A stretch of DNA of 51,096 bases from Patescibacteria group bacterium (GTDB lineage: Bacteria > Patescibacteriota > Patescibacteriia > UBA2591 > UBA6264), in NCBI GenBank assembly GCA_035269445.1, contig DATFJC010000012.1:1-51096 (forward strand), written 5' to 3'. A program made the translations under genes and the position numbers. Shown one piece after another: positions 1 to 51,096 of this stretch (positions within the stretch are counted from its first letter, which is position 1; each line of letters starts with the position of its first letter). The notes under the pieces are model-generated. The model made no database searches, was not told the DNA's origin, and saw nothing but the letters and a program-made list of their open reading frames with translations.

Positions 1-1083
1 ACTATTTTTAAATTCAGGACTTGCTAAAATCTCTCTTAGTCTTATGGTGGCAATTTTCTGGTTTGGCACTTCTATCCCCACTAAGGAGCGGCCCGGAATT
101 GGAGCCTCAATCCTAATGGGATGAGCTGCCAAAGCCATAGATAAATCATTTTGCAAGGTAGTAATTTTAGAAAGCTTAATCCCTTCCTCTGGTCTTAAAG
201 TATACTGAGTAACAGTTGGGCCTGATTTTATTTCCCCCATTTCTACGGGTATAGAAAAGTTTTCTAAAGTATTTTTAATAATCAACCTATTCCCTTTAAT
301 ATCACCAGCATTAGGCTTTTCTGATTTTGATTCTAAAAGATCTAAAGGAATTGTTACACTACTATCGGACTTGGTTTGAAAACTAGTAAAACCAGAATCT
401 TTCTTTTTTAAAGCTTGCTTTTTATTTTCTGGTTCTTGTTTTTGAGAAGAGGCAGCTGCTAGATTGCTTGTTTGTCTTTTTTTCTTTTTAGCTTTTTGAA
501 CCTGTCTTTGCTCTAATCTTTTTTTATTTACTTTAAAAATACCAGCAATTTTCTTTTTTGTTTTAGGATCTAATGCTCCAGTAAAAACTATTATCAAAAG
601 AATGAGCAAGGCTCCAATACAAATTATCCAAGTTGCAATATTACCAAAAGTATTTACCAAAACATAACTTATGCCATAACCAATATATCCTCCCCCAATT
701 GCTTCTTTTAAAGCACTGGCTTTATTTAAATAAGAAATATGGAAAACCGTTGAAAACATTAAAAGCATAGCAAAAAGAGAAAAAACCCTTGCCCCAAACC
801 CAGGTTGCTTACTTAAAGAAGGCTTGGCCCTTCTTTCTTTTATTATATGAAATCTTAAACTAAAAAAAGAAATTAAAAATAAAATAAAAGGGAAAAACCA
901 GGCTCCCCAACCAAAAGCAAATCTTAAGCCTTGAGCTAAAAAATCTCCCCCTTTTCCAGCAATTCCAGCTAAACCTAACAACAAAACAAGTCCAACAGTA
1001 GTTAAGGTAATAGCAATAATCCTTCTTTTTGAAAAAGGTAATTTTTCAAAAGATTTTTTTTCTTTTTTCTTTTTTCTTGCCAT
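1..1083 (-). CDS. ftsK: DNA translocase FtsK/SpoIIIE, N-terminal part (start codon at 1083; C-terminus lies beyond position 1)
   Basis: Not in the ORF track because it runs off the window edge. Hand translation from ATG 1083..1081 gives MARKKKKEKKSFEKLPFSKRR, then about four hydrophobic helices and a K/Q-rich linker. It continues ...GPTVTQYTLRPEEGIKLSKITTLQNDLSMALAAHPIRIEAPIPGRSLVGIEVPNQKIATIRL, a motif I recognise as conserved in FtsK just ahead of the motor domain. The frame is open for all 361 codons. Confidence 0.85.
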   Translation of the reverse strand, partial: MARKKKKEKKSFEKLPFSKRRIIAITLTTVGLVLLLGLAGIAGKGGDFLAQGLRFAFGWGAWFFPFILFLISFFSLRFHIIKERRAKPSLSKQPGFGARVFSLFAMLLMFSTVFHISYLNKASALKEAIGGGYIGYGISYVLVNTFGNIATWIICIGALLILLIIVFTGALDPKTKKKIAGIFKVNKKRLEQRQVQKAKKKKRQTSNLAAASSQKQEPENKKQALKKKDSGFTSFQTKSDSSVTIPLDLLESKSEKPNAGDIKGNRLIIKNTLENFSIPVEMGEIKSGPTVTQYTLRPEEGIKLSKITTLQNDLSMALAAHPIRIEAPIPGRSLVGIEVPNQKIATIRLREILASPEFKNS

Positions 1084-1210
1084 AAAATAGAATTTAAAGC
1101 TTTAATGAATCTTTTATTATATTATAACAAAGATATTGAATAAGTAAACAAAAAGACAAATAATATTTATTTGCCTTGATAACTATAATTTTAATAACTT
1201 TAAAAATGTT

Positions 1211-2881
1211 TTATTTATATTGTAAAACAAAAATCATTGGTTTTAAGCCACTTAAATTAATTCTTATTTTATTTTCAACCTTAAAACAATTCATTTTAGC
1301 CAACCCCTTATTAATCAAAGAAACTTCCTGACTTAAAATAATCATTTTTGAGCCAGAAATTAAAACCCTTTTCATTTCTTTTAAAAATCCAAAATAAAGG
1401 TCTATATTTTTACTATGCTTCCCACTTCTTATACCAAAAGGCATATCAACCACTACCTTATTTATTGAATTTTTAGCTAAAGGTAAATTAGTAGCATCCC
1501 AATGATAGGTCCTTATATTTTGATTAATATTAGAAATATTTTTTTGAGCAGACTTTAAAGCTTTTTTATTTTTATCAGCGCCAATTATTTTTTTATAACC
1601 CCCAGCTAAAGCCCTTTCAATTATAATTGAGCCTGAACCACACATTGGGTCCAAAAAAACATCTGTTTTTAAAATATCTGACAAATAAACAAGCAAATAA
1701 GAAAGATAAGGCTTTAAAGCGGTGCTTGATAAATCTTTCCTCCATTTTCTATTATAATTTAAAAAATCAACCAAATTAAAACCAATTAAAACCTGGTCCT
1801 TGTTTAAAAACCCCCTAACTTCTAAATTGTAATCTTTAGAGATTGTTACAAAGCCTTTTTCTTTTAACCATTTTTTCAAACCCTTCCCTAAAATGGGTCT
1901 AATATCTCTAGTCTTTAAATTCCTTAAATTTACAAAAAAAGCAAATCTATCTTTTTTATCAAATAAATCTGTTAAAAAATTAATATCAACTTGTTTTAAT
2001 CTTTGTTTTAAAAATAAGGGAGTTATTTCTTTTTTATTAATAATACTTATTAAAAAATAGATCTTTTTTAATGATCTAATTTTTCTCAATTCTTTGACAT
2101 CCCCTTTGTATTCAAAAACAATTTTACCATTAAAATATTTTAAAACCTTAATATTTATTTTTTCCTTAATGGAATTAATAGCTTGAGTTTCTAGCCCCTT
2201 AACTGTTAAGCCTAAATATTTATAATTTTTAAGATTTAAATTATTTTCTAATTTTTGTTTAATCTTTTCATTTATACCACTTCTTAGACTGTAGCCTAAT
2301 TGAGAAAGATATTTATTTAAAACATTTTTATTGTCTGAATCAATTATATCCTTATTTTTAATTAAAATTTCCTTTGCTTGACTACCCCCTATCTCATAAA
2401 TAGTTTTTATAACCTTTTTTTGAACATCAGCAAAAGAATTTTTTAAAACCTCTTCTAAAGCTGGCAAGGCTTTCTTAATTTTTGCCTTAGACAAGGCAAC
2501 CATGACTCTTGACTTTACCCCTAAATCATCATGTTTTAGGGCTTTTATAAGAGGGTTAATATTTTTTAAATTACCCTTTGTTAAACTTTTTCCTAAAACC
2601 AAAACAGCCTTTCTTCTTACTTTTTTATTATCATGATTTATTAAAGCTGCTATTTGATTTTCTATATTTTTTAAGTCTATTAGTAGATTGGTTAATTGAT
2701 GAGCCCATTTATTATCTGACTTAATCAATTCAACCCAAAATATAACTAAATTAGCCCCGACCTTGTCAGGGAGATTTTTTAAAATTATCATCTTCTCCTT
2801 TTTATTTTTTTTATTAAAAAGGTTTAAAGCTTTATTTATTTTTTTATTATCAATACTTTGAAAAAAATCATTTTGATTCAT
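1211..2881 (-). CDS. HEAT-repeat / THUMP-domain / class I SAM-dependent RNA methyltransferase fusion (RlmL/Trm14/TrmN-like, probable m2G type)
   Basis: 556 aa. The N-terminal ~190 aa hold repeated HEAT/PBS-lyase-like helices (KKVRRKAVLVLGK, DDLGVKSRVMVALSK, DVQKKVIKTIYEIG). The middle is THUMP-like. The C-terminal MTase has motif I LDPMCGSGSIIIERA and motif IV VVDMPFG. Confidence 0.7.
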   Translation of the reverse strand: MNQNDFFQSIDNKKINKALNLFNKKNKKEKMIILKNLPDKVGANLVIFWVELIKSDNKWAHQLTNLLIDLKNIENQIAALINHDNKKVRRKAVLVLGKSLTKGNLKNINPLIKALKHDDLGVKSRVMVALSKAKIKKALPALEEVLKNSFADVQKKVIKTIYEIGGSQAKEILIKNKDIIDSDNKNVLNKYLSQLGYSLRSGINEKIKQKLENNLNLKNYKYLGLTVKGLETQAINSIKEKINIKVLKYFNGKIVFEYKGDVKELRKIRSLKKIYFLISIINKKEITPLFLKQRLKQVDINFLTDLFDKKDRFAFFVNLRNLKTRDIRPILGKGLKKWLKEKGFVTISKDYNLEVRGFLNKDQVLIGFNLVDFLNYNRKWRKDLSSTALKPYLSYLLVYLSDILKTDVFLDPMCGSGSIIIERALAGGYKKIIGADKNKKALKSAQKNISNINQNIRTYHWDATNLPLAKNSINKVVVDMPFGIRSGKHSKNIDLYFGFLKEMKRVLISGSKMIILSQEVSLINKGLAKMNCFKVENKIRINLSGLKPMIFVLQYK

Positions 2882-3116
2882 AATTTTTAAACAATTAACT
2901 GAAATAATATTTGGCCCTTATTAGCCCCTTCTTACTCAAAGGTTAACACATGTTAACTTAATATCAAGACCTAATAATTAAATAAATAAAAATTAGATTT
3001 ATATTAAATTTTCATATAGCACTTATTTATTATATCTTAAGACTATTTTATAATTTCCGATTCTTTTTAAAAATGCTATTATTAAGTTAATTATAGTAAT
3101 TAATAAAATAAGTCTT

Positions 3117-5213
3117 GTGAAAAAGAAAACATTTAAAAACTTCATCCTTTATATTATTTTGACCCTTGCTATCTTTATTATTGCCTTTTTTATTCAAACC
3201 TTATTTATAACCCAAAACAATTATCAAGCTACAGAAAAAATAAAAAAATGGACTAAAAATTACATTAAAGCTGGTGAATTATCTTTTCAAAGATCTGGCT
3301 TAAAAAGATACCCTTCTCCTAAAAACTGGGCTGGTGAAATTGTATATTCTATATTAGTTGACCGCTTTAACAATGGAAACCCAGAAAACGACTTGGCCAA
3401 TACTGCCGGCTTTCAAAAAAACAATAATATTGATTATTCTAAAATTCCTAAATATAAGCACGGTGGAGACCTTGAAGGAATTATTAAACGACTAGATTAT
3501 TTAAAAGATTTAGGAGTAACTAGTTTATGGATTAGTCCAATATTTAAAAATACTGGCACTTATCATGGTTATAACCCTATTGATTTTACTAAAGTAGACC
3601 CCAATTTTGGAAACAAAAAAATCTTGCGTAAATTAGTTAAAAAAGCTCATGAAAAAGAAATTAAAATAATTTTAGACATTGTAGCAAATCATATGGGTGA
3701 TTTAAAAACAAATTATTCCCAAAAGCCCCAAAACCGAGAAAAAGCAATAAAGACCTTAGATAAAAATTATCAAACTGATCTTAATAATAAAATATTGGGT
3801 CAGGGTAAAATAAATTTTAGCCCTGATTTTTTTCCTTTATTTAAAAATAAAGATTTTTTCTCACGCATGGGTCCTAATACAATCAAAGAAGTAAAATCTA
3901 TGACCCCAACTTCTATTTATGGAGATTTTACACCAACTATGTTTGACTTTAATACCCAAAATAAAGACTTTCAAGAAATATTTACAAACTTAATAAAACA
4001 TTGGATAGCTTTTACAGATATAGACGGGATCAGGCTAGATGCAGCAAAGCATTTAACTTCAGATTTTGTTGCTTACTTTTCTACTCACATAAGAGACTAT
4101 GCCCAATCTATTAATAAAGATAATTTTTTTATTATAGGAGAAATAGCTGCCAATGCTGATCACCAAGTTAAACAATTAGGCAAAATTGTAGAAAATGTTA
4201 ATCAGCCAGATCAAGCTAAGAAGCTACCCCTTACTTTAATTGAAAAAATTAAATCCTTAAAAAACAAATATCTTTCTCATAAAAACTTTAAATATCCTGG
4301 CCTTAATGCAATTTATAATTTTAAGTTTAGTGGCATATCTAAAGATGTATTACTTAATCAAAAAAACATTAAATCACTACAAGGCTACTTTAATTCAAAA
4401 GACTTTAATGCTATTTCCAATCAAGCTGATTATAATACCTTTTGGAATGTTTTAGAAATACATGACTGGCCCCGTTTTAGCAGTAAATATCCCGAAAATA
4501 TAAATAAAACAAAGCTAGGCCTATCTTATTTATCAGTTTCCCAAGGCGTACCCGTAATATATTATGGATTTGAGCAAGGCTTAAATGGCCAAATTAATAA
4601 AAAAGATTTAAATTCAAGCCAAATCAAAAATTTAAATGAGTTTATTTCTAACCCCTTACACGACTCATTATTTCGCCAAGACTTTTTCAATGCTGGCCCT
4701 TGGAAACTGGGTAGTAGTGTGGCTGCAATTAATAAGCTCTCTTTTATTGGTAAGTCACAAAATAAAAACCCTTCTTTAACAAAAAAAGACCCATATTTAA
4801 ATAAAAATCACAAAGTATATAAAACAGCTAGAAAAGTAAATCACATTAGACTATCAAGTAAGGCTCTAAAATATGGCAATACCTATATAAGATATGCTAG
4901 CAATAAAAAAGAAGGCCTTTTTGCCTTTTCTAGAATTTATAAAGATAAAGAAATCCTTATCATAATAAACCAAAGCTCAAAAGAAATTTCTCTTCCATTT
5001 TTAACAATCGATTGCCTGTTAAATAAAAAAATCAATCAAAAATATCAAAATCTTTTAGTCAAAAATCAAACCGCCCAAGTTAAAAAAGACAATAATTGGA
5101 CCTACCTTGATTTTAATAAAGCTAAAATAGCCAGTAATTCAATCATGATACTTGCCCCTAAAAATAGCTTAACTAAATGGGATGATTATCTTGATTGCTA
5201 TAAAATAAAATAA
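3117..5213 (+). CDS. Membrane-anchored/secreted GH13 alpha-amylase family glycoside hydrolase
   Basis: 698 aa with a GTG start and an N-terminal signal-anchor (FILYIILTLAIFIIAFFIQTLFI). GH13 regions are DIVANH (I), GIRLDAAKH (II), GEIA (III) and LEIHD (IV). This is the only convincing + strand gene. Confidence 0.85.
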   Translation: MKKKTFKNFILYIILTLAIFIIAFFIQTLFITQNNYQATEKIKKWTKNYIKAGELSFQRSGLKRYPSPKNWAGEIVYSILVDRFNNGNPENDLANTAGFQKNNNIDYSKIPKYKHGGDLEGIIKRLDYLKDLGVTSLWISPIFKNTGTYHGYNPIDFTKVDPNFGNKKILRKLVKKAHEKEIKIILDIVANHMGDLKTNYSQKPQNREKAIKTLDKNYQTDLNNKILGQGKINFSPDFFPLFKNKDFFSRMGPNTIKEVKSMTPTSIYGDFTPTMFDFNTQNKDFQEIFTNLIKHWIAFTDIDGIRLDAAKHLTSDFVAYFSTHIRDYAQSINKDNFFIIGEIAANADHQVKQLGKIVENVNQPDQAKKLPLTLIEKIKSLKNKYLSHKNFKYPGLNAIYNFKFSGISKDVLLNQKNIKSLQGYFNSKDFNAISNQADYNTFWNVLEIHDWPRFSSKYPENINKTKLGLSYLSVSQGVPVIYYGFEQGLNGQINKKDLNSSQIKNLNEFISNPLHDSLFRQDFFNAGPWKLGSSVAAINKLSFIGKSQNKNPSLTKKDPYLNKNHKVYKTARKVNHIRLSSKALKYGNTYIRYASNKKEGLFAFSRIYKDKEILIIINQSSKEISLPFLTIDCLLNKKINQKYQNLLVKNQTAQVKKDNNWTYLDFNKAKIASNSIMILAPKNSLTKWDDYLDCYKIK

Positions 5214-5249
5214 AATCTAGCTGCCTTATTTTAATAAAAAAAGAAAAAA

Positions 5250-5271
5250 GGGAGAGTTTTTTAACTCTCCC
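5250..5271 (-). terminator. Intrinsic terminator between convergent genes (GGGAGAGTT-tttt-AACTCTCCC)
   Basis: Perfect 9-bp stem with a 4-nt loop. On the minus strand it is followed by TTTTTTCTTTTTTT. It lies 10 nt after the stop of the 5281..5901 gene and 37 nt after the amylase stop. Confidence 0.8.
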
Positions 5272-5280
5272 TAGCTTAAT

Positions 5281-5901
5281 TTAATTAAAAGTGTAAGCCA
5301 ATTCAAACTTAGCTACACTTTGGCCATCTTCTTTAGTAAAAATATTTGCATTTTTACTATCCTTGTTTCCTTTCCCGGCAAAAATTTCAAACCGGAAATC
5401 TTGAAAAGCATATTCTAAAGCTATGCCCAAGATAAAAACATCAAGATCGCCATTATTATAGTTTAGAATTTCTGGCCCCAAGCCTATACCTACTGTCCTG
5501 TAAAGCAACATGTGTTTTGCTTTATAATCTTCTAAATAAGCAGTTTCATCAAGGCTTAACAAATTCTTACTATAAAAATATAAAGGTCCATGCTTTTTGG
5601 AAAATACTCCTAAAGCATCATAGCTGTCAAGATTAAAAAATCCTTCACCTGAAAATGTAAAACAAAGGATCAAGCTTGTTTTAACATTTAGGCTCTTTAT
5701 CAAAAAGTTTGGACCAAGCCCCAAACTAAACGAATCTCCGCTTAACGGAAAAGCAGTATAAAGGGTGGTTTCTTCTTCTGTAAAGTAGCCTTCTAAAAAT
5801 AGATCATGATCAATAATCTTTTCAGCTTCTACATTTACTTCCCCAAAAACACTAATCGCTACTAATAGCGCGATAATAATGATCATTATTACCTTTTTCA
5901 T
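5281..5901 (-). CDS. Hypothetical secreted beta-strand-rich protein (signal peptide; alternating hydrophobic pattern; C-terminal ...ELAYTFN)
   Basis: 206 aa with N-terminal MKKVIMIIIIALLVAISVFGE. It has a GGAGG SD 5 nt before the ATG, its own consensus promoter and its own terminator. No family recognised. Confidence 0.6.
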   Translation of the reverse strand: MKKVIMIIIIALLVAISVFGEVNVEAEKIIDHDLFLEGYFTEEETTLYTAFPLSGDSFSLGLGPNFLIKSLNVKTSLILCFTFSGEGFFNLDSYDALGVFSKKHGPLYFYSKNLLSLDETAYLEDYKAKHMLLYRTVGIGLGPEILNYNNGDLDVFILGIALEYAFQDFRFEIFAGKGNKDSKNANIFTKEDGQSVAKFELAYTFN

Positions 5902-5943
5902 CTTTGCCTCCTTTTTTTTATTATCAAAGATCTTTGTATTTTA

Positions 5944-5972
5944 ATTATAATGAATTTATGGAATTTTGTCAA
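5944..5972 (-). promoter_or_regulatory. Sigma70-type promoter, TTGACA-17 nt-TATAAT (perfect consensus) for the 5281..5901 gene
   Basis: Minus strand reads TTGACAaaattccataaattcatTATAAT. The -35 is at 5972..5967 and the -10 at 5949..5944, about 45 nt upstream of the ATG. Confidence 0.6.
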
Positions 5973-6016
5973 TCCCATATTCCTTAAAATAACTATAATT
6001 AAGCTAAATAAAAACA

Positions 6017-6043
6017 CTTCGCTTAGAATAAATCCAAGCGAAG
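6017..6043 (-). terminator. Intrinsic terminator after rpoC (CTTCGCTT-11 nt loop-AAGCGAAG)
   Basis: 8-bp GC-containing stem about 40 nt after the rpoC stop, followed on the minus strand by TGTTTTTATTT. Confidence 0.65.
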
Positions 6044-6081
6044 CATAACTAAAAAAAATTAATATTTAAATAAATTATGTT

Positions 6082-9000
6082 TTATTTGCTTTTTTCCCAA
6101 CCTGTTCCAGCTGGAATAAGGCGCCCCACAATTACATTTTCTTTTAAACCATAAAGATTGTCAATCTGACCGCTTACCGAAGCATTAGCCAAAGATCTTG
6201 AAGTTCTTTGAAAAGAAGCAGAAGAAAGCCAACTATCAGTTGAAAGAGATACTTTTGTTATACCAACTAAAAGCTCTCTTGCTTTAGCTGGGGTTTTAGT
6301 CTTATAATCTGCAATTTTTTCATTTTCTTCTTGAAAATAAGACTTAGGCACTATTTCTCCTGGCAAAAGACTGGTATCACCAGACTCTATTACCATGCAA
6401 CGAGAAAACATTTTTTTAATAATAATCTCAATATGCTTTTCATTCAAGGTTTGTCCATGAGAAGAATAAATATATTGAATTTCTCTTAATATATATTTTT
6501 CAACCGCTCTTTTGCCTTTTAACTTATAAAGTTCTTCTAAGTCTATATGTCCATCAGTTAATTGATCTCCTTTTTTAACTCTATCACCATCTTTTACCCA
6601 AAGAGAAAAGCCAGAAACATCATGCTCTTTCTTTTTAATATCTTTTCCTTTCTTGTTTTTCGCCTTTTTATTTTTCTTAGGCTTATCATATAAAATAACA
6701 AGTTTTTTATTGCCACTTTCATCAAGAATTTTTACCTTACCATCACCATGAGCTAAAACAGCTCTTTTTTTAACTGACCTTGCTTCAAATAGTTGTTCTG
6801 CACGTGGTAAACCTTGAGTAATATCCTCACCAGCTACACCACCACTATGGAAAGTTCTTAAAGTAAGCTGGGTACCAGGCTCACCAATACTTTGAGCAGC
6901 TATTACCCCCACTGGGGAGCCAACTTGAACCTCTTTGTTATAACTTAAATCATAGCCATAACATTTAGCACAAACCCCTCTATTACTTTTACATGTAAGA
7001 GCAGAACGAATCTTTAAACTTTCTGGATCAGCTTTTTCTATTTGAGCTGCTTTTTCTTTTGTTATTAAATCGTTTTTCCTTGCTAATATTTTTTTTGTTT
7101 TAGGATCCTTAATTGTATCAGCAGCATATCTTCCCCTTATCCTTTCTGCCCAAGTAGTATTCATTCTTTTGGTTCCCTTTCTAGTTATAATCAAGCCCTC
7201 TTCATCACCACAATCGTCCTCACGTACAATAACGTCTTGAGCTACATCAACTAGTCTTCTTGTTAAATATCCCGCCTTAGCAGTTCTTAAAGCCGTATCA
7301 GCCAAACCCTTTCTTGAACCATGAGTAGAAATAAAGTATTCTAAGGCATCTAAACCCTGTTTATAAGCAGATTTAATAGGAAGCTCCATTCTTTTTCCAG
7401 TTGGAGAAGAAACAGTTCCCTTCATACCAAACATTTGAGTAAGTTGCCTCCAAGAACCACGAGCTCCTGATTCAACCATAGAATAAACTGTATTATGAGG
7501 TAAGCTTTTTTTAACTAATTCAGTTATCTCTTCTTTGGCATCCATCCAAGTATCAACAACTTTTTTATGTTTTTCCTCTTCTGATAAAAGACCCTCTTCG
7601 TACTGATCATTTAAGCTTTTTACTTTTTTCTCAGCTATTTTTAAAATTTTATCTTTTCCTTTTAAATTTGGCAAATCTCCCATTCCCCAGGAAAAGCCAG
7701 ACATTGTTAAGTGTTTTAAACTATATTTTTTAATTTTATCTAAATATGGAGCAGTCTTTTCTGGTCCTTGTTCTTCAATAATGCGGGAAACAATTTGCTT
7801 TAACTTAGTTTGATCAACCACTTCTTTCATATCATAAATACCCTTTGGTAAAATATTTTTAAATATAATCCTTCCCACACTAGTAGTAATAATACCTTTT
7901 CCAGTTCTTAAAAGAACCTTTTCATTAATAGTTACCCGTTTCATTTCATAGGCAGAAATAGCATCTTCTTCATCGCTAAAAGCAGGAAAGTTTAAGCCTT
8001 TTTCTTTAGATTCTAATTGTTTTTTCTTTTCATCTTTAGGAAATTTAGTCATATAATAAACTCCCCAAACCATATCTTTTGGAGGAGTAATAATTGGTTC
8101 ACCACTAGAAGGCTTTAACATATTATGAGTAGAAAGCATAATGTTTTTAGCCTCTTCTTGAGCCTGCTTAGTAATTGGTACATGAACTGCCATTTGATCA
8201 CCATCAAAGTCAGCATTAAAAGCAGCACAAGCCAAAGGATGAAGTTGAATAGCCTTGCCTTCTATTAAAATAGGTTGATAGGCCTGAATTCCTAAACGAT
8301 GCAAAGTAGGAGCACGATTTAATAAAACATAAGAATCCTTAACCACCTCATCTAGGGCGTCCCAAACATCTTCAGTTCCCCTATCTATTAAATTATTAGC
8401 ACTGTGAACATTATGAACTATTTCTTTTTTTATTAACTTAGAGGCAACAAAGGGCTTAAAAAGCTCAGCTGCCATTACTTTTGGAAGACCACATTGATGC
8501 ATTTTCAATTTTGGTCCTACCACAATAACACTTCGGCCTGAATAATCAACACGTTTACCAAGTAAGTTTCTTCTAAATCTACCCTGCTTACCCTTTAGCA
8601 TATCAGCTATAGATTTTAATGGTCTTTTTTGACCAGTAGAAGAAGTAGTAGTTTTACGAGATTTTTTACTATTATCAATCAAAGCATCAACTGCTTCTTG
8701 AAGCATTCTTTTTTCATTTCTTAAAATTACTTCAGGAGCATTTAATTTATAAAGTTTTTTCAAACGATTATTTCTATTAATTACCCTTCTATATAAATCA
8801 TTTAAATCTGATGAAGCAAATCTACCACCGTCTAAGGGTACTAATGGTCTAAGTTTTGGGGGAACAACAGGCAAAGCCTTTAAAATCATCCATTCTGGCT
8901 TAATATCATTTTTTAAAAAGTATTCAACAAACTTTAATCTTTTAGTTAGTTTTTTTTGCTTGCCTTTGCTTTTAGTACTTAACTTTTCTTTTTTAATATC

Positions 9001-9741
9001 TGAGGCTAATTTATCTAAATCTTCTTCTTGCAAAAGCCTACTAATTGCCTCTGCCCCTATACCAGCATTAAAAACATGACCATATTTTAAAGAAAGCTCG
9101 CGATATTCAACTTCTGTTATAAGTTGTTTTTTCTTTAAACTTTTAATCTGTTTTAGGTTTTTTTTGTAATCTTTTTTTAATCTTTCTTTAATATCTTCTT
9201 CTGTGGCTTGTTTAATTTTATCTTGAAATTCTTTTTTAAGTTTTTTAATAACTTGTTTTTTTAAATCCTCTTCTACGCTAAAAATAACAAAGTTGGCAAA
9301 ATAAACTACTTTTTCAATATTTTTAATTGACATACCCAAAACCATCCCTACTTTAGAAGGGATTCCTCTTAAAAACCAAATGTGACTTACTGGAGCAGCT
9401 AAATCAATATGACCAAATCGTTCTCTTCTTACTAAGCTTCTTGTTACTTCTACCCCACACCTATCACAAACAATGCCTTTGTATCTAATTTTTTTGTATT
9501 TACCACAAGCACATTGAAAGTCTTTAACTGGCCCAAAAATCTTTTGACAAAATAAACCGTCTCTTTCTGGTTTTCTTGTTCTATAATTTATAGTTTCTGG
9601 TTCTAAAACTTCTCCATAAGACCATTTTTTAATCTCTTCAGGCGAAGCTAAAGAAAGCCTTAATGAATCAAAATCAAATGAGGTTTTAGGCTTTGTCTTT
9701 TTTGGTAAAATAAATGTTGAAACACTAGATGGAGCAGGCAT
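6082..9741 (-). CDS. rpoC: DNA-directed RNA polymerase subunit beta'
   Basis: 1219 aa with the catalytic [14 protein letters not shown] motif and an N-terminal Zn motif CACGKY...CDRCGVEV. It sits immediately downstream of rpoB. Confidence 0.97.
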
Positions 9742-9761
9742 AAATTATATATTTATTTTAA

Positions 9762-12700
9762 TTACTTTTTCTCCTTTTTTTTATTTTGTTTATCAGCATT
9801 TTTATGTAGTCCCTTAATCTTTACTCTTTTACCATTTTTTAACATATTGGTTTCCAAGCAAAGTCCTCTTAATTCTCTTACCAAAACATTAAATGCTTCT
9901 GGGGTATTAATTTCTTCTACTGGCTCCCCTTCCATAATAGAGCTATAAGCCTTATTCCTACCAACCACATCATCAGACTTAATGGTTAGCATTTCTTGAA
10001 GAGTGTAAGCAGCCCCGTAACCTTCTAGGGCCCAAACTTCCATTTCTCCAAATCTTTGACCACCAAACTGAGCTTTACCCCCTAAAGGTTGTTGAGTTAC
10101 TAAAGAATAAGGGCCAATAGAACGCTTATGAATCTTATCTTCAACTAAGTGATTTAACTTTAGCATGTAAATATAACCTACTGTAACATTATTTTCAAAT
10201 CTTTCTCCAGTCTTACCATTATAAAGGGTTAATTTTCCATCTTCAGGAAAACCAGCCTTTTTTAATTCTTGTCTAATTTGATTTTCAGATAAACCATTTA
10301 AGGTAGGAGTAGCTACTTTGTAACCAAGCTCATTAGCAGCCAAACCAAGATGGGTTTCTAAAATCTGGCCTAAATTCATACGAGAAACAACCCCTAAAGG
10401 ATTAAGTATTACGTCAACCGGAGTACCATCTTTTAAATAAGGCATGTCTTCCTCAGGAACAATTTTTGAAATTACCCCCTTATTTCCATGCCTTCCAGAC
10501 ATCTTATCACCAACCTGAATCTTTTTCATGTCAGCCACTAAGACTTGTATTGATTTTATTATCCCAGGCTTTAATTTATCTCCAGCATCTCTTGAAAATA
10601 TTCTAACTCCAATAACCTTACCCTCTTCTCCATGCTCTAAATAAAGTGAAGAATCCCTAACATCTTGGGATTTTTCTCCAAATATAGCATGAAGTAATTT
10701 TTCTTCTGGGGTTAATTCCACTTCTCCTTCTGGGGTTATTTTCCCTACCAAAATATCACCTGATTTAACTTTGGCCCCGATTCTAACAATACCATCCTCA
10801 TCTAAATCTTTTAATTTTTTTTCACTTACATTGGGAATATCACAAGTAGTAGATTCTTTACCAAATTTTGTTTCTCTAACATCAATAGTGTGTTCTTTTA
10901 TATGAATAGATGAATATTTGTCTGTTTTTGCTAAACGGGAAGAAATTAAAATAGCATCCTCATAATTACCTCCTTCCCAAGGCATAAAAGCACATAAAAC
11001 ATTTTCTCCCAAAGCTAATTCTCCATCTTCGGTAGATGCCCCTTCTACTAAAACATCTCCTTTTTTAATCTTTTGATCTTGATCAACTCTAGGACGTTGA
11101 TTAAAACAAGTATCAAAGTTAGATCTTTGATATTTTTCTAATTCAAATTCTTGCTTTTTACCAGATTTGTATTTAACAACAATGTGTTTAGAATCAACTT
11201 CTACTATTTTACCATCTTCTTTAGCTTTAATAACATAACCTGAGTCTTCAGCTACTTTTTTCTCAACCCCGGTTCCTACTAAAGGCGCCTCTGGTCTACA
11301 AAGAGGTACAGCTTGCCTTTGCATATTAGATCCCATTAAAGCACGAGCTGCATCATTATGCTCTAGAAAAGGAATAAGAGAAGTTGCCACACTAATAATT
11401 TGATTGGGAGCAGTATCAATAAATTCCACCTCATCTCTATCACAAATTGAGGGCTTACCATGAATTCTGGCCTCTACAATATTTTCTATAATCTTTCCGT
11501 TTTGATCAACTTTAACTGAAAAGGGTGCTAAAACATGCTCTTCTTCTTCTTTGGCGTTTAAATATACTATTTCATTTGTTAATTTACCCTTTTGAACTTT
11601 TCTATAAGGGGTTTCTATAAAACCAAAATTATTAAGACGAGCAAAACAGGCTAATTGATTTACTAAACCAATATTTGGCCCTTCTGGCGTTTGAATAGGA
11701 CAAATTTTTCCATAATAAGTACGATGAACATCTCTTACTTCTAAGCCTGCCCTATCTTTATTTAAACCACCTGGACCAGAAACTGTTAAACGACGCTTGT
11801 GTTCTAATTCTGATAAAATATTAACCTGATCCATAAAGTGAGAAAGGGGGGAAGACATAAAAAATTGCTGAAGCACTCCCCCGATTGGTCTAATATTTAC
11901 TAATTTACCTGGAGTCATTTTTTCTGCCTCAATAGTACTCATTCGGTCTTTAACAATACGTTGCATTCTAAGCATACCAACTCTCATTCTACTTTGAACC
12001 AACTCTCCTACAGCCCTTACCCTTCTACTTGATAAGTGATCAATATCATCAGCTGGTTCTTGAGAAACATTTAAAGATATAATTTCTTTTAAAACGTGGA
12101 AAATATCTTCTGTTCTTAAAACTCGTTTTTCTATTTTTTTCTTAAAACCTAATCTTTGATTTAATTTAAAACGCCCCACCTTACTTAAATCATATCTATC
12201 ATGTCTAAAAAAACTAGCTTCAATTAAACTTCTAGCATTATCTATTGTGGGTAATTCTCCTGGTCTCATTTTTTTATAAACTTCTACAAAACCTTGTTTT
12301 TCTGAAGAAGATGGATCTTTTTCTAAAGTTTCTTTTAAATACTCCATTTCTTTTTTACCCAATCCCTTAAACCAGTCTAAAATTTCTTTATCAGACCCAA
12401 TTCCAAATACTCTTAAAAGAGCAGTAGCAGGAATTTTTCTTTGTCTATCAATTCTAACCCAAACAACTTTATGACGATCTGTTATAAATTCAAGCCAAGA
12501 ACCTCTTTCTGGAATAATTTTACCACCATAACAAAAACGTCCCCTTACATTTTCTCTGCTAATATAAACACCCGGAGACCTAATCAGTTGACTTACTATA
12601 ACTCTTTCAATACCGTTAATAATAAAAGTACCGCGTTTACTCATTAGCGGCATGTCTCCAAAATATACTTCTTGGGTTTGTTTTTTACCAGTCTTTTTAT

Positions 12701-12971
12701 TTATCAGTCTTATTTTTACATTAACTGGTGCCTTATAAGTTAAATTTCTGTTACGACTGGTCATTTCATCAAATTTGGGCTCATCTACATGACAACCCAA
12801 AAAATGCAGTTCATAATTTTTGCCAACTGCATCTTGAATAGGAGAAATTTCCTTAATAACCTCTTCTAAGCCATTATTTAAAAACCAATCATAAGAATCT
12901 TTTTGTATTTTTATCAAATCCGGTAAACCTAGGCTATATTTTGATTTAGTAAAATATTTGCGCTTACCCAT
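9762..12971 (-). CDS. rpoB: DNA-directed RNA polymerase subunit beta
   Basis: 1069 aa with conserved GDKMSGRHGNKGVISKI, QQPLGGKAQFGGQRFGEMEVWALEGYGA and SQLIRSPGVY. Confidence 0.97.
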   Translation of the reverse strand: MGKRKYFTKSKYSLGLPDLIKIQKDSYDWFLNNGLEEVIKEISPIQDAVGKNYELHFLGCHVDEPKFDEMTSRNRNLTYKAPVNVKIRLINKKTGKKQTQEVYFGDMPLMSKRGTFIINGIERVIVSQLIRSPGVYISRENVRGRFCYGGKIIPERGSWLEFITDRHKVVWVRIDRQRKIPATALLRVFGIGSDKEILDWFKGLGKKEMEYLKETLEKDPSSSEKQGFVEVYKKMRPGELPTIDNARSLIEASFFRHDRYDLSKVGRFKLNQRLGFKKKIEKRVLRTEDIFHVLKEIISLNVSQEPADDIDHLSSRRVRAVGELVQSRMRVGMLRMQRIVKDRMSTIEAEKMTPGKLVNIRPIGGVLQQFFMSSPLSHFMDQVNILSELEHKRRLTVSGPGGLNKDRAGLEVRDVHRTYYGKICPIQTPEGPNIGLVNQLACFARLNNFGFIETPYRKVQKGKLTNEIVYLNAKEEEEHVLAPFSVKVDQNGKIIENIVEARIHGKPSICDRDEVEFIDTAPNQIISVATSLIPFLEHNDAARALMGSNMQRQAVPLCRPEAPLVGTGVEKKVAEDSGYVIKAKEDGKIVEVDSKHIVVKYKSGKKQEFELEKYQRSNFDTCFNQRPRVDQDQKIKKGDVLVEGASTEDGELALGENVLCAFMPWEGGNYEDAILISSRLAKTDKYSSIHIKEHTIDVRETKFGKESTTCDIPNVSEKKLKDLDEDGIVRIGAKVKSGDILVGKITPEGEVELTPEEKLLHAIFGEKSQDVRDSSLYLEHGEEGKVIGVRIFSRDAGDKLKPGIIKSIQVLVADMKKIQVGDKMSGRHGNKGVISKIVPEEDMPYLKDGTPVDVILNPLGVVSRMNLGQILETHLGLAANELGYKVATPTLNGLSENQIRQELKKAGFPEDGKLTLYNGKTGERFENNVTVGYIYMLKLNHLVEDKIHKRSIGPYSLVTQQPLGGKAQFGGQRFGEMEVWALEGYGAAYTLQEMLTIKSDDVVGRNKAYSSIMEGEPVEEINTPEAFNVLVRELRGLCLETNMLKNGKRVKIKGLHKNADKQNKKKEKK

Positions 12972-12998
12972 AAGCTTATTTTTTTTAAGAGATAAAAT

Positions 12999-13021
12999 CC
13001 CTTCCAGTATTCTTGAAAGGG
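12999..13021 (-). promoter_or_regulatory. Hairpin in the rpoB leader (possible attenuator)
   Basis: Minus-strand RNA CCCUUUCA-agaauac-UGGAAGGG forms an 8-bp stem including one G-U pair. It is followed by AUUUUAUCUCUU and ends about 25 nt before the rpoB ATG. Confidence 0.35.
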
Positions 13022-13102
13022 TTATTGATTTTAAATTTAGACTTAACTATTAATTGAATTAATAGATTTGAAAGCTTATTTATACTTATTAGACCATAAT
13101 CA

Positions 13103-13131
13103 AATATAACAAAAGAATATTATCTTGTCAA
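13103..13131 (-). promoter_or_regulatory. Sigma70-type promoter TTGACA-17 nt-TATATT upstream of rpoB
   Basis: Minus strand reads TTGACAagataatattcttttgtTATATT, about 130 nt upstream of the rpoB start. Confidence 0.5.
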
Positions 13132-13163
13132 GAAATATTTTTGTTTTACTTAAGCTAGGTTTT

Positions 13164-14495
13164 TTAGTTATCCACATTTTGTCCCCACAGAATATCTTTA
13201 ATAACATCTTGATCTTTCCAAGGGATCTTTTTGCCCTTTTCTACTATACAAGGTTCAGAGCCCTTACCTGTAACTGCAATAATATCCTTTTCCCCAGCTA
13301 AATCAATTGCCTTTTTTAATGCCTTTTTTCTATTTAATATTTTAAATAATTTATTTTCTGAAAATAGTTTATTTTTAGCTTTAATACCAGTTAAAATCTC
13401 GTTTATAATTGCTTTAGGATCTTCCCAAAAAGGATCTTCATTGGTTAATATAATTATATCTCCATATTCTTCTGCTAACTTGCCTATTACTGGTCTTTTC
13501 CACTTATCTCTCCCCCCTCCAGCTGCCCCTAAAACAAGGATTAAATTATCTTCTTTTATATTTGTTAAAGTTTTATACACATTTTCCAATTCATCTGGAG
13601 TATGAGCTTGATCAACGCAAATTAAGGGCTTTTTATTAACAATTTCCATTCTACCTGGGACAACTTTTCTTTTTTCTAAAGCCTTTTTGCAAGTTTTAAT
13701 ATTTAAGCCAAGATTTAATCCAACTAAAATAGCAGCTAAAGCATTATATACATTAAACTTGCCTAAAAGATTTAAATGAATTTTAGTTTGCTTTACTTTA
13801 AAGTCTAAACCAGAAATACTTGGCTTAACCTCTTTAGCTTGAACTACTTCTATATTGCTCTTATTACTTTCTTTTAAACTAAAACCATATTTTTTATCAG
13901 CTGGATATTTTAAAAAATCCTCTGCATGTTTATCGTCTATATTAACTATGCTAGTTTTTTTAATTTTTTTACCATTAATTTTCTTTTTAGGCATTTTAAA
14001 CAAATGCTTAAAAAGCATTTGTTTAGCTTTTAAATAATTATTAAATCCTTTATGAGCTTCTATGTGTTCTTTGCTAATATTATTAAATAAAACTAAATCA
14101 AAATTAATAGCTTTGTGCCTAAATTGGGCCAACCCCTGAGAAGTTACTTCTATTATTGCCATCTTGCAGCCAGCTTTTTTCATTTTATAAAGCCATTTTT
14201 GTAAAATAAAACGACCCGGCATTGTCATTCTAATTTTATTTTCAAACTCTTTTTCTCCAATTCTAAAATTAAAAGTAGTACTCGCCCCTACTTTTTTACC
14301 TGACTCTTTTAATATGTCAGCTATAAAATTAACTACTGTTGATTTACCAGCCGTACCAGTTACTCCGATAACAATTAAATCCTTGCTTGGGTTTCCATAT
14401 ATAAAACTAGCCAAATAAGCAATGCTTAAATGATAAAATTTAATTATAAAACTTGGAGTAAGTGCTCTTATTATTTTTTTAATTTTTTTTATCAT
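13164..14495 (-). CDS. murE: Mur ligase, MurE-like (UDP-MurNAc-L-Ala-D-Glu:diamino acid ligase) with a very short N-terminal domain
   Basis: 443 aa. The P-loop IGVTGTAGKST sits at about residue 45, where I recall typical MurE carrying it near residue 110. The MurE-type motif VDQAHTPDELENV matches DYAHTPDAL. Confidence 0.7.
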   Translation of the reverse strand: MIKKIKKIIRALTPSFIIKFYHLSIAYLASFIYGNPSKDLIVIGVTGTAGKSTVVNFIADILKESGKKVGASTTFNFRIGEKEFENKIRMTMPGRFILQKWLYKMKKAGCKMAIIEVTSQGLAQFRHKAINFDLVLFNNISKEHIEAHKGFNNYLKAKQMLFKHLFKMPKKKINGKKIKKTSIVNIDDKHAEDFLKYPADKKYGFSLKESNKSNIEVVQAKEVKPSISGLDFKVKQTKIHLNLLGKFNVYNALAAILVGLNLGLNIKTCKKALEKRKVVPGRMEIVNKKPLICVDQAHTPDELENVYKTLTNIKEDNLILVLGAAGGGRDKWKRPVIGKLAEEYGDIIILTNEDPFWEDPKAIINEILTGIKAKNKLFSENKLFKILNRKKALKKAIDLAGEKDIIAVTGKGSEPCIVEKGKKIPWKDQDVIKDILWGQNVDN

Positions 14496-14572
14496 AAAAA
14501 AGATTAAGCTTTTTATTTATTTTAACCTTAATATAAATAAAGATCAAATAAAATTAAATTTTTAAAGAAAAA

Positions 14573-14594
14573 CCCGCAACTTTTAAGTTACGGG
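14573..14594 (-). terminator. Intrinsic terminator after the lipoprotein gene
   Basis: Minus RNA CCCGUAACUU-aa-AAGUUGCGGG forms a 10-bp stem with one G-U pair, followed by UUUUUCUUU. Confidence 0.7.
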
Positions 14595-14606
14595 CGATAA
14601 TAACAA

Positions 14607-14978
14607 TTATGGCAACTTAGCCTTTACCATAATCCATACCCAGATCGAACCCTTATCTCTTTCTGCGTAAGTTCCAATCATATATGAATTATCAAGAGTC
14701 TTTCTTAACTCATGAGTCTTTAGGCCACCCTCTTTTCGGGCTTTTTCATAAAAATAATCGGCCAAATAAAGTAAAGCGCTTATATGAGATCTGCTAGATG
14801 CAACCCTCATATTGGGCCCCTTTTCAAGGGCAACGCTATAAATATGACCCTTTTCTACCCAGGTCTTGCCAACTTCTTTGGTAAAGCTTGGACGTTTGAG
14901 ATATTTATTCCCAGAACATCCTACCATAACTAAAAATACGGCCAATAAAACCGTTAAAATCATTAATTTTTTTGTCAT
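14607..14978 (-). CDS. Hypothetical lipoprotein
   Basis: 123 aa with signal peptide plus lipobox-like LVMVGC-SGN. A GGAGG SD precedes the ATG and it has its own terminator. No family recognised. Confidence 0.6.
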   Translation of the reverse strand: MTKKLMILTVLLAVFLVMVGCSGNKYLKRPSFTKEVGKTWVEKGHIYSVALEKGPNMRVASSRSHISALLYLADYFYEKARKEGGLKTHELRKTLDNSYMIGTYAERDKGSIWVWIMVKAKLP

Positions 14979-15072
14979 GATTTTCCTCCTTATTTTTTTG
15001 TAAATAACCTTTGTGGTTATAGCCTAAAGATAGCAAAAAAATGTACTTTTGTCAATGCCTTAAAACCAAAAA

Positions 15073-16389
15073 TTATAAAAATTTTTCTTTAAATATCTTT
15101 AAAACCCTTTCATAAATATCACCCGCTCCCATAATTAAAATTACATCTTCTTTAGTATTTTTAATGTTTTTACAAATATTTTCGCCTTTTAAGTAAAAAA
15201 CATTGGTATGATTAATACTTTTAACTAATTTTTTGGAATCAATTTCTTTTTTAAGTGTTTCTCTGCCTGCTACATCAAAGATGTCTGTAATAAATATTTT
15301 ATCTATTAAATTTTTAGATATTACCTTAAATGTTTTAACAAAATCATTAAAAAGTAATTTTGTTCTTTGATATTGATGAGGTTGAAAAATTAATTTTATT
15401 TTTTTATTTTTAAACTCCTCTCTTATAGTTTTGCAAGTAGCTAAAATTTCTGTAGGATGATGACCATAATCAAAAATTAAATCCTTTGCATTTTTATTAA
15501 TTTTAATTTTTCTTTTTTCAAAACGACGCCAACATCCATTAAATTGAGATAAGCCTTTTATAATATCCTTGCTTTTAAGACCTAAAACCTGGGCTGTCTT
15601 AAAAGCAGCTAAAGCATTTAAAAAATTGTGATGACCAGGAACTTTTAAATTTTTCTTTATTTCCTTTTTATAATCAGTTTCAATATTATGAAAATTAAAA
15701 TATTTTTTATTTTTAATTATTTTTTTAATATTTTGATCTTTTTCATTTACAATTAAAAAGCCATTTTTTTCAATTTGAGACAAATATGTTTTAAAAGATC
15801 TTAAAACGCCTTTTAAATTTTTAAAATAATCTAAATGATCTGCCTCAATATTGGTTAAAACAATTACATTAGGAGAATAATTTAAAAAAGAATCTTTATA
15901 TTCATCTGCTTCTATTAAAAGAAATTTGCTTTTACCTTTTTTAAAATTAGAATTATTAAATTCTTTTAATTTAGTTCCTACTATAACGGTTGGATCAAGG
16001 CCTCCTTGCTTTAAAGCAAAGTAAAGCATTGAAGTAGTTGTACTTTTGCCATGAGTGCCAGAAACACAAATTGAAAAATACTTTTTAGTTAATTTTCCTA
16101 AAGCTTGAGGATAGCTTAAGACTCTTATGCCCAATTTTTTAGCTTTGATTAAGTCCTTATTATTTTTTTTAATAGCTGGAGAAAAAACCACCATTTGAGT
16201 ATTTTTTAATATACCTTTACCAGTTTGCTTGCCCAAATAAATATCCATCCCCTTTTCTTTTAAAAAATCAATGATCTCGCTTGACCTTAAATCAGAGCCA
16301 GACACCTCAAACCCCTGGCTTAAATAATATTGAGCCAGGCCTGACATACCAATTCCCCCTATACCTGTAAAATGGACATGTTTATTCAT
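15073..16389 (-). CDS. murC: UDP-N-acetylmuramate--L-alanine ligase
   Basis: 438 aa with HFTGIGGIGMSGLAQ, GTHGKSTTTSM and FDYGHHPTEI (MurC-type). Confidence 0.92.
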   Translation of the reverse strand: MNKHVHFTGIGGIGMSGLAQYYLSQGFEVSGSDLRSSEIIDFLKEKGMDIYLGKQTGKGILKNTQMVVFSPAIKKNNKDLIKAKKLGIRVLSYPQALGKLTKKYFSICVSGTHGKSTTTSMLYFALKQGGLDPTVIVGTKLKEFNNSNFKKGKSKFLLIEADEYKDSFLNYSPNVIVLTNIEADHLDYFKNLKGVLRSFKTYLSQIEKNGFLIVNEKDQNIKKIIKNKKYFNFHNIETDYKKEIKKNLKVPGHHNFLNALAAFKTAQVLGLKSKDIIKGLSQFNGCWRRFEKRKIKINKNAKDLIFDYGHHPTEILATCKTIREEFKNKKIKLIFQPHQYQRTKLLFNDFVKTFKVISKNLIDKIFITDIFDVAGRETLKKEIDSKKLVKSINHTNVFYLKGENICKNIKNTKEDVILIMGAGDIYERVLKIFKEKFL

Positions 16390-16430
16390 GTTTTTATTTT
16401 AGCAGATTATTTTTAAGTTATAAAATAAAA

Positions 16431-16449
16431 AAACCTAAAATATAGGTTT
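16431..16449 (-). terminator. A/T-flanked hairpin AAACCTA-5 nt-TAGGTTT after scpB
   Basis: 7-bp stem flanked by A-runs and T-runs on both sides, followed by TTTTTATTTT on the minus strand. Confidence 0.45.
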
Positions 16450-16483
16450 AAAAAAATATATATATTATCTTTATAACTTAACT

Positions 16484-17026
16484 CTAAACTTGATCTTGAT
16501 CAATAAATTCCCCCAAAGGTACATTGCCATTTAAACCTTCAAATTCAGGCAAATCTTGTTTTTTAGAAATACCAACTCGGCGCATAAATTCTAAGGTTAT
16601 GTCATAAATTTCATTTTCTTGATCTTTTTTCTCAATTAAACCCTTAATTAAAAGATTCCTTAAAATAATAGAACAATTTACTCCCCTTATTTCTTCTAAT
16701 TCTTGTCTGTTAATTGGACCCCTGTAAGCTACGATAGATAAAGTTTCTAAGGAAGCTGGGGTCATCTCATCACTAACCTCTTTTTTAAAAAAAGCTTTAA
16801 TAGCTTTGGCATTATCAGGATTAGAGGCTAATTGATATTTATTATTATTTTCTAAAATAATAATACCCCTATTCTGAGCTTTGTATTCCTGACTTAAATC
16901 TATTATTATTTCTTTAATTTCTTCTTTTTTTCCACCAGTTATTTTTGCAAACTCATTTAAACTTAAAGGCTTATGTGAAACAAATAAAAGACTTTCTATT
17001 ATAGATTTTAAATTTGTATTACTCAT
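16484..17026 (-). CDS. scpB: Segregation and condensation protein B
   Basis: 180 aa with IIESLLFVSHKPLSL and ...LETLSIVAYRGPINRQELEEIRGV. It overlaps scpA by 8 nt. Confidence 0.9.
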   Translation of the reverse strand: MSNTNLKSIIESLLFVSHKPLSLNEFAKITGGKKEEIKEIIIDLSQEYKAQNRGIIILENNNKYQLASNPDNAKAIKAFFKKEVSDEMTPASLETLSIVAYRGPINRQELEEIRGVNCSIILRNLLIKGLIEKKDQENEIYDITLEFMRRVGISKKQDLPEFEGLNGNVPLGEFIDQDQV

Positions 17027-17711
17027 ATATTTGCTTAATTATAATCTCCCCAAATAATTTTTCCTGATTTATGCTAATCTTGTTTTGCTTTAAAAGCTCT
17101 AAAGCAGCTAAAAACATAGCAGCTTTTTCTGATTTAGTTTGATTTTTAATAATTTTATTAAATATTATACTTTTTTTATTTTTTAAATATTTTTTTAAAT
17201 CAGAAATTTTCTTTTTTAAAGAAACTATTTTTATTTTTTTAATTTTCTTGGTAATTTTTAACTGCTTTTTTATTTTTTTTAATATTCCCCTATAATACTT
17301 ATTTAATAAGCTAGAAGATATAGCACTATTATCAGCCATTACTTTTGCTTTTTCAGGATTTTTTTCATTAAAAAAACTTGCTTTTTCACTTTTAGCTAAA
17401 TTTTCAATAGTAACACTGGCTTTGGCATATTCTTTATAAATTTGAAGTCTGTAAGCTAGATTATCTTCTTCTAACCCTTCCTCTTCACTGGGAACTACTA
17501 ACCTTGACTTTATTAAAAGCAATTGGGCTGCAATTTCTAAAAAACTTGCTAATTTTTCAGGTTTAATATCTTTTATTTTTTTAATTTCTTGTAAAAAAGA
17601 ATCAGCTACTTTAGCTAAAGATATATTACAAATATCAAGCTCTTGTTTTTTAATTAGTTTTAATAATAAGTCAAAAGGACCGCTAAATTGTTCTAAGTTT
17701 ACTTTATACAT
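17019..17711 (-). CDS. scpA: Segregation and condensation protein A
   Basis: 230 aa with the N-terminal FSGPFDLLLKLIKKQELDI signature. It overlaps the alaS stop by 8 nt. Confidence 0.88.
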   Translation of the reverse strand: MYKVNLEQFSGPFDLLLKLIKKQELDICNISLAKVADSFLQEIKKIKDIKPEKLASFLEIAAQLLLIKSRLVVPSEEEGLEEDNLAYRLQIYKEYAKASVTIENLAKSEKASFFNEKNPEKAKVMADNSAISSSLLNKYYRGILKKIKKQLKITKKIKKIKIVSLKKKISDLKKYLKNKKSIIFNKIIKNQTKSEKAAMFLAALELLKQNKISINQEKLFGEIIIKQIYE

Positions 17712-20514
17712 TTTTGCCTATTTTTGCTTTTATTCTTCTAACACCAGCCCCAGAAGACTTTTCTTTAATAATTTTAAAGCCACCAATTTCTCCAGTATGG
17801 TTAACATGGGGGCCAGCACAAACTTCTTTTGAATAATCACCTATAGAATAAACCTTAACAATCTTAGGATATTTTTCTTTAAAAAATGCCAAAGCACCAG
17901 TTTCATCAACGCGCTCTAAGGGCATTTCTTTATAGGTTACTTTTAAATCTTTTTTAATTTTATCATTAACAATATCTTCAACTTCTTTTATTTCTTTGTC
18001 TGTTAAAGGCTTGTCATGGATAAAATCAAAGCGAAGACGATCAGGCTTTAAATCAGAACCAGTTTGTTTAACATGATCACCTAAAACATCACGCAGGGCT
18101 TGTTGTAAAAGATGAGTAGCACTATGATGAGGAGCAACAGTTTCACCCAGCTCCCCTACTCCCCCAAACTTCTTTTTAACTCCAGCTCGAGATATTTTTT
18201 TATGTTCTTTAAAAGCCTTATTAAAATCTTTTTCATTTACTTTTAAACCATTTTCTTTTGCCATTTCATTGGACAGTTCATAGGGAAAGCCATAAGTATC
18301 ATAAAGATGAAATGCCTTTTGGGGATCTATTTCTTTTTTATTTTTTTTCTTAGTTTCTTTAACTAGTTTTTTAAATTCTCTTAAACCTTGATTTAAGGTT
18401 TTTTCAAATTTTTCTGATTCTTTTTGTATTATGGTTATAATATCATTATTTTTTTCTAATAATTTAGGATAAACATGTTTATATTTTTTTATAATATGCT
18501 TGGCCAGAACTGGCAGCATCTCTGACTTCCCGCCTATAAGGGATAAATATCTTATAGCCCTTCTTATAAGGCGCCTTAAAACATAGCCCCTACCCTTGTT
18601 TGAAGGTAAAACTCCATCAGAAATTAAAAAACAAATACCCCTGGCATGATCAGCTATTATTCTTTGAGCTTTTTTGTTTTCAATTTGTCCTACCTTTAAA
18701 AGTAAGTCTATTTTAACCATAATTGACTTAAAAAGATCTGTTTCATAATCAGAAGGCTCACCTTGCAAAAGAGCAGTTAGTCTTTCTAGGCCAGCTCCTG
18801 TATCAATGCTTTTTTGAGGTAATTTTTTAAATTTATTATCTTTAGTTAAATTATATTGCATAAAAACTAAATTCCAAACCTCAACAAACCTTCCACAGCT
18901 ACAATTTGGGCCGCAATTCTCTAAATCGCATTTACCTTTTTTAAACTCTTCTCCCATATCAATATGAATCTCTGAACAAGGCCCGCAAGGACCAGCTTCA
19001 CCAACAGGCCCCCAAAAATTATCTTTACTACCAAATTCTTTTATTCTTTTTTTGGGAATATATTGTTGCCATATTTTTAAAGCCTCTGTATCTTTAGGGA
19101 CATCTTCATTGCCCTTAAAAATTGTAACCCAAATTTTTTCTTTTTTAATATTTAGTTCATTGGTTAAAAAGTCTAAAGACCACTTTATGGCTTCTTCTTT
19201 AAAATAATCCCCAAAAGACCAATTACCAAGCATTTCAAAAAATGTATGATGAACCTTATCACCCACTTCCTCAATATCAGAAGTTCGAAAACATTTTTGG
19301 ACACTTACGGCCCTTTTATATTGAGGCTGCTTATCACCACTTAAATAAGGAATGAATTGCTGCATTCCAGCAGAGGTGAATAAAACACTTGAATCAGCCG
19401 GAACAATAGAAGAGGTTTTAACCACAGTATGATCTTTTCTTTTAAAAAAATTAATAAATTTTTGACGTATTTGATCAGATTGCATAATATTTTTATCTTT
19501 TTTATCGCCATTTATAACTTTAATTAAAAATAATCCACTATAGGAAATTAAAATAACTGCCCCAAAACCTACAAAAATAAGATCAAAGAATCTAGTAAGC
19601 AAGCTAAACGTTAATCCTAATTTAGCAGAAAGACTAACAGTTTCAAAGCCCAGTACACTTGCCCCTTCATAAATACCTATATTTCCAGGAATAACACTTA
19701 AGATCGAAGAAAATATCATCATTGCTCTTGCTACAAAAAGATCCATAATAGCAGGAATGGTTTTTTTCAAAAAAACAAAAAATAAAAAAAGTTGAGCCAC
19801 CTCAATAAAAAAAGCAAAGCAAGCAACAAAGACTATTGAAAACCAATGCTTGGGACCTTTTTTTAAAAACTCTACCATTTGATGGCCAACTAACTTTAAC
19901 TTTTGGGCTATAACAACACTTTTCCCACTAGATAAAGACTTAATTCGATTTAAATGAAGAATTTTTGTTAACCAGCCTAAAATTCTTTTTAATCCAAAAA
20001 CTTTTAAGCCAATAAATAAGCCAGCACAGGCTATTAAAATACCCAATAAAAGCAAGGCAGCTACTAAAAGATTATTACTAAAAATTGCAATAACAAAGCC
20101 TATGAATAAAAATAAGGAAAAACCAAAAATATCAAACAATCTATCTAATAAAACCGTTGTTGTGGCCCGAGAAATAGGAATATTATGATGTTTTTTTAAA
20201 GAAAAAATTCTAATTCCTTCGCCACCCCAATAAACCCCTGGAGTAGTATAACTGATAGCAATCTCAGCTACTCTAGAAGCTGAAAGTTTTAATAAGGGAA
20301 TGTCTTTACAATCAAATTTCTTTAAAATCAATTTCCACTTTAGAGTCCAAATAAAAACCCTAAAGGCTGTAAAAGAAAAAAGGGCAATCATTTGCCAACC
20401 ATTAAAAAGCTTTAATTTTTCAAAAACATGCTTAAATCCAATATGCTGATAAATAGCAAAAGCTACTATTAAGCCGAGTAAAAGTGATATAACAAATATA
20501 GAGCGCTTTTTCAT
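17704..20514 (-). CDS. alaS: Fusion protein: UPF0104/LPG_synthase_TM (MprF flippase-like, YbhN-like) polytopic membrane domain + alanine--tRNA ligase lacking the C-Ala domain
   Basis: 936 codons with no stop. Residues 1-343 form about 8 hydrophobic helices with the duplicated motifs TPGVYWGGEGIRIF and IPGNIGIYEGASVLGF. AlaRS starts at Met344 (ATG 19485..19483) with MQSDQIRQKFINFFKRKDH...FTSAGMQQF, HHTFFEMLGNWSFGDYFK and DTGAGLERL. Editing-site motifs are HHSATHLLQQAL and CAGPHVNHTGEIG. The protein ends at GVRRIKAKIGKNV. Confidence 0.8.
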   Translation of the reverse strand: MKKRSIFVISLLLGLIVAFAIYQHIGFKHVFEKLKLFNGWQMIALFSFTAFRVFIWTLKWKLILKKFDCKDIPLLKLSASRVAEIAISYTTPGVYWGGEGIRIFSLKKHHNIPISRATTTVLLDRLFDIFGFSLFLFIGFVIAIFSNNLLVAALLLLGILIACAGLFIGLKVFGLKRILGWLTKILHLNRIKSLSSGKSVVIAQKLKLVGHQMVEFLKKGPKHWFSIVFVACFAFFIEVAQLFLFFVFLKKTIPAIMDLFVARAMMIFSSILSVIPGNIGIYEGASVLGFETVSLSAKLGLTFSLLTRFFDLIFVGFGAVILISYSGLFLIKVINGDKKDKNIMQSDQIRQKFINFFKRKDHTVVKTSSIVPADSSVLFTSAGMQQFIPYLSGDKQPQYKRAVSVQKCFRTSDIEEVGDKVHHTFFEMLGNWSFGDYFKEEAIKWSLDFLTNELNIKKEKIWVTIFKGNEDVPKDTEALKIWQQYIPKKRIKEFGSKDNFWGPVGEAGPCGPCSEIHIDMGEEFKKGKCDLENCGPNCSCGRFVEVWNLVFMQYNLTKDNKFKKLPQKSIDTGAGLERLTALLQGEPSDYETDLFKSIMVKIDLLLKVGQIENKKAQRIIADHARGICFLISDGVLPSNKGRGYVLRRLIRRAIRYLSLIGGKSEMLPVLAKHIIKKYKHVYPKLLEKNNDIITIIQKESEKFEKTLNQGLREFKKLVKETKKKNKKEIDPQKAFHLYDTYGFPYELSNEMAKENGLKVNEKDFNKAFKEHKKISRAGVKKKFGGVGELGETVAPHHSATHLLQQALRDVLGDHVKQTGSDLKPDRLRFDFIHDKPLTDKEIKEVEDIVNDKIKKDLKVTYKEMPLERVDETGALAFFKEKYPKIVKVYSIGDYSKEVCAGPHVNHTGEIGGFKIIKEKSSGAGVRRIKAKIGKNV

Positions 20515-20527
20515 ACAAACAAAGGGT

Positions 20528-22123
20528 TTAGGAATTATTGTCTGATTTTTTTGGCAAGCTATCTTTTGTTTCCTTTTGAGAATTATCCTTTAAATCTTTT
20601 TCTTTTTTCTTCTTTTTTAAACAATCCTTACAGTAAACTGGCCTTAATCCATCTGGAACAAATGGCACATAAGTAGTTTTGCCACATTCACTACAAATAG
20701 CTTTATGCTTATCTTTTTTATTTTTTAAATCATTTAGATCCTGACCTTTTTTAATAAGCCCACTCCATCTAGCAATTTTATCCTCTACCACTTCTTTGGG
20801 TTCAGCATAACGCTCCCTAGAAGCTCTTATAATCTTTTCTTCATTATTTTCTGGCTCTGATATTGGCGGTAAAGTTATGGCAGAAAAGGGGTCTGAAGTT
20901 ACCCCATCTATCATAAGCTTTACATAAACATTATATTTATCCAAGTCTACTAAATCATCTTCAGTAAAACGAGGAGCAAACTCTCTAGATAAAAATTCTG
21001 CATCTTCAGCCCCAACCCTAAAAACTACCATTGTGCCAACATTTCCAAAAACTGCATTTCTAACTCTATCAGACTGATCCGTAATAAGCTGGCCAATATA
21101 TTGATGAGCTAAGGTTAAATTAAGATGATATTTTCTTGCTTCTGATAAAATGCTTGCAAACGACTCTGTAGCAAAATTTTGAAATTCATCTACATAAAGA
21201 TAAAAATCTTTTCTATCTTCTTCTTTCATATCCATTCTTGACATTGCAGCTAATTGAATTTTGGTAATCATCATTGCCCCTAAAAGAGATGAGGCATCTT
21301 CTCCGATTCTTCCTTTGGACAAATTCATTATTAAAATCTTCTCCTGGTCCATTACTTCTCTAATATTAAATTTCGATCTTACCTGCCCCACAATATTTCT
21401 TATAAGAGAAGTTGAAAGAAATTGACCTACTTTATTTTGAATTGGGGCAATGGCTTCTGTTCTTAATCTATCATGATAACGATTATATTCCTCAACCCAA
21501 AAAGATCTAACTACTGGGTCAGTTAAATTATCAACCACCTTACTTCTAAAATCTTTATCTACCAACATTCTCATAATCCCAAGCAAGGTACTATCAGGAT
21601 ATTCTAAAAGGGAAAGAATTGTATTTCTTAAAACATATTCCAATCTTGGTCCCCAAGAGTCAGCCCAAATCTTTTTAAAGACCCCAACTAAACCCGAAGC
21701 TACCAAATGTCGCCTCTTAGAATCAACTTTTTCTAAAATATTAAAAGCAATTGGAAATTCTGTATCAGCTGGATTAAAATAAAGAGTTTCATTTATTCTT
21801 TCTGAAGGGATGCAATTAATCATTTTCTCTGCTAAATCTCCATGAGGGTCAACAACCGCCACCCCTTTGCCAGCTTGAATGTCTTGATAAATCATATTTT
21901 CTATAGTAGTAGTTTTGCCAGTACCGGTTTTTCCTACTAAATACATATGACGCCTTCTATCATCCGTTCTAATACCAAACTTTTTATGCTGATTGCGAAA
22001 ATTAGTTTTAGCAAAAAGACATACATCGTCAGTATTTTCTTTTTTGATTCTACTTAAATTATCAACACCATTTTTTTGTGTTGAGTTGATTTTACTTAAA
22101 TTATCATTGTTTTTTTCTGACAT
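20528..22123 (-). CDS. Soluble TraD/VirD4/TrwB-like (type IV coupling protein family) P-loop ATPase with C-terminal CxxC-x17-CxxC zinc ribbon
   Basis: 531 aa. Walker A is LVGKTGTGKTT and Walker B region is FYLYVDEFQNF, followed by ARKYHLNLTLAHQYIGQL (TraG-D_C-like). The C-terminus is CSECGKTTYVPFVPDGLRPVYCKDC plus a K-rich tail. There is no N-terminal TM helix. Confidence 0.6.
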   Translation of the reverse strand: MSEKNNDNLSKINSTQKNGVDNLSRIKKENTDDVCLFAKTNFRNQHKKFGIRTDDRRRHMYLVGKTGTGKTTTIENMIYQDIQAGKGVAVVDPHGDLAEKMINCIPSERINETLYFNPADTEFPIAFNILEKVDSKRRHLVASGLVGVFKKIWADSWGPRLEYVLRNTILSLLEYPDSTLLGIMRMLVDKDFRSKVVDNLTDPVVRSFWVEEYNRYHDRLRTEAIAPIQNKVGQFLSTSLIRNIVGQVRSKFNIREVMDQEKILIMNLSKGRIGEDASSLLGAMMITKIQLAAMSRMDMKEEDRKDFYLYVDEFQNFATESFASILSEARKYHLNLTLAHQYIGQLITDQSDRVRNAVFGNVGTMVVFRVGAEDAEFLSREFAPRFTEDDLVDLDKYNVYVKLMIDGVTSDPFSAITLPPISEPENNEEKIIRASRERYAEPKEVVEDKIARWSGLIKKGQDLNDLKNKKDKHKAICSECGKTTYVPFVPDGLRPVYCKDCLKKKKKEKDLKDNSQKETKDSLPKKSDNNS

Positions 22124-22145
22124 ATAAAGGAAATTTATATTTAAA

Positions 22146-22173
22146 ATTATATCAAATACTAGGGTTTTGTCAA
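22146..22173 (-). promoter_or_regulatory. Sigma70-type promoter TTGACA-16 nt-TATAAT upstream of the ATPase gene
   Basis: Minus strand reads TTGACAaaaccctagtatttgaTATAAT, about 25 nt upstream of ATG 22123. Confidence 0.5.
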
Positions 22174-22185
22174 TTAAAATTAGTT

Positions 22186-23283
22186 TTAATCATTGCCAGA
22201 ATCCTTTGTTTTAATCGGCAAAAATATCCCTAAGATAATAAAAATAACAAAAAGTAATATAATTGCTATTACTTTTCCTATGGTTTGCAAAAACAAGGCA
22301 GAAAAACCAAAAATTAAAGCTAAAATCCAGTAAATAATTACAGCTTTTTTCTTACTCATACCAAGTCTTAAAAGTCTAAAATGTAAATGGCTTTTATCAC
22401 CCTTAAAAGGAGATTTTCCTTTTAAAATTCTTTTAAAAAATACTCCGAATATATCAAATATAGCTAAACCGGCAATTAAAAAAGTGGTTGCCAATTTACT
22501 GCCAGAAAGTATAGCTAAACAGCCTAAAATAAAACCCGCAAAAAGACTACCTCCTTCTCCTAAAAAAATCTTAGCTGGCTGAAAATTATATATTAAAAAC
22601 CCCAAAAATGCCCCAGCCACGATTAAGGATAAAAAACCTAAATTAGGCAAATGGAAAATAGTTAAAAGGCAAAGGCCAGCAATAGTTAATGCCCCAATAC
22701 AAGTAAGGCCAGAAACTAAGCCATCTAAGCCATCTAAAAGTTTAGTAGCATACATTAAAATCATTAGCCAAATAAAGGTAATTATATCTGACCAGGGCGT
22801 AAAATAATAAGGTATGCCATTAATTTTTAAAACTTCTATTTTTAAATTATTAAAATAAATATATCCCTCACCAAAAGGATTATTTATAAACTCTATCCCC
22901 ACTCCACTTACAATAACAACTAAGGCTGCCAATATTGGCCATATGATTTGAACCCAGGGACTTAAATCATACTTATCATCTAAAAACCCTCCTATCATTA
23001 AAATAGCCCCTCCCAATAAAAGACCTAATAAATGTTTTAAATTAACATTTGCTTCCGGCCAAACTTTTAATAAAAAAGCTAAAAAAACAACTATAAAAAT
23101 AACTAAAAAAATAGCCAAGCCCCCAAGCAAGGGAGTTGGCTTTTTATGAATTTTTCTTTTTTTAAAGGGAAAGTCAATAATGCTAAGCTTTAAAGCAATT
23201 TTTCTTAAAATAGGCGTTAAAACCAAAGCTAGAAAAAAACTAATTATAAAAAAAATAAAATACATAAATTTAATTTGAATCAA
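22186..23283 (-). CDS. Polyprenyl-phosphate N-acetylhexosamine-1-phosphate transferase (GT4, WecA/TagO-like rather than MraY)
   Basis: 365 aa with about 10 TM helices. Motifs are HKKPTPLLGG, FLDDKYDLSP, KLLDGLDGL and DKSHLHFRLL (WecA-type HxHH-like, not the MraY HHH motif). Confidence 0.75.
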   Translation of the reverse strand: MIQIKFMYFIFFIISFFLALVLTPILRKIALKLSIIDFPFKKRKIHKKPTPLLGGLAIFLVIFIVVFLAFLLKVWPEANVNLKHLLGLLLGGAILMIGGFLDDKYDLSPWVQIIWPILAALVVIVSGVGIEFINNPFGEGYIYFNNLKIEVLKINGIPYYFTPWSDIITFIWLMILMYATKLLDGLDGLVSGLTCIGALTIAGLCLLTIFHLPNLGFLSLIVAGAFLGFLIYNFQPAKIFLGEGGSLFAGFILGCLAILSGSKLATTFLIAGLAIFDIFGVFFKRILKGKSPFKGDKSHLHFRLLRLGMSKKKAVIIYWILALIFGFSALFLQTIGKVIAIILLFVIFIILGIFLPIKTKDSGND

Positions 23284-23641
23284 TATAATTTTGAAGTATA
23301 ATTTGAGCTGCTACTTTATGATTATCGCTGGAATTTATCAACTTTTTTGCCATTTGAGTGGTAAACCTTTCATCAAACTCAGAAATGGGCAAAGAAAGAT
23401 TTTTTTTAAGCTTTTCAATAAAATGCTTAGTAGGTTCAGTAAAATTGGTTTTTTGGTTATCTAAACCCATGGGCATGCCAATTACTATCCTTTTTACATC
23501 CAATTCTTTAATAATCTTTTTTAAATAACTTAAAGTATCCTTATTTTTTATATTTTTATAAGGCATAGCTATTTTTAATTCTTCATCTGCTATGGCAAGA
23601 CCTATATTAATCCTGCCATAATCAATTCCCAATATATACAT
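23270..23641 (-). CDS. ruvX: Holliday junction resolvase-like / pre-16S processing nuclease RuvX (YqgF)
   Basis: MYILGIDYGRINIGLAIAD is the YqgF N-terminus. I prefer ATG 23641 to the TTG at 23668 used by the ORF track. The 3' end overlaps the next gene by 14 nt. Confidence 0.8.
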   Translation of the reverse strand: MYILGIDYGRINIGLAIADEELKIAMPYKNIKNKDTLSYLKKIIKELDVKRIVIGMPMGLDNQKTNFTEPTKHFIEKLKKNLSLPISEFDERFTTQMAKKLINSSDNHKVAAQIILQNYIDSN

Positions 23642-23673
23642 AAGTTTATTATAACAAATTTTAACCAATAAAA

Positions 23674-23700
23674 AAACTGTAATTTATAAAATTACAGTTT
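23674..23700 (-). terminator. Intrinsic terminator after map (AAACTGTAATTT-ata-AAATTACAGTTT)
   Basis: Perfect 12-bp inverted repeat 35 nt after the map stop, followed on the minus strand by TTTTTTATT. It marks the end of the r-protein/secY/adk/map transcription unit. Confidence 0.7.
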
Positions 23701-23734
23701 AAAATAATATTATATTGTATTATTTTATTATATA

Positions 23735-24499
23735 TTATTTAATCCTAGTTAAGATCTCTGCTTCTGAATCATTTATTAGAATTGTATGCTCAAAATGAGC
23801 TGAAAAAGAGCCGTCCATAGTTACAATAGTCCAGCCATCTTCTTTGGTTTTTACTTCTTCAGTGCCTTGATTAATCATAGGTTCCAAAGCTAAGACCATG
23901 CCATTTTTTAGCCTTGGTCCTGTTTCTGGACGACCATAATTAAAAACGCTGGGCTCTTCGTGAAGTTCTTTGCCAACCCCATGTCCAGTTAAGGTTTTTA
24001 CTACGCTAAAGCCATTTTTCTCAGCATGTGTTTGAATAGCATTAGAAATATCTCCTAAATGATTACCTGAATTAGCTGCTCCAATCCCCTTTTCTAAACA
24101 TTCTCTAGTAACTGCAAGTAATTTTTCTGTTTTTAAGTCAAGCTTACCCACGGGAATAGTTTTAGCCATATCTGAATAATATCCCTTAAATTTAACCCCG
24201 CAATCAATTCCTATGATATCACCTCTTTTTAAAATTTTATCTTTACTAGGAATACCATGAACTACTTCTTGATTTACTGAAGTACAAAGAGCAGCAGGAA
24301 ATTCATGACCTTGAGGCCCAAAACCCTTAAAAGCCGCTTTTACTCCAGCTTTTTTTATTAAGTCTTCAGCTAGTTCATTAAGATTATAAGTACTTACGCC
24401 TGGCTCAACCTTACTAATTACTTTATTCAAAATATCAGCCAATATTTTACCAGCTTGACGCATAATTTTTATTTCTTTATCTGTTTTAATGTGAATCAT
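23735..24499 (-). CDS. map: Type I methionine aminopeptidase
   Basis: 254 aa with DIIGIDCGV, GHGVG, LEPMIN and FEHT metal-ligand contexts. Its ATG overlaps the adk TGA (ATGA). Confidence 0.93.
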   Translation of the reverse strand: MIHIKTDKEIKIMRQAGKILADILNKVISKVEPGVSTYNLNELAEDLIKKAGVKAAFKGFGPQGHEFPAALCTSVNQEVVHGIPSKDKILKRGDIIGIDCGVKFKGYYSDMAKTIPVGKLDLKTEKLLAVTRECLEKGIGAANSGNHLGDISNAIQTHAEKNGFSVVKTLTGHGVGKELHEEPSVFNYGRPETGPRLKNGMVLALEPMINQGTEEVKTKEDGWTIVTMDGSFSAHFEHTILINDSEAEILTRIK

Positions 24500-25146
24500 A
24501 AATAAGATTTAATTTCTTTATAAACATTATTAATTGAATCTTCTCCATTAATTTTAATTAATTTATTTTCTTTTTTAAAATAATTTACCACAGGATCTGT
24601 TTTTTTGCGATATAGGGCTAATCTTTTTTTAATACTTTCTGGAGTTTCATCCCTTCTCACAACAACTTCTCCGCCACATATTGGGCAAATAACTTCGTCT
24701 TTGTTAATAGTTTCCCCTATTATAAAGGGCGTGCCACAATTAAGACAAATCTTTCTTTTTTTTAAACGTTTAATAGACTCTTGTTTTGAAATTGATATAA
24801 AAAAGACATGAGTAATCTTTCTCTCATGTTTTGCTAAATTTTCCTTTAAGGGCTTAATCTCGCCTAATCGCCTTGGGGTACCATCAAAAATAATGCCTTG
24901 ATCTTTAGAAACTTTTTTTAATTCCTGTCCCACTATTTCTGAAATCATGGATATAGGCACCATGTTGCCCTGATTTATAATACGGGCCACTCTTTTACCT
25001 AGATTGGTTTCTTTTTTAGAAATTTCTCTTAAAACCTTACCTATTTCTATGTGTTTAAAACCAAAATCTCTTGCCAATAATTTAGCTTGAGTTCCTTTGC
25101 CAGAGCCTTGAGGCCCTAACAAAATAATATTTAAAATATTTTTCAT
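24496..25146 (-). CDS. adk: Adenylate kinase (Zn-binding lid)
   Basis: 216 aa with P-loop GPQGSGKGT and lid cysteines CLNCG...CPICGG. It terminates with TGA. Confidence 0.93.
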   Translation of the reverse strand: MKNILNIILLGPQGSGKGTQAKLLARDFGFKHIEIGKVLREISKKETNLGKRVARIINQGNMVPISMISEIVGQELKKVSKDQGIIFDGTPRRLGEIKPLKENLAKHERKITHVFFISISKQESIKRLKKRKICLNCGTPFIIGETINKDEVICPICGGEVVVRRDETPESIKKRLALYRKKTDPVVNYFKKENKLIKINGEDSINNVYKEIKSYL

Positions 25147-25151
25147 ATTTT

Positions 25152-26435
25152 TTAATTAGCCCCACCCTCATACTCATGCATAGATATCTGGGCTTTGATT
25201 TGTTTAACTGTTCTAAGAACTACACTCACAACAATCAAAACCGCGGCTCCACCTATAACAAAACTAGAGGTTTGAAAAGTATTTTGAATTATTACTGGTA
25301 AAACAGCAATAATACCAAGTGACATTGCTCCAGCAAACATTACTCTTTTGCTAATAGCCGCCAGATAATCAGAAGTATGATCACCAGGTCTTATCCCAGG
25401 GATAAAGCCACCTTGTTTTTGTAAATTTTCAGAAATCTCATCTGGATGAAAAACAATACTTGTATAAAAATAAGCAAAAGCAACTACTAAAGCAAAATAA
25501 ATTAAACCATAAATAAGTTGATTTTGCATGACTCCTGCTAAAAATTCTCCAACATTAGCAATAAAGGCAGTCCCAGAACGCATCATAATCTTGCCTATTA
25601 AGCCAGGGAATAAAACTACTGAAATAGCAAAAATGATTGGTATCATACCAGCTTGATTTACCTTTAATGGCAAATAAGTGTCTCGGCCACCAAACATCTT
25701 CCTACCTCTTACGCGCCGAGCATAAGTTACCGGTATATTTCTTTGAGCCTGAGTAATCATAACCACTCCAGCAATCGTTATAACAGCTAAACCTGTTAAG
25801 ATTAAAAACTCCATAATCTTAGAAGAAGAAAAGGTTACTATAGTTTGTTGTAAAGAAGCTGGTATTCTTTCTACTATACCAGCAAAAATTATTAAAGAAA
25901 CTCCATTACCAATATTTTTTTCTGTAATAAGCTCACCAAGCCACATTAAAAATACTGTTCCTGCTGTCATAACTAGCATTATATGAAGAGTTTGGATTAA
26001 AGATAGGTCAGAAACAATAGTGGCAGATGATTGCCGCAAAAGAGTAATCATGCCATAAGATTGAAAAATTGCTAAAGGAACAGTTAAAAATCTTGAATAT
26101 TGATTAATTTTCTTTCTACCAGCTGGCCCCTGCTTTGATAATTCTTCTAACTTAGGAACAATCATGGTTAAAAGCTGCATAATAATAGAAGCAGTAATAA
26201 AAGGGGCAACACCCATTGCTACCACAGAAAAGTTACTCATAGCCCCACCAGACATTACATTAAGCATTCCTAACATTTGATTTTGAGAAAATAACTCTTT
26301 AAGGTTTTCAATATTTACGCCAGGTACTGGAATATGAGCTGCAATTCTAAAAATAATAAGCATTGATAACACAAAAAGTATTTTTTTGCGCAAATCTTTA
26401 ATGCCCCAAATTCTTTGTATTTTTTTTAAAAACAT
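25152..26435 (-). CDS. secY: Preprotein translocase subunit SecY
   Basis: 427 aa polytopic protein in the canonical position between rplO and adk. Confidence 0.95.
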   Translation of the reverse strand: MFLKKIQRIWGIKDLRKKILFVLSMLIIFRIAAHIPVPGVNIENLKELFSQNQMLGMLNVMSGGAMSNFSVVAMGVAPFITASIIMQLLTMIVPKLEELSKQGPAGRKKINQYSRFLTVPLAIFQSYGMITLLRQSSATIVSDLSLIQTLHIMLVMTAGTVFLMWLGELITEKNIGNGVSLIIFAGIVERIPASLQQTIVTFSSSKIMEFLILTGLAVITIAGVVMITQAQRNIPVTYARRVRGRKMFGGRDTYLPLKVNQAGMIPIIFAISVVLFPGLIGKIMMRSGTAFIANVGEFLAGVMQNQLIYGLIYFALVVAFAYFYTSIVFHPDEISENLQKQGGFIPGIRPGDHTSDYLAAISKRVMFAGAMSLGIIAVLPVIIQNTFQTSSFVIGGAAVLIVVSVVLRTVKQIKAQISMHEYEGGAN

Positions 26436-26447
26436 ATATAAAAATTA

Positions 26448-26894
26448 CTATCTTGTTATAGCTTTTCCACCAGCCTTTTCTATTATTTTAAGAGCAGGCT
26501 TAGAAAATTGATTTGCATAAACCGTAAGCTTTTTATTAAGCTTACCTCTACCCAAAATCTTAAACTTTTTATCCTTTTTAGATAAAATATTTTTCTCTTG
26601 CAAGACTTTCAGATTTACCTTATCACCAGACTTAAATTTATTTTGCAAGGTTTCAATATTAATAATAGCTGGCTTTTGATGAATACTTTTAAAGCCCTTT
26701 TTTTTGGGGATTCTTTTTAAAACACTTCTAAATCCTTTTAATTTTAAGCCACCCTTGCCACCAGATCTTGAGCGTTGACCATTCATACCTCGGCCTGCAT
26801 AAGTACCATAACCAGAACCATTACCCCTTCCTACTCTTTTTCTAGAGGATTTTGAGCCTTTTTTAGGTTTTAAATTAGATAATTTTAATACCAT
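26448..26894 (-). CDS. rplO: 50S ribosomal protein L15
   Basis: 148 aa with RKRVGRGNGSGYGTYAGRGMNGQRSRSGG. Confidence 0.95.
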   Translation of the reverse strand: MVLKLSNLKPKKGSKSSRKRVGRGNGSGYGTYAGRGMNGQRSRSGGKGGLKLKGFRSVLKRIPKKKGFKSIHQKPAIINIETLQNKFKSGDKVNLKVLQEKNILSKKDKKFKILGRGKLNKKLTVYANQFSKPALKIIEKAGGKAITR

Positions 26895-26899
26895 ATAAA

Positions 26900-27358
26900 T
26901 TACATTCTTAAAGATTGCAGAGCCTTAATAGTTGCTCTAGCATTATTAATTGAATTGTGAGATCCTAAAATTTTACCTGTAGCATTTTTAATGCCTGCCA
27001 AATTAAGTATTACTCGAACCGTGCCCCCAGCAATAATACCATGACCCTTTGGGGCTGGTCTTAAAATGATTCTAGCAGCTCCTAGTTTCATTTTTATACT
27101 ATGAGAAAGAGTTCCGTCTTTTATAGGAACCTCAACCATACTTTTCTTGGCTTTTTTAACTGCTTTTTGAATAGCAATAGGCACATCAGATCCTTTGGCT
27201 ACCCCCATACCAATTTTACCCTTTCTATTGCCTAAAACAATACAAGCCCTAAATCTCAAACGTCTTCCACCTTTGATAACTCTTACTACCCTAGCAAGAT
27301 CAACTAGTTCTTGATCAAATTCTCTTTTAGTTTTTGTAAATTTTTTCTTTTTTGCCAT
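26900..27358 (-). CDS. rpsE: 30S ribosomal protein S5
   Basis: 152 aa with VVRVIKGGRRLRFRACIVLGNRKGKIGMGVAKG. It is followed 5 nt later by rplO, so there is no room for rpmD. Confidence 0.95.
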   Translation of the reverse strand: MAKKKKFTKTKREFDQELVDLARVVRVIKGGRRLRFRACIVLGNRKGKIGMGVAKGSDVPIAIQKAVKKAKKSMVEVPIKDGTLSHSIKMKLGAARIILRPAPKGHGIIAGGTVRVILNLAGIKNATGKILGSHNSINNARATIKALQSLRM

Positions 27359-27363
27359 AATTT

Positions 27364-27723
27364 TTAAAATTTTAAGCCCTTATCTCGAGCACCTTGAGCC
27401 AAAGCCTTAATTCTACCATGAAAGCGATAACCACTACGATCAAAAACAACTTTTTTGATTTTCTTTTTCTTAGCTTTTTCAGCTAAAAGCTCGCCTGTTT
27501 TTTTAGCAGCTTCGGTTTTATTTAGTTTATTTTTGGTTTTTTTATCTTTTTTTAACTCTCTTGAATCTGCGCTTACTAAGGTTTCATCCTTTTTATCGTT
27601 TACAAGCTGAGCATAAGTAAATTTATTACTTTTAAAAACAGATAAACGAGGTCTTTCTTTGGTACCAGAAACCTTACCCCTAATTCTTCGATGTCTTTTT
27701 TTTCTTTTAGATAATTTGGTCAT
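27364..27723 (-). CDS. rplR: 50S ribosomal protein L18
   Basis: 119 aa with RHRRIRGKVSGTKERPRLSVFKSNK. Confidence 0.95.
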   Translation of the reverse strand: MTKLSKRKKRHRRIRGKVSGTKERPRLSVFKSNKFTYAQLVNDKKDETLVSADSRELKKDKKTKNKLNKTEAAKKTGELLAEKAKKKKIKKVVFDRSGYRFHGRIKALAQGARDKGLKF

Positions 27724-27753
27724 ATTTTTAAAAACTTAATAAAAATTTATAAA

Positions 27754-28311
27754 CTAGGCCCCCACGCCATCACCAGAAACTGCCTTTTTACCAGCCTTTC
27801 TCTGAATAATTTCATCCTTATATTTAATACCTTTACCTTTATAAGGCTCAGGCTTTCTAATACTTCTTATTTCAGCAGCAATTTGATTTACTCTTTGTTT
27901 ATCAATGCCTTCAATAGTAATATCAGTTTTTTTAGCAGTTATTTCGATATTTTCTGGTATTTTAAAAGAAACATCATGAGAAAAACCAACCGAAAGAACC
28001 AGAGTATCTCCTTTTACATTGGCTTTATATCCTACCCCAACCATTTCTAATTCTTTTTTAAATCCTTCAGTCACACCATGGATCATGTTTGATATAAGAC
28101 GGGCAAAAGTACCCCAAAGAGATCTTTGCTGTTTAACTTCTGGTTTTTTAACAGAAACATTTAAGAAATCTTCACTTTTTTCTACTTTTACATTTCTTGG
28201 TAAGTCTAATTTTAACTCACCCTTTGGTCCTTTAACAGAGATTTCTTGTTTAGTGATTTTAATTTCTGCTTTTTCAGGAATATTTATTTTTTGCTTACCT
28301 ATGTGTGACAT
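27754..28311 (-). CDS. rplF: 50S ribosomal protein L6
   Basis: The canonical N-terminus MSHIGKQKINIP starts at ATG 28311. The 38-codon upstream extension in the ORF track overlaps rpsH and is rejected. Confidence 0.92.
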   Translation of the reverse strand: MSHIGKQKINIPEKAEIKITKQEISVKGPKGELKLDLPRNVKVEKSEDFLNVSVKKPEVKQQRSLWGTFARLISNMIHGVTEGFKKELEMVGVGYKANVKGDTLVLSVGFSHDVSFKIPENIEITAKKTDITIEGIDKQRVNQIAAEIRSIRKPEPYKGKGIKYKDEIIQRKAGKKAVSGDGVGA

Positions 28312-28321
28312 AAAATTTAAG

Positions 28322-28738
28322 TTACCATATTTTACAAATAATTTCTCCGCCTTTACCCTCTTTATAAGCTTTATGGCCAGCCATAACTCCATCTGAAGTA
28401 GAAATAATTGACATACCATAACCACTTTTTATTTTTTTGATTTCTTCTCCTTTTTTATATACTCTCCTACCTGGCCTACTTACTCTTTTTAAATTTCTAA
28501 TAACTGGTTCGCCGTTTTTTTGATATTTTAAAACAATATCTATTTCTTTAAACATATTAGAATTGGCCTTATTAGGCGAATCTACCTCAACGACCTCAAC
28601 GTCGTTAATCCAATCATGTTTTTTTAAAACATTAGCAATAGATAATTTAAAATTTGAAAAAGGAACACTTACCTTGACTTTTTTATAAGCAAGGCCATTT
28701 CGAATTCTAGTTAACATGTCAGCTATTGGATCGGTCAT
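28322..28738 (-). CDS. rpsH: 30S ribosomal protein S8
   Basis: 138 aa with MTDPIADMLTRIRNG. Confidence 0.95.
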   Translation of the reverse strand: MTDPIADMLTRIRNGLAYKKVKVSVPFSNFKLSIANVLKKHDWINDVEVVEVDSPNKANSNMFKEIDIVLKYQKNGEPVIRNLKRVSRPGRRVYKKGEEIKKIKSGYGMSIISTSDGVMAGHKAYKEGKGGEIICKIW

Positions 28739-28787
28739 AAAAAATTAATATTAAAGTTTATAACAATTTAATTAAATTACTAAAAAT

Positions 28788-28973
28788 TTACCAACTACTT
28801 TTTCTAACACCCGGAAGTAAGCCTTTTCTAGCTAACTCTCTAAAACAAATTCTGCAAAGTCCAAATTCTCTCATATAACTCCTAGCTCTACCACAACGAA
28901 AACATCTGCGAACTTTTTTAGTTGAATGTTTAGGTTTTTTATTTGATTTTACAATTTGAGCCTTAGTAGCCAT
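28788..28973 (-). CDS. rpsN: 30S ribosomal protein S14, type Z (zinc-binding)
   Basis: 61 aa with CFRCG...CRIC and the C-terminal ending ...RKSSW. Confidence 0.95.
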
Positions 28974-28987
28974 TATTTTTATAATTA

Positions 28988-29542
28988 TTATTTATCTTTT
29001 TTAACTTTAAAAGGTGTTTTTAAAAGACGCAAGAGCTCTAAGCTTTCATTGCGATCTTGGGTAGAAGTAGTTATTGTCATTTGTAAAGGAAAAGTTTTAT
29101 CTACTTCTTCAGGATTAATTTCAGGAAAAGCCATTTGATTATCAAACCCTATAGAAAGATTACCTCCCTTATCAACACTTTTAGGATCAATTCCCCTAAA
29201 GTCTCTAGTTCTTGGCAAGGCAATAAAATATACTTTTTCTAAAAAACTATATTTTTTTTCACCGCGTAAAATAGCATTTACACCAACCACCTCCCCTTGT
29301 CTAATATTAAAGCCAGCTACAGATTTTTGAGCTCGACTTAACTTAGGGCGTTGTCCAGTGATTTGGGAAACTAAATCAACAACTTTTTCTACGTATTTTG
29401 GGTCATTATCCTTTTTCTTTTTATTAATCCCAACATTAATAACAACTTTTTCGATTTTAGGAACAGCAAGCCTGTTCTTAAAACCAAACTTTTTCATCAT
29501 TTTTGGGACTATTTCTTTTTGATAAAGATTTTTTAATTTCAT
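28988..29542 (-). CDS. rplE: 50S ribosomal protein L5
   Basis: 184 aa with [33 protein letters not shown]. Confidence 0.95.
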
Positions 29543-29550
29543 AAATAAAT

Positions 29551-29862
29551 TTACTTAAAAACATTTTTACAATCCCGACAAAATCTTTTTTTTCTGCCAT
29601 CAGAAAGGATTTTATAACCAACTCTAATAGCCTTGCCACATTCTGGACAAATTAATTTAACATTTGAAACATTAATTGGCATAGCCATTTTAACTCTTTG
29701 TCCTTTTTCTCCCTTTTTCTTGGGCCTAATATGCTTTGTTACCGTATTTAAACCCTCAACAACCACCTTGTTTCTGTTAGGCAAAACCTTGAGGATCTTT
29801 CCCTTTCTTCCCTTATCTTTGCCAGATATAATTTTTACTTTATCGTCTTTTTTTATTTTCAT
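29551..29862 (-). CDS. rplX: 50S ribosomal protein L24 with C-terminal four-Cys (CPEC...CRDC) zinc-ribbon-like hairpin
   Basis: 103 aa with KOW motif [23 protein letters not shown]. The C-terminus is [39 protein letters not shown]. Confidence 0.93.
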
Positions 29863-30224
29863 AATACTTGAGGTGATAAAGAAATTACGCTTTGAAAACC
29901 TTTATCTCTTAATTCTCTGCAAACGGCTCCAAAAATTCTATTGCCCTTAGGTTCTTTACCATCTAAAATAACGGCTGCATTATCATCAAACCTAATATAA
30001 ACCCCATTATCGCGAGCTATTTCTTTTTTAGTTCTCACTATTACGGCTTTAACAACATCTCCTTTTTTAATTTCTTTACGAGGAGTTGCTTTTTTAACCG
30101 TGGCAACAATAATATCACCTACGGTGGCAGTTGGTCTTTTCCCACTACCTAAAACCCTAATGCATTGAATTATATTTGCGCCTGTATTGTCAATTATTTT
30201 TAATTTAGTTTGCGGTTGAATCAT
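29859..30224 (-). CDS. rplN: 50S ribosomal protein L14
   Basis: 121 aa with [16 protein letters not shown]. Confidence 0.95.
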
Positions 30225-30229
30225 AGAAT

Positions 30230-30466
30230 TTAATCTAATACTTTAATTAATCGCCATTTTTTACCCTTAGAAATAGGGCGACATTCTTGAAAAAGTACTT
30301 TTTGGCCATTTTTAGCTCTATTGTTCTCATCATGAACTTTGTACTTTTTGTGAACTTTGTATCTTTTTTTATATAAGGGATGCATTTTTGTTCTTTCTAC
30401 ATTTACTACTATAGTTTTATCCATTTTATCAGAAACAACTTCCCCTTTAAATCTTTTTTTAGCCAT
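30230..30466 (-). CDS. rpsQ: 30S ribosomal protein S17
   Basis: 78 aa with [19 protein letters not shown], in conserved order. Confidence 0.93.
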
Positions 30467-30471
30467 AATAT

Positions 30472-30660
30472 TTAGTTATTATTTTGTTTTAAAATAGTAA
30501 GAATACGAGCTATATTTTTTTTAATATTACGTATTTTTCTAACATTTTTTGATTGTTTTAAAGAAACACCAAATCTTAGCTCTCGCAAACCTTCTTTTTG
30601 TTCATTTAAAAGATTCTTTAATTCATTTTTGCTTTTTTTCCTAAGTTCTTTTATTTTCAT
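30472..30660 (-). CDS. rpmC: 50S ribosomal protein L29
   Basis: 62 aa with MKIKELRKKSKNELKNLLNEQKEGLRELRF. Confidence 0.93.
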   Translation of the reverse strand: MKIKELRKKSKNELKNLLNEQKEGLRELRFGVSLKQSKNVRKIRNIKKNIARILTILKQNNN

Positions 30661-30661
30661 A

Positions 30662-31075
30662 CTATTTTTTCTTAACTATTTTGGTTTTAACTGGTAATTT
30701 ATGAGATGCCTTTTTAAACACTTTTCTGGTTGTTGCTTCATCAAGACCGGTTAATTCAAAAATTATTCTACCTGGTTTTACAGGAGCTACAAAGTGATCT
30801 AATTCTCCCTTGCCACCTCCCATTGGTAATTCTTGGCCTTTTTTGGTTACTGGTTTATCAGGAAAAATTCTAATCCATAACTTACCTCCTTTATCAAAAT
30901 TTCTAACAAAAACTTTTCTACAAGCTTCTATTTGACGTGAGGTAATCCACCTAGATTCGGTTGATTTTAAACCATATTCACCAAATGCTATAGTAGTACC
31001 ACGGCCTGCCCTTCCCTTATTTCGACGACGGCCTTTTTGGGTTTTTCTATATTTTACTTTTTTGGGCATTAACAT
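30662..31075 (-). CDS. rplP: 50S ribosomal protein L16
   Basis: The canonical [11 protein letters not shown] start is at ATG 31075. The ORF track begins 2 codons earlier at a GTG. Confidence 0.93.
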
Positions 31076-31097
31076 AAACACCTTATTTAAATCTTAA

Positions 31098-31859
31098 CTA
31101 TTTATTACTTTTATTTTTTTTCTTAGCACTTTTCTTTTTTTTATCATTTTCTTTGCTGTTTTTATTGGATTTATTTTTATTTTCATTGGTATCATTTTCA
31201 TTTTTTTTCTCTCCCCCATCAATACCAAATTTGTCACCTTTATAAATCCAGACTTTAACACCAATACTTCCATAAATTGTGGCAGCTACACCTTTGGCAT
31301 AATCAATGTCAGCTCGGAGAGTATGTAGTGGTAATTTACCCCAATTTAACTTTTCACTTCTAGCAATATCAGCCCCAGACAAACGACCACTAACCTGAAC
31401 TCTTATTCCTTTAGCATCAGATGATTCAACATCTCTAATTGCTTTTTTTAATACTCTTCTATATGGTATTCTTCTTTCTAGGCCATTAACTATAGTTTCT
31501 AAAACTACTTCTGCTGACATGCGAGGCTTGTTTTCCTCAACCACATTAACTTCTAATTTATGACCCTTTTTTAAAAATTCTTTTTTTAGTTTTTCTTTTA
31601 ATTTTTCAATTTGGGCTCCACCTCTACCAATAACAAGTCCTGGTTTGGCAGTGTGTATTGTAATATTAATTTTTTTTGCTAAACGTTCTAATATTAATTT
31701 TGAAACACCACCACCTTTTAATTCTTTATTTAAAAAATCTCTAATAGCTAAATCTTCTTGTAAAAGTTTTCTGTATTCATTTTTATTACCAAACCATTTT
31801 GAATCCCATTTTTTTATAAAAGGAATGCGAAATATTTTTGGATTAATTTTTCTTCCCAT
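31098..31859 (-). CDS. rpsC: 30S ribosomal protein S3 (with ~40-aa Lys/Asn-rich C-terminal tail)
   Basis: 253 aa with MGRKINPKIFRI and a KH domain. The tail is GGEKKNENDTNENKNKSNKNSKENDKKKKSAKKKNKSNK. Confidence 0.95.
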   Translation of the reverse strand: MGRKINPKIFRIPFIKKWDSKWFGNKNEYRKLLQEDLAIRDFLNKELKGGGVSKLILERLAKKINITIHTAKPGLVIGRGGAQIEKLKEKLKKEFLKKGHKLEVNVVEENKPRMSAEVVLETIVNGLERRIPYRRVLKKAIRDVESSDAKGIRVQVSGRLSGADIARSEKLNWGKLPLHTLRADIDYAKGVAATIYGSIGVKVWIYKGDKFGIDGGEKKNENDTNENKNKSNKNSKENDKKKKSAKKKNKSNK

Positions 31860-31870
31860 AAATTATTAAA

Positions 31871-32404
31871 TTAGATATTTTTCCTTCTAAACATCCTTTT
31901 CAAAGGATTAGCCTTTTTGATTTCTCCTTGTTTATTTATTTTTTCATCAGAATGTTCTTTTCTAGGCTGAGGTTTTTTAGAAATTTTCTTTTTTTCATCA
32001 ATTTCTTCCTTTGAAACTTCTTTAATGTCAGGATTCTCTATTTTGCCTGCTTTCTTTTTTATAGCTCTTTTTTCTTTTTGAGCTAAAACAACCTCAATAT
32101 GAGAACTTCTTCTTCTTATAATCATAGCTCTTCCCATGGCCCTAGCTCTTTGTCTTTTTAAGGTAGGGCCCTCATTTACTAAAACATTTTTAACTATTAA
32201 ATTATCTTCATCCATATTAAAATTATGCTTGGCATTAGCAAGAGCAGAATTAAGAGCCTTTTTTACAAAATAGGAAGCTTTTTTTTGTATAAAATCTAAA
32301 CTATTTAAAGCTTCACTTACTTGCATGCCCTTAACTGCCTCGGCTACTAACCGTGCTTTTTTAGGTGATATATGTTGATAATTTGCTTTTGCTTTAACTT
32401 CCAT
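31871..32404 (-). CDS. rplV: 50S ribosomal protein L22 (with ~60-aa Lys/Glu-rich C-terminal extension)
   Basis: 177 aa with ISPKKARLVAEAVKG, and an extension from about residue 115. Confidence 0.93.
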   Translation of the reverse strand: MEVKAKANYQHISPKKARLVAEAVKGMQVSEALNSLDFIQKKASYFVKKALNSALANAKHNFNMDEDNLIVKNVLVNEGPTLKRQRARAMGRAMIIRRRSSHIEVVLAQKEKRAIKKKAGKIENPDIKEVSKEEIDEKKKISKKPQPRKEHSDEKINKQGEIKKANPLKRMFRRKNI

Positions 32405-32423
32405 GACTAATATTTATTTTAAA

Positions 32424-32708
32424 TTATTCTTCTGAACTATCTAGTTCTCTTTGCATAGATCCTCCATGTTTAATAAATTTCCTGGTTGGAGCAAACTCGC
32501 CTAACTTATGACCAACCATATTTTCAACTATTAAAATTGCAACATGCTTTCTACCGTTATGAACCTTAATAGTAAAGCCAACCATTTCTGGAATAATAGT
32601 AGACTCTCTAGACCAAGTCTTTATCTCATCTTCTCCTCTTTTAGCATTCTTTATCTTTTTTTGTAATTTGGGGGCTACCCAAGGTTCTTTTTTAAGTGAT
32701 CTACTCAT
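32424..32708 (-). CDS. rpsS: 30S ribosomal protein S19
   Basis: 94 aa with [15 protein letters not shown] and [13 protein letters not shown]. Confidence 0.95.
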
Positions 32709-32709
32709 A

Positions 32710-33543
32710 TTATTTTCTTTTTTTAATACGTCTTCTTATTATAAACTTATTAGAGGATTTTTTCTTATTTCTTGTTTTAACACCATAGGCTGTTTTTCCC
32801 CAAGGAGTCATAGGATGAACTCTGCTAATATGACCACCCCCTTCTCTTCCACCATGAGGATGAGCTACTGGTGCCATGGCCTTACCTCTAACTGAGGGAC
32901 GAATACCAACATGTCTTTTTCGGCCAGCCTTACCCCATCGCATAAAACGCCATTCAGGATTAGATACTTGGCCAATGGAAGCACTTACATTTATAGGAAA
33001 GCGCCTTATTTCGCTAGAAGGTAGTTTTACCTGGGCATAATCTTCTCCCTTTGACATCAAAGTAGCAGCTGCCCCAGCAGAACGAATCATTTTACCACCC
33101 TGACCAGATATAAATTCTATATTATAAATTTGAGTGCCAGTAGGTATCTCTTTTAAGGGCATTCTATTAGCTGGCTCTATTTTAACAGATTTTTTAGAAG
33201 ATAAAACCGTATCTCCCTTTTTTAAATTTTTGGGTGCTATGATATAAGACTTTGCACCATCTTTATAAAAAATTAAAGCAATATTGGCAGTTCTATTTGG
33301 ATCATATTCTATTGACTTAACAATGCCCGGAATATCATATTTTATTCTTTTAAAATCAACTATTCTTATAAACCTTTTATGGCCTCCACCCTGGTGACGA
33401 ACGGTAATTCGTCCCTTACTTCGACCAGCTTTTTGTTTTCTTATTTTAGTCAAAGACTTAAGGGGTTTACCTTGTATGGCTCTAGTATCTATTATACTAG
33501 CTTTTCTTCTACCGGGAGTTGTTGGTTTATATTTTTTTAACAT
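32710..33543 (-). CDS. rplB: 50S ribosomal protein L2
   Basis: 277 aa with YKPTTPGRR and [13 protein letters not shown]...HPHGGREGG. Confidence 0.96.
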
Positions 33544-33546
33544 AAA

Positions 33547-34095
33547 TTATTTTTTACTTGTCAGTTCAATTTTATCACCTTGTTTTAAAAATACCAAGGC
33601 TTTTTTTCTTTTTTTTGTTCTTCCCATTTGACGTCCATAACGAACACTTTTACCAGGTACTTTAATAGTTCTTACCTTTTCTGGCATAACATTAAAAACC
33701 TCTTTAATTGCTTTTTTGATTTCAATTTTATTAGCCTTTGGATAAACATAAAAGCTATAAACCCCCTTTGCTTGAAGCTGGGTAGCTTTTTCTGTTATAA
33801 CCGGCTTAACCAAAACCCTATGAGCAATATTTCTAAAGGATAAGTTCTTTAAAGCTGCTTTTTTCTTTTTGTTCTTTTGTGTTTTAGGTTTAGACTTTTC
33901 CTTACTAGCAACACTTTTCTTTTTTGTATTTTTCTCTTTCTTGACTTTATCTTCTTTTTTTATATTTTTCTCTTTCTTAGCTTTATCTTCTTTTTTTGTT
34001 TTTTTCTCTTTCTTAGCTTTATCTTCTTTTTTAGTCTTATTTTCTTTTTTTGTATTTTTTTCGTCTTTACCTAATACTTTATCTACTATAGTCAT
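33547..34095 (-). CDS. rplW: 50S ribosomal protein L23 with ~85-aa N-terminal Lys/Glu repeat extension
   Basis: 182 aa. The L23 core is the C-terminal ~95 aa (VLVKPVITEKATQLQAKGVYSFYVYPKANKIEIKKAIKEVFNV). The N-terminus carries 12-aa repeats TKKEDKAKKEKK. Confidence 0.92.
   Translation of the reverse strand: MTIVDKVLGKDEKNTKKENKTKKEDKAKKEKKTKKEDKAKKEKNIKKEDKVKKEKNTKKKSVASKEKSKPKTQKNKKKKAALKNLSFRNIAHRVLVKPVITEKATQLQAKGVYSFYVYPKANKIEIKKAIKEVFNVMPEKVRTIKVPGKSVRYGRQMGRTKKRKKALVFLKQGDKIELTSKK
33925..34032 (-). repeat. Three near-perfect 36-bp tandem repeats (plus a degenerate fourth to about 34068) inside rplW
   Basis: Plus-strand units are tgtatttttctctttcttgactttatcttctttttt, tatatttttctctttcttagctttatcttctttttt and tgtttttttctctttcttagctttatcttctttttt. 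They are in frame and encode KKEDKAKKEKxx. Confidence 0.85.
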
Positions 34096-34100
34096 AAAAT

Positions 34101-34754
34101 TTATTTATATTGGTTTTCTAATTTTTTAATGCCATCTACTGTAGTAACTAAATAATTTGTATCCAAAACATCTAAAACATTAATATCAGAAATAGGCTTT
34201 ATTTTAAGGCCAGCTATATTTTTGGCCGCCCTGATTATTTTTAAATCCTTCTCTGGTAAACCGAGAAGGACTTTTTTATTTTTATATTTCTTAGATTTTG
34301 ATTTAATATCAATAATATTTTTTAAAATAGAATAAAAGATCTTTGTTTTAGCCTCAGATAAATTAAATTTATTTATTAAAATAAGCTTTTTAGCCTTAAC
34401 CTTATCAGTTAAAGCCATAAATAAGGCTTTTCTTTTTACTTTTTTATTAACTTTTTTCTTAAAATTACGATTTTTTCTAGGCCCAAAAGTAATTCCTCCA
34501 CCAATCCAAATAGGAGAACGGCTTGAACCAGCCCTTGCTCTGCCAGTTCCTTTTTGACGCCAAGGCTTTTTTCCACCACCTCTTTTTTCTGATCTTGTTT
34601 TAGTATGAGCCAAAACTTGCCTTTTATTTGATTGAAGGGCAGTTACCACTAAATGAATCACACTAGGATCAATTTTAACCCCAAAGATATCAGAAGACAA
34701 ATTCTTCTTTTTTAACTTTTCTCCTTTTTGATTATATACTTGAACTTGAGACAT
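34101..34754 (-). CDS. rplD: 50S ribosomal protein L4
   Basis: 217 aa with RGGGKKPWRQKGTGRARAGSSRSPIWIGGGITFGP. Confidence 0.95.
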   Translation of the reverse strand: MSQVQVYNQKGEKLKKKNLSSDIFGVKIDPSVIHLVVTALQSNKRQVLAHTKTRSEKRGGGKKPWRQKGTGRARAGSSRSPIWIGGGITFGPRKNRNFKKKVNKKVKRKALFMALTDKVKAKKLILINKFNLSEAKTKIFYSILKNIIDIKSKSKKYKNKKVLLGLPEKDLKIIRAAKNIAGLKIKPISDINVLDVLDTNYLVTTVDGIKKLENQYK

Positions 34755-34759
34755 AAAAT

Positions 34760-35353
34760 TTAGGCTTTAATCTTTAAAAAAGTGCCTCTACTTCCTGGCA
34801 CTGATCCTTTTATAAAGAGAATATTTTTGTCAGAATCAACTTTTAACAGTTCTAGATTAGAAGTTGTAATTGTGTCTCCCCCAGTTCTACCTGCCATTTT
34901 TTTGTTTGGGAAAACTCTTTCTGGGTCAGTAGCACCAATTGAACCAGGAAAACGAGTATGGCCTTTATTATGACCATGGCTTCTAGGAAAACCAGAAAAG
35001 CCATGCCTTTTCATAACACCTTGAAACCCTTTTCCCTTAGAAACACCAGTTATTTTTAAGTGATCGCCTTTTTCAAATTGATCAACTGTTAATTTTTCTC
35101 CATTTTTTAATTTAGGAGTATTTTCAAATCTAAATTCGGTTAAATGTTTAAAAGGTTTTTTCTTATTATAGTTTTTAATATTTTTAGTTCTTTTTTCAAA
35201 GCCAATCTGAACAGCATTATAACCATCTGTTCCTTCTTTAGTTTTTACCTGACTAACAAGACAAGGACCAGCCTTTATTTTGGTTACTGGAACTCTTTTA
35301 TCGTTTTCAAATATTTGAGTCATTTCTAATTTTTTTCCAAGTATAAATTTCAT
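34760..35353 (-). CDS. rplC: 50S ribosomal protein L3
   Basis: The canonical N-terminus MKFILGKKLEMTQIF starts at ATG 35353. The ORF-track TTG extension (to 35398) covers a leader hairpin and is rejected. Confidence 0.93.
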   Translation of the reverse strand: MKFILGKKLEMTQIFENDKRVPVTKIKAGPCLVSQVKTKEGTDGYNAVQIGFEKRTKNIKNYNKKKPFKHLTEFRFENTPKLKNGEKLTVDQFEKGDHLKITGVSKGKGFQGVMKRHGFSGFPRSHGHNKGHTRFPGSIGATDPERVFPNKKMAGRTGGDTITTSNLELLKVDSDKNILFIKGSVPGSRGTFLKIKA

Positions 35354-35375
35354 AAATTTGTTATAAAATAAAAAT

Positions 35376-35409
35376 CCGATTGGCCTAGTCACCTCCAAAA
35401 TCCAACCGG
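35376..35409 (-). promoter_or_regulatory. Hairpin plus U-tract in the unusual 169-nt rpsJ-rplC spacer (possible attenuator or protein-binding leader)
   Basis: Minus RNA CCGGUUGG-18 nt loop (containing GGAGGUGA)-CCAAUCGG forms an 8-bp stem with one G-U pair. It is followed by AUUUUUAUUUUAUAAC and ends 22 nt before the rplC ATG. Confidence 0.4.
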
Positions 35410-35522
35410 AAATAAAGGTTAATTACACTAGCCCTTAATCATAAAATCTCCAAAAAATAAATAAATGTAAATATGGCATTTTTAAGCCAATAATTAATAT
35501 TTATTAAACCTAAATAAATGAG

Positions 35523-35873
35523 CTACATTTTAATTTCTACATCTACGCCTGCTGGCAAATGCAGCCCTCGCAGAATTTCTAGAGTTTTTTCATTAAAGTC
35601 AACAATGTCTATAAGGCGCTTATGAACTCTTTTTTCATATTGATCCTTGGAAGCTTCGTGGACAAAGGGTGATCTAGTTACCGTATATTTTCTTATCTTG
35701 GTTGGTAAAAAAATCGGCCCAATAATATTAGCCTCTGTTCTAGACAAAGACTCAATAATATTTTTTAAAGCTTCATCAATAACCCTATGATCATAAGATT
35801 TGACCTTAATTCTAATACGAGGTTTTGGGGTTTTATTTTTAATTTTCTTTTTTTTGTTTTTCTTTTCAGCCAT
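35523..35873 (-). CDS. rpsJ: 30S ribosomal protein S10 (Lys-rich N-terminal extension)
   Basis: 116 aa. After MAEKKNKKKKIKNKTPKP comes RIRIKVKSYDHRVIDEALKNIIE. Confidence 0.95.
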   Translation of the reverse strand: MAEKKNKKKKIKNKTPKPRIRIKVKSYDHRVIDEALKNIIESLSRTEANIIGPIFLPTKIRKYTVTRSPFVHEASKDQYEKRVHKRLIDIVDFNEKTLEILRGLHLPAGVDVEIKM

Positions 35874-35939
35874 TACTTTTAATAAAGAACTTGATAACTT
35901 ATTAAGTTTAGACTAATAACTATAAATTAGATAGATCAT

Positions 35940-35994
35940 GGCTCGTCTCTTTTGTTTAAGCAATTAAGCTTTAAAACAAATCAAGAGGCGAGCC
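35940..35994 (-). promoter_or_regulatory. Long GC-containing imperfect hairpin between tuf and rpsJ (partial terminator or processing/stability element)
   Basis: The outer stem is GGCTCG(T/C)CTCTT, 12 bp with one mismatch. Inner TTTGTTT/AAACAAA and AAGC/GCTT pairings extend it. It starts 27 nt after the tuf stop and has no clean U-tract afterwards. Confidence 0.45.
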
Positions 35995-36021
35995 ACAAAA
36001 TAAATTATAAGATAAATTATT

Positions 36022-37227
36022 TTATTTGTCAATCTTGCTAACTACTCCAGCCCCTACAGTCTGACCACCTTCTCTAATAGCAAATTTTTGCTTTTCTTCT
36101 AAGGCAATAGACTTATAAAGTTTTACTTTAGCGTTAACAGTGTCACCTGGCATAGCCATTTCAGTACCTTTTGGAAGCTCTACTTCACCAGTTACATCAG
36201 TTGTTCTAATGTAAAATTGAGGCTTATATCCAGTAAAGAAAGGCGTGTGTCTTCCACCCTCTTCTTTAGAAAGAATATAAATTTGAGCTTCAAACTCCTT
36301 GTGAGGAGTAACTGTTCCTGGCTTAGCAATGACCTGACCTCTTTCAATGTCATCTTTTTTAATACCACGTAAAAGTATCCCGGCATTATCACCAGCTTGA
36401 CCTTCGTCAAGAGATTTCCTAAACATTTCAATACCAGTTACTACTGTTTTTTGAGTGTCGCGTAAACCAACAATTTCTATTTCATCTTTAATATTAACGA
36501 CCCCTCTTTCAATTCTACCAGTGGCAACCGTACCTCTACCTTCAATAGTAAAGATATCTTCAATAGGCATAAGAAATGGTTTATCTACATCTCTTTCTGG
36601 TTTAGGAAAGTGATTGTCCATAGCTTCAACTAGATCGAATATGGGTTTGCAGACTTCATCTTCTTTGTCGCCAGAAGATTTTTCTAAAGCCTTAAGAGCA
36701 GAACCTCTAATAATGGGAGTATTTTCACCATCATATTCATATTCTTTAAGAAGATCTTTAACCTCCTCTTCCACTAACTCTACTAATTCTTCATCTTCAA
36801 CCATGTCTGTCTTGTTTAAAAATACTACTATTCTAGGAACTCCAACCTGACGAGCAAGCAAAAGATGCTCTCTAGTTTGTGGCATTGGACCATCAGTTGC
36901 AGATATAACTAAAATTGCTCCATCCATTTGAGCAGCACCAGTTACCATATTTTTAACATAGTCAGCATGACCAGGACAATCAATATGAGCATAGTGACGT
37001 TTATCAGTTTCATACTCAACATGGGCCAAGGCAATAGTAATACCTCTTTCTTTTTCTTCAGGAGCATTATCAATTTGCTCTACGCTTTTATCATCAACGT
37101 GATAGCCAGCAGCTAATAGATTTTTAAGTATGGCTGCTGTTAAAGTAGTTTTACCATGATCTACGTGACCAATGGTACCCACATTAAGATGTGGCTTTCC
37201 TCTTTGAAATTTTTCTTTTCCTGCCAT
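36022..37227 (-). CDS. tuf: Elongation factor Tu
   Basis: 401 aa with [18 protein letters not shown] and NKTDMV GTPase motifs. Confidence 0.98.
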
Positions 37228-37363
37228 AAATTCTTATTATTTAATGTAAATTAAAGTTTTAATTTAGGGTATAAATTTTAAATAAGATATACTCTAGACC
37301 TTTTTTATTATTATATCAAAAAAAATTTTATGTGCAACTTTTTTATATTACAAGTTATCAACA

Positions 37364-37393
37364 ATTATAACAGAATCTATTTTAATATGTCAA
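37364..37393 (-). promoter_or_regulatory. Sigma70-type promoter TTGACA-18 nt-TATAAT upstream of tuf
   Basis: Minus strand reads TTGACAtattaaaatagattctgtTATAAT, about 135 nt upstream of the tuf ATG. Confidence 0.45.
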
Positions 37394-37454
37394 GCCCTTT
37401 TATATATATCCTAAAATAAATAAAATTATACCATAAATAAGGCTAAGAAATTAG

Positions 37455-37919
37455 TTACTCCAACTCATCACTAGCGTAAATAGATGATAAATCTTGCTTT
37501 TTATAGCCAAAGACCTCATTATCATTGAAAAACCTTCTTATTTCTTTCTTGGCTGTTTCCAGTGAATCAGAAGCATGAACAATATTATGTTGATGACTCA
37601 TAGAAAAATCTCCTCTTATAGTACCAGCTTCAGCCTCTCGCCCAACTGTTGGACCACAAAGATTTCTTACGGCTTGAATAGCTCCTCTTCCTTCTAAAAC
37701 AATTGCTACTACTGGGGCATCTTTCATAAACTCAACCAAGTCTTTAAAAAATCCCTTACCTTTATGCTGACTGTAATGTTTTTCTAAGGTTTCATCACTG
37801 AGCCTCATCATCTTTAAACCAATAATCTTAAGACCTTTTCTTTCAAAGCGAGAAATAACCTCTCCTAAAAAATTTCTTTGAATTGCATCTGGTTTTAATA
37901 AAACTAATGTTTTTTCCAT
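37455..37919 (-). CDS. ndk: Nucleoside diphosphate kinase
   Basis: 154 aa with LVLLKPDAIQRNFLGEVISRFERKGLKI and the active-site context NIVHASDS. Confidence 0.93.
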   Translation of the reverse strand: MEKTLVLLKPDAIQRNFLGEVISRFERKGLKIIGLKMMRLSDETLEKHYSQHKGKGFFKDLVEFMKDAPVVAIVLEGRGAIQAVRNLCGPTVGREAEAGTIRGDFSMSHQHNIVHASDSLETAKKEIRRFFNDNEVFGYKKQDLSSIYASDELE

Positions 37920-37921
37920 AA

Positions 37922-38797
37922 TTAATTTGATTTTAAAAATAATTTATTATCTTTTGTAAAAAATATTATATCACCTATTTTACTTGTTTGCAAAATTTTA
38001 GCATTTATTTTCTTGGCATTATCCAAAACCCTAAAGTGAGGATGGCCAAAATTATTTTTACCAGCTGAAATAATAAAAAATTCAGGCTTTAGCCTTTTTA
38101 AAAAACTTAGACTAGAAGAAAATTTAGATCCATGATGTCCGGCCTTTAAAACATCAGCTCTTAAAGCCTTATTATTTTTTATTATAAATTCTTCTACTTT
38201 TTTATTGGCATCTCCAGTAAATAAAAATTCATGATCCCTGTAATCAAGCAAACATACTATTGAAAGTGAGTTCCTTTCTTTAAAATCTTGATATTCCTTA
38301 ACAGGCCATAAAAATCTTAATTTTAAATCCTTTTCTAGACTTAAACTATAAAGAGATTTAATAACCTTAAAATCAATCCTTTTTTCTTTTAAAGTTTTTT
38401 CAAATTCTTTAAATGCAGGAATACTATTTTTGTCCCCATTTAAAAAAACCTTATCCACTTTATATCTTTTTAAAACCTCAACTAAGCCGACAAGGTGATC
38501 TTTGTCAGGGTGAGTTAAAATAATATAATTAATCTTTCTTTTATAAAAGGGAATATAATTATCTAATTTAAAAACAAGAGATTTGTCAGGCCCCCCATCT
38601 ATTAAAATGTTTTTTTGTTTTGGGGTTTGAATTAATATACTGTCCCCTTGGCCTACATTTAAAAAATTAACTCTTAATGAGCCAAATTCAGGCAAATCAG
38701 TTAAAATAGTAAGGTAGCCCAGCCCAACTAAACTAAAAAACAAGAAAAAGGCTACTAAACAAACTAAATAATATTTTTTATTAAATCTATTTTTCAT
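37922..38797 (-). CDS. ComEC C-terminal module: TM-anchored metallo-beta-lactamase-fold nuclease domain, encoded as a separate ORF
   Basis: 291 aa with one N-terminal TM helix, LNVGQGDSILIQTP, ILTHPDKDHLVGL and KAGHHGS. Its ATG (38797..38795) directly abuts, in the same frame, the TAA (38800..38798) of the channel ORF. Confidence 0.8.
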   Translation of the reverse strand: MKNRFNKKYYLVCLVAFFLFFSLVGLGYLTILTDLPEFGSLRVNFLNVGQGDSILIQTPKQKNILIDGGPDKSLVFKLDNYIPFYKRKINYIILTHPDKDHLVGLVEVLKRYKVDKVFLNGDKNSIPAFKEFEKTLKEKRIDFKVIKSLYSLSLEKDLKLRFLWPVKEYQDFKERNSLSIVCLLDYRDHEFLFTGDANKKVEEFIIKNNKALRADVLKAGHHGSKFSSSLSFLKRLKPEFFIISAGKNNFGHPHFRVLDNAKKINAKILQTSKIGDIIFFTKDNKLFLKSN

Positions 38798-40273
38798 TTA
38801 TTTTTTTCTTATAAGTTTAAAGTTTTTAATAATAATAAATATTAAAATAAGATAAAAGATAATTGCCAAAAATAAAGGAAAATTCGAAATTGTAAAAGAA
38901 AAATATGGCATCTTACAAGCAATATTTACTACTAAAACAACATAAGTTAATAATATAAATACTGGCCAAACAAAAATATTTCCCAATCCAATAAATATAA
39001 AACTAAACATTAAAAACAAAAAACCGAAAATCATTAATATGGGAACCATAAATAAAACTAAAATATTTGATAAGGGAGCAATTAAAGATAAGTGGCCAAA
39101 ATAAAAAAGAACCAAGGGCAAAACCATTAATTGAGCCCCCAAGCTAATACTTAAAAAAGAGCGAATTGGAAAAAAACTTAGGTCTGGTATTTTTTTCAAT
39201 ATTCTTTGGAATAAGGGGGTTAAAAAATAAATTCCCAAAACAGCTAAAAATGAAAATTGAAAACCTATATCCCAACCCAAAAGTTTTGGATTTATAAAAA
39301 GCATTAAACAAGCAGTTAATAATAATACCCGCAAAGATTCATGATTACGATTTAGCTTTTGCGATAAAAGTAAGGCAAAGCCCATAATAGCAGCCCTAAC
39401 CGCTGAAGCAGGCATACCTACCAAAATTACAAAAATAATAATAAAAATTAAATTTAAAATAAAACTAAGATTAGTATTAAAACCCAATACCCTGGAAAAC
39501 AAAACCATTAAAATACTTATTAAAACCGCGATATGAAGGCCTGAAATTGCCAAAACATGACTAAGACCAGCTTTAGCAAAATTTTCCCTTAAATCATCCG
39601 GAAAGCTTTTTTTATATCCTAGGATCAAAGCATTTAAAATACTACTTTGGGGCTCAGGTAAAAATTTATTAATAATTTTTTTTGAATTTTGCCTAATCTT
39701 TAAGATATTTTTATAAAAAAAAGAACTACTTTCCCCCACTTTTTTAATTTTAGGATAATAGCAAAGAGAATAAATCCCATAACGGGCTAAATACATTTTA
39801 TAATCAAAATTATTAAATTTTTCTGGAATTTTAAGATAGCAAGTTACATTTAAAAAATCACCATATCTATATTTACTATAATTGCTGGCATTAACTAAAA
39901 CCCTTCCTTTAATATTTTTATCACTTATCTTTATGTTACCAAGGGTTAATTTATCGTTTTTTAATCTTTGCTCTTTTTCTTTCACCACTCGCCCCTGAAA
40001 AGTAATTTCTTTATTTTTATAAAAACTAATATGATTGGGGTTAACACTAGGAATGCTAATTTGGTACCAAAAAATTCCAAATAGTAAAAACAAGGTATAT
40101 ATTAAAAAAATATTTTTAAAATCTTTTTTTAAATAAAAAAATAAAAATATTACAATTAAAAAACAAAAAGGCATATAAACAAAAAAAGGAACCGGGAGAA
40201 AAGTACCGATTCCAATACCGAGAACAAAAAATAATAAGGAAATAAATATAGATCGTGATAAAGAAAATTTCAT
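38798..40273 (-). CDS. comEC: ComEC/Rec2 DNA-uptake channel (DUF4131/OB-like N-terminal region plus Competence domain), lacking the MBL domain
   Basis: 491 aa polytopic protein with the GLSHVLAISGLHIAVL motif typical of the ComEC competence domain. Confidence 0.8.
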   Translation of the reverse strand: MKFSLSRSIFISLLFFVLGIGIGTFLPVPFFVYMPFCFLIVIFLFFYLKKDFKNIFLIYTLFLLFGIFWYQISIPSVNPNHISFYKNKEITFQGRVVKEKEQRLKNDKLTLGNIKISDKNIKGRVLVNASNYSKYRYGDFLNVTCYLKIPEKFNNFDYKMYLARYGIYSLCYYPKIKKVGESSSFFYKNILKIRQNSKKIINKFLPEPQSSILNALILGYKKSFPDDLRENFAKAGLSHVLAISGLHIAVLISILMVLFSRVLGFNTNLSFILNLIFIIIFVILVGMPASAVRAAIMGFALLLSQKLNRNHESLRVLLLTACLMLFINPKLLGWDIGFQFSFLAVLGIYFLTPLFQRILKKIPDLSFFPIRSFLSISLGAQLMVLPLVLFYFGHLSLIAPLSNILVLFMVPILMIFGFLFLMFSFIFIGLGNIFVWPVFILLTYVVLVVNIACKMPYFSFTISNFPLFLAIIFYLILIFIIIKNFKLIRKK

Positions 40274-40337
40274 ATATTATTTTTCTTGCTATTTATTGGT
40301 TATATTTTAACATATTTTTTAAAAATTTAAAAAGAAA

Positions 40338-40364
40338 AAGCCTATATCGTTTTGATATAGGCTT
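40338..40364 (-). terminator. Intrinsic terminator after the 74-aa gene (AAGCCTATATC-5 nt-GATATAGGCTT)
   Basis: Perfect 11-bp stem about 10 nt after the stop, followed on the minus strand by TTTCTTTTTAAATTTTT. Confidence 0.8.
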
Positions 40365-40375
40365 TTGTAATCAGT

Positions 40376-40600
40376 TTATAGTTTAACCTTAATCACCTCC
40401 TTGTCCGAGAAAAGAGAAAACCTTCCCTTTCCTCCAAGTTTAACTACTAAGGTTCTTGCCCTTGCTGTTTCACAAGGAGCAAAGTCCTCCTCTATCTTAA
40501 CATAAATGTGGCTACTGATCTCGTTTGAAAATACGCTTGGGGGCATAATAAATGCCTCGCCTGGTTTTAAATGCTCCAATCTAACGGTTTTAACTCTCAT
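40376..40600 (-). CDS. Small hypothetical protein (74 aa), paralogue of the 81-aa protein at 41228..41473
   Basis: GGAGG SD 4 nt before the ATG, with its own promoter and terminator. It shares LxxLKxGxxFI and VxKLGxxGxFS with the 81-aa ORF. Confidence 0.65.
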   Translation of the reverse strand: MRVKTVRLEHLKPGEAFIMPPSVFSNEISSHIYVKIEEDFAPCETARARTLVVKLGGKGRFSLFSDKEVIKVKL

Positions 40601-40624
40601 AATTCCTCCTTTGTAATTTTTATT

Positions 40625-40653
40625 AAAATATCACATTTTCTTTATTCTGTCAA
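40625..40653 (-). promoter_or_regulatory. Sigma70-type promoter TTGACA-17 nt-TATTTT for the 74-aa gene
   Basis: Minus strand reads TTGACAgaataaagaaaatgtgaTATTTT, about 25 nt upstream of the SD, just downstream of the PspC-domain ORF stop. Confidence 0.5.
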
Positions 40654-40662
40654 CCCAAAAAA

Positions 40663-41109
40663 CTACTTTTTGTTTCTTATTAATAAAAATAATCCAATAA
40701 AAATAAGAATAATAGGCCAACCAAATATAATTTTTACAACATTGGGCAAGGCTAATTGATTGGCAATGTAAATTATCCCCAATACTATTAAAAACCATGC
40801 AATAAAAAGTCTTCTTCTTTTTTTCTTTTCAGCTTGATTAAAATTATCTTTTAATTCTTTGGCACCTTGTTTTAAATCATTGCCCAAATCTTTAACCTTA
40901 TCTTTATTTAAGATAGATTCTTCTTTTTCCTTAGGAACTAAAATCCAAAATAAAACATAAATTAAAATGCCAGTTCCACCAAAAAGGCCAGATAATATAA
41001 AAATTAAGCGAATTAAAAGAGGATCAACGTCAAAATAAACCCCCAATCCTCCACAAACGCCAGCAATAATTTTATCTTCATTGGAACGATATAATTTTTT
41101 ATCAGCCAT
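40663..41109 (-). CDS. PspC-domain membrane protein
   Basis: 148 aa. The N-terminal DKIIAGVCGGLGVYFDVDPLLIRLIFILSGLFGG is the PspC domain, followed by a charged linker and two more TM helices. Confidence 0.8.
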   Translation of the reverse strand: MADKKLYRSNEDKIIAGVCGGLGVYFDVDPLLIRLIFILSGLFGGTGILIYVLFWILVPKEKEESILNKDKVKDLGNDLKQGAKELKDNFNQAEKKKRRRLFIAWFLIVLGIIYIANQLALPNVVKIIFGWPIILIFIGLFLLIRNKK

Positions 41110-41197
41110 AATTAATAATTTAAACTATTTATTATAAATAATATTATATCATAAATAAACATAAGCGCAAAACCAAATTATTTTCTATATAAAAAAA

Positions 41198-41221
41198 GCC
41201 TGCACCAATATTAGCGCAGGC
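41198..41221 (-). terminator. Intrinsic terminator after the 81-aa gene (GCCTGC...GCAGGC)
   Basis: Minus RNA GCCUGCGC-uaauauug-GUGCAGGC, followed by UUUUUUU, starting 7 nt after the stop. Confidence 0.75.
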
Positions 41222-41227
41222 ATAACA

Positions 41228-41473
41228 CTACATTATAACCGGGATTATTCTTGTATCAGACGGCATAACTTCGACAATAGAGATAAACCCTTCTTGACCT
41301 AGCCTCATAACCGAAGCTTTGGGTCTAATCCCCTTTCCTTCATCTCTTTTTGCCCAAATAACGTTTGGGCCGTCCAAAGAATAATTTTTATCGTCACTAA
41401 CAACGATAAAAAGATCGCCTATTTTTAAATCAGATAACTTGCAAACAGACACTTTTTTGGTTTCCCGTTTCAT
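41228..41473 (-). CDS. Small hypothetical protein (81 aa), paralogue of the 74-aa protein
   Basis: G-rich SD (GGGGGG) before the ATG, with its own promoter and terminator. Motifs are LSDLKIGDLFIV and VMRLGQEGFIS. Confidence 0.65.
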   Translation of the reverse strand: MKRETKKVSVCKLSDLKIGDLFIVVSDDKNYSLDGPNVIWAKRDEGKGIRPKASVMRLGQEGFISIVEVMPSDTRIIPVIM

Positions 41474-41507
41474 TTTCCCCCCTTTTTTTAATTAACGATT
41501 TGTTTTA

Positions 41508-41536
41508 AATATAAAATAATTTTTAATTTTCGTCAA
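41508..41536 (-). promoter_or_regulatory. Sigma70-type promoter TTGACG-17 nt-TATATT for the 81-aa gene
   Basis: Minus strand reads TTGACGaaaattaaaaattatttTATATT. The -35 abuts the nrdG stop codon. Confidence 0.45.
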
Positions 41537-41537
41537 G

Positions 41538-42236
41538 CTAAACACCCCTTAACTCAGTCTCTTGAACTTTTTTTTCTAAAATACTTTTAAATTCTTTTAG
41601 TTTTTCCTCTTTTAATGGCTTTAATTTAGAAAACTCTTTTTTTAAGGTATTTTTAGGCCTAAATTGTTGCAGGGCGTGCTTTTTAGCACCCTTAACAATG
41701 TCTCCAATTTTTTTAATTTCTTGTTTGTCAATAATGCCTGGGACTACAGTTGTTCTAAACTCATAATTTTTAAAATTTTTAATAATTTCAACACTTTTTT
41801 TAATATCTTCAACATTACAATTATCAACCCCAGCTGCTTTTGAATAATTTTCAAAACTAGCCTTAATATCCATAGCAATAAAATCAAGCAAATCTTTTTT
41901 AATTAACTCTTTTATCATATCTGGATTTGTTCCATTGGTATCAAGTTTTATTAAGTAGCCCAAATCTTTAATCTTTTTTAAAAAATCAGGCAAACTTTTA
42001 TAAATTGTTGGTTCTCCCCCAGTCACAACAACCGCTTCAATAAGACCCTGCCTTTTTCTTAAAAAATTAAAAATCTTTTCTTGTTTTATTTCTCTTCTTT
42101 CCTCAGCTAATAATAAGCTCTTATTATGACAAAAACCACATTTAAAATTACAACCATTGGTAAAAATAATACAAGAAACAAGACCTGGATAATCAAGTAA
42201 GCTATTTTTTTGTAATCCTCCAATTGAAATAGACAT
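41538..42236 (-). CDS. nrdG: Anaerobic ribonucleoside-triphosphate reductase activating protein (radical SAM)
   Basis: 232 aa with CNFKCGFCHN (CxxxCxxC) and GGEPT. Its start overlaps the nrdD stop as TAATG. Confidence 0.9.
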   Translation of the reverse strand: MSISIGGLQKNSLLDYPGLVSCIIFTNGCNFKCGFCHNKSLLLAEERREIKQEKIFNFLRKRQGLIEAVVVTGGEPTIYKSLPDFLKKIKDLGYLIKLDTNGTNPDMIKELIKKDLLDFIAMDIKASFENYSKAAGVDNCNVEDIKKSVEIIKNFKNYEFRTTVVPGIIDKQEIKKIGDIVKGAKKHALQQFRPKNTLKKEFSKLKPLKEEKLKEFKSILEKKVQETELRGV

Positions 42237-45200
42237 TATTTTGCACTTTTAGAAAAATTAGCTCTATCTTTAAATTCTTCCTGTTTACCTTCGTTCCATT
42301 GTTCAACTGGCCTTAAATAACCTACTACCCTTGAATAAACCTCGCATTTAGTAGTTTTACCTTCATTTTTACATTTAGGACAATATTTTTCTTCTCCATT
42401 AATGTAACCATGATTTGGGCAAATTGAAAAAGTAGGAGTTAAGGTATAATAAGGAAGAGAATAATTTTTAGCAATTTTTTTTACTAAATTTTTTGTTGCT
42501 TTAATTGAGGGCATTTTTTCTCCTAGCCAAGTATGGAAAACAGTATTATGAATAAAAACCATTGTGTTTTTCCCGGCTAAATAATTATGATTTTTTTGGG
42601 TGGTTAAATCATAAAAATTATTATCTTCAACGTCTACCTTAGAAACATCTTGGACCCTTACTACAGAAAAATGCCTTTTAACCCTATTGGATATATTTTC
42701 ATTTATTCTTGATTTATTTACTGTGATAGTTAATTGGTCTTTTATTCTAGCAAATTCATAATTAGGAATTCTAATTCTGTATATATTTTTTTCATTATCT
42801 CTTTTTACCTTTTCCAAGCTTCTTCCTACCATTAAACCAGCTTTACTAAAGATAGGAACAAGATCGTCGGCTAGGCTTTTAGAAACAGTGTAATATTCAA
42901 AATCACCTTGTTTTTTATCTATATGCCCATCACTATCTGCTAAACCAGATAATAAATCAAAAACGTTATTTTTATTAAGATTCTTTTTAACTTTTTTTGG
43001 TATTAATACATCATAAACCTTTTCTCCATCTGAGAAGCCTATATCAAAGAAAAACTTCAAAGCTTCTTTTTTAGAAGTAGATATTTCTAACAATCTATTA
43101 CTTCTTTTGTCATTAGAAATAATATGCGCCTTACAGCCAAAATGCTTTTTTAATATATCCCTTGTCTTCTCAAGGGGTTTTTTATGCTCACTAAAAAATC
43201 TTATCTTATACTTTTCTAACTTGTTTCCTCCTCTATCGTCAACATATCTTGATATACAACCATCTCCCACAAAAAACCCAATAAGCCACATTAAATCTTT
43301 TCCGATTTTAGTATCTTTATCTGGATATAAATTTTGTGAATTTTGCAAAATATAATCTCCTTTTTTTAATTCGTCTGCCCTTTTCTCAACTATTTTATAA
43401 TTTGGTGAATTTTCATACTTTTTTCTGCATTTAGAATTATTTTTGATATGGTTAGCAAATCCCTTGATTCCTTTAACATTTTTATTGCATATTGGGCAAG
43501 TTTTTGTAGGTTTAATTTTTTTCTTAATAAAAAATGGGTGCCAATCAGAAGTAGTTATATCTAAACCTCTTTCTGCCTTTATTCTAACCTTGTCATGCTT
43601 TTCTACATTTACCCTCATCGCATCTTTAACCTTATCCCATTCACTCACACCCTTATCTGGATTATAACTCAAAACCTTAATAGGTTTTAAATCATCAAAA
43701 TTATTAACTATATTTTCTATATTTATCGCTCCCTTATTAGTCAAAACCTTATTCCCTTTTTCAATACAACCTCCTGTATATTTACTCTGAAGTGGATCTT
43801 GTAGGTCTAAGGCTTCAAAGATGTCATCTGTTAAACCAAAGGGAAGTTGAGTTGAATTAGTATAAACAGGCTCTTTTTTCCCCAAAGTATCAATATTATA
43901 AATCTTAATATCACCAAATTCTTTTTTATCATTTCTAGCCAAACGATAGCTTGAACCTTCGGCCGGAGTAGCTTCTAAATTAAATATGTCACCTGTTTCT
44001 TTTTGAAAGTCACCAAGCTTGTCTCTCATAAAATCTAAAATCTTTTTAGCAAAACTAGAACCTTTCTTTGTGCTAATATTAGTATCCTTTAAATTCATTA
44101 AAGCATCATTTACCCCAATTAAACCAATGGTAGAAAAATGATTTTTCCAATACTGACCTTGTGATTCTTTTACTTTTCTTAAATAAAATTTGGAATATGG
44201 ATACATCCCCTTTTCAGTTAAGTCCTCCAAAACCTCTCTTTTTATTTCCAAGCTTTTTTTGGCTTTTTCCATTAAGTCACCAACTCTATTAAAAAATTGT
44301 TTTTCACTACTAGATAAATAAGCAATTCGAGGCATGTTTAGAGTAACAACTCCAATTGAACCAGTTAAAGGATTGGAACCAAAAAGGCCACCACCTCTTT
44401 TTCTAAGTTCTTTGTTGTCTAACCTAAGTCGACAACACATAGAACGAGCATCTTCTGGTTTCATGTCAGAATTAATAAAATTAGAAAAATAAGGAGTACC
44501 ATACTTTGAAGTCATCTCCCATAAAGGATCTAGAGTTTCATTATCCCATTCAAAATCTTTAGTTATGTTATAGGTAGGGATGGGAAAGGTAAAGGGTCTA
44601 TCTTTGGCATCACCTTCAAGCATTAATTCTGCAAAAATTCTATTTAAGATATCAACCTCCTCTTGAAACTCACCGTAAGTTTCATCTTTGGGTTTGCCCC
44701 CTATTATAACTGATTGATCTTTTAAATAAGAAGGTACCTTTAGATCCATGGTGACATTTGAAAAAGGAGTTTGAAAACCCACCCTTGTTGGAACATTCAT
44801 ATTATATAAAAACTCTTGCATGCATTGCTTTGCTTCTTTATAAGATAAATCATCATATCTTATAAAAGGAGCAAGCAAGGTATCAAAATTAGAAAGAGCC
44901 TGGGCCCCAGCTGATTCTCCTTGCAAAGTATAAATATAATTTACCACTTGTAAAAGGGCTACATTAAAATGTTTTGCTGGACCAGATTCTATTTTACCTC
45001 TTACCCCTTTAAATCCAGATGATAAAATATCTTCTAAGTCCCAACCTACGCAATATACGCCAAGTGTACCCAAGTCGTGGATATGTAAAAAATTATTATT
45101 ATGTTCTTTTCTTACTTCTGGAGGATATATTTTTTCAAGCCAATATTTTTTCACAACCTTGTCAGCAATATGAACATTTAATCCTTGAAGAGAATAACTC

Positions 45201-45580
45201 ATATTAGAGTTTTCTTTAACTCGCCAATCTTTTTCTTTTATATAATTATCTATCAAAGAAGTGTCAGACAAAGCTCCATCAAATTCTCTTAACCTATTAT
45301 GCTGAGAACGATAAAGAATATAAGCCTTGGCTGTTTTATAATGACCACTTTCAACCAAACGACTCTCTACAATGTCTTGAACTGTTTCAACAGTAGGAAT
45401 TTGGCCTTTATCAGTTTTATTTTTTAACCTTTGAATTACCTTTTTTGTTAAATCTTTGGCCAAGTCTTTATTTGTACCACCAACTGCTTGAGCTGCTGAC
45501 CAAATAGCTTTAGTAATTTTTTGAGGATCAAATTTTTGAATTGATCCGTCTCTTTTTTTAATTTTTTTTATAGTTTCCAT
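42236..45580 (-). CDS. nrdD: Anaerobic (class III) ribonucleoside-triphosphate reductase, interrupted by an in-frame 408-aa intein
   Basis: 1114 aa with an N-terminal ATP-cone (IKKRDGSIQKFDPQKITKAIW), the ARSMCCRLRLD active-site loop and a C-terminal Zn site CPNHGY...CPKC. The glycyl-radical motif is SRVVGYLRPVEQWNEGKQEEF. The extein alone is 706 aa. Confidence 0.95.
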   Translation of the reverse strand: METIKKIKKRDGSIQKFDPQKITKAIWSAAQAVGGTNKDLAKDLTKKVIQRLKNKTDKGQIPTVETVQDIVESRLVESGHYKTAKAYILYRSQHNRLREFDGALSDTSLIDNYIKEKDWRVKENSNMSYSLQGLNVHIADKVVKKYWLEKIYPPEVRKEHNNNFLHIHDLGTLGVYCVGWDLEDILSSGFKGVRGKIESGPAKHFNVALLQVVNYIYTLQGESAGAQALSNFDTLLAPFIRYDDLSYKEAKQCMQEFLYNMNVPTRVGFQTPFSNVTMDLKVPSYLKDQSVIIGGKPKDETYGEFQEEVDILNRIFAELMLEGDAKDRPFTFPIPTYNITKDFEWDNETLDPLWEMTSKYGTPYFSNFINSDMKPEDARSMCCRLRLDNKELRKRGGGLFGSNPLTGSIGVVTLNMPRIAYLSSSEKQFFNRVGDLMEKAKKSLEIKREVLEDLTEKGMYPYSKFYLRKVKESQGQYWKNHFSTIGLIGVNDALMNLKDTNISTKKGSSFAKKILDFMRDKLGDFQKETGDIFNLEATPAEGSSYRLARNDKKEFGDIKIYNIDTLGKKEPVYTNSTQLPFGLTDDIFEALDLQDPLQSKYTGGCIEKGNKVLTNKGAINIENIVNNFDDLKPIKVLSYNPDKGVSEWDKVKDAMRVNVEKHDKVRIKAERGLDITTSDWHPFFIKKKIKPTKTCPICNKNVKGIKGFANHIKNNSKCRKKYENSPNYKIVEKRADELKKGDYILQNSQNLYPDKDTKIGKDLMWLIGFFVGDGCISRYVDDRGGNKLEKYKIRFFSEHKKPLEKTRDILKKHFGCKAHIISNDKRSNRLLEISTSKKEALKFFFDIGFSDGEKVYDVLIPKKVKKNLNKNNVFDLLSGLADSDGHIDKKQGDFEYYTVSKSLADDLVPIFSKAGLMVGRSLEKVKRDNEKNIYRIRIPNYEFARIKDQLTITVNKSRINENISNRVKRHFSVVRVQDVSKVDVEDNNFYDLTTQKNHNYLAGKNTMVFIHNTVFHTWLGEKMPSIKATKNLVKKIAKNYSLPYYTLTPTFSICPNHGYINGEEKYCPKCKNEGKTTKCEVYSRVVGYLRPVEQWNEGKQEEFKDRANFSKSAK
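42545..43768 (-). mobile_element. Class 1 intein with LAGLIDADG homing endonuclease inserted in NrdD (Cys1 ... His-Asn / Thr+1)
   Basis: The junctions are QSKYTGG|CIEKGNKVLTNKG and NTMVFIHN|TVFHTWLGE. Block B is ITTSDWHPFF. The two LAGLIDADG motifs are LMWLIGFFVGDGCIS and VFDLLSGLADSDGHI, and block F is NFYDLTTQKNHNYLAG. The element is exactly 1224 nt and in frame. Confidence 0.9.
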
Positions 45581-45883
45581 TAAAATAAGGTTAGTTTATA
45601 AAATAAAAAAGAAAAAACCAGAAAAAAGAATCTGATAATCTTTGAATCTGGCTTACAAATATTTTTATACTTTCCTCCTCTCCCCCTAATTCAGAAATTT
45701 GAGTTTAAAATAACATTTATCTTTATTTTAAATCATTTATTTTAAAACGGCAAATTTCAAAAAATAATTATTGACAACAAAAAGAAATTTTAAAAAATAG
45801 AAAATTTTTTATATTTTTTTAAAAATTTATACCTATTTCTAAGGCTTAATAAAAGGAAAAAAATAATATAAAATAATTTACCA

Positions 45884-46912
45884 TTATTGACTAATCTCAA
45901 AACTTTTATTTTTAAAATTTTGAACATCCTTAACAAATTCAAAAATAATACCAGCCAAGGGAACAGCTAAAATGGCTCCGAAAATACCCCAAAGTTCTCC
46001 CCCAATTACCAAAGATATTAAAACTAAAAATGGTGGCACTCCTATAATCTTATTAAACAAAAAAGGAAATAAAAGATTGCCTTCTAATTGTTGAATGATA
46101 AAAAGTCCAATTAAAATAAAAATTGCTTGAGGAAACGACTCTATTGCAATAATAATAAAAATAAGCAAGGTTCCTACAATTGGTCCTAAGATTGGTATAA
46201 AATCAAAAAAAGCAAAAACAAGAGCTAATATAAAAGCATATTTAATCCCAGCAACATGGAATAAAACAAAACTTAAAAAACCAACAAAAACCATTCCCGC
46301 TACTCGCGATAAAAACCAGCCACTAATTTTTTTCTTAATCTTAGGCAAAAAATTAAAAAGCCTTGTTTTATAGCGTCTAGGAGAAAATTTAGCTAAAAAT
46401 CTTTCTAAAAACCTTGTTTCCAAAGAAAGGAAAAAGGATAAAAATATAATAAAAAGAGCTGCTTTTAAGCCCCCAAATACAACCAATAAGGCATTAAAAA
46501 TGCCTTGGCCAGCCTTACCTATACTATCTTCTAAAAAACTTATACCTGAACTAGCTTTTTCAAAAGCAGTAATACCCAGTTTGTCTAAAACTGGTGAAAT
46601 TTGTTTAAAATAATAAGGTATATTTGCTACAAAATCTTTTAGCTGAGTAATAAAGGCAGGTACACTAAAATATAAAAATGTCGCTAATAAGGCTAAAACA
46701 CTAATATAAACAAATAAAGTAGCAATAACTCTAGGAATTTTTAATTTTTCTAAAAAATCTATAGCAAAATTAAAAAGTATAGATAAAATCAAGGCAAAAA
46801 TAAACCAAATAATAAGCTCTTGTATGGTATATAAAAAATAAAGAGTAATAACCAAAACAATTACTTTAACAATAAAACTCCAACTTATATTAAGCTTTTG
46901 TTCATTCTCCAT
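45884..46912 (-). CDS. AI-2E family transporter (PerM/UPF0118)
   Basis: 342 aa with 7-8 TM helices and family-typical architecture. The C-terminal region is GELWGIFGAILAVPLAGII. Confidence 0.75.
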   Translation of the reverse strand: MENEQKLNISWSFIVKVIVLVITLYFLYTIQELIIWFIFALILSILFNFAIDFLEKLKIPRVIATLFVYISVLALLATFLYFSVPAFITQLKDFVANIPYYFKQISPVLDKLGITAFEKASSGISFLEDSIGKAGQGIFNALLVVFGGLKAALFIIFLSFFLSLETRFLERFLAKFSPRRYKTRLFNFLPKIKKKISGWFLSRVAGMVFVGFLSFVLFHVAGIKYAFILALVFAFFDFIPILGPIVGTLLIFIIIAIESFPQAIFILIGLFIIQQLEGNLLFPFLFNKIIGVPPFLVLISLVIGGELWGIFGAILAVPLAGIIFEFVKDVQNFKNKSFEISQ

Positions 46913-46946
46913 AAAATAATTAATTTACTAAATTTAAAAAACCTTA

Positions 46947-47135
46947 TTATTCTTTTTTAAAATCTTTATCATTTATTGTTTCCTCTTCTTTTTCTTGCTC
47001 CAGGATCTCTTTTGAGGGGAAAACCTCTCCGTCATTGTTAACAATAATAAAAATAGGGATAAAAATTATTAAAAAAATAGCAAGTATAGTAAGGGCCCTT
47101 TTATCTCTTTTTTCATCAGATGCCTTAAAATGCAT
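46947..47135 (-). CDS. Small hypothetical single-pass membrane protein
   Basis: 62 aa with one TM helix (LTILAIFLIIFIPIFIIV) and an acidic tail. No family recognised, and coding status rests only on the ORF and the TM helix. Confidence 0.4.
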   Translation of the reverse strand: MHFKASDEKRDKRALTILAIFLIIFIPIFIIVNNDGEVFPSKEILEQEKEEETINDKDFKKE

Positions 47136-47201
47136 AAATATAAATTTTTATTAAATATTTAATATTTTTATTATAGCACTAATTATTTTTCCTTCAAACA
47201 A

Positions 47202-47227
47202 AAGCCTCCTCTTTTAAGAGCAGGCTT
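47202..47227 (-). terminator. Intrinsic terminator after the TspO gene
   Basis: Stem AAGCCT(G/C)CTCTT with one internal mismatch and a 2-nt loop, followed on the minus strand by TTGTTTGAAGG. Confidence 0.5.
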
Positions 47228-47255
47228 TTATCTTTACTATCTAAAAATATTATAA

Positions 47256-47729
47256 TTAATAATTAATATACCAAATCAAAAAATTTAAAATAGCTGCAAA
47301 ACTTGTCCAAAGAATATAGGGCAAAAGAAGCCATTTTGTCTTTTTTTCTATTTTAGCAAATTCTTTTATCATTAATATAATTAATATCCATAAAATTATT
47401 ATTTCCAAAAAAGCCAAAAAAGGCATTTGAAAACCAAAGAATATAAAACTCCATAAAATATTAAAGATTAGCTGAGCAATAAAAATTTTAACTGCTCTTT
47501 TTTTGCTTTTCCCCTTTTTCTCCCAAACCAAGAATAAAGCAATTCCCATTAAAACAAAAATAATTGTCCAAGCAGGAGCAAATAGCCAATTAGGAGGAGA
47601 AATTGGAGTTTTTTCTAAACCAGCATACCAAGAATTAACAGAAGATCTAGTGGCAATTGAACCTATAAATCCTGCTCCCTGACAAATCAAAATGCAAAAA
47701 AATAGTTTTAAAAGTTTTTTTATTTTCAT
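47256..47729 (-). CDS. tspO: TspO/MBR family tryptophan-rich sensory protein
   Basis: 157 aa with 5 TM helices, Trp-rich. Motifs are WYAGLEKTPISPPNWLFAPAWTIIFVLMGIA and ...ILWTSFAAILNFLIW. Confidence 0.8.
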   Translation of the reverse strand: MKIKKLLKLFFCILICQGAGFIGSIATRSSVNSWYAGLEKTPISPPNWLFAPAWTIIFVLMGIALFLVWEKKGKSKKRAVKIFIAQLIFNILWSFIFFGFQMPFLAFLEIIILWILIILMIKEFAKIEKKTKWLLLPYILWTSFAAILNFLIWYINY

Positions 47730-47753
47730 TTTTTTTATTTAAATTAATTAAAT

Positions 47754-48852
47754 TTAAACCTTTTTAGATTTTAATAATATATCAATTAACTCTCCCAATT
47801 CTCCATTTAAAATACTTTCTACTTGATTTGTTTCAAAGCCACTTTTATAATCTTTAACCATTTTATAAGGATCTAAAACATAAGAACGGGTTTGATTGCC
47901 CCAAACAGCTGGCTTGTATTTACCTAAAATTCTATCTTTTTCTTCTTGCTTCTCAGTATTTAAATATTTATGCAACTTGGTTCTTAAAATTTTTAAAGCC
48001 TTTTCTTTATTTTTATTCTGAGATCTTTCTGATTCACAAGTCGCCACAATGCCAGTGGGAATATGAACAACTCTTACAGCAGACTCTGTTTTTTGCATAT
48101 GTTGGCCACCAGGCCCAGAAGACAAAAAAGTATCTACCCTTAAATCTTTTTCATTAATATCAACCTCTACTTCTTCCATTTCAGGCAACACTTCGACTAA
48201 GGCAAATGAAGTGTGTCTTAATTTTTCAGAATCAAAAGGAGAAATTCTAACCAACCTATGAACACCTGTTTCAGCCTTTAAAAAACCGTATGAATAACTA
48301 CCTTTTATAAAAAGTGTAATACCTTTTAAACCATCTTCAGCCCCTTTATTTTTTTCTATTACTTCTACTTTCCAGCCTCTTTTTTCAGCAAATCTAAAAT
48401 ACATACGTGAAAGCATTTTTACCCAGTCTTCTGCATCTTTACCCCCTACCCCAGAATGAATTGAAAGATAAGCATCTCTTTTATCATAGTCACCTCCTAA
48501 AAATTCTTGAACTTCTAAATCTATTAGTTTTTCTTTTATTTTTTTAAATAATTTTTCTAAGTCTTTTCTTAAATTAACCTCTTTGTCTTTTTTATCTTCC
48601 CTAGCAACCTTCAAAGCATCATTTATTAAATGATTAAGATCTTGCCATTTATTAACAATTTCTTTTAAATCAGCATGTTTCTTAGATTTTTTACGAGCCT
48701 TTTCTTGATTTTGCCAAAACTCAGGCAAGCTCATTTCCTTTTCTATTTCATTAATTTTTTTTATTTTTTCATCTAAGTCAAATATGGGCCCTGACTTTAT
48801 TAAGCCGGACCCTAAAATCTTTTAAATTATTAATTAATTCTTGCATTTCCAT
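47754..48852 (-). CDS. prfB: Peptide chain release factor 2, requiring a programmed +1 frameshift at ATT TGA C (TGA at 48780..48778)
   Basis: Frame 0 from ATG 48852 reads MEMQELINNLKDFRVRLNKVRAHI then TGA. The +1 frame continues DLDEKIKKINEIEKEMSLPEFWQNQ... into the track ORF. Both the SPF (RISPFD) and GGQ (GPGGQH) motifs are present. The joined product is 365 aa. Confidence 0.9.
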
Positions 48853-48857
48853 AAACA

Positions 48858-50240
48858 CTACTTATTATATTCTTCTAAAGTAGCTTGAAGTTCCTTTTCT
48901 TCGCCTTTATGATAAACCAAAAGATCTATTACATCGCCAGGTTGATGCTTTTGTATTAACTTAGATAAAGAATTTTCTTGACCAACCTTATTACCATTAA
49001 CTTTTAAAATAATATCATTTTCAACCAAGCCAGCCTTATCAGCTGGAGAGCCTGGTATAACTGCTAGCTCTTCTTGGGCTGAGCCTTTAATAATTAAGGC
49101 TCCATAATCTACTTCTAAATTATTAGTTTCTGCTATTTTTTCATTAATTAAAGTATAACGAACTCCCAAAAATGGTCTTACAATACGACCATGCTTTTCT
49201 ACGCTTTCAATAACATTTTTAGCTTGATTTATGGGAATAGAAAAACCTATTAATTGACCTTGGCGACTTATGGCAGTATTAATACCTACCACCCTAGCAT
49301 TTAAATCAATTAAAGGTCCCCCTGAGTTGCCTGAATTTATAGCAGCATCAGTTTGAATAACTCCTTCTAAAGTTTCAGATTGTCCCAATACTCCCCCAGC
49401 AATAACCTTCCTTCCAATACCACTAACAACTCCTTTAGTAACAGTATTTCTATATTCACCCAACGCATTTCCTATAGCAATAACAGTTTGACCTATTTTT
49501 AGTTTATCTGAGTCGCCTAAATCAAGAGCTGGCAAATCAAAATCTTTATTTTCTATTTTTAATATTGCTATATCATTAAAAGGATCTCTGGCTAATACTT
49601 TTGCCTTAAATTCATTTCCATTATTGGTCACAACAGTATAATCTGCATCTTTATCAGAAACTACATGCTTATTGGTTAAAATTAAACCCTTATCCCTTAA
49701 AACAACAAAGCCGGTTCCTCCACCAACTTTTTGCTTAGGAAGATCTTCTTTAGGCTCTTCTGGCTCTGGGTTTGGTACTGGGGTAGGAATGCTAGGACCA
49801 GGATAAGGCATAGCAACATGGAAATCTTTAAATTCAAAAAAGGGTGAATTAAAAAACTCATTAAAAAACTCGTCTGAAGGCAAGTCCTTATAACCATAAT
49901 ATTGAGGAATATATTTACTAACTACTATACTAACCACAGAAGGACTTGTTTTCTCAACTGCTTGAATAGTTTTTTCCTCTGTCCCTATAATTTGTTTTTG
50001 TATTTCTTTTTTTTCTGCTGCCTGATTATCTTTTTCCTGAGACAATAATGGGTCTTTTTCTATTACTGGTTCATCTTTTTTTAAAAATTTTTGATATAAA
50101 AACGAAAATAAATAAGGGGTTGTTTCACCCTTTATATAATTAGCACTATAAAATCCAGCTAAGCCACCAACAATACCTGACAAAATTACACTGATCAAAA
50201 TCGTAATAATTATAGTATTTTTACAATTTTGTTTTGACAT
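48858..50240 (-). CDS. HtrA/DegP-family serine protease with C-terminal PDZ domain, N-terminal membrane anchor
   Basis: 460 aa. The catalytic contexts are TNKHV (His), DIAILK (Asp) and GNSGGPL (Ser). The PDZ-like region is GSPADKAGLVENDIILKVNG. Confidence 0.9.
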   Translation of the reverse strand: MSKQNCKNTIIITILISVILSGIVGGLAGFYSANYIKGETTPYLFSFLYQKFLKKDEPVIEKDPLLSQEKDNQAAEKKEIQKQIIGTEEKTIQAVEKTSPSVVSIVVSKYIPQYYGYKDLPSDEFFNEFFNSPFFEFKDFHVAMPYPGPSIPTPVPNPEPEEPKEDLPKQKVGGGTGFVVLRDKGLILTNKHVVSDKDADYTVVTNNGNEFKAKVLARDPFNDIAILKIENKDFDLPALDLGDSDKLKIGQTVIAIGNALGEYRNTVTKGVVSGIGRKVIAGGVLGQSETLEGVIQTDAAINSGNSGGPLIDLNARVVGINTAISRQGQLIGFSIPINQAKNVIESVEKHGRIVRPFLGVRYTLINEKIAETNNLEVDYGALIIKGSAQEELAVIPGSPADKAGLVENDIILKVNGNKVGQENSLSKLIQKHQPGDVIDLLVYHKGEEKELQATLEEYNK

Positions 50241-50266
50241 ATAATCTTAAGTTAAAAACTTATTAA

Positions 50267-50773
50267 TTATTTTATTAATAAAGACTTAATTTCCTTTAAA
50301 GCATCTGGAATAAGAGGGGTAAGCATTTTTGCAAAACCAATTAAAGTAGGAGCGATTATAGAAGTTTGCAGCAAAACAAGCCAAGTTTCACCTAATGGAA
50401 ATTTAGTGGAAAAATATAAAATAACTCCTATTACAAGACCTCCTTCTATAAGACCAAATACAGCTCCACCTAATTTATTAAAAATATTTAAAATTGGTAA
50501 ACTAAAAAACTTGTCTATAATTTTCAACAGCAAAAACATAACCACCTTAGCAATAATAAAAACTCCAATAAACCCCAATAATCGAGCTAGGTTCATATTG
50601 TCCCCTAAAAATGGTAGAATTCTTACTGAAATAATCTCATACCAACGACTAGCAACAAAAAGAGCAATAACAATACTAACAATGCCCCCTATTGCTTGGA
50701 CAAATCCATTCCAAAATCCAAACCAAATAAAACCAAAAAGGATTAATATTAAAATTAGATCAAAAAAAGTCAT
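50267..50773 (-). CDS. cvpA: CvpA family membrane protein
   Basis: 168 aa with 4 TM helices and an N-terminal FDLILILILFGFIWFGFWNGFVQ typical of CvpA. Confidence 0.7.
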   Translation of the reverse strand: MTFFDLILILILFGFIWFGFWNGFVQAIGGIVSIVIALFVASRWYEIISVRILPFLGDNMNLARLLGFIGVFIIAKVVMFLLLKIIDKFFSLPILNIFNKLGGAVFGLIEGGLVIGVILYFSTKFPLGETWLVLLQTSIIAPTLIGFAKMLTPLIPDALKEIKSLLIK

Positions 50774-50784
50774 AAATTTAAAAT

Positions 50785-51096
50785 TTATAGTTTTGGAAAC
50801 AAAACCTTAATTTGTGAAATATTATTAAATTTAACCTTGCCTATTTTTTTGCTTTCAGTTAAAGATTTTTTCTTTTCATTAGATTCAATGCCAAGAGATT
50901 TAAAAATTTCAATTGCCTTATCTGGCATAAAAGGATAAATCATCCAACTTAAATGTCGAATAATTTCTAAAAGATGACTTATAATTTCCTGATATTTTTT
51001 TTCATCTTTAATAGTCCAGGGTTTTTTCTTTTCTATATATTTGTCAGCAAAGCCAGCTAAATCTAAAATAGTATTCTTTGCTTTTTGAAATTGAAG
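50785..51096 (-). CDS. metG: Methionine--tRNA ligase, C-terminal fragment (N-terminus beyond window end)
   Basis: Hand translation gives LQFQKAKNTILDLAGFADKYIEKKKPWTIKDEKKYQEIISHLLEIIRHLSWMIYPFMPDKAIEIFKSLGI...KVLFPKL then TAA at 50787..50785. The KPW...PFMP pattern matches the MetRS anticodon-binding domain. The frame is open for 103 codons to the window edge. Confidence 0.75.
   Translation of the reverse strand, partial: LQFQKAKNTILDLAGFADKYIEKKKPWTIKDEKKYQEIISHLLEIIRHLSWMIYPFMPDKAIEIFKSLGIESNEKKKSLTESKKIGKVKFNNISQIKVLFPKL

Follow-up and report, generated by a model that had tools for sequence, protein, structure and literature searches.

A PplT/MprF-flippase-like membrane protein joined in one reading frame to a short-form alanyl-tRNA synthetase in Patescibacteria

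MprF-type proteins and LysX carry a DUF2156 aminoacyl-transferase domain that uses aminoacyl-tRNA. Mycobacterial LysX is a lysyl-tRNA synthetase (LysRS) fused to an MprF-like lysyl-phosphatidylglycerol synthase, and fungal ErdS is an aspartyl-tRNA synthetase (AspRS) fused to DUF2156. PplT domains are fused to many different enzymes (148 architectures in the PplT survey, which does not mention an aminoacyl-tRNA synthetase, or aaRS, as a partner). Housekeeping synthetases can themselves be anchored: the CAAD domain does so for ValRS, IleRS, LeuRS, GluRS, ArgRS, MetRS and CysRS in 102 of 279 cyanobacteria, where it was repeatedly acquired and without paralogues.

The DNA analysed here (“the window”) is a stretch of 51,096 nucleotides from a Patescibacteria group bacterium. 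It holds one uninterrupted ORF that starts with ATG and encodes 936 aa, as the sequence-only reading that preceded this work had described. The protein is recorded at NCBI as HKL16853.1, annotated just “alanine--tRNA ligase”, and no description of such a fusion was found in the literature searched. The features are as follows.

17704..20514, minus strand: whole fused ORF, PplT/LPG_synthase_TM plus short-form AlaRS; 936 codons and a stop, identical to HKL16853.1.
19513..20514, minus strand: membrane half, residues 1-334, MprF-TMD1/PplT flippase-like domain (PF03706, TIGR00374, AF2, Foldseek, dN/dS).
20218..20244, minus strand: motif TPGVYWGGE, residues 91-99, putative tip of re-entrant hairpin 1 (equivalent to TM3).
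19657..19692, minus strand: motif IPGNIGIYEGAS, residues 275-286, putative tip of re-entrant hairpin 2 (equivalent to TM7).
19486..19512, minus strand: junction NGDKKDKNI, residues 335-343, made of the former C-terminal tail of the TM gene, its stop codon and the spacer.
19492..19494, minus strand: codon AAA (Lys341), site of the stop-codon loss by alignment with the TAA of L005.
19483..19485, minus strand: ATG of Met344, kept from the ancestral gene as the start of alaS, in an A-rich unstructured upstream context.
17707..19485, minus strand: AlaRS half, residues 344-936, with catalytic, tRNA-recognition and editing domains and without C-Ala (NF002436, TIGR00344, identity to L002 and L005).
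18166..19473, minus strand: tRNA-synt_2c, residues 348-783, class II AlaRS catalytic and tRNA-recognition region (Pfam).
17731..17859, minus strand: core of the tRNA_SAD editing domain, residues 886-928 (Pfam and translation).
17019..17711, minus strand: scpA, which shares its first 8 nt with the 3' end of the fused ORF (conserved downstream synteny scpA-scpB-murC).
20528..22123, minus strand: TrwB/TraG-like ATPase with a C-terminal treble-clef zinc finger, a conserved upstream neighbour separated from the fused ORF by 13 nt.

The fusion is real and is not an assembly error, because independent contigs give seven distinct variants, each 936 aa long. These sequences form a 90% cluster, are 99–100% identical, come from JGI, ENA, NCBI and Logan contigs of 9–51 kb, and differ at seven amino-acid sites. 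The frame is open in all of them, i.e. no stop or frameshift separates the halves, a point on which the earlier claim of a fusion depended. A miscalled stop or a frame error could in principle have joined two truly separate genes: in the closest relatives the genes are separate but share a frame and have only 9 nt between them, a gap that one base error would suffice to bridge, and one cluster member (P0126) has only 593 aa. But we give this reading almost no credence. P0126 is truncated by its contig, which begins 111 nt upstream of Met344 with a corrupted end; a junction identical to that of the window occurs in a different metagenome (L093); and the junctions of the window and of L005 differ by several substitutions and two in-frame deletions, which exceeds one base.

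The N-terminal part matches LPG_synthase_TM (Pfam PF03706) over residues 8-315 with 106.3 bits (cut-off 33.4; profile positions 2-298 of 302) and the NCBIfam “flippase-like domain” TIGR00374 over residues 12-327 with 63.1 bits (cut-off 43.2). The earlier assignment of residues 1-343 to UPF0104/LPG_synthase_TM, made from two duplicated motifs, is upheld by these scores, and both motifs are present. An AlphaFold (AF2) model of these residues, of moderate confidence (pLDDT 69, pTM 0.68), places helices at 3-25, 39-66, 74-110, 114-147, 149-172, 221-249, 256-292 and 297-334, with helix pairs at 74-90/96-110 and 256-272/281-292. Compared with the PDB by Foldseek, the five best matches of the model are all MprF (probability 1.00, TM-score about 0.5 normalised to the query), while the following ones have a probability of at most 0.2; searching the PDB by sequence yielded no MprF entry. 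Two low-confidence breaks in the model (92-96 and 272-279) coincide with the two motifs, and the re-entrant hairpins of MprF TMD1, TM3 and TM7, lie at matching places (PMC11980842). The model points to an MprF TMD1 fold, with eight TM elements and TM3/TM7 re-entrant hairpins.

Conservation falls on the same places. Residues T91, P92, G97, G98 and E99 of the first motif are invariant, distant relatives included, the second motif holds a conserved acidic residue (E283, with a D in its place in a single distant relative), and TM8 carries R308, invariant among relatives. Placed without residue-level alignment to PaMprF, E283 and R308 lie at the expected TM7/TM8-equivalent places of its pair E295-R319. 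The dN/dS of the TM half between the window and L005 is about 0.17, the same as that of the AlaRS half; by this measure the membrane half is still under purifying selection. Its predicted job is lipid translocation or scrambling, as ancestrally. DUF2156 gave no Pfam match at E≤1 in the fused ORF. TMD2 (TM9-14) is absent as well, the last helix ending at residue 334 with no hydrophobic segment in 344-936. Profile searches and Foldseek thus agree with the earlier statement that DUF2156 is absent and the architecture unlike those of LysX and MprF.

From Met344 (19485) onward, where a complete AlaRS core without C-Ala had been proposed, NF002436, the 595-position equivalog of short alaS, matches residues 344-933 over its positions 1-593 with 734.4 bits (cut-off 529), and TIGR00344 (NCBIfam) is matched too. 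Pfam finds tRNA-synt_2c (residues 348-783, 511.8 bits) and tRNA_SAD (residues 886-928, 63.3 bits), and no DHHA1 or C-Ala in the fused ORF. The translation contains the zinc-binding motifs HxxxH (HSATH, H797-H801) and CxxxH (CAGPH, C899-H903). The proposed core is therefore present, and the lack of C-Ala holds for the protein but does not distinguish it: of the 120 best matches, the 118 that are unfused relatives are without exception short forms of 568–720 aa, nearly all of about 580–640 aa, so that this absence is, on sequence length, the norm for the lineage. The AlaRS half is 77–78% identical to the unfused alaS of L002 and L005, found in the same synteny, and by these two criteria it is the syntenic orthologue of the ordinary housekeeping alaS. 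Among ORFs of at least 200 aa the 51 kb window holds no second alaS, and no tRNA genes were found in it. The predicted job of this half is the charging of tRNA(Ala) and editing for translation, as ancestrally.

These data bear on two further readings, one in which the fused alaS is a paralogue without a housekeeping role and one in which the membrane half is a decaying pseudogene remnant that acts as a 5' leader. TM genes do decay in sister lineages (see below). But the AlaRS half scores 734 bits against an equivalog cut-off of 529, occupies the syntenic position of the only alaS seen in relatives and has intact catalytic and editing domains. The TM half combines its dN/dS of about 0.17 with all the invariant residues of the family, and none of the seven variants has a frameshift or a stop. 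We see only a slim chance that either version is right.

In one Patescibacteria clade alaS has the TM gene directly upstream of it and, where the junction is close, the genes abut or are separated by 2–9 nt (9 nt and the same frame in L005, 2 nt in L087). In L002 an insertion of about 0.8 kb, holding a 189-aa ORF, lies between them. The order ruvX, GT4, TrwB-like, TM, alaS, (ybaK), scpA, scpB is conserved, as seen in L002, L005/L006, L087/L088, L096, L097 and L098, and the long housekeeping syntenic block around it comprises rpoBC, mur, scpAB, alaS, ruvX, map, adk, secY, ribosomal protein genes and tuf. Envelope-related neighbours had been noted from the sequence; a GT4 gene of the MraY/WecA family and two Mur ligase genes are indeed there, but in a housekeeping block and not in a dedicated envelope operon.

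In L005, the closest relative with adjacent genes, the TAA stop of the TM gene aligns with AAA (Lys341) in the window, and the indels around the lost stop are in-frame only. As read from this alignment, the change of TAA to AAA joined the two frames via a lysine-rich junction of nine residues. A second fusion (P0002 on L001, known from one 5.7 kb contig) has the ancestral ATG of alaS changed to ATA; its linker has grown and holds no in-frame ATG, GTG or TTG. In neighbour-joining trees, built without bootstrap values, the AlaRS of the window groups with those of unfused L005 and L002 (78% identity) and that of L001 with unfused L087, L096 and L098 (70–71%), the two fused proteins being mutually 64% identical; the TM tree is congruent. 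By this topology the same gene pair was fused twice independently in the clade. The fusion is rare, with two fused clusters among the 120 best AlaRS relatives (of 5.8 billion proteins searched), i.e. two lineages among about ten sampled; it is not already widespread, which leaves the novelty claimed for it standing.

We regard as fairly probable that the window shows a lineage-specific read-through fusion of co-directional neighbours, a PplT/MprF-flippase-like gene and a housekeeping short alaS, in which each half keeps its ancestral job. Mutation of the stop codon of the TM gene to a Lys codon would have joined the frames of a tightly packed pair, and lipid translocation or scrambling would continue beside tRNA(Ala) charging and editing as separate jobs. 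Such a read-through would imply no new chemistry, whether alanylation of lipid or of peptidoglycan. In L089 the TM gene has lost about 165 codons internally, and in L099/L100 it is frameshifted (possibly a homopolymer sequencing error, on contigs that show no difference in the 1,088 nt compared and are perhaps not independent), and alaS is intact in both cases; a relative at 59% AlaRS identity has alaS without an adjoining TM gene. Since alaS survives these lesions in two lineages, and the genes are separate in sisters, AlaRS is not dependent on the TM partner. Nevertheless, a functional (Rosetta-stone) link would likewise be expected to yield two fusions and an adjacency that persists at TM identities as low as about 35%, and the fusion may be more than neutrally tolerated.

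The C-terminus of MprF TMD1 (end of TM8) is cytoplasmic (PMC11980842), and the K+R bias of the membrane half fits this orientation (15 in predicted inside loops, 5 outside); the linker between the last helix and AlaRS is short (nine residues). As TM8 ends in the cytoplasm by MprF topology, the AlaRS half should stay cytoplasmic, with its access to ATP, alanine and tRNA(Ala) kept. By this analogy it is predicted to bind these substrates still, and the fusion would therefore be tolerated, although with so short a linker AlaRS would have to bind tRNA while pinned near the membrane.

The sequence-only reading had also raised Met344 as a possible internal start, and its context agrees with this. 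The folding ΔG around Met344 is -4.1, close to that of 46 true starts (-4.3) and distant from that of 234 internal ATGs (-8.7), of which only 3–10% are as start-like. The upstream region has a GC of 0.17 and an A fraction of 0.60; an SD-like core precedes only two of 46 genes, the genome being nearly SD-free. By these measures the context is indistinguishable from that of true starts in the window genome, and because Met344 keeps this full start-site signature, free AlaRS is probably also made. The mRNA would then probably give two products, a membrane-anchored PplT-AlaRS of about 108 kDa and a free AlaRS of about 68 kDa.

Anchoring could instead have been selected for itself, PplT serving mainly as an anchor that localises or regulates tRNA(Ala) charging, e.g. 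near membrane-bound ribosomes or an energy supply. The CAAD-anchored housekeeping synthetases of cyanobacteria are a precedent, P0002 is without an internal start, and the fusion is kept in all seven population variants. The fully start-like Met344 retained in the window gene and the restriction of the fusion to two lineages of about ten speak against it. So does the TM half: it is conserved as a flippase-like domain, its motifs are under purifying selection, and an anchor would need less than that. We hold selection for anchoring to be quite improbable.

Another reading is a split LysX-like module. A transferase encoded by a separate gene would receive Ala-tRNA(Ala) locally from the tethered AlaRS and use it to alanylate a lipid or a precursor of the cell wall; the PplT half would translocate the product, and adjacency and repeated fusion would reflect selected co-localisation. 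The pair has stayed adjacent across the clade although its TM sequences now share as little as about 35% identity, it was fused twice, and with the internal start lost in P0002 all AlaRS there would be membrane-bound. Moreover, PplT is usually fused to lipid-modifying enzymes, its substrate preference being thought to be gained by local concentration. Lipid modification dependent on aminoacyl-tRNA is organised likewise in LysX and MprF. But neither the fused ORF nor the window (51 kb, ORFs of at least 200 aa) encodes DUF2156, FemAB or another aminoacyl-transferase, and the first proposal, in which Ala-tRNA(Ala) is channelled towards the aminoacylation of lipids or towards a Fem-type branch, finds no support there. 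All the flanking genes are conserved too, so that adjacency is not specific to the pair; the TM gene is deleted (L089) or frameshifted (L099/L100) beside an intact alaS; L002 tolerates the 189-aa ORF between them; and the AlaRS half is an ordinary alaS orthologue. Such coupling therefore seems unlikely. Its stronger form, with an unrecognised transferase alanylating a scavenged lipid or wall precursor, PplT flipping the product, and the fusions (one now obligate) as selected steps towards a LysX-like single-chain machine without DUF2156, we judge very unlikely.

The read-through fusion that we favour is a new combination of known kinds of domain, and nothing in it points to a new biochemical function. 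What it has in common with LysX and ErdS is that a synthetase and a part of the MprF machinery are joined in a single chain. Both of these contain DUF2156, which neither the fused protein nor any other window ORF of at least 200 aa has, and the domain order differs, the membrane domain being N-terminal here and the synthetase C-terminal; LysX is moreover a paralogue beside a housekeeping LysRS, whereas the AlaRS half, judged from window and synteny, appears to be the ordinary alaS orthologue. Like the CAAD synthetases it would be a housekeeping enzyme bound to the membrane via a TM domain, in a recurrent and lineage-specific manner. But CAAD, for which the fused ORF has no Pfam match, is a small two-helix domain inserted internally and found in class I enzymes and cyanobacteria only, while here an entire 8-TM flippase-like protein stands N-terminal to a class II enzyme in Patescibacteria, with a visible loss of the stop codon. 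Residues 344-936 match the short-form AlaRS (NF002436/PRK01584, about 595 aa, without C-Ala) end to end, close relatives being all short, and to this form the fusion adds an N-terminal membrane extension of 343 residues. By family scores and fold the first 334 residues belong with the stand-alone PplT/UPF0104/YbhN proteins and MprF TMD1; they show eight TM elements and two hairpin motifs, and E283/R308 are candidate counterparts of the TM7/TM8 pair. MprF differs by its TMD2 and synthase domain, both absent here, and the PplT family by its fusion partners, which are usually lipid-modifying enzymes and here a translation enzyme.

The fused protein (P0001) is encoded by a single 936-codon ORF on the minus strand of the window (17704..20514), in which the Pfam scan places three domains.

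Pfam domains of the fused ORF (window 17704..20514, minus strand)
Residues 8-315: LPG_synthase_TM (PF03706), 106 bits, cut-off 33.4
Residues 348-783: tRNA-synt_2c, 512 bits
Residues 886-928: tRNA_SAD, 63 bits

With NCBIfam, residues 344-933 match the alaS equivalog NF002436 (595 positions) end to end, at 734 bits for a cut-off of 529, and the N-terminal third corresponds to TIGR00374, "flippase-like domain". In the AlaRS half, both the catalytic and the editing domains are intact, and the HxxxH and CxxxH motifs are retained. The Pfam scan of the 936 residues revealed no C-Ala/DHHA1 domain, as the sequence-only reading had stated, but this absence is the norm for the lineage and for NF002436 and is not peculiar to the fused protein.

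The AlphaFold model of residues 1-343 is of moderate confidence (pLDDT 69, pTM 0.68). Searched by fold against the PDB, it retrieves only MprF (9j8s, 9j8q, 9goe, 7duw and 6lvf; probability 1.00, TM-score ~0.5), all remaining matches having a probability of 0.2 or less. The fold search was needed because a profile search of the PDB sequences with the TM alignment missed MprF and returned just spurious PDZ matches. TMD1 of MprF spans TM1-8, with TM3 and TM7 forming re-entrant hairpins; its loop 5-6 touches the cytoplasmic synthase domain, and TM8 ends on the cytoplasmic side and leads into TMD2 (PMC11980842). The motifs TPGVYWGGE and IPGNIGIYEGAS lie at the two points where our model breaks a pair of short helices, the places occupied in MprF TMD1 by these two hairpins. 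The N-terminal half is a genuine member of the PplT/UPF0104/MprF-TMD1 family, and the ORF, domains and motif pair first recognised from the sequence are borne out in every particular by Pfam, NCBIfam, the model and the fold search.

Helices were assigned from the AF2 model together with the published MprF topology; a crude Kyte-Doolittle segmentation merged or split them. Placed on the MprF scheme, the model helices would leave the N-terminus, the long K/R-rich segment 173-220 and the C-terminal tail inside, and in this predicted topology the inside loops carry 15 K+R and the outside loops 5. With the tail after TM8 inside, the appended AlaRS half would be cytoplasmic, as AlaRS requires.

In NCBI the protein (HKL16853.1) is titled "alanine--tRNA ligase [Patescibacteria group bacterium]", which misses the membrane half. 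In its 90% cluster there are seven distinct sequences of 936 aa, drawn from contigs of 9 to 51 kb in JGI, ENA, NCBI and Logan, which differ at seven amino-acid positions located in both halves, the frame being unbroken in all. The junction in a separate metagenome (L093) is identical to that of the window. The sole 593-aa member of the cluster (P0126) comes from a contig that starts 111 nt upstream of Met344 and shows 18 mismatches in its first ~75 nt followed by perfect identity, i.e. from a bad contig end. Together, the seven independent variants, the L093 junction and the explanation of P0126 exclude an assembly or sequencing artefact for practical purposes.

The nearest AlaRS relatives (P0003 and P0004; 77% identity) are unfused proteins of 593-595 aa, and their contigs carry a separate LPG_synthase_TM gene of 342-368 aa. 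The gene order is the same in these contigs and in the window: ruvX, GT4, TrwB-like ATPase with zinc finger, TM, alaS, scpA, scpB, murC (ScpA/B and RuvX of the window being assigned by synteny). The TM half alone gave only four matches in a word-indexed search, since the domain evolves too fast for a word index. Metagenomes were scanned with a clade-only TM alignment and every locus was classified by hmmsearch/phmmer. The TM orthologue lies directly 5' of alaS in every locus whose contig covers the downstream flank (the L095 contig is too short). The two genes are separate in L002, L005, L087, L096, L097 and L098, and fused in the window/L093 and in L001. The gap between them is 2 nt in L087 (64% AlaRS identity, 13 contigs). 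A more distant AlaRS (P0040, 59% identity) has a different neighbourhood with no TM gene adjoining alaS, and alaS is likewise missing from the vicinity of remoter TM paralogues (50-70 bits).

Three observations concern this block. In L002 (5217..5960) the TM gene and alaS are separated by a lysine-rich 189-aa ORF with internal repeats and no Pfam match. Although the genome is otherwise AT-rich, a GC-rich hairpin-like sequence borders this ORF at either end (gggcggtcgaaccgtcaccc... and gggcggtcagaccgccttacggcggtttgaccgccacc), and the insert may represent a structured RNA or a small mobile element. The alaS of L097 (~1220..1380 of a 1.75 kb contig) has an in-frame stop after ~50 codons (...VPYCRW*), probably a sequencing error. 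The gene for a TrwB/TraG-like ATPase, which resembles type IV coupling proteins and carries a treble-clef zinc finger at its C-terminus (window 20528..22123, minus strand), lies directly 5' of the TM gene throughout the clade (window, L001, L002, L005, L087), inside the housekeeping block.

The origin of the window fusion is visible at single-base resolution. L005 has a spacer of 9 nt between the TM gene and alaS, which share one frame (...tgt TAA ttt ata tat ATG). In the base-level alignment this TAA falls on the AAA of Lys341 in the window (19494..19492), and the sole length changes alongside it are two in-frame deletions, one of 6 and one of 3 nt. The fusion thus arose by loss of the stop codon at a very tight gene boundary. 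Decay of the TM half is ruled out by its dN/dS of ~0.17 (0.178/1.07, window vs L005, Nei-Gojobori), the same as that of the AlaRS half (0.156/0.92). The family-invariant residues are all kept in the TM half (T91, P92, G97, G98, E99, P276, G280, G284, R308 and others).

Only one other fused protein (P0002, 963 aa, locus L001) appears among the 120 best matches in 5.8 billion proteins. A GTDB genome scan with the AlaRS half was dominated by the generic motif WNLVFMQY, and among the matches listed the P0002 contig was the only close relative. The best 150 matches of a profile search are all AlaRS, and in none does an N-terminal extension correspond to the TM part; the alignment behind this profile included full-length P0002, with AlaRS columns as profile positions. 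Distance matrices and neighbour-joining trees, computed separately for both halves, define two subclades. Subclade A contains the window, L005 and L002 (AlaRS identity 78% for window-L005 and window-L002, 80% for L005-L002); subclade B contains L001, L087, L089, L096, L098 and L100 (66-71% between L001 and the others). AlaRS identity between the two fused proteins is only 64%, they belong to separate subclades, and the tree of the TM half is consistent with that of AlaRS; the parsimonious reading is that fusion occurred twice independently in the clade. The contig bearing the second fusion (L001/L007, CAZMTM010000051.1, 5.7 kb) was deposited in a binchicken co-assembly bin as 'uncultured Gammaproteobacteria bacterium'; its genes and synteny are clearly Patescibacteria-like, and it is probably mis-binned.

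The ancestral alaS ATG aligns with ATA in L001, whose N/Q-rich linker of ~30 residues has no in-frame ATG, GTG or TTG, so that this AlaRS can apparently be made only as a fusion. For Met344 of the window there is no SD motif, which is uninformative because an SD-like core precedes only 2 of the 46 window genes; the sigma-70 promoter scan around Met344 is equally uninformative (13 matches, 12.3 expected). True starts in the window lie in unstructured, A-rich and GC-poor RNA, and Met344 shows just this signature.

RNA features at Met344, at the 46 true starts and at 234 internal ATGs of the window
dG (kcal/mol): Met344 -4.1; true starts -4.3; internal ATGs -8.7
Upstream GC: Met344 0.17; true starts 0.16; internal ATGs 0.33
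Upstream A fraction: Met344 0.60; true starts 0.46; internal ATGs 0.34

Only 3-10% of the internal ATGs are as start-like as Met344. This signature suggests that the window gene probably gives both a membrane-anchored full-length protein and a free AlaRS.

Other lineages show the opposite outcome, a damaged TM gene beside an intact alaS. In L089 (1142..1704) the first hairpin motif (TPGIHYG) is joined straight to the second (IPAMLGVYEG) with a change of frame and the deletion of ~165 codons; the deletion spans exactly the interval between the two internally related motifs. In L099 (3914..5001) and L100 (1977..3064) a mid-gene frameshift splits the TM gene into two ORFs. Although these two contigs derive from different metagenomes, they show no difference over the 1,088 nt compared; the frameshift is thus either genuine or a homopolymer error common to both. 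As alaS is intact in L089 and L099/L100 despite the damaged TM gene, the latter is dispensable for AlaRS, and the tight boundary is vulnerable to mutation either way.

According to the sequence-only reading, the tethered AlaRS might supply Ala-tRNA for lipid aminoacylation or for a Fem-type branch. We found no support for this idea, which in its general form appears unlikely. The double fusion of the TM-alaS pair, which speaks for it, has to be set against the lack of a DUF2156 domain in the fused ORF (Pfam scan) and of FemAB among the window ORFs of at least 200 aa. All of these were scanned and they include no second alaS; they are housekeeping and miscellaneous genes only (rpoB/C, two Mur ligases, TrwB-like ATPase, GT4, Map, Adk, SecY, ribosomal proteins, EF-Tu, Ndk, ComEC, NrdD/G, RF, HtrA and others). 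The neighbours taken for envelope genes are members of a long conserved housekeeping block and form no dedicated operon. Decay of the TM gene in sister lineages and the ORF inserted in L002 further argue against an obligatory partnership. That PplT and AlaRS are a functional pair feeding an unrecognised transferase, with PplT flipping the alanylated product and the fusions being selected, seems highly improbable. There is no evidence of new chemistry in the fused protein, and linking AlaRS to lipid aminoacylation by a Rosetta-stone style argument would be over-interpretation. The repeated fusion may reflect either selection or just mutational ease and topological compatibility.

Other features were observed in the window, where the minus strand carries 45 of the 46 catalogued genes and the GC skew is uniformly negative.

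Other features of the window
1211..2881, minus strand: 556-aa protein with N-terminal HEAT repeats and a C-terminal RMKL-like/UPF0020 methyltransferase domain
41538..42236: radical-SAM activase of NrdD, directly downstream of it
42236..45580, minus strand: NrdD, anaerobic ribonucleotide reductase (1114 aa), interrupted by an intein with a LAGLIDADG homing-endonuclease domain
NrdD residues 726-1012: Intein_splicing
NrdD residues 876-945: LAGLIDADG_3

The PplT-AlaRS protein is a real and reproducible fusion, which by the trees has arisen twice in the clade, and a new domain combination of two well-known modules. All the stages of a gene fusion are preserved in the clade: neighbouring genes 2-9 nt apart, then stop-codon loss with the internal start kept, then loss of the internal start and growth of a linker, or, as the alternative outcome, deletion or frameshift of the upstream gene. 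It offers a natural series for how essential-gene fusions arise and get fixed in compact genomes.

We found no description in the literature of a PplT-AlaRS fusion, nor of membrane-anchored aaRSs in CPR bacteria. Members of the PplT/UPF0104/MprF-TMD1 family occur alone or fused to many enzymes, in 148 architectures, the commonest partners being aa-PG synthase, glycosyltransferases and kinases, with no mention of aaRSs (10.1101/2022.03.11.483950). The fused protein has neither TMD2 nor DUF2156, which rules out its membership of MprF and, in the defining sense, of the LysX type. The closest functional analogy for its product is provided by the CAAD-anchored housekeeping aaRSs of cyanobacteria, which without exception belong to class I, have two helices inserted internally and are reported from cyanobacteria only (PMC4893482). 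If the full-length product is made and active, it would be a housekeeping aaRS of class II that is anchored in the membrane of a non-cyanobacterium, apparently the only form of AlaRS in the P0002 lineage, and would widen the CAAD precedent to a new phylum, enzyme class and anchor type.

Follow-up and report, generated by a model that had tools for sequence, protein, structure and literature searches.

A conserved zinc-finger-like insert in the Hint domain of a LAGLIDADG intein that interrupts the anaerobic ribonucleotide reductase of a CPR-like bacterium

Analysis of the window (the whole stretch of DNA studied here, 51,096 nucleotides) revealed that the nrdD gene of a CPR-like bacterium is interrupted by a 408-amino-acid intein, the Hint domain of which carries a small, clade-specific insert resembling a C2H2 zinc finger. 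Inteins in ribonucleotide reductases (RNRs) are textbook cases; the unusual part is the conserved finger grafted into Hint, so that the intein itself is ordinary and its accessory domain moderately novel. Our overall explanation, to which we assign a probability of roughly 0.6, is that the insert is a class-1 intein within which a monomeric LAGLIDADG endonuclease with two motifs is nested, that it interrupts nrdD, the only RNR gene found in the genome, and that the finger serves as an accessory DNA-binding module. The features of the locus are as follows.

42236..45580, minus strand: nrdD precursor open reading frame, 1114 amino acids including the intein (Pfam NRDD 2e-188, ATP-cone 5e-23; NF006126, 1031.7 bits)
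43769..45580, minus strand: N-extein, residues 1-604, with the C-terminal end ...LQSKYTGG (PF13597 positions 1-473)
42545..43768, minus strand: intein, 408 amino acids, Cys1 to His407-Asn408 (profiles, AlphaFold model, Foldseek, junction sequence)
43517..43768, minus strand: N-terminal Hint part, intein residues 1-84, blocks A and B with T73 and H77 (TIGR01445 on residues 1-81; C1, T73 and H77 in 119/119)
43403..43516, minus strand: predicted zinc-finger insert, intein residues 85-122, C2H2-like ββα, DUF7501 match (ligands in 115/119, DUF7501 score, model)
43427-43498, minus strand: putative finger ligands C91, C94, H107 and C114
43319..43402, minus strand: returning Hint strand YKIVEKRADEL and linker to the endonuclease, residues 123-150 (alignment to PI-PfuI 105-122)
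42734..43318, minus strand: LAGLIDADG homing-endonuclease domain, residues 151-345 (LAGLIDADG_3; I-DmoI and PI-PfuI folds)
43250-43300, minus strand: LAGLIDADG motif 1, LMWLIGFFVGDGCIS, residues 159-173, with D169
42917-42964, minus strand: LAGLIDADG motif 2, FDLLSGLADSDGHID, residues 270-284, with D280
42545..42733, minus strand: short linker, residues 346-365, at the position of the presumed Stirrup of PI-PfuI (about 80 residues), together with the C-terminal Hint part (PI-PfuI 298-425 aligned to residues 332-379 of the query; TIGR01443)
within 42545..42733, minus strand: C-terminal Hint part, residues 366-408, blocks F and G with F385, D387, H407 and N408 (all invariant)
42236..42544, minus strand: C-extein, Thr+1 followed by VFHTWLGE..., with the Cys4 zinc site, the glycyl-radical motif RVVGY and the stop codon (alignment to Thermotoga maritima NrdD, 4COI)
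41538..42236, minus strand: nrdG, radical SAM activase (Radical_SAM 1.4e-22)

The interrupted open reading frame encodes a class III anaerobic ribonucleoside-triphosphate reductase with an N-terminal ATP-cone, and the ATG of the activase gene nrdG overlaps its stop codon (TAATG). The Pfam NRDD match is broken in two at the position of the insert, which runs from precursor residue 605 (Cys1) to residue 1012 (the terminal Asn), that is, 1224 nucleotides for 408 residues. Excision in silico leaves a contiguous ...LQSKYTGG/TVFHTWLGE, and for annotation the 1114-residue frame should be read as encoding an NrdD of normal size, 706 residues. Within the insert, Pfam Intein_splicing (2e-16) and LAGLIDADG_3 (4e-14) were matched, PF14528 scored 53 bits, and the NCBIfam intein_Nterm and intein_Cterm profiles both exceeded their cut-offs (TIGR01445, 36.7 against 24.5; TIGR01443 likewise above its cut-off). 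Matches of this strength lie far outside what chance would produce. The AlphaFold (AF2) model of the intein has a pLDDT of 90.8 and a pTM of 0.88; its best Foldseek match is PI-PfuI (1DQ3; E 1.7e-26, TM 0.71), followed by the TliVMA intein and PI-SceI, and the top matches are all intein structures. PI-PfuI is also the best solved relative by sequence (2e-23). Foldseek also retrieved I-DmoI, I-Tsp061I and I-SceI (E 1e-7 to 1e-6), and the DSSP pattern of the model is consistent with two αββαββα cores.

The residues that define an intein are in place: block B reads TTSDWH, the element ends in H407-N408, and the following residue is Thr, which is Thr or Ser in all homologues. C1, T73, H77, F385, D387, H407 and N408 are invariant in all 119 family members. 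The two LAGLIDADG helices end in GFFVGD169G and GLADSD280G, and both catalytic acids, present in 108 (D169) and 106 (D280) of the 119 family copies, are intact in this one. The preliminary description had placed a LAGLIDADG intein of this size at 42545-43768, splitting YTGG/TVFH, and had listed its splicing determinants, its two LAGLIDADG motifs and the 706-residue product of excision; coordinates, profiles, model and Foldseek matches agree with it on each of these. The insert is almost certainly a genuine splicing-type (class-1) intein.

We propose that the Hint domain would remove itself after translation through an N-S acyl shift at Cys1, attack by Thr+1 and cyclisation of Asn408, the last step aided by His407 and by Thr73 and His77 of block B. 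Splicing would thereby join YTGG to TVFH and yield an active 706-residue NrdD. Once free, the intein would cut nrdD alleles that lack it (...AAATATACAGGAGG/ACTGTTTTCCA...), acting as a rare-cutting endonuclease, and repair of the cut allele would copy the intein in, which constitutes homing. The finger would be a ββα module of C2H2/DUF7501 type, held together by zinc and carried at the end of the hairpin after block B; it would have no role in splicing and would most likely act as an accessory DNA-binding domain for the homing site, comparable in function and in its location within Hint to the DRR of PI-SceI.

The assembly comprises 535 kb (about 0.54 Mb) and is 86.6% complete, and within it NrdD was the sole RNR detected, with no class I or class II enzyme found. 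Splicing of this intein would therefore have to work. As far as they go, these figures support the earlier view of an insertion into an essential gene of a reduced genome. No second intein was found in the assembly. A second DUF7501-like match in the genome proved to be the Cys4 zinc site of the DNA ligase LigA.

Far from being a rarity, the element belongs to a family represented by at least 189 protein clusters. The preliminary description could not say whether the insertion site and the C2HC insert had been catalogued; the site and the intein family turned out to be very common in public sequence data, and our searches found no paper describing this NrdD site or this intein family (the main text of PMC4760082 does not separate class III RNR inteins). 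Among the 120 copies listed, the 119 full-length ones all occupy the same NrdD site (YTGG/C..HN/T), and the hosts include CPR bacteria, DPANN archaea, Halobacteroides and Halanaerobium. NrdD inteins have been reported before in the Clostridium phages c-st and D-1873 (PMC3653736), which share with the present case that an intein interrupts nrdD. A tblastn search of 50,697 phage records gave no match to this intein, and neither did viral contigs of IMG/VR when scanned for a pattern taken from this one protein, a scan that reaches close relatives only; there is thus no sign of a viral carrier.

Comparison with uninterrupted alleles, which the preliminary description had suggested, supports the assigned boundaries: intein-free homologues run collinearly straight across the insertion site and have no homologous sequence over the 408 residues. 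NrdD is uninterrupted in about 29 of 60 relatives, and the intein is common to only 2 of the 60. One of the empty alleles comes from a genome of the same genus (G002), where the site reads KYTGG/TVFHTWLGEKMP and the flanks share 54 of 60 bases with those here; between the two exteins, identity is 90% in protein and 87% in DNA. The candidate homing target in an allele of this type is GATCCACTTCAGACAAAATATACAGGAGGC/ACTGTTTTCCACACTTGGTTGGGAGAAAAA. The intact catalytic residues and the sporadic spread among relatives suggest that the element may be an active selfish one, and the endonuclease of this copy is probably still functional.

It is possible, if on balance unlikely, that the element in this particular genome is an immobile, fixed relic, in which splicing has been kept because nrdD is indispensable and cutting has been lost; such a fate would be compatible with our explanation for the family as a whole. 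This copy departs from consensus at 10 of 147 conserved positions, twice the family median of 5, including K316R and K319E on a strand that is predicted to face the DNA, and the nearest sampled intein is only 63% identical to it. The GC3 of the intein (0.216) is on a par with that of the host gene (0.198), which suggests long residence. Against a relic stand the intact LAGLIDADG helices and catalytic Asp residues, the conservative nature of most of the departures and the empty site within the genus. Moreover, the intein is conserved family-wide as much as its flanking extein (57% versus 55-57%), as would be expected if selection still acts on the element in its entirety.

The unusual part of the intein is the finger, CPICNKNVKGIKGFANHIKNNSKC, in which C91, C94, H107 and C114 form a CX2CX12HX6C pattern. 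The preliminary description had noted a C2HC element between block B and the endonuclease, regarded its spacing as unusual inside Hint and suggested that it could be an extra DNA-binding element, a reading that we also favor. All four ligands are kept in 115 of 119 copies amid variable neighbouring residues, and the segment is a 39-residue insert, restricted to the NrdD-site clade, at the end of the Hint β-hairpin after block B, where PI-PfuI-like relatives have an 8-residue turn. F104, Y118, an Asn at helix position -1 and a Lys at +2 are also strictly conserved in copies that are 42-63% identical to this one. The spacing C-x2-C-x3-V-x5-F-x2-H, with V98 and F104 as the hydrophobic positions, is that of classical C2H2 fingers, and a PDB profile search with the finger returned C2H2 fingers. 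The DUF7501 profile (cut-off 27 bits) was matched at 30.5 bits when the 43-residue segment was scanned alone, and at 25.2 bits, slightly below the cut-off, when the whole intein was scanned; the fingers of 49 of 51 family members matched it.

Structure prediction, another of the checks proposed at the outset, gave a strand, a second strand and a helix for this segment both in the intein model (pLDDT 82-88 in 10-residue blocks) and in a model of the isolated 51-residue finger (pLDDT 69). Foldseek ranked a C2H2 finger first for the latter, at a non-significant E value of 1.8, the domain being too small for the method. The finger is also more basic than its surroundings, with a family-wide net charge per residue of +0.115, compared with +0.043 elsewhere in the intein, and of +0.24 in this copy. 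The segment would fold as a ββα finger and would bind zinc. Our literature searches turned up no report of an intein that has a zinc finger within Hint.

PI-PfuI, the RNR intein of Pyrococcus furiosus, shares with this intein the combination of Hint and a two-motif LAGLIDADG endonuclease, the signatures WHPFF...EKRADEL and NYLAG..F(I/V)HN, an RNR host and a GG/T-type junction. In PI-PfuI, however, WHPFFV leads straight to TPDFKIVEKRADEL without a finger, and about 80 extra residues, which we take to be the Stirrup accessory domain, separate the endonuclease from the C-terminal part of Hint (127 residues versus 47 here); the present intein lacks that domain. Related inteins at a GGG/TGF site interrupt class II-type RNRs at a different protein position, and structural homology of that site with the YTGG/TV site of NrdD seems unlikely from the positions alone (N-terminal third versus C-terminal sixth). 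PI-SceI, the VMA1 intein of yeast, is likewise a LAGLIDADG intein (Foldseek about 1e-13) with an accessory module, the DRR, placed inside Hint; the DRR is presumably a larger β-rich region that is not a zinc finger, the finger region showed no resemblance to it in sequence, and DNA binding has been demonstrated for the DRR, whereas for the finger it is predicted. In the HO endonuclease the zinc-finger domain lies at the C-terminus and the protein no longer splices, whereas here a single finger sits inside Hint and every splicing residue is kept. HO and the WHO elements of yeasts nonetheless resemble this intein in combining an intein-derived LAGLIDADG nuclease with a zinc-finger domain, and HO has been described as a fusion of such a domain to a degenerated intein (10.1101/2020.01.20.913210). 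DUF7501 proteins, such as HVO_1252 and other small haloarchaeal zinc-finger proteins, have the same Cys/His pattern, but they are free-standing and their function is not known (PMC12091111), while here the module is embedded in an intein.

Natural variants at the same NrdD site indicate what the finger is not needed for. Mini-inteins of 146-172 residues and full-length inteins without the finger occur there with all junction residues intact, and because these variants keep all splicing residues, the finger does not belong to the machinery of splicing and is dispensable for its scaffold. Nor is it required for an intact endonuclease, since two finger-less relatives (P0127 and P0131) keep both catalytic acids. 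An endonuclease acid is lost in three of four finger-less members versus 14 of 115 finger-bearing ones, an association of finger loss with endonuclease decay (Fisher p 0.009) that comes from copies that are not phylogenetically independent. In the intein tree, finger-less lineages are scattered among finger-bearing ones, two of the three class II inteins lie outside, and the basal forks are open. Finger labels on the tree were assigned by regular expression, by which three members that are in truth finger-bearing (P0034, P0045 and P0118) were mislabelled, and no count of changes is drawn from it; as a qualitative picture only, it suggests several independent losses of the finger.

That inteins with an endonuclease can carry accessory domains for DNA binding is well established, the DRR of PI-SceI being one that is inserted into Hint (PMC8966425). 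We think it probable that the finger is such a module and that it adds affinity or specificity for the homing site; the indirect pointers to a part in DNA recognition are its basic charge and its loss together with the endonuclease. It could instead be an inert passenger or structural staple, a zinc-stabilised extension of the Hint hairpin with no role in DNA contact or regulation, which we regard as unlikely. The apparently intact endonucleases of finger-less relatives are what an inert finger would predict; the same is true of the 14 copies that still keep CCHC next to a degenerate endonuclease, and in VMA inteins the connection from Hint to the endonuclease lies away from the DNA interface (PMC8966425). 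However, the conservation of all four ligands and of F104, Y118 and the helix residues at 42-63% identity, together with the strongly basic character of the segment, argues against inertness, and if the insert were idle, one would expect a selfish element to have degraded or shed it in more than 4 of 119 copies.

The finger might also act as a zinc or redox switch that gates splicing, such that cysteine oxidation or metal loss slows the reaction and NrdD maturation becomes conditional. Splicing under zinc or redox control is known for other inteins, such as that of mycobacterial DnaB; here the host enzyme is oxygen sensitive and the sole RNR found, and the finger follows immediately after block B. 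Yet no splicing residue is missing from the mini-inteins and finger-less inteins at this site, finger loss tends to track endonuclease decay rather than changes in splicing residues, and the motif is of the classical nucleic-acid-binding type, so that a switch appears highly improbable. The broader version of this idea, in which a sensor couples NrdD maturation to zinc or anoxia and the selfish element has been co-opted as a dNTP switch in minimal genomes, is if anything more remote. We give virtually no credence to the idea that the segment is a domain gained by NrdD in this lineage and retained after maturation, given that the intein-defining residues, profiles and fold are all present and that close homologues lack the segment exactly at the predicted junction.

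Accessory domains are believed to keep inteins from dying out, and nuclease engineers take an interest in them. If the finger has the DNA-binding role that we favor, the few kinds of accessory domain known from inteins would gain a new one, alongside the DRR of PI-SceI, the Stirrup of PI-PfuI and the accessory domains of VMA inteins. The clade to which the finger is confined has been very successful, spreading through CPR bacteria, DPANN archaea and a few cultured anaerobes, and its finger-bearing inteins, finger-less inteins and mini-inteins of 146-172 residues form a natural series at a single site that provides ready controls. Should the finger contact DNA, nature would in this clade have fused a zinc finger to a LAGLIDADG meganuclease.

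Translation of the nrdD open reading frame reproduced exactly the insert claimed in the preliminary description, a 408-aa segment whose excision leaves a 706-aa NrdD, and every motif attributed to it (Cys1, TTSDWH, the C-terminal His-Asn, Thr+1, two LAGLIDADG motifs, and the CX2CX12HX6C element, here CPIC-x12-H-x6-C) lay at the claimed place. The two features are as follows.

42236..45580, minus strand: nrdD precursor, 1114 aa (ORF call)
42545..43768, minus strand: intein insert, residues 605-1012 of the precursor, 408 aa/1224 nt (junction reading)

The sequence runs from LQSKYTGG into CIEKGNKV on the N side and from NTMVFIHN into TVFHTWLGE on the C side. Profile searches of the kind proposed earlier bore out the assignment: the Pfam NRDD match (2e-188) is split around the insert, inside which Intein_splicing (2e-16) and LAGLIDADG_3 (4e-14) were detected, and NCBIfam intein_Nterm and intein_Cterm both scored above cut-off. 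The closest solved relative by sequence is PI-PfuI, the ribonucleotide reductase (RNR) intein of Pyrococcus furiosus (1DQ3, 2e-23), followed by the yeast intein PI-SceI. A confident AlphaFold2 model built from 60 homologues (pLDDT 90.8, pTM 0.88) retrieved PI-PfuI in Foldseek (1.7e-26, TM 0.71), along with the TliVMA and PhoVMA inteins, PI-TkoII, and PI-SceI, and, after these intein structures, free LAGLIDADG enzymes such as I-DmoI. Profiles, sequence similarity, and predicted fold thus agree in identifying the insert as an intein with a LAGLIDADG endonuclease. Two antisense open frames of 82 and 74 aa within its coding region (43107-43355 and 43443-43667, plus strand) are unsupported and most likely arose by chance in the AT-rich DNA.

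The host protein (extein) belongs to the class III RNRs and has an ATP-cone (Pfam, NCBIfam); its C terminus, where a Cys4 site and the RVVGY glycyl-radical motif lie, can be aligned to NrdD of T. maritima, which reads VSGG↓AILH at the equivalent position (arrows mark insertion points and junctions). The downstream gene nrdG, encoding the radical-SAM activase, starts within the nrdD stop (TAATG, 42234-42238), suggesting translational coupling of reductase precursor and activase. Neighboring genes (ComEC-like, PspC, and AI-2E transporter) indicate that the host is a bacterium; open frames of 74 and 81 aa on either side of the PspC-domain gene (40376-40600 and 41228-41473, minus strand) had no Pfam match. 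Neither a class I/II RNR large subunit nor a second intein was found in the assembly (535 kb, 47 contigs, 86.6% complete). As far as an incomplete assembly allows, NrdD appears to be the sole RNR of the genome, in which case the intein must splice.

Public sequence data contain many members of the intein family. A search with intein residues only (E up to 0.001) matched at least 189 clusters at 42-63% identity to the window copy; of the 120 listed, the 119 full-length copies all interrupt NrdD at YTGG↓C...HN↓(T/S)V.H. Among their source labels are CPR bacteria (Pacebacteria, Nealsonbacteria, Minisyncoccales), DPANN archaea (Woesearchaeota, Nanoarchaeota, Aenigmarchaeota), Caldisericum, Omnitrophica, and Parabeggiatoa, as well as the cultured organisms Halobacteroides halobius DSM 5150 and Halanaerobium. 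Inteins in NrdD have been reported before, e.g., in Clostridium phage c-st (PMC3653736); our literature search found no description of the YTGG↓TVFH site. Splicing residues are invariant (119/119), and the endonuclease acids are retained in 108/119 and 106/119 copies, so a minority shows the usual endonuclease decay. Mean identity across the family is 57% for the intein versus 55-57% for the flanking extein, and intein and extein identities are only weakly correlated (r 0.31-0.38). The window copy is off consensus at 10 of 147 conserved positions (K316R and K319E included) versus a family median of 5; that it is an immobile relic has a lower probability, both LAGLIDADG motifs being present.

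Intein-minus alleles, which the preliminary description had proposed to look for, do occur in relatives. Among 60 related genomes, 48 of them above the NrdD cut-off, nrdD is uninterrupted in about 29, several others carry inteins at different sites, and only two (G014, of the same family, and G047) share the window intein. The same-genus genome G002 is empty at this site, with flanks identical to those of the window at 54/60 bases and a C-terminal extein at 90% protein and 87% DNA identity; by contrast, the sampled intein closest to the window copy is only 63% identical. The G002 nrdD (G002:C15; L010, L018) is an open frame of ~1855 aa with three other inteins near PF13597 positions 55, 157, and 276, so members of a single genus can have entirely different intein complements. 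In G014 (G014:C41; L007, L015, L025), a 2528-aa open frame is broken at five places, one by the window's zinc-finger intein (60% identity). This patchy occurrence is the pattern produced by homing and loss. GC3 of the intein (0.216) matches that of the host gene (0.198), so the intein has not come recently from a donor of different base composition.

The putative ligands of the zinc finger (C91, C94, H107, C114) are conserved in 115/119 copies, as are F104 and Y118, while adjacent positions vary freely. Its spacing, C-x2-C-x3-hydrophobic-x5-F-x2-H, is that of a classical C2H2 finger, with Cys as fourth ligand. Scanned alone, the segment matched Pfam DUF7501 (30.5 bits; cut-off, 27), as did 49/51 family fingers, and several C2H2 families more weakly; DUF7501 comprises small haloarchaeal proteins of unknown function (PMC12091111). 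A profile search of PDB sequences returned C2H2 fingers, e.g., ZBTB7A and Aart. Both predicted models show two β strands and then a helix, and Foldseek ranked a C2H2 finger first for the isolated model, without significance. A weak DUF7501-like match elsewhere in the genome (G000:C40:1716-1814; L005) is the unrelated Cys4 zinc site of the NAD-dependent DNA ligase LigA.

In PI-PfuI, WHPFFV-TPDFKIVEKRADEL is continuous, whereas the window intein carries the finger there. When 1.84 billion representative proteins were searched exhaustively with phmmer, 371 relatives were obtained; among those examined, the finger-bearing segment of 47 residues is confined to NrdD-site inteins, and class II RNR-site (GGG↓TGF) inteins and most others have an 8-residue turn at this position. 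Full-length finger-less inteins (P0123, P0124, P0127, P0128) and one copy whose finger is truncated (P0125) occupy the same NrdD site with intact junction residues, as do mini-inteins of 146-172 aa lacking endonuclease and finger at YTGG↓TV.H (P0138, P0140, P0141, P0145), which retain the family Hint signatures. The finger is thus a clade-specific insert in the Hint domain, and the splicing machinery does not require it. Finger-less lineages are scattered among finger-bearing ones in the tree (a qualitative picture, with basal forks unresolved and some finger labels wrong), which fits a single gain followed by several losses. The nearest non-NrdD relatives (P0158, P0162, P0168, and about 18 others) interrupt class II-type RNRs at (K/Q)xGGG↓C...HN↓TGFxFS, also a GG↓T junction; ectopic homing between short, similar DNA targets of different RNR classes is a possible explanation.

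The preferred interpretation of the finger is that of an accessory domain as Beyer and Iwaï use the term (PMC8966425), one that would probably bind DNA; its segment is markedly basic. Like the finger, the DNA recognition region of PI-SceI is inserted into Hint (PMC8966425); PI-PfuI instead has a Stirrup of about 80 aa, which the window intein lacks. An endonuclease acid is missing from 3/4 finger-less versus 14/115 finger-bearing copies of the 119-member family (Fisher p 0.009, the copies not being phylogenetically independent), and P0127 and P0131 keep both acids without a finger, arguing against a strict requirement for it. Less probable readings are that the finger acts as a structural staple, or as a switch through which redox state or zinc would control splicing. 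The HO endonuclease already provides a case of zinc fingers combined with an intein-derived nuclease (10.1101/2020.01.20.913210); our literature search found no splicing-competent intein described as having a zinc finger within its Hint domain. We therefore regard the element as an ordinary intein with a moderately novel accessory module. The mini-inteins are possibly useful compact splicing domains and good natural controls, and the empty G002 allele provides a concrete candidate homing target sequence.
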